Shown piece by piece: positions 1-32,000 of a DNA stretch of 32,000 nt. The position numbers and the translations under genes were made by a program. Numbering within the stretch: position 1 is the stretch's first letter; every line of letters starts with the position of its first letter. Source of the DNA: Candidatus Heimdallarchaeota archaeon (GTDB lineage: Archaea; Asgardarchaeota; Heimdallarchaeia; Heimdallarchaeales; Heimdallarchaeaceae); the NCBI GenBank assembly GCA_030668875.1, contig DAOVER010000027.1, positions 7,408 to 39,407 of the forward strand. The letters run 5' to 3'. A model generated the notes under the pieces. That model worked only from the letters and a program-made list of their open reading frames with translations. It was not told where the DNA came from and ran no database searches.

Positions 1-2
1 AA

Positions 3-698
3 ACTGCACTAATCGTAATTAGTATAGGATTTTTCATAATAATTATTGCATCAATTTTCTCAATCAGTACGGTAAATAAGTATATCAATAGCAATTTTGC
101 AGAACTAGAACTATTTGTTTCATATACAGAAGTAGAAATAGCTGGCAGTTTAATTACTGCTCTTATATTGACTGCGTTAGCGAAGATAATCCTTGTAATC
201 GCATTTTTATTAGGTTTGATTAGTTTCCTACGAAGAACTAACAAACAATTTACAATCATTATCTTTGTTACCACTTTGCTTTACGGCATCTTGAAATTGA
301 TTAACTCTATACTTTCCTTAATTTATAGTTTGTCAATTTTTTCTCCTGATGCTGAAATCGATGTGTATATGGTATACTATAAACGACTTATGACTACAAT
401 TGGTTTAACCAATATGAATATGGCTATTTATTGGATTGTCTTCATCGTGGGAGTTTTTGGTGTATTGAAATCAATAGTTTTTGAAGAAATGTCTACCATA
501 ACTAGTCAGAAAACACCTAGAATATCTAGAACAGCAGATATACCATTCCGAGAAAATGTTCTACCTTATGAGAAACCACTAATTCCTCAACAACAAGCAG
601 CAGCTCCTGAATCAAGGTTCTGTACAGTTTGTGGAACCATTGCTGAGGATGATAGTATTGTTTGTGCCACTTGTGGAGCGTATGTACAAAACGAGTAA
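3..698 (+). CDS. Multi-pass membrane protein with Pro/Gln-rich linker and C-terminal double zinc ribbon; 5'-partial (runs off the window edge)
   Basis: The frame of track ORF 168..698 is open back to position 3 (TALIVISIGFFIIIIASIF...), so the TTG at 168 is internal. Several hydrophobic helices, then PQQQAAAP, then FCTVCG-x8-VCATCG. Confidence 0.85.
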   Translation, partial: TALIVISIGFFIIIIASIFSISTVNKYINSNFAELELFVSYTEVEIAGSLITALILTALAKIILVIAFLLGLISFLRRTNKQFTIIIFVTTLLYGILKLINSILSLIYSLSIFSPDAEIDVYMVYYKRLMTTIGLTNMNMAIYWIVFIVGVFGVLKSIVFEEMSTITSQKTPRISRTADIPFRENVLPYEKPLIPQQQAAAPESRFCTVCGTIAEDDSIVCATCGAYVQNE

Positions 699-788
699 AT
701 GTTTGGAAAATGTTGACGAAAGAAGTTTTCTAAATTAAAAAAATCTTAACTAATCAATCAAAGAAGATAAGTTTTCTAGATAGATTGG

Positions 789-822
789 TTTGTTCACTTT
801 TCATATTCGTGGAATGAACAAA
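789..822. terminator. Candidate hairpin between convergent genes
   Basis: TTTGTTCA (789-796) / TGAACAAA (815-822) inverted repeat with a further 5-bp inner stem, between stops at 698 (+) and 837 (-). Confidence 0.3.
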
Positions 823-836
823 AAACGAGAATATAT

Positions 837-2945
837 TTATTTTCTTCTTCTTTTGGAGAATCCTATTACTGTAATTACCATGGCTATGAAAATCATTGTA
901 GCAGGAATATAACTGACAATAAAAGTGCCATCATTTGGATCTATCTCTGTATAAAAATCATCATAAATTGAGATGTTTAGTTTGTAAAAGATACTCGAAG
1001 AAGAATCTGTAATCCAAAGATATCCATCATCATCATAACAAATGCCATTTGGATTGATTTGTTGAAATTGATACTCCTGTACTATAGTATTATTTTCTGG
1101 GAAAATCCGGAAAATTGTTCGTAAATCTTTATCACATACCCACAAGAATATACCATCATACACCATCCCTTTTATATTAGGTCCAGGTGTTGTTATTTCG
1201 GAAATAATTGATCCATCGTTTAAATCAATTTTATATATCTTAGCAGTCTGCTTATTTCCTACAAACATATAAGGATCATTAGAATCAGTATTGAAAACTG
1301 TAAGTCCATTTTCATAGATTACATCGATTTGTAGAATTTCCACAGTATTGAAGTTTTCATCTAATATGTACAGATATGACTTGCCTTTCTCCATACAGAA
1401 GAAGTGTGATCCATTTGTATCAAAGTTATTAATTCTTATCCCTGAAATCTCCCAAGAATCTACAAACTCCTTAGTTAGTGAATCAAATTGATGAATAACA
1501 TCTGTTCTTTGTGTAGCAACCAGCAAGTTATCGTTATAAGAAACGATCCCACTAGGATTTGAGTCAGGGGAGACAAAATACGAATCTACATAGCTATCAT
1601 GAAGAATTGATTCAGAGACATTAATACTAATTTGCAAATTCCTAACCCAAAATTCTTGATTCCAATCCATAGACCAACCATCACTAAAGTAAAAAAAGAG
1701 AATAATCTCTTCGTATCCATCTAAAATGAATGTTTTATTGTATTGTTCAAAATCAGTCATTGGAATGTCAGAACTTAAAATAACTGGATAATTGAATATT
1801 TCTTGTTTAAATACAGAATCACAAATTCTAACATCTAATCTTGCAGCATAAGTATAATCAGAAATAGCTTTTCCTTCAAAGGATAAACTGAGTAAACCAT
1901 TAGTAACAGGGATCGAAGCACTAGCACCAACCCACAAATCATGTGTATAACCTTCTTCAAGTACATGAAGAACAGTATCATTGACATCATAAATCAAAGG
2001 TTCATAGGGAGAAACATTTAGAGGTAAAGAGCAATCTCTCTCACATACTCCGAAGGACCAGTCAAAGTCACCTATTGTAAGGAAAGGTTCTTCAGAAACA
2101 CGAACATAAGTTTGATCTATTGCAGAATTATTGAATCGGTCTGTTACATTAATAGTAAATGTGTGGGTTCCTATTTCTAAATTATCAACATTAAGACTCA
2201 CTGTATCAAGATTATTCCAACCTCTCGATTCCACCAATTCTTCATCTTTATAAATCTCAAAAGTACCAGGGCATGAATCAGAAAGTGTCCAGCTGATTTG
2301 ATTACCATAGGAACTTTGTTCAATAAATAAATCCCCACTACTAGAAATTACAGGAGAATCTTCGTCAATAAACTCTTCAAAAGCAAGATTCCTTATCCAT
2401 ACTTCTTGGTTCCAATTAGCAGTTGTTGCATCAATGAAGAAAAAGAAAAGATAAACCTCAGTATACCCTTCTAATTCAAAACGATAATTAAATTGATGAT
2501 AACCGGTATCAAAAGGTGCAAAGTCTATTTCTCCTTGTAAATCGTAAGCACGAGCACCTGTTAAATACTTCATATCAGAAGAATTTATAGTAAGGAGACC
2601 AAAAGTGACAGCTTCTTTGATATCTGCTAGAGCTCTAGCTTCAAAAGTTAGAGAGAGAACACCATCAGTAACTGGAACTAAGGCATATACACCAGCAAAA
2701 TAGTGATATTCGCCTCCAGAGGTTTCAAAAATATGAATGTGAGTGGAGTTAATCTCACTATCAAAATTCGCAGGAGTGTAATCTGCAAAACCTGTTTCGT
2801 AATTAGGTAGGAAACTACCTTCATTCCAAGTTAAATCCTCAATTATTGTACCGATTTCAGAAGAAAAACTAACTGCTACAATTGTACAAGTCATTAGAAG
2901 GATAATAATAGTTGTTATTGAAAGTTTCTTCCCATTCATATACAT
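837..2945 (-). CDS. Membrane-anchored surface protein: signal/TM, two copies of a ~155-aa beta-rich domain separated by an Ig-like domain, NHL/glutamine-cyclotransferase-like beta-propeller, C-terminal TM + KRRRK
   Basis: Likely start ATG 2945 or 2939 (MYMNGKKLSITTIIILL...), not 3011. Repeats share PVT(D/N)G(V/L)LSL(T/S)FE and WNQE(V/F)W(I/V)RNL. Propeller blades SPDSNPSGI, TPGPNIKGMVYDG, NPNGICYDDDGYLWITDS. Confidence 0.85.
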   Translation of the reverse strand: MYMNGKKLSITTIIILLMTCTIVAVSFSSEIGTIIEDLTWNEGSFLPNYETGFADYTPANFDSEINSTHIHIFETSGGEYHYFAGVYALVPVTDGVLSLTFEARALADIKEAVTFGLLTINSSDMKYLTGARAYDLQGEIDFAPFDTGYHQFNYRFELEGYTEVYLFFFFIDATTANWNQEVWIRNLAFEEFIDEDSPVISSSGDLFIEQSSYGNQISWTLSDSCPGTFEIYKDEELVESRGWNNLDTVSLNVDNLEIGTHTFTINVTDRFNNSAIDQTYVRVSEEPFLTIGDFDWSFGVCERDCSLPLNVSPYEPLIYDVNDTVLHVLEEGYTHDLWVGASASIPVTNGLLSLSFEGKAISDYTYAARLDVRICDSVFKQEIFNYPVILSSDIPMTDFEQYNKTFILDGYEEIILFFYFSDGWSMDWNQEFWVRNLQISINVSESILHDSYVDSYFVSPDSNPSGIVSYNDNLLVATQRTDVIHQFDSLTKEFVDSWEISGIRINNFDTNGSHFFCMEKGKSYLYILDENFNTVEILQIDVIYENGLTVFNTDSNDPYMFVGNKQTAKIYKIDLNDGSIISEITTPGPNIKGMVYDGIFLWVCDKDLRTIFRIFPENNTIVQEYQFQQINPNGICYDDDGYLWITDSSSSIFYKLNISIYDDFYTEIDPNDGTFIVSYIPATMIFIAMVITVIGFSKRRRK

Positions 2946-3048
2946 AATTAGTAACTTGAACCTTTTTAAACTAATCTCTCTATCTTCAAGTCTTTTTCTG
3001 ACTATTAGCACTTTCTAGAGCTAAATGAAGAACAAAAAAGCTACCACC

Positions 3049-3056
3049 TTTATAAA
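3049..3056. promoter_or_regulatory. Candidate palindromic TATA box in a divergent promoter region
   Basis: TTTATAAA is self-complementary and lies between the divergent starts at 2945 (-) and 3106 (+). Confidence 0.3.
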
Positions 3057-3105
3057 CGAATTTGGGGAATAGTAGACTGAATCAACAATAAAAGGTTAAA
3101 GACAA

Positions 3106-4572
3106 ATGGCTACATCCCTAGATTCATTACCGTTATTAAGAGATGGGAAGGAATATTTAAGTCAAAGCAGAAAGACTTTGATTGGAACTAAAGGGGAAAA
3201 ACTGCTGGACGTTGCATTGGCACCTGAAATCCACATTCAGATGAGTCTTCCAATTAACAAAAAAGCAGGTTTTTCACTATTACAAGATTTAAGCATAGAT
3301 GAAATTGTAGACATTTATGTTGACGCTGGAAGAATTTTCGCTCAAGATATGTTAATTAATAACATCTCGACCTCACTGGATGATTTTGCAGAATTGATCA
3401 CGCGTTCCACAGGGATGCCCATCACCTATGTGAACAACGCTTTGAATATGATCCCACATGTTTTCAAGAAAAGAGAACTAAAAAGGATTCTAAAAGCAAA
3501 CAGCCCAACAGGAAATCTAGATATTTACGATGACAATTTTGGAGTAAGAGGGAATACACGTTTTGGTTGGAGTCCAAGAGGAAGAAATGTTGGCGTTGCA
3601 CTACCGGGTAACCATCCTGGAGTATCGCTTATGGGCGCTTTAATGCCTCTTTTCAAGATGCCAGCTATATTGCGAGCATCATCTAATGAACCCTTTACTT
3701 CTTTCCGTATTTGCAAGAGTTTGTGGGAAGCAGGACTACCACCTGAATCATTATTTCACTTTGTTACAGATCACTCTGTAGTAGACACTATCGTTAGAAA
3801 AAGTGACCTTGGAGTGATATTTGGCTCAGATTGGATCCTAAAAGCTTACGAACATAATGAGAACATCAAGACTTATGGTCCCGGTAAGAGCAAGATACTT
3901 ATCGATATTGAAAACATGTCCCCTACTCTACAAGAACTATCTCAAGAAATAGCATATAGAAGTATCTCTTTAGATGGTGGAAGAGGGTGTATCAATGCAA
4001 GTGGAATTGTTTACAATGGTGATGACGGTTACGAAGAATTTCGAGATAATTTAGCTCAAAAATTAGCTTCAGCAGAACCTTTGGATCCAATGAATCCACG
4101 TGCAGAGATTCCAGCTATGAACCCTGATGCTGCAAGAGGACTTTATAAATTCATTAAAAGTCGGATGGATGATAAAATCACAAACATTACGGCGAAAATC
4201 AGAGACTCTGAAGATTTTCTTGTAATAAAAGATGACTTAGCTTATCTCATGCCAACCTTACTTGAGTTGGATGAAAAACATTCTATGAGAACTGATGAGT
4301 ACCCATTTGCTTTTGGGACAATAACAAAACCAAACGATTACTATCCTGAGGAGCTTTTAGAAAATTCCTTATCCGTAGGCTATCTTACTGATCACCCAAA
4401 TGAAGCTAAGAAACTACTTCGTAATCCAACCATCCAGAAAATATTTGTTAATGATCAAACATTTCTAATGGATATTGCAGCGCCTCATGAAGGATTTAAC
4501 GCAGAATTTCTCTACAGAAGCAAAGCAACAAATTATGATGGAGTTAATAACTTTCTAAAAACTGATAATTGA
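3106..4572 (+). CDS. Aldehyde dehydrogenase superfamily protein, LuxC/acyl-CoA-reductase/GriD-like branch
   Basis: GVALPGNHPG, EPFTSFRI, YGPGKSK in place of the classical ELGGK, catalytic Cys in DGGRGCINASG, terminal PHEG motif. Confidence 0.8.
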   Translation: MATSLDSLPLLRDGKEYLSQSRKTLIGTKGEKLLDVALAPEIHIQMSLPINKKAGFSLLQDLSIDEIVDIYVDAGRIFAQDMLINNISTSLDDFAELITRSTGMPITYVNNALNMIPHVFKKRELKRILKANSPTGNLDIYDDNFGVRGNTRFGWSPRGRNVGVALPGNHPGVSLMGALMPLFKMPAILRASSNEPFTSFRICKSLWEAGLPPESLFHFVTDHSVVDTIVRKSDLGVIFGSDWILKAYEHNENIKTYGPGKSKILIDIENMSPTLQELSQEIAYRSISLDGGRGCINASGIVYNGDDGYEEFRDNLAQKLASAEPLDPMNPRAEIPAMNPDAARGLYKFIKSRMDDKITNITAKIRDSEDFLVIKDDLAYLMPTLLELDEKHSMRTDEYPFAFGTITKPNDYYPEELLENSLSVGYLTDHPNEAKKLLRNPTIQKIFVNDQTFLMDIAAPHEGFNAEFLYRSKATNYDGVNNFLKTDN

Positions 4573-4632
4573 TTAATCTCCCTCTTTTTCCTATTACATT
4601 TACTTTTTATTTTGTAACAAATTAGTACTCTT

Positions 4633-4773
4633 ATGATTTGCCCTCGTTGTCGTAATGTGCAGAAGAAAAAAGTTTCTATGAAAACAGTAAAACGAAAAGG
4701 TGGGTTTCACAAACAAACAAAATTCCAATGTCCTAATTGCGGACTCATACGCATGAAAAAGAATAGGAACTAG
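4633..4773 (+). CDS. Small basic zinc-ribbon protein, 46 aa (not in ORF track)
   Basis: My translation: MICPRCRNVQKKKVSMKTVKRKGGFHKQTKFQCPNCGLIRMKKNRN*; CPRC...CPNC pair, ATG start, same strand as neighbours. Confidence 0.8.
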   Translation: MICPRCRNVQKKKVSMKTVKRKGGFHKQTKFQCPNCGLIRMKKNRN

Positions 4774-5017
4774 AAATCTTATTTGGATTTAGATTTGATT
4801 TTCACAGAGAAAGAAGATATGATACTAGCTAATAAACACTCATAAATATTTTCTCATTCTTTGAACTGCATTAACAGTAAATAACAAAAAAGTCAGCTTT
4901 TTTTGATGAAAATTGTTCTCAGTATATAAACCAATTTCAGAATAATAAGTAAACGATCTTTGCAGCAACTCAATTTCAAACAAAATTGAGTTCAGTTAGA
5001 TATCTTGTGTGGATAAG

Positions 5018-6799
5018 ATGAAGGAAAAAGGAGATACATTTAGTCAAATTGTGTTGGGAGTTGCTTCAAAGGAAAACACTCTCCTATTCCTCACGCCATA
5101 TTATGACAAATCTCATGTATCGTCAATTCTAATCAGATATTTCTTAAAAAAACATCCTGAACAAAAAATTGGTATAATCCTACCTGATACGGATGTTTTC
5201 AATGAGTATTATTCTAAACTCAGTTCAGAAAAGGAAGATGTTTTTCATCTAACTACAGTTAATTCTTCAGATTCTGATGATAGTCGGAGAGAGAAGTATT
5301 CCAAAAACAACATCTTAATCATCACCCCTCACCTACTAAGGAACGATACTTTCCGCAAATTTATCTCTCCTAATCAATTCAGATTACTCATAGTTGATCA
5401 ATCTCATTTAGCTAAAGGAAAACACGCAATTGTTAAGCTTCTAGAAATCTTTCATCAGAATAATCCTATGGTCAGAACAGTAGGATATACTTCCCATAAT
5501 CTTAACAAGGTTGAAAATATAGTCGAGATTTGTAAGAATCTCTTAATCATGAAAATAGAGGTTTATGAAAATTTTAGTCCCCGCGCTGCTTACGAGAGAA
5601 CAAAGGCAAAAGAGCAAACAATTATCGTCCCTCTGAATAAACCAATCTACGATTTCTGTTTTGAAATTAATCGGTATATTAGAGAATACACAGAATTTCT
5701 TAAGAGTAAAGGAATCATTAAACCCATAACTGTCAGAAAGAATTTTCCACAATTTATTTCTGATGTCCGTTCCAAATTCGAACAAAATGAACAACGGATC
5801 ATTATTCGCAAAACTATTGAGTTAATTAATTTTCAGATGTTGAAAGATTTAATAGAGACTTCAGGTACAAAAGCAGCTATACGTTACATGGAAAATCTCC
5901 GAGCTAGAGTGGTCAAAACAGAAGAAGCTGAATATATCAAAAATCTACATGTTAATTTCGTTCGAACACCAATTTTCGCTGAGTTTTTAGAAGAACTTAA
6001 TCAAATAAGCGAGAAGACCAACCACCCAAAGTTTTCAAGGTTAAAACAGTTAGTCCATCAATTAAAAATGAAAAGGAACTTCTCTCAATTTCAGGTTATT
6101 GCATCAAATAAAGCTGTTTTAGCTAGTCTACCAGCTTATTTCGATGAAATTGGTATGCAAAGTAAGATTGTATCTCCAAGTAGAAAAAAGGAAAAAGAGA
6201 GTGTGATTGATGACTTCAAGAATGGAAATATTCAAGTGCTTATCTCTAGTAAGGTTTTGGATATTAAATCAGATGCTTTAATCTTCTTTAATAATCCAAT
6301 AAAATATACAACTTTTATTGAAAGAGCAAGTAGTGAGAGCGAGGTTTACATACTGCTCACACACAGATCTAATGAAGAGAGAGTATATCACAATTTTAGA
6401 AACCGTGAGAAGAATTTTAAGAATAAGTTAGATGACCCGCGCATTCATCAAATCTTAGTACAAAACCAACAACAGATGTTCAAGAAAAATATGGACAAAA
6501 AGATGGATGTTAGAACTAGAGCAATGGTGAATGTAGTTAGTGCTTTAGCAAAAAATAGGAAAGAGAAAAAGGGTATAAGAAAAGAAGTCGAACATAATTT
6601 GGAAGAACTGAAGTACATCCAATTTCTAACAAAATGCTCAATAGAAGATGCAAAGTTGATTTTCAATGAAAATCCGGAAATTGAAAAAATCAAACCTGAT
6701 TTATCTACACAGAAACTATTGAAGAATATTTTCTCTGAAAAAAAAGCAGAACATTTGTTTAGTAACATAAAAGGAAGGAAAGAACTTGTATCAACTTAA
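5018..6799 (+). CDS. Hef/FANCM (ERCC4-helicase)-like SF2 protein with degenerate catalytic motifs, no ERCC4 nuclease domain, HhH-like tail
   Basis: Colinear with archaeal Hef (NTLLFL, TPHLLRND, EICKNL, HPKFSRLKQL, FKNGNIQVLIS), but Walker A reads TPYYDKS, DEAH reads DQSH, TASP reads TSHN and motif VI QRxGRxGR is absent. Start ATG 5018 or GTG 5009. Confidence 0.8.
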   Translation: MKEKGDTFSQIVLGVASKENTLLFLTPYYDKSHVSSILIRYFLKKHPEQKIGIILPDTDVFNEYYSKLSSEKEDVFHLTTVNSSDSDDSRREKYSKNNILIITPHLLRNDTFRKFISPNQFRLLIVDQSHLAKGKHAIVKLLEIFHQNNPMVRTVGYTSHNLNKVENIVEICKNLLIMKIEVYENFSPRAAYERTKAKEQTIIVPLNKPIYDFCFEINRYIREYTEFLKSKGIIKPITVRKNFPQFISDVRSKFEQNEQRIIIRKTIELINFQMLKDLIETSGTKAAIRYMENLRARVVKTEEAEYIKNLHVNFVRTPIFAEFLEELNQISEKTNHPKFSRLKQLVHQLKMKRNFSQFQVIASNKAVLASLPAYFDEIGMQSKIVSPSRKKEKESVIDDFKNGNIQVLISSKVLDIKSDALIFFNNPIKYTTFIERASSESEVYILLTHRSNEERVYHNFRNREKNFKNKLDDPRIHQILVQNQQQMFKKNMDKKMDVRTRAMVNVVSALAKNRKEKKGIRKEVEHNLEELKYIQFLTKCSIEDAKLIFNENPEIEKIKPDLSTQKLLKNIFSEKKAEHLFSNIKGRKELVST

Positions 6800-8579
6800 C
6801 GAAGAAGAGACACAGTACTGGGAAACGGTCAAAATCTTATTTCCTTACCCTCAGATGAAGTTACCTCAGCAAAAAATAATTCAATCAATAATTTCATCAT
6901 CTAACCCTTTGCTCGTAAGTTCTCATACAGGTGTTGGGAAGACAGCTGCAGTTATGGCTGCATATCTAGCTATTAAAAAACCCGATGAAAAGATAATTGT
7001 TTTTGTAAGAACCAAAGCTCAAATCAACGTATTCCTCAGAGAATTATCTAATATACACAATCAGATAGTTCAACATTGGAACATTCTCGAAGACCATTTT
7101 GGGAATTTCCCGATATTCTTACCCTTTCTTGGGAAAAACGAATTGTGTTTGAAAGCTAAGAAAGAGTATCCTGGAGAGATGTATACACACATCTGTAACT
7201 TAACCAGATGCCCTTTAAAAGCTAAAACACAGAGAGCAACAAGAGAAGATTTACTAGATTCAGTAAGAGGACTATATCATTCCTTTTCACATATTATTTC
7301 TAGAGAAGACCTATATTCAAATCTGAATGCAAAAAACTATTGTCCATATTTCTATTCATATTATCTCATGCAAAAAGCAGATGTTATTATAACCTCATAT
7401 CCTTTCCTTGAGAACCAAGCATTATTTGCAAGATTGTTCTATAGTATTGATACACCGATTTCAAAGACACTTGCTCTAGTTGATGAAGCTCACAATTTGT
7501 ATAAACCCATCAATCAAGAAATCAATAAAAAAATTATTGAAAACGCTCTAGAAGAGTTATCGAACAGTATTTTCTCCGATTTGTTGGATTTAACCAATAA
7601 TAACAAAGTAATTGAAATAGATTTTTCAGAGCTAGAAATAAAACGATTGGAAGAGGATTTATTCAGTTTACTTCAGTCACAAATGGCTTACAAACAACCC
7701 ATGGCTTTCAATGCATATCTTGCTTATCATTTCTTGAAGTCAGCTCAAAACAAAAAGGTAATTTCGGATGGAAAGAAATTGTTAGTAGTTAATACTAGAT
7801 CATCAGACATTTTAAGCAATTTCAGCAAAGCAAAACGATTGACACTTATGTCTGGGAGTTTAGAACCTGTCCGTTCATATCAAAGAATCTTCCAATTACC
7901 CCGTTCTAGAACATTGAGAGTTTTACCTCCTAAAGAAGAAATTGAGAGTAGATATTTTGTTGTTGTTAACCAGAAATTGAATGCTAAGTATGATAATAGA
8001 ACACCTGAATATTATATCCTTGTAAGTAGCACGATTAGAAATCTTTTCGAAGAAATACCAGGACACACACTTGTTTTTGTTCCAAGCTATAGTTATATCG
8101 AAAAATTACTTGACACAAATGTGCTTCAACCAGATATTGTAGAATCACCTGGGCAAGATATTACAACTTTACAAGCAATCATTGCCAGCTCAGAAGAGAA
8201 AAAACTAATAATTTGCGTTACTGGAGGAAAAATAGCTGAAGGAATTGAATTTACGGTAGATGGCAAAAGTCTAATTAAAGGAATAATCATAACCGCACTA
8301 CCATTCCCCCCTCCATCAGAAGAGAACAAAATCATTCATGAAGACTTATCAAAACGGTTCGATCCTAAACTTGCTCGAGATTTTTCATTAATAATACCAA
8401 TGCTCCAACGCTTATCTCAAAGCTTTGGAAGAGCTATAAGAAATAAGGGTGATAAAGCAGTTCACATTCTTTTAGATCCAAGAGGTACAAAGTATACTCG
8501 TGAGTTCAATTTCGAACGGCATACATCTATTAAAACGTTGAAAGAGAAGATAAAGTTGTTTTTTAAAGAATTTAAGTGA
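6786..8579 (+). CDS. xpd: XPD/Rad3/DinG-family Fe-S ATP-dependent DNA helicase
   Basis: HTGVGKT (I), four Cys (ELC, HIC, TRC, NYCPY) in the Fe-S region, VDEAHNL (II), MSGSL (III), EGIEF (V), QSFGRAIR (VI). TTG start with GGAAGG upstream; overlaps previous gene by 14 nt. Confidence 0.9.
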   Translation: MYQLNEEETQYWETVKILFPYPQMKLPQQKIIQSIISSSNPLLVSSHTGVGKTAAVMAAYLAIKKPDEKIIVFVRTKAQINVFLRELSNIHNQIVQHWNILEDHFGNFPIFLPFLGKNELCLKAKKEYPGEMYTHICNLTRCPLKAKTQRATREDLLDSVRGLYHSFSHIISREDLYSNLNAKNYCPYFYSYYLMQKADVIITSYPFLENQALFARLFYSIDTPISKTLALVDEAHNLYKPINQEINKKIIENALEELSNSIFSDLLDLTNNNKVIEIDFSELEIKRLEEDLFSLLQSQMAYKQPMAFNAYLAYHFLKSAQNKKVISDGKKLLVVNTRSSDILSNFSKAKRLTLMSGSLEPVRSYQRIFQLPRSRTLRVLPPKEEIESRYFVVVNQKLNAKYDNRTPEYYILVSSTIRNLFEEIPGHTLVFVPSYSYIEKLLDTNVLQPDIVESPGQDITTLQAIIASSEEKKLIICVTGGKIAEGIEFTVDGKSLIKGIIITALPFPPPSEENKIIHEDLSKRFDPKLARDFSLIIPMLQRLSQSFGRAIRNKGDKAVHILLDPRGTKYTREFNFERHTSIKTLKEKIKLFFKEFK

Positions 8580-8598
8580 ACACTCATCACGATGAAGA

Positions 8599-9495
8599 TT
8601 AAACATCTCTGAAATTTCTAGCGATTACCAATCCAAAAACTTCTGTTCCAGTATGACATGTGATTATATTTCCAAGAAGAAAATCCACCAATTTTGTTAT
8701 TTTTGGGATCTTCATCTTAAGAAGCTTTTCTCTGAAATAATCATTTTTTTCTCTAGGTCTTAACTGTGCAAAACTTATGTGAATTTCATCATCCTTATTA
8801 AAGAATTCCTGAATCAATCGAATAATTTTGTTTATTGCTCGCTCAAATCCTATCTCTCTTCCCACAGATTTAAGTTTACCACCCACAAGTGATAATATAG
8901 GATAAGCATGGAGAAGATCTCCTAACAGATATGTTGCCCTTCCGATTCTACCACCTTCAAATAGTTTTTTTAAATCTGAAACTGTAAAAAAAACTTTGAT
9001 GTCATGATCTCTGCTCTCATCTAATTTTTTAATAATCTCGTCTACTTCTAACCCTTGATCTACCAATTGTTTAGCAATCATAGCTAGATACCCAGCAGCA
9101 AGTGAAACACCTTTAGAATCATAAACTGTTATTCCAGAACAATTCGGGTTTTTTCTTTTAAACTGCTTGATCACACTTCTTATAGCATTTATAGTCCCAG
9201 AAAGTTTTTCACCTACATGTATCATTATAAGATGATCATAATCTTGGTGTTTCTCTATTGCTTCCCATATGCTACTGGGGCTAGGTAAACTTGTTTGAGA
9301 CTTCTTTGAATTATCAATCATGTCATAGAATTCTGATTGAGGAATAGAGCCATCGTCTAGAATGTCTTCACCATCAATTACTACATAACATGGAATAACT
9401 TCTAAATCGTGTTTTTCGACTTGTTCTGGTGTAAGATTACCTGTAGAATCAGTAATAATTTTGATTTTCACATCATTCAAAAAGAATAACTTCAT
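8599..9495 (-). CDS. degV: DegV (FakB-like) fatty-acid-binding protein
   Basis: IITDST, QTSLPS, LSGTINA, YDSKGVS, GGRIG, CHTG motifs; 298 aa. Confidence 0.92.
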   Translation of the reverse strand: MKLFFLNDVKIKIITDSTGNLTPEQVEKHDLEVIPCYVVIDGEDILDDGSIPQSEFYDMIDNSKKSQTSLPSPSSIWEAIEKHQDYDHLIMIHVGEKLSGTINAIRSVIKQFKRKNPNCSGITVYDSKGVSLAAGYLAMIAKQLVDQGLEVDEIIKKLDESRDHDIKVFFTVSDLKKLFEGGRIGRATYLLGDLLHAYPILSLVGGKLKSVGREIGFERAINKIIRLIQEFFNKDDEIHISFAQLRPREKNDYFREKLLKMKIPKITKLVDFLLGNIITCHTGTEVFGLVIARNFRDV

Positions 9496-9569
9496 TAAAA
9501 AACTATTTTGTTTTTATGAGTAGAGAATAGTAAGCTAACACTTTTATTTCCAGTGACATAACTTTTTCC

Positions 9570-9743
9570 ATGACTCGTAAGGTTATGATAATGGTTTTAG
9601 GCTGCTTTGTTGCAGCAGCAGGTTTGTTTTTTGTACTTTCAGCTACTGTTTTTCCAGCATTAGCAGAAGTTAGCGTCTTTCTATCACAAACTATCTCTGT
9701 AGCAGATTTAGGTGGAACTGGGATGAGTTTGATAACTTTTTGA
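9570..9743 (+). CDS. Possible 57-aa hydrophobic peptide or membrane-gene remnant (not in ORF track)
   Basis: MTRKVMIMVLGCFVAAAGLFFVLSATVFPALAEVSVFLSQTISVADLGGTGMSLITF*; fills an otherwise empty gap, and the opposite strand reads like a typical antisense shadow of a membrane protein. Confidence 0.3.
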   Translation: MTRKVMIMVLGCFVAAAGLFFVLSATVFPALAEVSVFLSQTISVADLGGTGMSLITF

Positions 9744-9757
9744 ATGCCAATTGATTT

Positions 9758-10201
9758 TTACTCCCCTATGTCCTCATTCCACAGTTCAGGATGAAGATTA
9801 ATGAAATCTTTCATCAATTGCTTACATTCTACATTATTGTAGTTAATAATCTCAACTCCTTGTTGTCGGAGATAATCCTCTGGTCCTTTGAAAGTAGAGT
9901 TTTCACCAATTATGATTTTAGGAATCTTGTAGAGTAAAACTGCTCCACTACACATATTACAAGGAGAAAGAGTAGAATAAAGAATAGATTTCTTGTAATC
10001 AACTGATTTCAACCTTCCAGCATTTTCCAGACAATCCATCTCGGCATGAAGTATTGAACTTCTCTTTTGAACGCGTTTGTTATAACCCCTTCCTACAATC
10101 TGACTATCAATAACGAGAACTGAACCAATTGGAATTCCGCCTTCTTCCAAACCTTTTCTAGCTTCAAGTATAGCTTCTTGCATGAAATCATCAGCAGACA
10201 T
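9758..10201 (-). CDS. Zinc-dependent cytosine/nucleoside deaminase of the Fcy1-like type
   Basis: HAEMDCLENAG and PCNMC zinc motifs, GGIPIG, terminal WNEDIGE as in fungal Fcy1-type enzymes. Likely start ATG 10201 (MSADDFMQEAI) rather than 10285. Confidence 0.9.
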   Translation of the reverse strand: MSADDFMQEAILEARKGLEEGGIPIGSVLVIDSQIVGRGYNKRVQKRSSILHAEMDCLENAGRLKSVDYKKSILYSTLSPCNMCSGAVLLYKIPKIIIGENSTFKGPEDYLRQQGVEIINYNNVECKQLMKDFINLHPELWNEDIGE

Positions 10202-10349
10202 GCTTAGAACTATGTTATGATCAATATTTGACTTTATCGATAGAGAAATATAAGAATATTTTGTGTACTTTTTTTGCATATACAATTAACAAATACTAAC
10301 TAACTTAAGAGCAAGAAAAATTTAATACAGATTGAATTAAAACTATAAT

Positions 10350-11330
10350 ATGAGAAAGAGCCTATCTATATCACTTAAAAGTTCTGTAGTGGTGATTGGG
10401 TGGGCTTTAACTCCTGTAATCGGAGAATATTTGATAGATTATAATAGACAGCTATCACCTTATCAATTAGCTTTTTTTAGATATTTCTTAGCAGCTATTG
10501 CTCTTTATTTCATTTTGATTTTCCAGCAGAAAGTAAAGAACAAAGAGATAATTTATTCTCTGAAGAATAAATGGCCAAAATACCTTTTAGTTTCTGTAAT
10601 GTCAGCCTTTATGCCAGTTCTACTCTTTCTTGCAGTTGAGAATACTTCAGCTTCTTCAGCTTCATTTCTTCTCAATTCAAATATAGTTTTAATACCAGTT
10701 ATTGCAATAATATTTCTTAAAGAAAAAATAAGGAGAAATTATGTCATCGGGATTGCTGTCTCAATTATAGGTTTGTTCTTAGTGATTTTTGACAATAATC
10801 TTTTAGCTTTAGCAGATCTTTCTTTTGATACAATTATGGGGAATCTGCTGGCATTTGGTTCTGGCTTCTTTTGGGCATTATATACTGTGTTCTTGAAGAA
10901 GTTTTTTGCAGATGAAAATCCAATATTAGTAACATTTATTTCCCTTCTTATTGGATCGTTCTATCTAGTATTTTTTGCCTTCGCGATACCACCTTATGTG
11001 AGCATGACACTTAATTTTCTTGGAATAACTCTTGTGTTAATAATTGCAGTGTTATCTACGTCACTCGCTTTTAGTTATTGGTTATCACTGTTGAAAATAC
11101 TGCCAACAACTCAAACAGGAATCATTCAAAGCTTTGTTCCTATGACTTCTGTACTGTTATCCCTTATTTTTCTCAACGAATCAATAACTTACATTTTCGG
11201 TATCGGAGGAGTATTAATCATCATAGGGATTATCATAGTTGAATGGAAAATCAAGGAGCATTTTAAGGGAACTATTGATGATGAACAAGAAAAAGCATCT
11301 GAGAAAGAAGATTTAATAGAAAATGATTAG
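10350..11330 (+). CDS. EamA/DMT-family transporter
   Basis: About 10 TM helices in two repeats; LAFFRY, FLKEKI, LAFGSGFFWALY, FLNESIT motifs. Confidence 0.9.
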   Translation: MRKSLSISLKSSVVVIGWALTPVIGEYLIDYNRQLSPYQLAFFRYFLAAIALYFILIFQQKVKNKEIIYSLKNKWPKYLLVSVMSAFMPVLLFLAVENTSASSASFLLNSNIVLIPVIAIIFLKEKIRRNYVIGIAVSIIGLFLVIFDNNLLALADLSFDTIMGNLLAFGSGFFWALYTVFLKKFFADENPILVTFISLLIGSFYLVFFAFAIPPYVSMTLNFLGITLVLIIAVLSTSLAFSYWLSLLKILPTTQTGIIQSFVPMTSVLLSLIFLNESITYIFGIGGVLIIIGIIIVEWKIKEHFKGTIDDEQEKASEKEDLIEND

Positions 11331-11386
11331 TTGTTAGAGAGAAACCTTTTTTTGTTTCTTTGTACTATTTTATTTCAGTGAGTTGT

Positions 11387-12163
11387 ATGAAAAAACATGA
11401 AGAAAATATATGTTTACATAAAGATGACTTCTTAGTTGTGCAAACAAAAGAAATTGAGTTCAATAAGCCTATAGTCTTTGTGACGTTTCCTAGTCCAGGA
11501 ATTGTTGGACCGATTATTGCGAGGCAAATGATTGAATCATTAGGATTGAAAGAAATAGGTTTCTTCAAATCTGACACTTTAAGCCCAGTAACAATATTTA
11601 TGAATAATGTTCTCAAGCATCCTTATCTCTTGTACGCCAATGATGAAGGTACCTTACTTCTTATCACGCTTGATTATCCCGTCCCCCATGAAGCTTACTT
11701 AGTTGTAGCAGAAGGTATCAGTGATTTCATTGAAGAACATATAGATGCTCAGCAGATTGTCTGTCTGGATGGCATTCCAGTCAAGCTAAGACCTGAGAAA
11801 CCTGTAGTTATAACTGCAGCTGAAAGAAGTGTAGCTGAAGAGCTGAAGAAATATTCGGTTGACCTATATGATCACGGTGTGGTGCTTGGTCTATCAGGAG
11901 CTTTCATGAGTGAAGCTTTACTAAGAGATATAATTGGTGTTACACTTATGACACCAGCTACTCAAGATTTTCCTGACCCAGAGGCAGCTGTAAATCTCAT
12001 CAATGTAATTAATGACTATTATAAATACTCGATAGATACTGAACCTTTACTCAAAGAAGCTGCTAAGATTAAGGAACAGTTGGCTATGGTAGCAGAAAAA
12101 CAGAAATCTATGCCTCAACAAGCTCCTCCTCTACCTAGAAAGAAGAGAGAAGGCTATGTCTAA
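11387..12163 (+). CDS. PAC2/Pba-family proteasome assembly chaperone with C-terminal -GYV
   Basis: FPSPGIVGPI, HPYLLY, VCLDGI, GLSGAFMSEA, PDPEAA, IDTEPLLKEAAKI. Likely start ATG 11387. Confidence 0.88.
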   Translation: MKKHEENICLHKDDFLVVQTKEIEFNKPIVFVTFPSPGIVGPIIARQMIESLGLKEIGFFKSDTLSPVTIFMNNVLKHPYLLYANDEGTLLLITLDYPVPHEAYLVVAEGISDFIEEHIDAQQIVCLDGIPVKLRPEKPVVITAAERSVAEELKKYSVDLYDHGVVLGLSGAFMSEALLRDIIGVTLMTPATQDFPDPEAAVNLINVINDYYKYSIDTEPLLKEAAKIKEQLAMVAEKQKSMPQQAPPLPRKKREGYV

Positions 12164-12210
12164 AAAGGTTTGAAGCAAATCTTTATCTTTCCTTTTCTTT
12201 TCTTCTACTT

Positions 12211-13182
12211 ATGAAAAAGAGAATTTTTGTGACACGCGAGATTCCTCAAGTAGGTATTGACATTCTTCAACAACATTATGAAGTAGAAATTTTTCCCGAA
12301 AAACGACCTATAACCAAAGATGAGCTGATCAAAGGTGCAATGGACTGTGATGGGCTTCTCCCTTTGCTCACAGATAAAGTTGATATTGAAGTAATGGATG
12401 AAACAGGAATAAAAGCCATAGCAAATTATGCTGTGGGAGTTGACAATATCGACGTAAAAGCAGCTACTCAGCGAAATATCCCAGTCACAAATACTCCTGG
12501 AGTTCTAACAGACGCAACAGCTGATCTGACTTGGGCACTGTTACTTAGTGTTTCTCGTCGTATTGTGGAAGCAGACAAATACCTTCGAGAAGGTAATTTT
12601 GTTGGTTGGGATTCTATGTTGTATCTTGGTGGTGATTTCGCAGGTAGAACAATAGGCATAATTGGTCTTGGAAGGATAGGTCAAGCTGTAGCACGAAGAG
12701 CAGCTGGGTTTGACATGAACATCATCTATCATAGCACTTCTTCGCATCCAAAACTCGAAAGTCAATTAGGAATGAAAAGGGTCTCTCTAGAAGAACTGTT
12801 GAAAGAATCAGATTACGTTACTATCCATACACCATACAGTAAGAAGACTCATCATCTTATAGGTAAGAAAGAATTTGAGATTATGAAACCCACAGCTTAT
12901 CTCATTAATACAGCAAGAGGAAAAGTTGTCAATGAAGAAGAACTAGTAGTCGCTCTGGTCACAGGAAAGATTGACGGTGCAGGTCTAGACGTTTATTATA
13001 ATGAACCTAAGGTCAACAAGGGGTTGATAGATCTTCCAAATGTTGTATTGCTTCCTCATATAGGCACAGCTAGCCTTTATACAAGATCTAAAATGGCTTT
13101 GATGGCTGCAGAAAACTTACATGCTGCTTTAAGTGGCGAGAGACCAGAAAACATAGTTAATCCAGAATTATATGATAAATAA
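12211..13182 (+). CDS. gyaR: D-glycerate dehydrogenase / glyoxylate reductase (D-2-hydroxyacid dehydrogenase family)
   Basis: YAVGVDNID, TNTPGVLTDATAD, GIIGLGRIG, LINTARG, GLDVY..EP, LLPHIGTAS. Confidence 0.93.
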   Translation: MKKRIFVTREIPQVGIDILQQHYEVEIFPEKRPITKDELIKGAMDCDGLLPLLTDKVDIEVMDETGIKAIANYAVGVDNIDVKAATQRNIPVTNTPGVLTDATADLTWALLLSVSRRIVEADKYLREGNFVGWDSMLYLGGDFAGRTIGIIGLGRIGQAVARRAAGFDMNIIYHSTSSHPKLESQLGMKRVSLEELLKESDYVTIHTPYSKKTHHLIGKKEFEIMKPTAYLINTARGKVVNEEELVVALVTGKIDGAGLDVYYNEPKVNKGLIDLPNVVLLPHIGTASLYTRSKMALMAAENLHAALSGERPENIVNPELYDK

Positions 13183-14256
13183 TCATTTGAATAATTCGTT
13201 TCGATGATACTCTTTTTCATTAATTTTCATTCTTGATAAAGGAAAGTAATAATGGTCTAATCTAGTATCGGGAAATAGACCTACATGCACAATCCCTAAG
13301 AATTTGTCAGCTACAGTGGCACAAAAAGGGTTCTTTGCTTGAGGATTTGTTCCCATTCCTATTTGTTTAATTTTTACGTCTTCAGTGCTAAGCATTCTCT
13401 GAAGATGCTCACCTTTTTTTCCCCCTCCGATACAATCAACTAGAGTATTATCTTTAAATGTTAGAGTAAGTAGTTGTGTTATTTCTTCTTGCCATCCAGG
13501 GAAGATGTTTAAGGTACCATTGATAGAACACTCAGTTTGTCCAAACTCCAATTCCAGTGTAATCTCGCCTGCAGGGAGATTAGAAAACATTCCAGGTGAT
13601 GTACAAAAACCTGATTCCCATAACCAATCTACTGGTGTTAAAAATTCAAGCGAAAGATGGCTTCCTGCCACATCAAAGAGTTCAAGTTTTCTGGCTCCTT
13701 GAATTAAACTGAAAAGTTTTGTAGTAACTTTTTCAACTTCTAAAAGATCTACATCTAAAGGTCCACCTGTATAAAAAATATCAGGTGGGACAAGAGGAGC
13801 TGACACATGTCTAATTTTCTTCTCATCAAGAGGGATTCTCAAAGATGGAACATCAGTCAATGAGAATTCTGTCAATGTAATTACCAAATCAGATTCTTGT
13901 ATTTTCTTATTCATAATTTCATCTTTTGGATCTATATAATGTTGATAAGTTGGTTTAATGAGATGTAATTCTATTTTTTCAGGTTTGATTTCTTTTATAA
14001 TTTCATAAATTCTCTTAGCTAACAAGTTTCTTTCTACTATTGATTGAAGAACAGTTGTTGGTTTGTTCACAAAATCCTCTATGGTTGGATAATCACTGAT
14101 AATTAGAATTCTTTCCTGCTCCCCAACTCTCCAAGCCTCATCTAACAATCTCTTAACTATAGGTTGGATAGATTCATTGAGGAAGCTCACAATAATATCT
14201 AATTGAACATGCTGATTTTTACTTAAAAACATTAGTCTAAAGGAAAAAGGGTTCAA
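13183..14256 (-). CDS. M29/AmpT-like (archaeal leucyl aminopeptidase) fold protein, possibly catalytically altered
   Basis: ERILIISD, GSHLSL, NLPAGE, IGMGTNPQA, GIVHVG. Start uncertain (TTG 14256, ATG 14232 or later). Its stop abuts the gyaR stop with no gap. Confidence 0.75.
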   Translation of the reverse strand: MNPFSFRLMFLSKNQHVQLDIIVSFLNESIQPIVKRLLDEAWRVGEQERILIISDYPTIEDFVNKPTTVLQSIVERNLLAKRIYEIIKEIKPEKIELHLIKPTYQHYIDPKDEIMNKKIQESDLVITLTEFSLTDVPSLRIPLDEKKIRHVSAPLVPPDIFYTGGPLDVDLLEVEKVTTKLFSLIQGARKLELFDVAGSHLSLEFLTPVDWLWESGFCTSPGMFSNLPAGEITLELEFGQTECSINGTLNIFPGWQEEITQLLTLTFKDNTLVDCIGGGKKGEHLQRMLSTEDVKIKQIGMGTNPQAKNPFCATVADKFLGIVHVGLFPDTRLDHYYFPLSRMKINEKEYHRNELFK

Positions 14257-14411
14257 TGATTCAAATGATGATATCTTAACATCATTTTAGCAAAAAATTC
14301 CCAAGAGATACATTCACCAAAGTCGATGTAAGAAGACTTGTCTTGACACTCTTCTAATAGTTTGACAAAAACTGGTTCGATTATAAAAAAACGTTACTAA
14401 AAAATCACGAT

Positions 14412-15383
14412 CTATTCGTCAAACTCCACTCCACAATTATTACAGAATTGTGTTTTGGTAAATAGTTTAGCTCCACAATTATAACAGAAGCTTACACCAG
14501 GTTCACTAAGAGCAGCTGTATCAGCTATAGTTTCTTGGGTTTGTGGTTGAGTATAATCAGTATTAGGTGCAAAAATTGGATCTTTAAAACCTGTTTGTAC
14601 CTGTATCATTGATGTAGCTGATACTGGCATTTCTTTTATCAAAAGAGCATCTTTACTTAATCTAAAGAAACCTACAATAACACAAGTTAAACCTCCCAAA
14701 GCTGTTACTCCAGCTATGATTAGAGGTACTAAAGAAACAAAAGTTAGAGTAAATGAAAGAGGAACAAATGAAAGATTAAAAACCAGTTGACCAAAGAAAA
14801 TCAATCTGCTCTCCTTCTTGGGAAATAATCCCAACTCATGTAAAATTTTGAAAGTTCTGCAAATGAAAAAATAACCAACTGTCATTATGACAGTAGAAGC
14901 TAGATACATGAAAAGGGTGATGAAAATTGTAATTTCAGGGTAAATAAAAAGCACTAACGAACCAATAATAGGAAGTATGATACCTATTATAAGGAAAATA
15001 CTTGTACTCTTTGCAACTTGTCCTACTCTTGGATCAATATTGGCCAATGTAGCAAAGTTTGAGCTTAGTAGCAATATTGAAACCAAATATGCTATACCTA
15101 AGATGAATATGAAAAAACCTGTGAACATTATTATCGTCATCGATGGCAAATACTGAGACATAGTTGCATCAAGGTAATTTACTAAAGCATCAGGATCGTC
15201 TAATACACTTTGAGGAATCTTGAGAAGTTCTAATATCAAATTGTAAATCGACACTCCTACGATAATCGCACATAAAGCGAGAAATATTTGTATAAATGCA
15301 AGTCTCTTAGCGTTCTTACTAATCTTTACTTTAATTTGATTCATTGGTTGATAATTGTTCGAATAAATACTGTTCTCCTCCAA
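14412..15383 (-). CDS. Multi-pass membrane protein with C-terminal double zinc ribbon (paralog family member 1)
   Basis: About 6 TM; TFKILHELGLFPKKESRL motif shared with 19667 and 20644; FCYNCG-x8-FCNNCG. Confidence 0.88.
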   Translation of the reverse strand: MEENSIYSNNYQPMNQIKVKISKNAKRLAFIQIFLALCAIIVGVSIYNLILELLKIPQSVLDDPDALVNYLDATMSQYLPSMTIIMFTGFFIFILGIAYLVSILLLSSNFATLANIDPRVGQVAKSTSIFLIIGIILPIIGSLVLFIYPEITIFITLFMYLASTVIMTVGYFFICRTFKILHELGLFPKKESRLIFFGQLVFNLSFVPLSFTLTFVSLVPLIIAGVTALGGLTCVIVGFFRLSKDALLIKEMPVSATSMIQVQTGFKDPIFAPNTDYTQPQTQETIADTAALSEPGVSFCYNCGAKLFTKTQFCNNCGVEFDE

Positions 15384-15471
15384 GTAATTCTCTGGTTATT
15401 TTTTCTATCTATTTTATTTAAATCTAGCTAATCAATGATTACAATAAACTTCTTTTTTCCTCTTTTCTTTT

Positions 15472-15488
15472 TTTCACTTCAAGTGAAA
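15472..15488. promoter_or_regulatory. Perfect 17-bp palindrome, candidate operator
   Basis: TTTCACTT-C-AAGTGAAA in the divergent intergenic region between the zinc-ribbon membrane gene and the PAS kinase. Confidence 0.4.
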
Positions 15489-15548
15489 CAGATTTATTAA
15501 AGCAAAGAAATAACTATTCTTATTCAGTATTGATATGGAGTTAAGTCA

Positions 15549-17486
15549 ATGAATGAAAATCATGATTCTTCCAATGAGCCCCTTGAAAATAAGGTAAAAG
15601 ATGATGAAACATTAGAATCAGAATCTGAAGACATTTATCACTCAATGTTTAAGAATTCAATTGATGCGATGTTCATAGCTGATACTGAAGGAAATATAAT
15701 AGATGGAAATCAAGCTTTGTTAGATATGTCAGGATACAATAGGGAAGAACTACTCAATATTAATGCAATGGATTTATACAATAGTCCTGAAACAAGAAAG
15801 CAATTTCTTGAAGATATTATGAGAGCAAAATCAGTTAGAAATTATGAAATAAAGTACAAAAGAAAAGATGGAACTATTACATCAAATCTTCTAACAGCTA
15901 CACAGAGAATTTCTAGGTCAGGCGAATTTTTAGGTTTTCAAGGAATCATTCGTGACGTCACACAACAGAAAATTATGGAAAAAGCCTTAAGGGAATCTCA
16001 GTTTCAGTATCAAATTCTTTTTGAAAATTCCGGATCATCGATGGTAATAGTAGAAGCGGATACGACTGTTGCTTTAATGAATTCTCAGTTTGAAGAGGTT
16101 TCTGGATACTCAAGGGAAGAGGTAGTTGGGCACAGTTTCTTGAAGTACCTACCTGAGAACGAACGAGACAGAATCATTCAATACCATCAAAAGAGAAGAA
16201 TCGACCCCTCCTCAGTTCCCAATATTGTAGAAATAAAACTTAGTACAAAAACAGGAAAAGAAAGAAATTTTGTTTATACAGTAGCTCTGATTCCTGGATC
16301 AGATAGAAGTCTTGTAAGTCTCATGGATGTTACAACATTAAAAGAAACAGAAACTGCTCTTCAAGATAGTATTGAAAACTACAAAACCTTAGTAGGTATT
16401 TCTCCAGATGCTATTATAAAAACTGACCTAGATTTAAATGTACTTATGGCAAATCAGCAAACATATACCTTTTTAGGGTTTGAGAAAGAAGAGGAGTTAA
16501 TTGGAAAAACCCTTCTTGATTTTATAGGTGAAGATATTACACAAAAAATTGTATCACTTGCTGAGGAAATAAACAGAGAAGGACTTTACTTAAATCTTGA
16601 TTTTGATATGGTAGGTCCAGATGGAGAATTAATTAATTTGAGTGCAAGTATTTCTGTTGTTTATGAGAATGAACAACCTCAAGCATATATTGTTCAAGTC
16701 AGAAATGTCACTAGCTATAAAGAGCTAGAAAATCAACTGACTGAATACACACATAGATTGGAAGAAATGGTGGAAGACAAAGCAGCACAATTGATGGATC
16801 AGGAACGTGCGGTGATGCTTGGAAGATTAGCAGGGAGTATAGGTCACGACATTAATAATCCTCTTCAGTATGTACTAGGAAATGCAGAACTCCTAGGAGT
16901 ATTATTACAAGAGGGTATTCCAGACACAAGTAAATTGATATCACTAAATGAAAGACTGATAGAAGGATGCTATAGAATAGGAGACGTCTCCAAAAGGCTT
17001 AGAAGAGTTTCGAGGAAAGGAGAGTTAACTGTTTTCAATATTTATGATGCACTTGAAACAGCAATTACCATGACTAGAGGTAAATGGAGATATAAATGTG
17101 AACAGCTTGATCTCAATTATACTGCTCAAAACCCTACAAGTATCAAGGGTGTAGAAAATGATATCTCACACGTTTTTATGAATCTTCTTGTAAACTCTTC
17201 TCAAGCAATTGATACTAAAGGAAAAATAAAGATAAGTGTCTCCACGGATGAAAATAAAGATAACGTGATATTTGAAGTAGAAGATGATGGAGCTGGAATG
17301 TCTTCTGACATTGTAGATAAAATTGGCAAGGAAAGCTTTACAACAAAACCCTTAGAAGAAGGTACAGGATTAGGATTACTATGGGTGTACGAAATTATGG
17401 AACAACACTTCAGCAAGATATCATTTGAATCAGATATAAACAAGGGAACAAAATTCAGACTTATTTTTCCTATAGAAAAGGAATAG
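15549..17486 (+). CDS. Cytoplasmic sensor histidine kinase with three PAS domains; no receiver domain
   Basis: Three PAS/PAC units ending RDVT, MDVT, RNVT; H-box GHDINNPL, N-box NLLVNSSQAI, G1 DDGAGM, FTTK, G2 GTGLGL. Confidence 0.93.
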   Translation: MNENHDSSNEPLENKVKDDETLESESEDIYHSMFKNSIDAMFIADTEGNIIDGNQALLDMSGYNREELLNINAMDLYNSPETRKQFLEDIMRAKSVRNYEIKYKRKDGTITSNLLTATQRISRSGEFLGFQGIIRDVTQQKIMEKALRESQFQYQILFENSGSSMVIVEADTTVALMNSQFEEVSGYSREEVVGHSFLKYLPENERDRIIQYHQKRRIDPSSVPNIVEIKLSTKTGKERNFVYTVALIPGSDRSLVSLMDVTTLKETETALQDSIENYKTLVGISPDAIIKTDLDLNVLMANQQTYTFLGFEKEEELIGKTLLDFIGEDITQKIVSLAEEINREGLYLNLDFDMVGPDGELINLSASISVVYENEQPQAYIVQVRNVTSYKELENQLTEYTHRLEEMVEDKAAQLMDQERAVMLGRLAGSIGHDINNPLQYVLGNAELLGVLLQEGIPDTSKLISLNERLIEGCYRIGDVSKRLRRVSRKGELTVFNIYDALETAITMTRGKWRYKCEQLDLNYTAQNPTSIKGVENDISHVFMNLLVNSSQAIDTKGKIKISVSTDENKDNVIFEVEDDGAGMSSDIVDKIGKESFTTKPLEEGTGLGLLWVYEIMEQHFSKISFESDINKGTKFRLIFPIEKE

Positions 17487-17645
17487 TCATATCAAGTATT
17501 CTCTTCTCACTTTCTTTTCTCAAACTCTAGTACACCTATTTTTTCAAACATGAAACCTATAATTTTTGTTATTAATGACATAAAACAATTCTTGATGGCT
17601 TAATCTCTTATCTTTAAACCCCTTTTGCATTAAGGAGAAAACAGG

Positions 17646-19535
17646 TTAACTGTCAGACAAAGGAAAGAAAATGTCCACTTGCGTAAACTCTCCTTTAGTG
17701 CTCTTTAGATCAATATAACCGTTATGTTGTCTAGTTAAACCATACACTTGAGATAATCCTAACCCACTCCCTTCACCTTTAGGTTTTGTTGTATAAAATG
17801 GATCGAAGACTTTGTTTAAATCTTCTTTATCAATTCCTTCTCCATTATCAATTACGCATATTTTTACAAAATTAGAATCTTGCATTGGCATATTTATTGA
17901 TTCAAAATCTTTAACTTCAGAAGAATGGACTATCTGAGTTAGAATTTGAATTTTACCACCTTGTTTAAGTGCATCTTTTGAGTTTACAATCAAGTTCAAT
18001 AAAATTTGTTGCAACTGGATCTTGTTAATTTTGATTTTAAAATCTTCAATGTTTATATCTACTGATATATTGGCAGGAAGACTTGAACTAGCTAATCTTA
18101 CAGTTTCCTCAACAATTGGTTTTAGATCTAGAACTTCATCATATGCTTTAGATTGACCAGAAAAATCTAGTATTTGGTCAATTAAGTCATTACCCTTTGC
18201 TGCTTGTTCAAGTATCATATTTCCAAGATTCCTAAGATTTTCATCTTTTGATTGAGTTTCAATTAATTCTGCTGCACCTGAAATTGCCCAAATAATATTT
18301 TTAAAATCATGTGAGATACCTCTTGCAAGTTTACCTATAGATGCTAACTTCTCTTGAGTTTGAACTTTGTCTCTTATCTTATTTTCAGAAGTTATATCGT
18401 GAATAACGAGAATAGAATCGCCTGATTGAGCCCCTTGGGTGATTTTCATTCCACCAATATGAAATACTCTTGCATCTGGACTATCAACATGAATCTTATA
18501 AAATGTTAAATTTGAAGAAGGTGGGTTCAGTATCTCTTCAATAGAATAATCAGATATATTCTGAACTTTGTTTGTCTGTTTGCCTTTCACTAGGTAGGGT
18601 AAGAACTCTGTAGCTGCAGAATTCTTGATAATAACTCTATATTCTTCATCTAGAAGTACGATACCTTCAGGAATATTTTCAATTAGAGAATGGAGTCTCT
18701 GCGAATGTTTGCTTTGTAGATTCTGAAAAAGAAGAGAGAGAGGATCTTTCAAACTAACATGAACAGTAGCTCTATAAAAGAAATATAGTGAAATAAAACG
18801 AGCAATATGACCAAAAATGTTGAAAGTACCTGTAACATCAAAATATAGTGAAAAGAAAAATTCACCCAATATAGAAAATGAAATTGCCGCACTAATAAAA
18901 TAAAATATTGAAGAACTAAAATTAGATCGTTTAAAATATAGAACAACAATACTAGAAGCGTAAATCAAACAGATGATAAACTCACTAATTATTTTAAAAG
19001 TAGTTAGACCAGTTCCCTCAATATAACAATCTGGGAAGTGACCAGTGAAAGCCAATGTTAAAAGAACAGCTGTAACAACTCCAAGAACTATCCAAACTAC
19101 ACTGATATTCAATTTTCTACCTATAAATAAAACTGATAAAAACAAAGTCATTGCTTGGAAGGCTCTGCCTGCTATCCACAACTGCGTCGGTAAATTAGCA
19201 TCATAACCAATGAAAATATTCATGCCTTTGTAGGAGAGAGTATGTAACAAATCGATAATACCCATAAAGAAAAATGAGAGACCAAGAAGGGTGAAAAACT
19301 GATTGTCAATAGCTTTCCTTGTGTTCCAAAAAACAAGAAAAATAGTTAAAGTCATCATAATACCTACTAGTTCTATAACACTATGAAAGAGTAAATAATT
19401 ATCATAGAAACTAGTTAAGTAGATAATTATAATTAAAGAACATATGAAAATATATTCTCTATACCTACGAAAGTTTTTTTGGAATCTCTCGGTTATATTT
19501 GTTGTACCATCATTGTTCATAATTGCACACCCCAT
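17646..19535 (-). CDS. Membrane sensor histidine kinase, MASE3-PAS-HisKA-HATPase; no receiver domain
   Basis: YLLFHSVIEL, IDLLHTLSYKGM, NLPTQLWIAGR (MASE3); SHDFKNII, NLIVNSKDAL, DNGEGI, PFYTTK, GSGLGL; ends right after the ATPase domain. Start ATG 19535 or 19520. Confidence 0.93.
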   Translation of the reverse strand: MGCAIMNNDGTTNITERFQKNFRRYREYIFICSLIIIIYLTSFYDNYLLFHSVIELVGIMMTLTIFLVFWNTRKAIDNQFFTLLGLSFFFMGIIDLLHTLSYKGMNIFIGYDANLPTQLWIAGRAFQAMTLFLSVLFIGRKLNISVVWIVLGVVTAVLLTLAFTGHFPDCYIEGTGLTTFKIISEFIICLIYASSIVVLYFKRSNFSSSIFYFISAAISFSILGEFFFSLYFDVTGTFNIFGHIARFISLYFFYRATVHVSLKDPLSLLFQNLQSKHSQRLHSLIENIPEGIVLLDEEYRVIIKNSAATEFLPYLVKGKQTNKVQNISDYSIEEILNPPSSNLTFYKIHVDSPDARVFHIGGMKITQGAQSGDSILVIHDITSENKIRDKVQTQEKLASIGKLARGISHDFKNIIWAISGAAELIETQSKDENLRNLGNMILEQAAKGNDLIDQILDFSGQSKAYDEVLDLKPIVEETVRLASSSLPANISVDINIEDFKIKINKIQLQQILLNLIVNSKDALKQGGKIQILTQIVHSSEVKDFESINMPMQDSNFVKICVIDNGEGIDKEDLNKVFDPFYTTKPKGEGSGLGLSQVYGLTRQHNGYIDLKSTKGEFTQVDIFFPLSDS

Positions 19536-19666
19536 GCAATGAACAAATACTAAATTTTCCTCAATAATGTTTTACAAAGGTTCCCTAATAAAAACTTTTC
19601 TTCGTTTTTTTCTTTAGATTATTCTAATATCTAACAAAATGAAAGTGAAGCAGAAAATAAGTGGTT

Positions 19667-20572
19667 CTATCTCAAGTAATTACCACAGTATGGGCAGAAC
19701 TCATTAGTTTCAATTACTTTTTCCCCGCATTGGGGACAAAATTCTTTACTTCCATCAACAGCTTGATCCTTATATTTCTCTGAAGGTATAGAAGTTGCTG
19801 TTGGAGTTGGATCATAGTAAGAAGCGTGCTGTGGTACAGGTTGAGCAGGACCATAGACAACTTGGGGAGGCGCTTGTCTGGGTGAAGGGTCTTTCTCTAG
19901 AATCAGAAGCATGTTATTGCTGAATCTCTTCAAGGCAAAGATGTGTACAATAATTGTTGCAATTAGTAGGAATCCTGCTATAGAAACGAAAATAGGTATA
20001 CCTTCGAAGACGTTAAAATACCAGCTAAACAAGAGAATCCAAAAGGTCGACAAAGTAGCTATGATTAAGAAAAAGACTATACCTATTGCTATCGATGATC
20101 CAAAGAGAAACCGATCCTCTTTCTTAGGATATAAACCTGCTGAATTCAATTCTTTGAATATTCCTGTAATTCTACTGCAGGCAACAATATAGAGAATAAT
20201 ACCAACCACTCCAGCTGTTACTACCGAAACTATCATAGCAATTTTTAACATTTCTCCAGCTTTTTTTGCAGATTGAATGTATTGCCAATAATATTCCCCT
20301 AGCTCTTCTAAATTTTGACTGATTCTATATATTTGTAAGAGCCCAAATGCTCCAATTGCAACCATAATAAATCCTCCAATACTATTGAATACCATAAAAA
20401 ACCCAATGAAGTCCAAATCTCCGTACCAAGTAAACATGAAAACCGTATATCCAATTATCATTGAAATTATGATACCGATAAGTGAGTATCCGACTTTATA
20501 TAAGCTTCCGCTTATCTCTGTCTTTATCGAATTTATAGGTTTAATTGGTTTAGAATAATGCATAGCCACCAT
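19667..20572 (-). CDS. Multi-pass membrane protein with C-terminal double zinc ribbon (paralog family member 2)
   Basis: PIKPI N-terminus, AKKAGEMLKIA, IFKELNSAGLYPKKEDR, P/Q/Y-rich linker, FCPQCG-x8-FCPYCG. Confidence 0.9.
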   Translation of the reverse strand: MVAMHYSKPIKPINSIKTEISGSLYKVGYSLIGIIISMIIGYTVFMFTWYGDLDFIGFFMVFNSIGGFIMVAIGAFGLLQIYRISQNLEELGEYYWQYIQSAKKAGEMLKIAMIVSVVTAGVVGIILYIVACSRITGIFKELNSAGLYPKKEDRFLFGSSIAIGIVFFLIIATLSTFWILLFSWYFNVFEGIPIFVSIAGFLLIATIIVHIFALKRFSNNMLLILEKDPSPRQAPPQVVYGPAQPVPQHASYYDPTPTATSIPSEKYKDQAVDGSKEFCPQCGEKVIETNEFCPYCGNYLR

Positions 20573-20643
20573 ATAATCAACTATCCTTAAATTATAACTA
20601 ATAATTCTAGCTATTTAAGGAATTCCTAGTTTGGAAATAAGAA

Positions 20644-21570
20644 TTAATCAAGTTTGGTTCCACATTTTGTGCAGAAAGTAATTACATCATCAGTAGGATT
20701 ACCACAATTTGGACAAAATGATGATTCCTCTCGGCTTTGATTTTTATGATACTTTATAGAAGGTGTTGATTGAGTCTGAGTAGGAGCAGGTGAATAATGA
20801 ACTTGTTGTTGAGGATATGGTTGCATAACGGGTACATAAGAAGAAGGTTGTCTTTCGACAATAAGTAACGCATCATCACCTAAACGATAAAAACCAAAGA
20901 TTTGAGCAATATATGTAGCTACCATTAGTGCAATCGAAATTCCTACAAAGATTACAATAGTTAGTGAAAAGCGATCATAAAACATAGCATAGATTAAGGA
21001 ATTATACAACAAATCAAAGATGAAGAAAGTATATGCTATTATAAATATTATTTGCGTAATAATTGATGCTATGAAGGATTTATACACTAATCTACTCTCT
21101 TGCTTTGGAAATAGTTCATTTTTATTTAGTTCTTTAAAAGTTTCTGCAACTCTGTGATAAGCAATAATGTACAAAACAAGACTAATTATTCCTCCAGCGA
21201 TTATACTTACAAGCAAAGCTATCTTTAGCATTTCACTTGCTTTCTTTGCAGTAGTAGTTTCTTGCATATAATAAAGCCCTAAATCATCTAACGATTTGCT
21301 CAATTTGTACTCACAAACCATTTTATAGATACTAAAACCAGCAAGAATTAATGTGACTATAAATATAAATGGTAAAATAATTATAGAATTGGAAGAAAAT
21401 GTTGGATCGAATGGATTGACTAAGAAAAATGAAATAATTGTTAATATAAGTATAATAACTATACAGATAACCATAGCAATAAGAGAATGACCTATATTCC
21501 TAGCATATTTTCTTAATTCCTTCTTAATCTCTACTATGGGTTTAATAGGTTGAACATATGCATAATTCAT
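20644..21570 (-). CDS. Multi-pass membrane protein with C-terminal double zinc ribbon (paralog family member 3)
   Basis: PIKPI, AKKASEMLKIA, TFKELNKNELFPKQESR, P/Q/Y-rich linker, FCPNCG-x8-FCTKCG; GAGGT upstream of ATG. Confidence 0.9.
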   Translation of the reverse strand: MNYAYVQPIKPIVEIKKELRKYARNIGHSLIAMVICIVIILILTIISFFLVNPFDPTFSSNSIIILPFIFIVTLILAGFSIYKMVCEYKLSKSLDDLGLYYMQETTTAKKASEMLKIALLVSIIAGGIISLVLYIIAYHRVAETFKELNKNELFPKQESRLVYKSFIASIITQIIFIIAYTFFIFDLLYNSLIYAMFYDRFSLTIVIFVGISIALMVATYIAQIFGFYRLGDDALLIVERQPSSYVPVMQPYPQQQVHYSPAPTQTQSTPSIKYHKNQSREESSFCPNCGNPTDDVITFCTKCGTKLD

Positions 21571-21701
21571 AGATTATTACCTCTCTTCCTAAATATCTAT
21601 GGTGTATTAAGAACCATATTATATAAAACTATTCAAAAAATATTAGTCTCATTTTCTATGTCTATTATTTAGTGGAAAATGAAAAGAGAAAAACCGGGTA
21701 A

Positions 21702-21722
21702 GACAACAATCTCACCATACAA
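21702..21722 (+). repeat. Imperfect 21-bp direct repeat, copy 1 (copy 2 at 23076..23096)
   Basis: GACAACAATCTCACCATACAA vs GTCAACAAGCTCTCCATACAA, 18/21 identical, one copy each side of the 21765..23006 gene. Confidence 0.35.
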
Positions 21723-21764
21723 CCTCTGTTTTTTGTTTTCTTTCAAATTAAGTAGGAATATAGA

Positions 21765-23006
21765 TCATTTTTGTGTTTGTTCAGTATTTACAGTGTCCTT
21801 TCTCACAAAGAACTTGACATAAACGAGTGTAAGAAGGATAAGAAACAGTAGTATTAAAGATGCGATCATAAACCAAAATGTGAATGATAAGACATGTTTT
21901 TCATCTATTAAGAGCTGATCATACCTTGCAGCAGAATAAGTAGCGTCATATATTTGAAAATAAAATATCATAAGGGTATAAATTATAGCAGGGATTGTGA
22001 GATATGCTTCACCTTCAGGATTTGATGAAGGAATTATTAAGACGATCACCAAGAAAATAAACAGCAATAATTTTGGTTTTGTGATTTGGAGTTTTTTAAA
22101 ATATGATAGTATTACTATAATGCAAACTGAAAGAAGCATAATAAAATATGTTAAATATATTAGAACATTTACGTCTAAGTACTTCATATGATTTGAATTA
22201 TAGGAACTCTCAGGCGTTAAGAAACTAGTTAGAGTGTTATCTCCTTCTGCACCTCTGTAGACCCAATAAAATGTAGGAGTTACTAATCCAAGTATAACTC
22301 CAACACTTGCAATCAGACATAAGATAGAGAGTATTAAATTCATTTTATTTTGATGTAAGTTTAATAGTTTTTTTTCACTAATAGGTGTTCTAGATTTATT
22401 TCTATAGTTTCCCCAATTCTGAATAACTAAAATGATAGAAGGGAGAAATGAGATTAAGAGCAGAAGAATACCAACTAGACACATGTAAAAACCAAGACCA
22501 AGCTTCACAGCATATTCATAATCAACTGATCTCATTTGTGAATATGCTGCACATGAAGCTGCAGTTGTAAGACAATGTCCAATATAACCTAGAAAAGGAA
22601 AATAGGTAAAGGAAAATATAGGAACAAAAAGAATGAAAATTAGAAGAATGAAGGAAATAGTTGAGTTTCCAAATAAGCTTAATCTTTTGATTTTCCTTCC
22701 TAAGAGAGCTAGAAATCCTGACAAAAATATCATTAGAACAATAATTAACAATAACAATAGTACAACATCGACAAATTTGTAATACACATCATTAGAACTA
22801 GTTAAACTAAATAAAAAAGAATGACCAGGATGCCCATCAAGGTTAGGATAAAACCAATAAGGAATAATTAGACCGACTATGAGTACAGCTGAACCAATTA
22901 AAATAAGAATATTATATAAAAGTGAAAGAGTACTTTTTTGATTTGTTATTTGTCTATCTAGCAAAGAACCAACCTCATATGTGATACACAAAAGAGAAAA
23001 ACTCAA
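21765..23006 (-). CDS. Polytopic membrane protein built from two 4-TM repeats
   Basis: LILIGSAVLIVGLIIPYW vs LCLIASVGVILGLVTPTFYW; (V/L)DV at start of TM2 in both halves; GFYMCL vs TFWFMI at TM4. Probable start TTG 22964 (GAGGT upstream). Confidence 0.85.
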   Translation of the reverse strand: MSFSLLCITYEVGSLLDRQITNQKSTLSLLYNILILIGSAVLIVGLIIPYWFYPNLDGHPGHSFLFSLTSSNDVYYKFVDVVLLLLLIIVLMIFLSGFLALLGRKIKRLSLFGNSTISFILLIFILFVPIFSFTYFPFLGYIGHCLTTAASCAAYSQMRSVDYEYAVKLGLGFYMCLVGILLLLISFLPSIILVIQNWGNYRNKSRTPISEKKLLNLHQNKMNLILSILCLIASVGVILGLVTPTFYWVYRGAEGDNTLTSFLTPESSYNSNHMKYLDVNVLIYLTYFIMLLSVCIIVILSYFKKLQITKPKLLLFIFLVIVLIIPSSNPEGEAYLTIPAIIYTLMIFYFQIYDATYSAARYDQLLIDEKHVLSFTFWFMIASLILLFLILLTLVYVKFFVRKDTVNTEQTQK

Positions 23007-23075
23007 AATATATAAACATTACTTAAAATTTGATTGAGCAATTTGCATTATAATGAGAATTAAAAAACTGTTTAT

Positions 23076-23096
23076 GTCAACAAGCTCTCCATACAA
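23076..23096 (+). repeat. Imperfect 21-bp direct repeat, copy 2
   Basis: See 21702..21722; partial copies AATAAGCTCACC at 23112 and CCATACAA at 23172. Confidence 0.35.
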
Positions 23097-23257
23097 TAAC
23101 GAGCTCCTTTTAATAAGCTCACCTTAATGTAAGGTTATTTGAAAAGCTTGTATAATCAAGTCTTAGAAGCCCCATACAAAGAATAACATGTTTTGCTTTC
23201 TTTAGACATAAGCTAAAAACCGTATAGGATCTATCTAGATAATCAATTAAGCTATTT

Positions 23258-23299
23258 TGTATAACACTTGTTGCACTATAATGTAATATGTGTTATACA
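23258..23299. repeat. 42-nt inverted repeat / hairpin
   Basis: TGTATAACAC (23258-67) pairs perfectly with GTGTTATACA (23290-99); after one mismatch a further 7 bp (2 G-T) close a 6-nt loop. Confidence 0.7.
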
Positions 23300-23310
23300 G
23301 TTGTTCTACT

Positions 23311-23347
23311 AACCTTATTGTATACTCCAGTCTGCTCGTATAAGGTT
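23311..23347. repeat. Inverted repeat AACCTTAT-N21-ATAAGGTT; same arms as ACCTTA-ATG-TAAGGT at 23121..23135
   Basis: Read directly from the sequence. Confidence 0.55.
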
Positions 23348-23591
23348 TTCAGTTAACCATAATAATTCACTCTTCAACAGACACAGCCCGTTTCCTTCCC
23401 TTCTACGTCACTTTTTCTTTTCCCCCTTTATATATTAAACGATTAAGCTAATGATCTAAATCTTATAGATCTGTTTTAACCCTGAATTTGCATTTTGCTC
23501 ATTCAGGTATTTTACTTAACAAACTGCTTATTCATAGATCGTGAACATAGAGTTTAAGTAAATTTAAACTGATGCTGTTAGTTACATCAAC

Positions 23592-23599
23592 TTTATAAT
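23592..23599 (+). promoter_or_regulatory. Candidate TATA box of the four-gene operon
   Basis: TTTATAAT 20-27 nt upstream of ATG 23619; short inverted repeats (GTTTAA/TTAAAC, TGATG/CATCA) just upstream could be operators. Confidence 0.4.
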
Positions 23600-23618
23600 T
23601 GTATTTCTATTCTTATAA

Positions 23619-24248
23619 ATGAACATGTCAAATTCAGGGTTAGATTTGATAATTCTTTTATTATCCGAAATTTCAAATAATCATATTATTGGCAAACTTA
23701 AATTCCATAAACTATTATTTTTGCTAATAAACGAAGGGGGATCAGAAGATATTGAAGAAATAATCTCCTTCAAGCCATATAAGTTTGGTCCATGGTCTCC
23801 GGAACTAGACCCACTACTCCAATTAATGGAAGACGAAAAAATTATTGAAATAAAAAACATAAAAACTGATGCTGAATATTTGTATGAGGACCATGAAAAT
23901 GACAATTTGAAAAAGTATGAACTTACAAAAATCGGAATTAAAATTGGTCATGAACTTAAGAAAATTCACGAAAATAGACTAAAAGGCATCAATTATATAA
24001 TCACAAAATATTCGCACTTAAAGAATGAAACTCTACTAAGGTATGTTTATACCTCTTATCCTGGATTTAAAGAAAAATCTATTATTAAAGACAAAGTTTC
24101 CAAACTATCAATTGAAGAAGAATATAGACTTATTTTTCCAAATGATGAAATAGATGAGAACCTTTTCTCACTAGTAGGTATTATCAAACCAATGTCTTTA
24201 GAAGAGGAAAAACAAGTAATAGACAGATTAGTACTAGGAGGAAACTGA
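23619..24248 (+). CDS. Panacea/SocA (DUF4065)-like antitoxin with C-terminal extension
   Basis: GKLKFHKLLFLL and FKPYKFGPWSPEL match the KLxKLLY...F.....GP signature; directly upstream of a PIN toxin (0-nt gap). Confidence 0.7.
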   Translation: MNMSNSGLDLIILLLSEISNNHIIGKLKFHKLLFLLINEGGSEDIEEIISFKPYKFGPWSPELDPLLQLMEDEKIIEIKNIKTDAEYLYEDHENDNLKKYELTKIGIKIGHELKKIHENRLKGINYIITKYSHLKNETLLRYVYTSYPGFKEKSIIKDKVSKLSIEEEYRLIFPNDEIDENLFSLVGIIKPMSLEEEKQVIDRLVLGGN

Positions 24249-24665
24249 GTGCTTTTTATAGATGTGAATGTTATAAATGATGTTCTTGGTAAACGAAGAG
24301 GATGGGAACATAGTCTTAAAATTCTTAACAGTAGTAAAATGGGTGAATATGATTATGGAATTTCAGCTCTTACAGTATTTTTTTTGGAAGGATATCTACG
24401 AAATAACAAACCCATTTTCAGTCAAATCCAGATAAGACAAAAGATTGGAGAAATAATTGAATTTATTAAAATTTTAGCCTTAGATTCAGATATCTTATCA
24501 AATGCACTGTCGTCAGATTTCCATGATTTTGAGGACGCAATACAATATCATACTGCTAAAAAACATGATTGTTCAGCAATAATAACGAGAAATATTAAGG
24601 ATTTTACCAAGGCAAAAGGTATTGAAATTTGGACACCAGAAGATTTTCATAGGTCGAGGATGTAG
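24249..24665 (+). CDS. vapC: PIN-domain (VapC-like) ribonuclease toxin
   Basis: FIDVNV, DFHDFEDAIQY, ITRNIKDF, IWTPEDF; 138 aa; GTG start immediately after the upstream TGA. Confidence 0.92.
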   Translation: MLFIDVNVINDVLGKRRGWEHSLKILNSSKMGEYDYGISALTVFFLEGYLRNNKPIFSQIQIRQKIGEIIEFIKILALDSDILSNALSSDFHDFEDAIQYHTAKKHDCSAIITRNIKDFTKAKGIEIWTPEDFHRSRM

Positions 24666-24666
24666 C

Positions 24667-25095
24667 ATGAAGGAATCATTGTTGAAGCGCCATTTAATTG
24701 AATACTTAGATAAGAAGGGATACAAATATTTGACTGAAGTTCCTTTTTTAGAAAGAAGAATAGATATTGTGGGGGGTAAAAAAGAAAAGACTTACTCTTT
24801 TGAGCTCAAAGTTGCCAATTGGAAAAGAGCAATTCAACAAGCCTTATCAAATTTGCTTTGTGTAGATTATTCAAACATTGCCATGTTTAAAAGCAAAGTA
24901 CATCTACTTAATCTTGAAATGTGCAAAGAATTGGGAATAGGAGTACTATCTATTGACGAAACAGGTAAAATTGAAAATATCTTAGACTCACAACAGTCAA
25001 GATTAATTAACCCATCACTATATAATAAAATATCAGAACAAATTGAGGGGTATAATGGTCTCCAAACTATATTATCGTTTCAATCTAGCAAATGA
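24667..25095 (+). CDS. Small PD-(D/E)xK restriction-endonuclease-fold protein (142 aa)
   Basis: TEVPFLERRIDIVG...SFELKVANWKRAIQQA: E, D, ExK and QA elements intact. Real start is ATG 24667, 1 nt after the vapC stop (the track's 24622 start lies inside vapC). Confidence 0.8.
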   Translation: MKESLLKRHLIEYLDKKGYKYLTEVPFLERRIDIVGGKKEKTYSFELKVANWKRAIQQALSNLLCVDYSNIAMFKSKVHLLNLEMCKELGIGVLSIDETGKIENILDSQQSRLINPSLYNKISEQIEGYNGLQTILSFQSSK

Positions 25096-26377
25096 AAAAA
25101 AAATCTTCAGAACTACTAAATCAAAATATCATGGATTAGTAATAGGGGCACACATTGGTGCATACTCTTCTACTTGGATTTCAAGTTTTTTAAGAAAATT
25201 ATCTAAACCATATTTTGTTGATCCAATGTCATACATGTTTGCATTAGACCCACCTCCAGTAAAAGATGTTTTTTGCATTGCAGATGACAAAGAATCATAC
25301 CTTGCTCTTAGTAACACATACAACTCATCAATTCAAAAAACTGTCCAAAAAAGACCTCTAAATCCAATAGACTTCATGAAAGAAGGTAATCCAGACAAAG
25401 AACTTATAAGAGATTTTCTTCAAAATCGCTTTATATTTCAAGAAACTATTGATGGAATAAATCCAGCTCAAAAAAGGATTTCTGAATATTTCCAATTTGA
25501 TTCTTTGAAAAATGAACTGAGAATAGATGAAGAAACTGAGGATTGTGAATTAGAATTTTTTTCAATCCCATATTTCTACTTTAGATCTCTAAATGATCCT
25601 TGGTATGAGTTAAATCAAATATTTTACAAAGAATCCAAAAGTATCAAGAAAAATAGACCTAAATATTCCTTTTTGAGTTTTGACAAAGATATTTTAATAG
25701 AAGAAGATAATGTTGAGACATTGTTTAAAAATTATAGTGATTCTGAAGGAATTGTTCTCTGGGTTCATGATTTCAAACCAAGAACTGATTCTGAGATTTA
25801 CTTAAATTCTATGATTAACTTCATCAATCTATTTGCTGAAAAAGAAATTCCATGTATTAACCTTTATGGCGGATACTATTCATGTTTACTTACTAAAATA
25901 GGCTTAGATGGATATTGTAGAAGCATAGGATATGGCGATAAAAAGCAAATTTCACATGTTGCAGCAGGTGGAGGTTCTCCTGAAAGATTTTATGTAAAAG
26001 AGATTCATAGAAGTTTATCAAAAAACAAGGTCCGATCATTCTATAGTAAAAATAGGAATTTGATGTGTACTTGTTCGTCTTGTAAAGATGTAAGAGTAGC
26101 GAATAATTTAAAATCTGATACTATTACAAATGTAAGTAGATTTTTTGATTCAATAGATTACATTGAAGATTCAAGAGCGCATTTCTCAAATTCACATACT
26201 TCGGAAAGAAACGAAATACACCACGAAAACCTGAAAGATATTATTGTAAGATTAAGGAAGGAAGAAAACAATGCAAAAATGCTAAACGTTCCTTATTTTC
26301 TAGGTGAGGATATCAGTTTTTATGAACGATGGAGAAATAGTCTAGCACAATATGAATTGAAAAGTAAGGATACATGA
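25055..26377 (+). CDS. Uncharacterised alpha/beta (probable TIM-barrel) protein with CxCxxC..H site, tentatively tRNA-guanine transglycosylase / phage beta-protein-like
   Basis: CDS is clear (440 aa, ATG 25055 with GAGGGG upstream, 41-nt overlap with the nuclease gene). Motifs YFVDPMSY, IPYF, GIVLWV, NLYGGYYS, IGYGD, GGGSPERFY, CTCSSC, HFSNSH. The fold call is inference. Confidence 0.6.
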   Translation: MVSKLYYRFNLANEKKIFRTTKSKYHGLVIGAHIGAYSSTWISSFLRKLSKPYFVDPMSYMFALDPPPVKDVFCIADDKESYLALSNTYNSSIQKTVQKRPLNPIDFMKEGNPDKELIRDFLQNRFIFQETIDGINPAQKRISEYFQFDSLKNELRIDEETEDCELEFFSIPYFYFRSLNDPWYELNQIFYKESKSIKKNRPKYSFLSFDKDILIEEDNVETLFKNYSDSEGIVLWVHDFKPRTDSEIYLNSMINFINLFAEKEIPCINLYGGYYSCLLTKIGLDGYCRSIGYGDKKQISHVAAGGGSPERFYVKEIHRSLSKNKVRSFYSKNRNLMCTCSSCKDVRVANNLKSDTITNVSRFFDSIDYIEDSRAHFSNSHTSERNEIHHENLKDIIVRLRKEENNAKMLNVPYFLGEDISFYERWRNSLAQYELKSKDT

Positions 26378-26586
26378 GGGAAGTTTCCTTGAGTTCTTGC
26401 TCAGAAAGTAACTTAATAATGCACTATAGTTATAATATCTAATCTTTGCAAATCACTCAGAGATTAATAAAAATCTCTCTTTTTCATTTTTTCCTTGTTT
26501 CTCAGCAAATACATCACTCAGAACTAATTGATTATACTTATATTCAATTAACAAAATGACATACATTATTTAAAACAAAAATGATT

Positions 26587-26750
26587 CAAAGAATATCACG
26601 AATCTCTTACTTATTTCTTACTTTCTAGCTTATGTTTGAGATAATTGTTGGTTTTTTGTTCATTATATTCCTCTTTATTTGCAAGAAGTTGACTAACAAA
26701 GTCAAGATCGTTTTTATCCAATATACCTTCTTTTATGAGCTTAAAACCTA
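26587..26750 (+). repeat. ~165-bp direct repeat, copy A (copy B at 30358..30522)
   Basis: Manual alignment: about 20 differences including one indel in 165 positions (~88% identity). Confidence 0.95.
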
Positions 26751-26760
26751 CGTTTTTCAT
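26611..26760 (-). pseudogene. 3'-terminal fragment (49 codons) of an iron-sulfur flavoprotein gene
   Basis: MKNVGFKLIKEGILDKNDLDFVSQLLANKEEYNEQKTNNYLKHKLESKK* matches the C-terminus of 30389..31114 at 35/41 aa; the first ~190 codons are absent. Confidence 0.85.
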
Positions 26761-26770
26761 AATATCATGT

Positions 26771-28174
26771 TCATCTAACTGGAGGCATTGACAATGGATA
26801 ATTGTCTGAATTTGTGATTTCAAAGAATCCTTCGATGAAATAGTAACCTGTAATCCAATCATCCCAGTAATTTCCTTGATTAGTACTAGTATCATACCAA
26901 TAATTATCTGTTCCATCATCCTCAAAACCTTGAGAATCAGCACTAATATAACGAGTATTATCTATGAAAGAATTATGATGGATACTGTTTCCGTGGGAAT
27001 ACCATAAGAAGAGGCCATGTTCTCGATTATCATTTAGTATATTATATTGAACAGAACTATTCCATACATTATACATAAAAATACCATTATCTTGATTTCT
27101 TCTAATTTTACAATTCTTTATAGTAATAAAATCGCTTGATCTAACATAAATTCCATCAGAATTATCATAACCAAGCTCTCCTACATAGTAACCAATATTA
27201 TCGTTGCAAGTAATATTATCTATAATTATATCTGTAGATCTATGTACTGAAATTCCTAAACGGTAATTTTCTGAGAAAGTGCTGTCTTCTATTGTACAAG
27301 TTTCACAATAGAGTAGTGAAATACCTAGATTTGTTTTTCTTATATCGAGATTCTTTAGAATGACATTTGTACAACCAACGAGTTTGAGCTGACCATATTC
27401 ATCAGTGGATATCATCGTATTTTCAAGTTCTTTCAAATACTCAAGCTTCCTTTCATTTACTATATTGTCTTCAACATCATATGAAAGAGCAATGGAAAGA
27501 GATGATGCACCATATGAGAATCCAGTTTTTAGAAATGTATTATTAAACACATCAGTGTAGGATGATTCGTCTACTAAAATACCTGAGTCTTTGCTTCTGT
27601 TACAAACATTTCTTTCAACTAACGATCTAGGAGAATCAAGAAGATAAATACCTATAAGGTTGCTTTCACAGTAATTATTCCTTACAATAGAGTAATCTGA
27701 TTCTTCAGTGACCTCAATTCCATTTGTTTTACTATAGTAAATTGAATTATCTTCAATAGTTACACCTTCAGTGTTGTAAACATATATCCCTTTTGCACAA
27801 TTTCTTATTGTATTATTTTTTATAATAGCTATATCATCTGATACACTTCGTATGCTTATCCCTCTGAAACCTCCTATTTCATTAGCTGGTTCAATAATGC
27901 AATTTCTAATAATGAAATATTTCGTAACTTCCATAATGTGAATGCCATTTAATGCATCTCTTGGAGAAATTTCATGGTTTTCAATAATATATGGATCACT
28001 AGATGTTCCCGTTCCAGGAAGATTATATTTCCTAAAATCCTCATCTGATAATATCTCAATTCCCTGTGTTGTTGAATCTCTAAAGAGAACTACAGGGACG
28101 ACAATAGCCGTAGTTATCAAACCAATTGAACCTATTATTATCAATAATATTTTAAAATTTTTTGAGATTGCCAT
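26771..28174 (-). CDS. Membrane-anchored right-handed parallel beta-helix (NosD-like) protein
   Basis: N-terminal TM, IEILSDEDF...PGTGTSSDPYIIEN, many I.NN.I/GI.L repeats, GNYWDD near the C-terminus. Confidence 0.9.
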   Translation of the reverse strand: MAISKNFKILLIIIGSIGLITTAIVVPVVLFRDSTTQGIEILSDEDFRKYNLPGTGTSSDPYIIENHEISPRDALNGIHIMEVTKYFIIRNCIIEPANEIGGFRGISIRSVSDDIAIIKNNTIRNCAKGIYVYNTEGVTIEDNSIYYSKTNGIEVTEESDYSIVRNNYCESNLIGIYLLDSPRSLVERNVCNRSKDSGILVDESSYTDVFNNTFLKTGFSYGASSLSIALSYDVEDNIVNERKLEYLKELENTMISTDEYGQLKLVGCTNVILKNLDIRKTNLGISLLYCETCTIEDSTFSENYRLGISVHRSTDIIIDNITCNDNIGYYVGELGYDNSDGIYVRSSDFITIKNCKIRRNQDNGIFMYNVWNSSVQYNILNDNREHGLFLWYSHGNSIHHNSFIDNTRYISADSQGFEDDGTDNYWYDTSTNQGNYWDDWITGYYFIEGFFEITNSDNYPLSMPPVR

Positions 28175-28479
28175 CTAAATTTACTCCGTTTAATCTTTAG
28201 TTTACTCTCTATAGTTTTTAACGCTTTTCCATAAAATTCTAGTATTATGTTAGACAAACTCTCTTTTATTTCATCACATTAAGTGTCAGAATGTAGTTCA
28301 AGGATTCTAGCTATCGGATCCTTTTGTTTTTCGAGTACCCCTTGAAGTATCTGTCTCTGTTCAGGCGTTGGATCTATTGCAGTTAATGCTCTTTTCAGTC
28401 TAACCCATTTTCTTGTTTCAAAGAAGGATATAGGGGTTACAAATGCGTAAATAACTGCACAAATAGTTGTAAAAATCGC
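28141..28479 (-). pseudogene. Probable 5'-truncated gene remnant with one internal stop (not in ORF track)
   Basis: One frame reads AIFTTICAVIYAFVTPISFFETRKWVRLKRALTAIDPTPEQRQILQGVLEKQKDPIARILELHSDT*CDEIKESLSNIILEFYGKALKTIESKLKIKRSKFRWQSQKILKYY*; no ATG; begins 6 nt after the stop of the upstream gene. Confidence 0.45.
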
Positions 28480-28485
28480 TTATAT

Positions 28486-30243
28486 CTATTTCTTATTCCG
28501 AAACTTGTTTTTAAAAAATATCAAAACTACTGTTATAAATAACGTATAGATGCAAAAATGATAAAACGACTCTATAGAAGCAGAATTCGTTTCAGGAACA
28601 GTTTCAGAAATTATTGTAATCGTATAGTAGTTACTTGAATTATCATTTTTGTAGTAGTTCGCTTTCAATGAACGGTCTAAAGCTTCCACGTAGTAGTCTA
28701 TTTCATCACCAGTATTAAATTTGCCAATGTGTGTTTGAAATGTATCAGGTTGAATAACATACATTCCATTATTGATCCATGTTCCGGAATTCACCCTATA
28801 GAAACAAGTCGCAAATTGAATACCAGATCTATCTACAATATCAGCACAGATAGAAATACATGTCTCATTGGTAGGATTAGAAGGAGTATGATTAACGTTC
28901 ATAATCGAAGGAGGTCTTAAATCGTCCCCTATGCCAGTTCGCTGAGGATTTCCGCCCATACAAGGCCATGGTTCATTGGAGAGTTCAAGATTTTCTTTAT
29001 AAAATGCGAACAAATTTCCATTCATATCTCCAATAAAGATATAACCTTCATCGATTACAGCAGAACACCAAGTTGCATCACTTTCTAGTGCCAAAGAATT
29101 AAGCACATCACCATTGTCTTTGTCTATAACATAGAATTTTTGCCCCTCAGCCCCAAAATATAAACGATTATCACTTCCTATTGCTGGAGTGCCATACAAA
29201 TCGTGGAAGGGGGTTTTTCTCCATTTAATGGTTCCATCTGGATATATAGCAAAGAGTTCTGAAAGATCATTATGTTTTGTTCCGATATAGAGTATACCTG
29301 CACGATCAATTGCAGGACTAGCACGTACCATTCCATCAGTTAAGTATAACGACCATCTTAGTGTTCCATTAGGATTTACAGCATAAAGAGTGTGATTTTC
29401 AGAACCGTAATATATTGTTCCATCACGTCCAAAAGATATTTTATGTTTAGGATAGAAATCTGATGAAGTGAGGTTCCATTTTGAAGTACCATTTACGTAA
29501 TAAGCGGATAATTCTCTTCCTGTAAAATATACTGTATCATTATAAACAGAAGGAGAACCAGGATGACCATCAGAATCGTTTTTCCATCTTACAGAACCAT
29601 TATTCCAATGGAAAGAATAGTGGAAATTCAGTCCATGAGCGTAAACGTTTCCCATGTTATCTAGAGCAGGACAAGATGGGTCTCCTCCCCATAAATCATA
29701 TTCTTCGATATTTGTAGCTAAAGGATAAGACCAATTCAAATTACCATCAGAATTCAATGCATATAAATTTCTATTAATTGGCCATTCACCATTTGTTATG
29801 TTGTAACCAGAAGCAACAAAAAAGATCAAACCTTGTGGATTAATTACAGGTCCTCCCATAACAATGTTTGGACCTACGTCAAAACGCCATCTTAGATTAA
29901 AAGCAGGACCAGCACCGAAGGAATAAAGGAAATAATGTTCTGACCAATCATTCCCCTCTGCAAACCATGCAAATTTGTGAGAGGAGCCAACATAGATATT
30001 TCCGTCCTTATCGATAGCGGGAGAAGAAAAATAAAACATCTGATTATCAGGGAGATCATAAATTTTCTTCCGAGAGAGAGACAAAAGTTCATAATCAGAC
30101 TGCTCAGGAATATTGGTATAATCAATATCTGAATAGTTAGCACCTAGAGGAATTAATGCAAACGAACTACTAATCAAATTGATCAATAGCACACAATTAA
30201 AAAGTATAAACAAAAATGTTTGTCGTTTTTTCATCTCGTTCAC
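28486..30243 (-). CDS. Exported PQQ-like (BamB-type) beta-propeller protein with Ig-like domain and C-terminal TM anchor
   Basis: Signal peptide; repeats SSPAIDKDGNIYVGS, ASPAIDRAGILYIGT, GTPAIGSDNRLYFG, LYA(L/V)N..G.L.W; WPCMGGNPQRTG; PPSI...YYVEALD domain; TM + KNKFRNKK. Confidence 0.9.
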   Translation of the reverse strand: MNEMKKRQTFLFILFNCVLLINLISSSFALIPLGANYSDIDYTNIPEQSDYELLSLSRKKIYDLPDNQMFYFSSPAIDKDGNIYVGSSHKFAWFAEGNDWSEHYFLYSFGAGPAFNLRWRFDVGPNIVMGGPVINPQGLIFFVASGYNITNGEWPINRNLYALNSDGNLNWSYPLATNIEEYDLWGGDPSCPALDNMGNVYAHGLNFHYSFHWNNGSVRWKNDSDGHPGSPSVYNDTVYFTGRELSAYYVNGTSKWNLTSSDFYPKHKISFGRDGTIYYGSENHTLYAVNPNGTLRWSLYLTDGMVRASPAIDRAGILYIGTKHNDLSELFAIYPDGTIKWRKTPFHDLYGTPAIGSDNRLYFGAEGQKFYVIDKDNGDVLNSLALESDATWCSAVIDEGYIFIGDMNGNLFAFYKENLELSNEPWPCMGGNPQRTGIGDDLRPPSIMNVNHTPSNPTNETCISICADIVDRSGIQFATCFYRVNSGTWINNGMYVIQPDTFQTHIGKFNTGDEIDYYVEALDRSLKANYYKNDNSSNYYTITIISETVPETNSASIESFYHFCIYTLFITVVLIFFKNKFRNKK

Positions 30244-30357
30244 AACTAAGAATTACAATCTCTATAACTAAGAAATTGTTTATATGTTTTTCGAAAAAAA
30301 TCGCTCAATAGCAAGCTACAGTAAGAGTTGATTGGTTCAGAATTACATAAAATAATA

Positions 30358-30522
30358 CAAAGAATATCAGAAATCTCTTACTCATTTCTTATTTTTTCAG
30401 CTTATTCTTCAAATAATTGTTGGTTTTTTGTTCAGTATATTCTTCTTTATTTGCAAGAGGTTGGCTAACAAAGTCAAGATCATCTTTATCCAATTTACCT
30501 TCATTTATGAGCTTAAAGCCTA
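30358..30522 (+). repeat. ~165-bp direct repeat, copy B
   Basis: Covers the last ~44 codons of the flavoprotein gene and ~30 nt beyond its stop. Confidence 0.95.
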
Positions 30523-31114
30523 TTTTTTCTAGCATCTGAAGAATTTCTTTGCTTTTCTCTGTTTCATCTTTTAAGGGATAGCAATGAGGTCGAAGAATTG
30601 CTCCAGTAAACTCTATAGAATAATTCTCTGCAAGCTCCTTAAATACTCTTACAACGAGATCAAGATTGGCCAACTCCCACCATCCTCCAACTACAACTGC
30701 GAGTAATTTTGAGATATTCACATCTTCATGACATCTCGCTCTTGTTCTACCATTTCGAAATTCTAGTATAGGTTCTATAAGAGGTACTAATCTGTTGACA
30801 AAATTCGTCATTTCTCCTGGAAGGGGAGAATAAACTGGTGTTGCTAAAACTAAGATATCAGCAGACCTAAGCTTAGGGTAAAGGTCTTGCATATCATCTT
30901 GTATAAAACATTCCCCGATAGTTTCTCCCCAGCATTTAAAGCAACCAATACAAGGTAAAATTTTGAGTTTTCTTGTATAAATCAATTCAACAGATGCTCC
31001 AGCTTTCTTCATACCTTCCATAAAAGGGGTAAGTAAAAAAGTCGTATTGCTTTTCTCTATTTTTGGACTGCCATTAATTACAAGTACTTTAGTCAAATAT
31101 TTCTCCTCTATCAT
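30389..31114 (-). CDS. Iron-sulfur flavoprotein / multimeric flavodoxin WrbA-like (NAD(P)H-dependent FMN reductase family)
   Basis: INGSPK..SNT, PCIGCFKCW.....EC...DDM (four Cys), ADILVLATPVY. Confidence 0.92.
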   Translation of the reverse strand: MIEEKYLTKVLVINGSPKIEKSNTTFLLTPFMEGMKKAGASVELIYTRKLKILPCIGCFKCWGETIGECFIQDDMQDLYPKLRSADILVLATPVYSPLPGEMTNFVNRLVPLIEPILEFRNGRTRARCHEDVNISKLLAVVVGGWWELANLDLVVRVFKELAENYSIEFTGAILRPHCYPLKDETEKSKEILQMLEKIGFKLINEGKLDKDDLDFVSQPLANKEEYTEQKTNNYLKNKLKK

Positions 31115-31183
31115 ATAACAGAAGGAAAATAGAATAAAAAAAATGTTCTTGAGATTTAAAAAAATAAGAAAAAAAGAAGAGTT

Positions 31184-31218
31184 AGATTTTTTTTATCTCA
31201 AAAAGAGATAAAGGATCT
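31184..31218 (-). terminator. Hairpin followed by T tracts downstream of the CxxC-x17-CxxC gene
   Basis: TTTATCTC-AAAAA-GAGATAAA core extended by AGAT/ATCT; on the minus strand followed by several T runs. Confidence 0.55.
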
Positions 31219-31232
31219 TACTTCATTTAAGA

Positions 31233-31388
31233 CTAATATCTTGGCTTTCTTTGAGCTTGATAACAATCTCTACAATACACAGGACGCTCGCCGTCGGGCT
31301 TAAATGGAACTTGTGTTTCCTTGCCACATTTGGAGCATTTTACATCGTGCATCTCTCTAGGTCTGTCGTCGTATCTTCTATAACCCAT
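31233..31388 (-). CDS. CxxC-x17-CxxC domain small zinc-finger protein, 51 aa (not in ORF track)
   Basis: MGYRRYDDRPREMHDVKCSKCGKETQVPFKPDGERPVYCRDCYQAQRKPRY*; exact 17-residue spacing and VPFKP...PVYC signature. Confidence 0.92.
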   Translation of the reverse strand: MGYRRYDDRPREMHDVKCSKCGKETQVPFKPDGERPVYCRDCYQAQRKPRY

Positions 31389-31409
31389 TTTAATTTCACT
31401 TTTGCTTTT

Positions 31410-31426
31410 TTATATAATAATTTCTC
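31410..31426 (-). promoter_or_regulatory. Candidate BRE-TATA promoter of the CxxC-x17-CxxC gene
   Basis: Minus strand GGAGAAA-TTATATATAA, with the TATA element 22-31 nt upstream of ATG 31388. Confidence 0.5.
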
Positions 31427-31727
31427 CTAAAATTAGAATGTTCTACTCACTTTAGACCTGAGATTACTATTTCTCTTTTAGATATTTAATCATTATACGC
31501 TATAACAAAGATGTTTTGAGTTTATAAAAGTAGTGGATTAACATATATTTGCTGTTTCTTATTTAGTGAAACAAACTCTTTTGAATAAATCTTCAAAACT
31601 TGCAAATCTTATGAGATAGGTTATTAAGACAGAAATATTTACGATGAAGAAAAAGATTTGGCAGAGTATTTGAAAACCAAAGAAGTTTGAAAAATAAATG
31701 AATAGAGGAAATATCTGATTAATCAAT

Positions 31728-32000
31728 TTAAAGGTAGGATGTTAATTTACATATACCTGCTGGAGGAATGGCAATATAATGAATCCCTGTTGATAGACTT
31801 ACTTTTTCTTTTTTTATAATACTACCTGTGCAAGAAGTTATTATCATAGTTCTATCTTCTAAATCATGTTCGAGCTGTATTATTACTCTATTGTTAAAAG
31901 TTCCATTTACAAGTATCAGTTCAGGTGGTACCTTACTCTCAATACAGATACATGAATCAGAATACCATGCTGCTAGAACCTTATTATCATTTCTAGCACA
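31728..32000 (-). CDS. C-terminal 90 aa of an unknown soluble beta-rich protein; 5'-partial
   Basis: Open from the window edge: CARNDNKVLAAWYSDSC...KEKVSLSTGIHYIAIPPAGICKLTSYL*, stop TAA at 31730-31728. Confidence 0.65.
   Translation of the reverse strand, partial: CARNDNKVLAAWYSDSCICIESKVPPELILVNGTFNNRVIIQLEHDLEDRTMIITSCTGSIIKKEKVSLSTGIHYIAIPPAGICKLTSYL

What the first reader, a model, noticed from the sequence alone, without database searches (positions are those of the whole stretch)
23619..26377. Four-gene operon coupling a Panacea-VapC toxin-antitoxin pair to a PD-(D/E)xK nuclease and a TGT-like zinc/TIM-barrel protein: candidate undescribed defence or nucleic-acid modification system
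Seen: four same-strand genes with gaps of 0, 1 and -41 nt, one upstream TATA candidate, intact PIN and ExK catalytic residues, and CTCSSC followed 33 and 38 residues later by His. Established: tRNA-guanine transglycosylases bind zinc through CxCxxC..H on a TIM barrel; the paralog DpdA inserts 7-deazaguanines into DNA in the Dpd restriction-like system; small PD-(D/E)xK genes paired with beta-protein-like genes (sce7726/sce7725 type) occur in defence neighbourhoods without known mechanism. Inference: the last two genes form a base-exchange/base-excision plus nicking module, and the TA pair is a guard or abortive-infection arm co-transcribed with it. The operon looks AT-richer by eye than housekeeping genes in the window (not computed).
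Basis: partly seen in the sequence, partly recalled or inferred. Interest (0 to 1): 0.82.

Follow-up and report, generated by a model that had tools for sequence, protein, structure and literature searches.

The report
Mobile toxin cassette with TGT-fold sensor
Four tightly packed genes in this Asgard archaeon form one mobile cassette, found across archaea, bacteria, plasmids and viral contigs, that links a toxin and its inhibitor to a small nuclease and an unannotated zinc-binding relative of the tRNA base-swapping enzyme TGT, and it is most likely a virus-defence system distantly akin to phage P4's gop-beta-cII.

Summary
There are four same-strand genes with gaps of 0, +1 and -41 nt, all under purifying selection.

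- **g1** is a divergent Panacea-domain protein.
- **g2** is a PIN RNase.
- **g3** is a PD-(D/E)xK nuclease with invariant E..D..ExK, and a distant relative of the sce7726 family, which includes P4 cII.
- **g4** belongs to a family of 627 clusters that has no Pfam, NCBIfam or PADLOC model. Its model (pLDDT 93) has the TGT fold (Z 20.8 to ArcTGT). The family keeps the TGT zinc site CxCxxC..H (hhalign E 3.6e-6).

The cassette recurs in about 24 loci from many phyla. g1 and g4 are nearly always present, and g3 is usually present. g3 is fused to g4 in two lineages. The output gene varies: PIN, a 3-TM protein or a SIR2-like protein. In other variants an ECF sigma factor sits upstream, or a kinase is fused to the barrel.

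Only the g1 copies that sit next to a PIN gene carry a C-terminal tail.

My reading is an abortive-infection-type conflict system. A nuclease/TGT-fold module would sense the invader and control a Panacea-held effector. Function and chemistry are untested.

It resembles P4 gop-beta-cII and the "TIM-B" systems of a 2026 preprint in logic. However, g4 is not a Beta_protein (PF14350) member.

This scan had already noted TGT-fold proteins in archaeal toxin-antitoxin cassettes on other DNA.

The parts
23379..23618 (+). Conserved upstream leader and promoter region of the cassette. It contains a TATA-like TTTATAA at 23592-23598, 21-27 nt before the g1 ATG, so the mRNA is probably leaderless or nearly so.
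   Evidence: The 3043-bp block that is 93.3% identical to the G016 copy starts at 23379, and the flanks beyond it are unrelated. Sequence read.
23619..24248 (+). g1: a divergent Panacea (SocA/PanA-like) domain protein of 209 aa. The core is about residues 1-160, followed by a C-terminal tail (about 160-209) that is found only where the next gene is a PIN.
   Evidence: Pfam SocA_Panacea E 0.013 for this copy; 11 of 18 family members match, best E 8e-8. PADLOC PDC-M19A E 6e-12 and the DarG C-terminal region E 6e-6. Tail/PIN co-variation. dN/dS 0.28.
24249..24665 (+). g2: a PIN-domain RNase of 138 aa, the toxic output of this copy of the system.
   Evidence: Pfam PIN_3 E 3.3e-8 (34.8 bits, cut-off 27) and PIN E 3e-5. 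This position holds a PIN in 10 loci, a ~180-225 aa membrane protein (three hydrophobic segments where analysed) in about 12, and other outputs elsewhere. dN/dS 0.14.
24667..25095 (+). g3: a small PD-(D/E)xK nuclease of 142 aa, distantly related to the sce7726 family (P4 cII type). Catalytic residues are E3, D33, E46 and K48, plus W52 and Q58.
   Evidence: These residues are invariant in 18 homologs. NCBIfam sce7726_fam E 0.0034 for this copy; 7 of 18 members match, best E 4.1e-10. Fused to g4 in P0063 and P0148. dN/dS 0.19.
25055..26377 (+). g4: a zinc-binding TGT-fold (beta/alpha)8 barrel protein of 440 aa, with a C-terminal hairpin and a Zn/helical subdomain. It belongs to an unannotated family. 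It overlaps g3 by 41 nt.
   Evidence: AF2 model pLDDT 93.2. Z 20.8 to ArcTGT 1iq8_A and about 20 to QTRT1. Foldseek top hits are all TGT. The Zn subdomain aligns to ArcTGT with hhalign Prob 87.5%, E 3.6e-6. 627 cluster representatives at E<=1e-3. No Pfam, NCBIfam or PADLOC hit. dN/dS 0.17.
26378..26418 (+). Short conserved 3' end of the cassette. Similarity to the related copy stops here.
   Evidence: The blastn block ends at 26418 and the alignment decays after about 26430.

Best explanation
The four genes form one horizontally mobile operon. It belongs to a widespread, so far unnamed conflict system directed against viruses or other mobile elements, of the abortive-infection type.

Shown here:
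- The cassette is a discrete conserved unit.
- g1 (Panacea-like) and g4 (Zn-binding TGT-fold barrel) are its near-constant core.
- g3 (sce7726-like PD-(D/E)xK nuclease) almost always accompanies g4 and is fused to it in two lineages.
- The remaining gene is a swappable output: a PIN RNase here, elsewhere a 3-TM membrane protein or a SIR2-like protein. In other variants an ECF sigma factor sits upstream, or a Ser/Thr kinase is fused to the barrel.

Inferred:
- g2 is the growth-arresting effector.
- g1 holds g2 inactive. Its C-terminal tail would be the PIN-specific plug, and its Panacea core would dock on the g4 module.
- g3 and g4 act together on nucleic acid. The TGT-like pocket would flip out and recognise, exchange or excise a base, probably a guanine or 7-deazaguanine-type base, in invader DNA or RNA. 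g3 would cut there.
- Engagement of this module would release the effector through g1.
For: **Conserved gene order.** g1-[output]-g3-g4, with overlapping or abutting genes, occurs in about 22 of 24 distinct loci. These come from Asgard (Thor-, Heimdall-), Thermoplasmata, Bathyarchaeia, Wolframiiraptor, Planctomycetota, Acidobacteriota, Elusimicrobia, Chloroflexia, Eremiobacterota, an Arthrobacter plasmid and IMG/VR contigs.

**Discrete mobile unit.** The block 23379-26418 is 93% identical to a copy in a congeneric genome whose flanks differ. The gene was found in only 3 of 23 other genomes searched in the genus.

**g4.** It has the TGT fold with the TGT zinc site. Its near-invariant polar residues (R8, D56, Y60, Q129, Y173, Y271, K297, R311, Y313) lie at the C-terminal ends of the modelled barrel strands and on the hairpin.

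**g3.** Its catalytic residues are invariant, it is homologous to the sce7726/P4 cII family, and it occurs fused to g4.

**Variable outputs typical of defence systems.** These are PIN or a 3-TM protein, a SIR2_2-like protein, an ECF sigma factor with an N-terminally extended g1, and a kinase fusion with a convergent g3.

**g1 tail.** It is present only in loci with a PIN.

**Selection.** All four genes are under purifying selection.

**Precedent.** P4 gop-beta-cII combines a toxin, a TGT-related barrel and an sce7726 nuclease. It protects against lambda and P1 (PMC9122126) and is triggered by a phage gene (10.1101/2023.04.06.535777). A preprint predicts the same logic for TIM-B systems.
Against: There is no experimental or expression evidence for this family.

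g3 and g4 match no PADLOC model.

The flanks of 19 loci are mostly housekeeping or unrelated genes. A handful of the 76 neighbours match defence families such as NsnA, Cas6, a type II REase, PD-T4-2 and PDC-S70, so defence-island enrichment is weak at best.

I found no invariant Asp where the TGT nucleophile would sit on strand 8. The nearest conserved acidic position, 295, is E or D in only 95 of 131 sequences. Classical transglycosylation is therefore doubtful, and the residue mapping rests on secondary structure rather than a superposition.

This copy departs from the family consensus at four conserved positions (226, 242, 290, 381).

Minimal g1+g4 variants without a nuclease or toxin (L027, L075) fit a sensor-adaptor model. 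They fit a plain PanA-toxin pair equally well.
Confidence: 0.55

Rival explanations
1. This is the TIM-B-type reading. g4 does not read nucleic acid. It is a constitutive enzymatic negative regulator that keeps the output off, either by making a small nucleobase-derived product or by covalently modifying a protein (g1 or the effector). The second route would resemble the TGT-like enzyme that modifies the N-terminus of a CBASS cyclase. Infection would interrupt this activity and release the effector. g3 would be a second effector.
For: This model is proposed for Beta_protein/TIM-B systems in preprint 10.64898/2026.10.19.760177. Genetics show that P4 beta neutralises Gop (PMC9122126). g1 and g4 co-occur even without g3. 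The g4 pocket residues are conserved.
Against: A dedicated inhibitor, g1, already exists, and its tail co-varies with the PIN. The g3::g4 fusions point to a shared nucleic-acid substrate. g4 shows no sequence relationship to the Beta family.
Confidence: 0.15
2. This is a plain addiction or toxin-antitoxin module that stabilises mobile DNA and has no antiviral role. g4 could itself be a toxin, for example a tRNA- or DNA-damaging base-exchange or glycosylase enzyme, neutralised by the Panacea protein g1. PIN and the 3-TM protein would be additional toxins.
For: Panacea antitoxins pair with many unrelated toxins (PMC8832971, listed). Minimal g1+g4 loci exist (L027, L075). The cassette occurs on mobilizable plasmids. 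Flanking genes are mostly not defence genes.
Against: SIR2-like, membrane, sigma-factor and kinase outputs attached to a constant core are typical of sensor-effector immune systems, not of simple TA pairs. A conserved nuclease fused to g4 is not needed for addiction. The nearest characterised analogue, gop-beta-cII, does protect against phage.
Confidence: 0.15
3. This is a Dpd-like modification-restriction system. g4 would insert a modified base into the host's own DNA as a self mark, and g3 would cut unmodified DNA. The Panacea/PIN pair would be a linked addiction module.
For: g4 has the TGT fold and zinc site, as does the DNA transglycosylase DpdA; this comparison with DpdA is from established knowledge. 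The best viral structural match is an archaeal-virus TGT-like protein. The genome has a canonical ArcTGT, and archaeosine tRNA modification uses the base preQ0 (established knowledge), so that base should be available; I did not search for the preQ0 synthesis genes.
Against: There is no PADLOC DpdA match. No DpdB-like ATPase, DpdC or deazaguanine synthesis gene lies in or next to the cassette in any locus. The TGT nucleophile Asp is not clearly conserved. The 142-aa nuclease has no recognisable specificity domain. Swappable toxic outputs are not expected in a modification-restriction system.
Confidence: 0.08
4. g4 is a housekeeping paralog for tRNA modification or DNA repair that merely sits beside a TA pair.
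For: The only support is the TGT fold.
Against: The distribution within the genus is patchy (3 of 23 other genomes searched). A canonical ArcTGT is encoded elsewhere in the genome. The Pfam TGT model does not match g4. The gene is strictly linked to g1 and g3 across phyla, and it occurs on plasmids and viral contigs.
Confidence: 0.03

Closest known systems
Phage P4 gop-beta-cII defence system (DefenseFinder Rst_gop_beta_cll) and the 'TIM-B systems' of preprint 10.64898/2026.10.19.760177
   Same: Both combine a toxic effector, a TGT-related TIM barrel and an sce7726-type PD-(D/E)xK nuclease. g3 is a detectable homolog of the sce7726 family, to which P4 cII belongs. Effectors are swapped around a constant barrel: 2TM proteins, sirtuin and others in TIM-B; PIN, 3-TM and SIR2-like proteins here. 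A convergent, overlapping nuclease gene is seen in P4 and in the Priestia kinase-fusion locus.
   Different: g4 does not match Pfam Beta_protein PF14350 or NCBIfam sce7725. It shows no profile-profile similarity to the P4 beta family. It keeps the TGT CxCxxC..H zinc site, whereas no Cys is invariant or nearly invariant in my Beta alignment. It is about 85 aa longer. The nuclease is small (142 aa against 264), co-directional and sometimes fused. A Panacea-domain gene is an added constant component.
tRNA-guanine transglycosylases (ArcTGT, bacterial Tgt, QTRT1; Pfam PF01702) and the DNA transglycosylase DpdA
   Same: Both have a (beta/alpha)8 barrel with a C-terminal hairpin and a Zn subdomain (Z 19-21, about 300 residues aligned at 3.3-3.7 A). 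The zinc ligands align by profile (E 3.6e-6). A near-invariant Asp (D56), followed four residues later by an aromatic residue, lies at the end of strand 3, where TGT has its D-S-G-G-[YF] motif. This last point is an inference from the model's secondary structure.
   Different: There is no match to the TGT HMM or to PADLOC DpdA. Identity is 6-11%. There is a large helical insert between strands 3 and 4. No clear counterpart of the nucleophile Asp was found. The gene is not housekeeping: it is patchy, mobile and always linked to g1 and g3.
Panacea (PanA/SocA, PF13274) antitoxin-toxin pairs and VapBC-type PIN modules
   Same: g1 lies upstream of a toxin-like gene, and the toxin family is exchangeable while g1 stays. 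A C-terminal tail is present only with a PIN partner, which recalls VapB tails.
   Different: g1 is a divergent subfamily; this copy scores below the Pfam cut-off. It is tied to a nuclease/TGT-fold module that classical PanAT pairs lack. In two loci it carries an N-terminal extension and follows an ECF sigma factor instead of preceding a toxin.

Membership tests
TGT superfamily (Pfam PF01702; ArcTGT, Tgt, QTRT1, DpdA) | (beta/alpha)8 barrel with a C-terminal Zn-binding subdomain | tested here: met
   Model pLDDT 93. VIA-align Z 20.8 to 1iq8_A over model residues 1-438, and the top 50 entries are all TGTs. The top Foldseek matches are TGT structures, with other TIM-barrel enzymes appearing lower in the list.
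TGT superfamily (Pfam PF01702; ArcTGT, Tgt, QTRT1, DpdA) | Zinc ligands CxCxxC followed by His | tested here: met
   C338, C340, C343 and H376 are conserved in 121-130 of 131 sequences. They align to the ArcTGT motif with hhalign Prob 87.5%, E 3.6e-6.
TGT superfamily (Pfam PF01702; ArcTGT, Tgt, QTRT1, DpdA) | Match to the family HMM above its gathering score | tested here: not met
   No PF01702 hit for g4 or for 20 relatives. The PF01702 scan of the whole genome at E<=10 finds three other loci but not g4. No PADLOC DpdA hit.
TGT superfamily (Pfam PF01702; ArcTGT, Tgt, QTRT1, DpdA) | Catalytic Asp pair: general acid/base on strand 3, nucleophile on strand 8 | tested here: inconclusive
   D56 (128 of 131) ends modelled strand 3. 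No invariant Asp follows strand 8, and position 295 is E or D in 95 of 131. No coordinates were available for a superposition.
TGT superfamily (Pfam PF01702; ArcTGT, Tgt, QTRT1, DpdA) | Base-exchange activity on tRNA or DNA | not testable with these tools
   This needs biochemistry.
TIM-B / Beta_protein (Pfam PF14350; NCBIfam sce7725) | Match to the family HMM or profile | tested here: not met
   No PF14350 hit for g4 or 20 relatives, nor in the whole genome at E<=10. No sce7725 hit in NCBIfam for 21 members. hhalign against a 28-sequence P4-beta alignment gives Prob 0.25%.
TIM-B / Beta_protein (Pfam PF14350; NCBIfam sce7725) | Operonic coupling of a TGT-related barrel to an sce7726-type nuclease and a variable toxic effector | tested here: met
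.
sce7726 family (NCBIfam NF033832), for g3 | HMM score above the curated cut-off (70 bits) | tested here: not met
   This copy scores 17.3 bits, E 0.0034. 7 of 18 family members match with best E 4.1e-10, so it is homologous but outside the curated family.
PD-(D/E)xK nuclease superfamily, for g3 | Catalytic E...D...ExK core | tested here: met
   E3, D33, E46 and K48, plus W52 and Q58, are invariant in 18 sequences.
Panacea / SocA domain (Pfam PF13274), for g1 | Match to the family HMM | tested here: inconclusive
   This copy scores 16.8 bits against a cut-off of 25.7. 11 of 18 homologs match, best E 8e-8. PADLOC PDC-M19A E 6e-12.
Panacea / SocA domain (Pfam PF13274), for g1 | Direct neutralisation of the adjacent toxin | not testable with these tools
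   Only indirect support: the tail is present solely with PIN partners.
PIN domain (Pfam PF13470 / PF01850), for g2 | HMM above cut-off and the acidic active-site residues | tested here: met
   PIN_3 scores 34.8 bits (cut-off 27) and PIN 25.0 bits (cut-off 23.6). D5, E47, D96 and D118 were read in the translation.
Dpd 7-deazaguanine DNA modification/restriction system | DpdA together with the DpdB ATPase, DpdC and restriction genes in one cluster | tested here: not met
   No DpdA match. None of these partner genes is in the cassette or among the Pfam families listed for its flanks in 19 loci.

The most novel reading that the evidence does not exclude
The g3-g4 pair, fused in some lineages, is a new kind of invader sensor. 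In this reading a TGT-fold protein that has lost base exchange uses its base-flipping pocket to read 7-deazaguanine-type or other hypermodified bases in viral DNA, and its partner nuclease cuts there. This would be restriction of the type IV kind, aimed at the very modification that viruses make with TGT-like DpdA enzymes. The Panacea protein would transmit the engagement to interchangeable outputs: a PIN RNase, a membrane pore, a SIR2 NADase, a sigma factor or a kinase.
Probability: 0.12. Interest if true: 0.85.

Novelty: new variant of a known kind. Interest (0 to 1): 0.62.

Why it matters
TGT-fold proteins are only now being recognised as parts of prokaryotic immunity. Examples are DpdA, the CBASS-associated TGT-like enzyme and the predicted TIM-B proteins.

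This family is large (627 clusters at 50% identity) and spans archaea and bacteria, including an Asgard genome, plasmids and viral contigs. It has no model in Pfam, NCBIfam or PADLOC.

It keeps the ancestral zinc site, so it may bridge true TGTs and the P4 beta family. Its many architectures (nuclease fusion, kinase fusion, sigma-factor variant, and PIN, 3-TM or SIR2-like outputs) offer a ready-made set of natural experiments on how a base-recognising barrel is wired to an immune output.

It also places the hyperpromiscuous Panacea domain in a multi-component system rather than a two-gene TA pair.

Tried and rejected
- **AF2 with a 3-sequence alignment.** pLDDT 31; discarded and repeated with 131 sequences.
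- **Word-based homolog search for g4.** It found only 2 proteins; the exhaustive search was needed.
- **Profile of the g4 family against PDB sequences.** Only a non-significant hit to the lysine 2,3-aminomutase Zn region (E 0.013).
- **Profile of the g3 family against PDB sequences.** Nothing meaningful.
- **hhalign of g4 against single P4 beta and against a Beta alignment.** No similarity.
- **Forced or greedy hhalign of the barrel against ArcTGT.** Low confidence outside strands 7-8 and the Zn region, so it was not used to map catalytic residues.
- **Complex prediction of g4 with g3.** 'No answer' (score 0.02). This counts neither for nor against binding.
- **RNA sequencing runs.** No RNA holder was listed for the cassette, so co-transcription rests on gene spacing only.
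- **tblastn against the phage collection.** No match.
- **Neighbours of the partial relative P0002.** They are not homologs of g3.
- **Terminal repeats.** I looked for repeats that would mark a transposon-like element. There is only a 15-nt, 80%-identical direct repeat near both ends (23390 and 26383), which is probably chance.
- **Bacterial promoter/terminator scanner.** Not used, because the host is an archaeon.


Full report
**What is in the window**

Four + strand ORFs lie at 23619-24248 (g1, 209 aa), 24249-24665 (g2, 138 aa), 24667-25095 (g3, 142 aa) and 25055-26377 (g4, 440 aa). The gaps between them are 0, +1 and -41 nt.

A TTTATAA lies 21-27 nt before the g1 ATG. The host has three eukaryote-type actin genes, so it is an Asgard archaeon.

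The operon has 28-31.5% GC, but so does the whole stretch from 20.5 to 28 kb. The AT-richness is therefore not specific to the operon.

**Family assignments**

- **g2** passes the curated cut-offs of Pfam PIN_3 and PIN.
- **g1** scores below the SocA_Panacea cut-off on its own. However, 11 of 18 homologs match, with best E 8e-8. It also hits PADLOC PDC-M19A and the C-terminal part of DarG.
- **g3** has invariant E3, D33, E46, K48, W52 and Q58 in 18 homologs. It is a distant relative of NCBIfam sce7726: E 0.0034 for this copy, and 7 of 18 homologs match with best E 4.1e-10.
- **g4** has no hit in Pfam, NCBIfam or PADLOC, and neither do 20 of its relatives.

**What g4 is**

An exhaustive HMMER search found 627 cluster representatives at E<=1e-3, mostly 400-450 aa long.

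With a 131-sequence alignment, AF2 gave a confident model (pLDDT 93.2, pTM 0.92). Comparison with known structures gave these results:

| Search | Result |
|---|---|
| Foldseek, PDB | top hits are tRNA-guanine transglycosylases |
| VIA-align, PDB | Z 20.8 to ArcTGT 1iq8_A; Z about 20 to QTRT1; about 300 residues aligned over the whole model |
| Foldseek, viral (BFVD) | best match is a TGT-like protein of a Sulfolobales virus |

C338, C340, C343 and H376 are conserved in 121-130 of 131 sequences. They align with the ArcTGT CxCxxC..H motif by profile-profile comparison (Prob 87.5%, E 3.6e-6).

Other near-invariant residues are R8, D56, T59/Y60, Q129, P172-Y173-F174, Y271-G272, K297, R311 and Y313. 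In the model they lie at the C-terminal ends of the barrel strands and on the C-terminal hairpin. That is where TIM-barrel enzymes, TGT included, have their active site. This placement is my inference from the secondary structure.

D56 followed by Y60 at the end of strand 3 recalls the TGT D-S-G-G-[YF] motif. I could not find an invariant Asp at the strand-8 position of the TGT nucleophile.

The genome has a normal ArcTGT elsewhere, and the Pfam TGT model does not hit g4.

**The cassette is conserved and mobile**

The window shares a 3043-bp block (23379-26418, 93.3% identity) with a congeneric genome. The flanks of that copy are different. Between the two copies all four genes have dN/dS of 0.14-0.28. 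Among the 23 other genomes of the genus that were searched, only 3 have a g4 homolog.

I examined loci from genome, metagenome, plasmid and viral-contig collections.

- g1 accompanies g4 in all of about 24 distinct loci except one (L009).
- g3 accompanies g4 in all but three (L009, L027, L075).
- In two lineages g3 is fused to the N-terminus of g4 (P0063 and P0148; hhalign Prob 99.8%). In those loci the fusion gene is preceded by a g1 homolog and a membrane protein.

The second position is variable:

| Output | Where |
|---|---|
| PIN | 10 loci |
| ~180-225 aa membrane protein (three hydrophobic segments where analysed) | about 12 loci |
| SIR2_2-like protein downstream of g4, with g1 and g3 convergent | two viral contigs |
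| ECF sigma factor upstream of an N-terminally extended g1, with no g3 | L027 and L075 |
| Ser/Thr kinase fused to a g4-like domain, with a convergent, overlapping g3-like gene | a Priestia plasmid |

The last arrangement echoes the convergent cII gene of P4.

The g1 C-terminal tail is present only where the partner is a PIN.

Flanking genes are heterogeneous, with only a few defence-family matches.

**Relation to known systems**

Phage P4 carries gop (the toxin), beta (annotated 'beta family protein', the Pfam Beta_protein family PF14350) and a convergent cII gene, which is annotated as sce7726 family.

- gop-beta-cII protects against lambda and P1 (PMC9122126).
- It is triggered by a phage accessory gene (10.1101/2023.04.06.535777).
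- An October 2026 preprint (10.64898/2026.10.19.760177) recognises Beta_protein as a TGT-related barrel, 'TIM-B'. It describes TIM-B as coupled to many alternative effectors and to an uncharacterised restriction-endonuclease-fold protein. It predicts that TIM-B regulates the effector negatively.

The present cassette shares that logic, and its nuclease is homologous. However, g4 is not a Beta_protein member:

- no PF14350 or sce7725 HMM hit for g4 or its relatives;
- no profile-profile similarity to a Beta alignment;
- an intact TGT zinc site, whereas the Beta alignment has no invariant or nearly invariant Cys.

The constant Panacea partner is also new to this theme.

**How it probably works**

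I favour a sensor-adaptor-effector arrangement, with confidence 0.55.

- g3 and g4 form a nucleic-acid-directed module. The natural fusions argue for a shared substrate.
- g1 holds the output in check, with its tail acting on the PIN.
- Engagement of the g4 module releases the output.

Every functional step here is inferred. What is shown is the anatomy, the conservation, the fusions and the swapping of outputs.

The rivals are:

| Rival | Confidence |
|---|---|
| TIM-B-type enzymatic negative regulation acting on a protein or a small molecule | 0.15 |
| A plain PanA-toxin addiction module, in which g4 may itself be a toxin | 0.15 |
| A Dpd-like modification-restriction system | 0.08 |
| A housekeeping paralog | 0.03 |

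**Limits**

- There are no expression data.
- There is no verdict on whether g3 and g4 bind each other.
- No structural superposition was available for mapping the catalytic residues.
- The neighbourhood sample of about 24 loci was drawn partly through a conserved peptide pattern, so it may be biased.

**Earlier notes of this scan**

- One note described the PIN/Panacea pair with a VapB-like tail on this same stretch (e1-5454179).
- Two notes described TGT-fold proteins in archaeal toxin-antitoxin cassettes on other DNA (e1-703162, e1-1373817).

I did not test whether those proteins belong to the same family as g4.

Noticed in passing
L001:6766-9212 (same protein also in L010 and L002): A congeneric genome carries a 403-aa protein (P0002). 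Its last ~140 residues (the Zn/helical subdomain) are 52-53% identical to g4 residues 298-438. Its N-terminal 260 residues are unrelated and look, by language-model features only, like viral radical-SAM/DUF5131-type proteins. It follows two different small genes and sits directly beside a NosD-like beta-helix gene. The window's cassette also has a beta-helix gene as its next full-length neighbour. This suggests cassette swapping or recombination at a hotspot.
   Followed up: partly
window 23477-23490 and 23629-23642: A perfect 14-nt inverted repeat pairs an upstream segment with codons 4-8 of g1. In the 93%-identical copy, 13 of the 14 pairs survive, and two of the three changes become G-U wobbles. 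If transcription starts further upstream, for example after the TATA-like element at 23428-23437, this could occlude the g1 start.
   Followed up: partly
window 23390-23404 and 26383-26397: A 15-nt direct repeat (80% identical, starting GTTTCCTT) lies just inside each end of the conserved 3-kb block. It may be chance, or it may be a remnant of the insertion event.
   Followed up: no
window 26378-26770 versus L003:4742-7790: In the related genome, three extra full-length genes lie between the cassette and the beta-helix gene: a NIPA-type Mg transporter, a methyltransferase and an MBL-fold protein. The region is a variable hotspot.
   Followed up: partly
L027:4429-7311 and L075:68-2835: This is a three-gene variant: an ECF sigma factor, then a g1-like protein with a ~100-aa N-terminal extension (possibly anti-sigma-like), then g4, with no nuclease and no toxin. 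It suggests that the g1/g4 pair can drive a transcriptional output.
   Followed up: partly
L078:3789-6458 (Priestia megaterium plasmid p6_CACC119): A 677-aa Ser/Thr kinase carries a g4-like C-terminal domain. Its 3' end overlaps a convergent g3-family nuclease gene that is annotated as hypothetical. The geometry matches that of P4 beta and cII.
   Followed up: partly
window 25055-26377: This copy of g4, and its 94%-identical relative, depart from the family consensus at four well-conserved positions: N226 (usually D), P242 (E), S290 (G) and H381 (R). The zinc ligands and D56 are intact.
   Followed up: no
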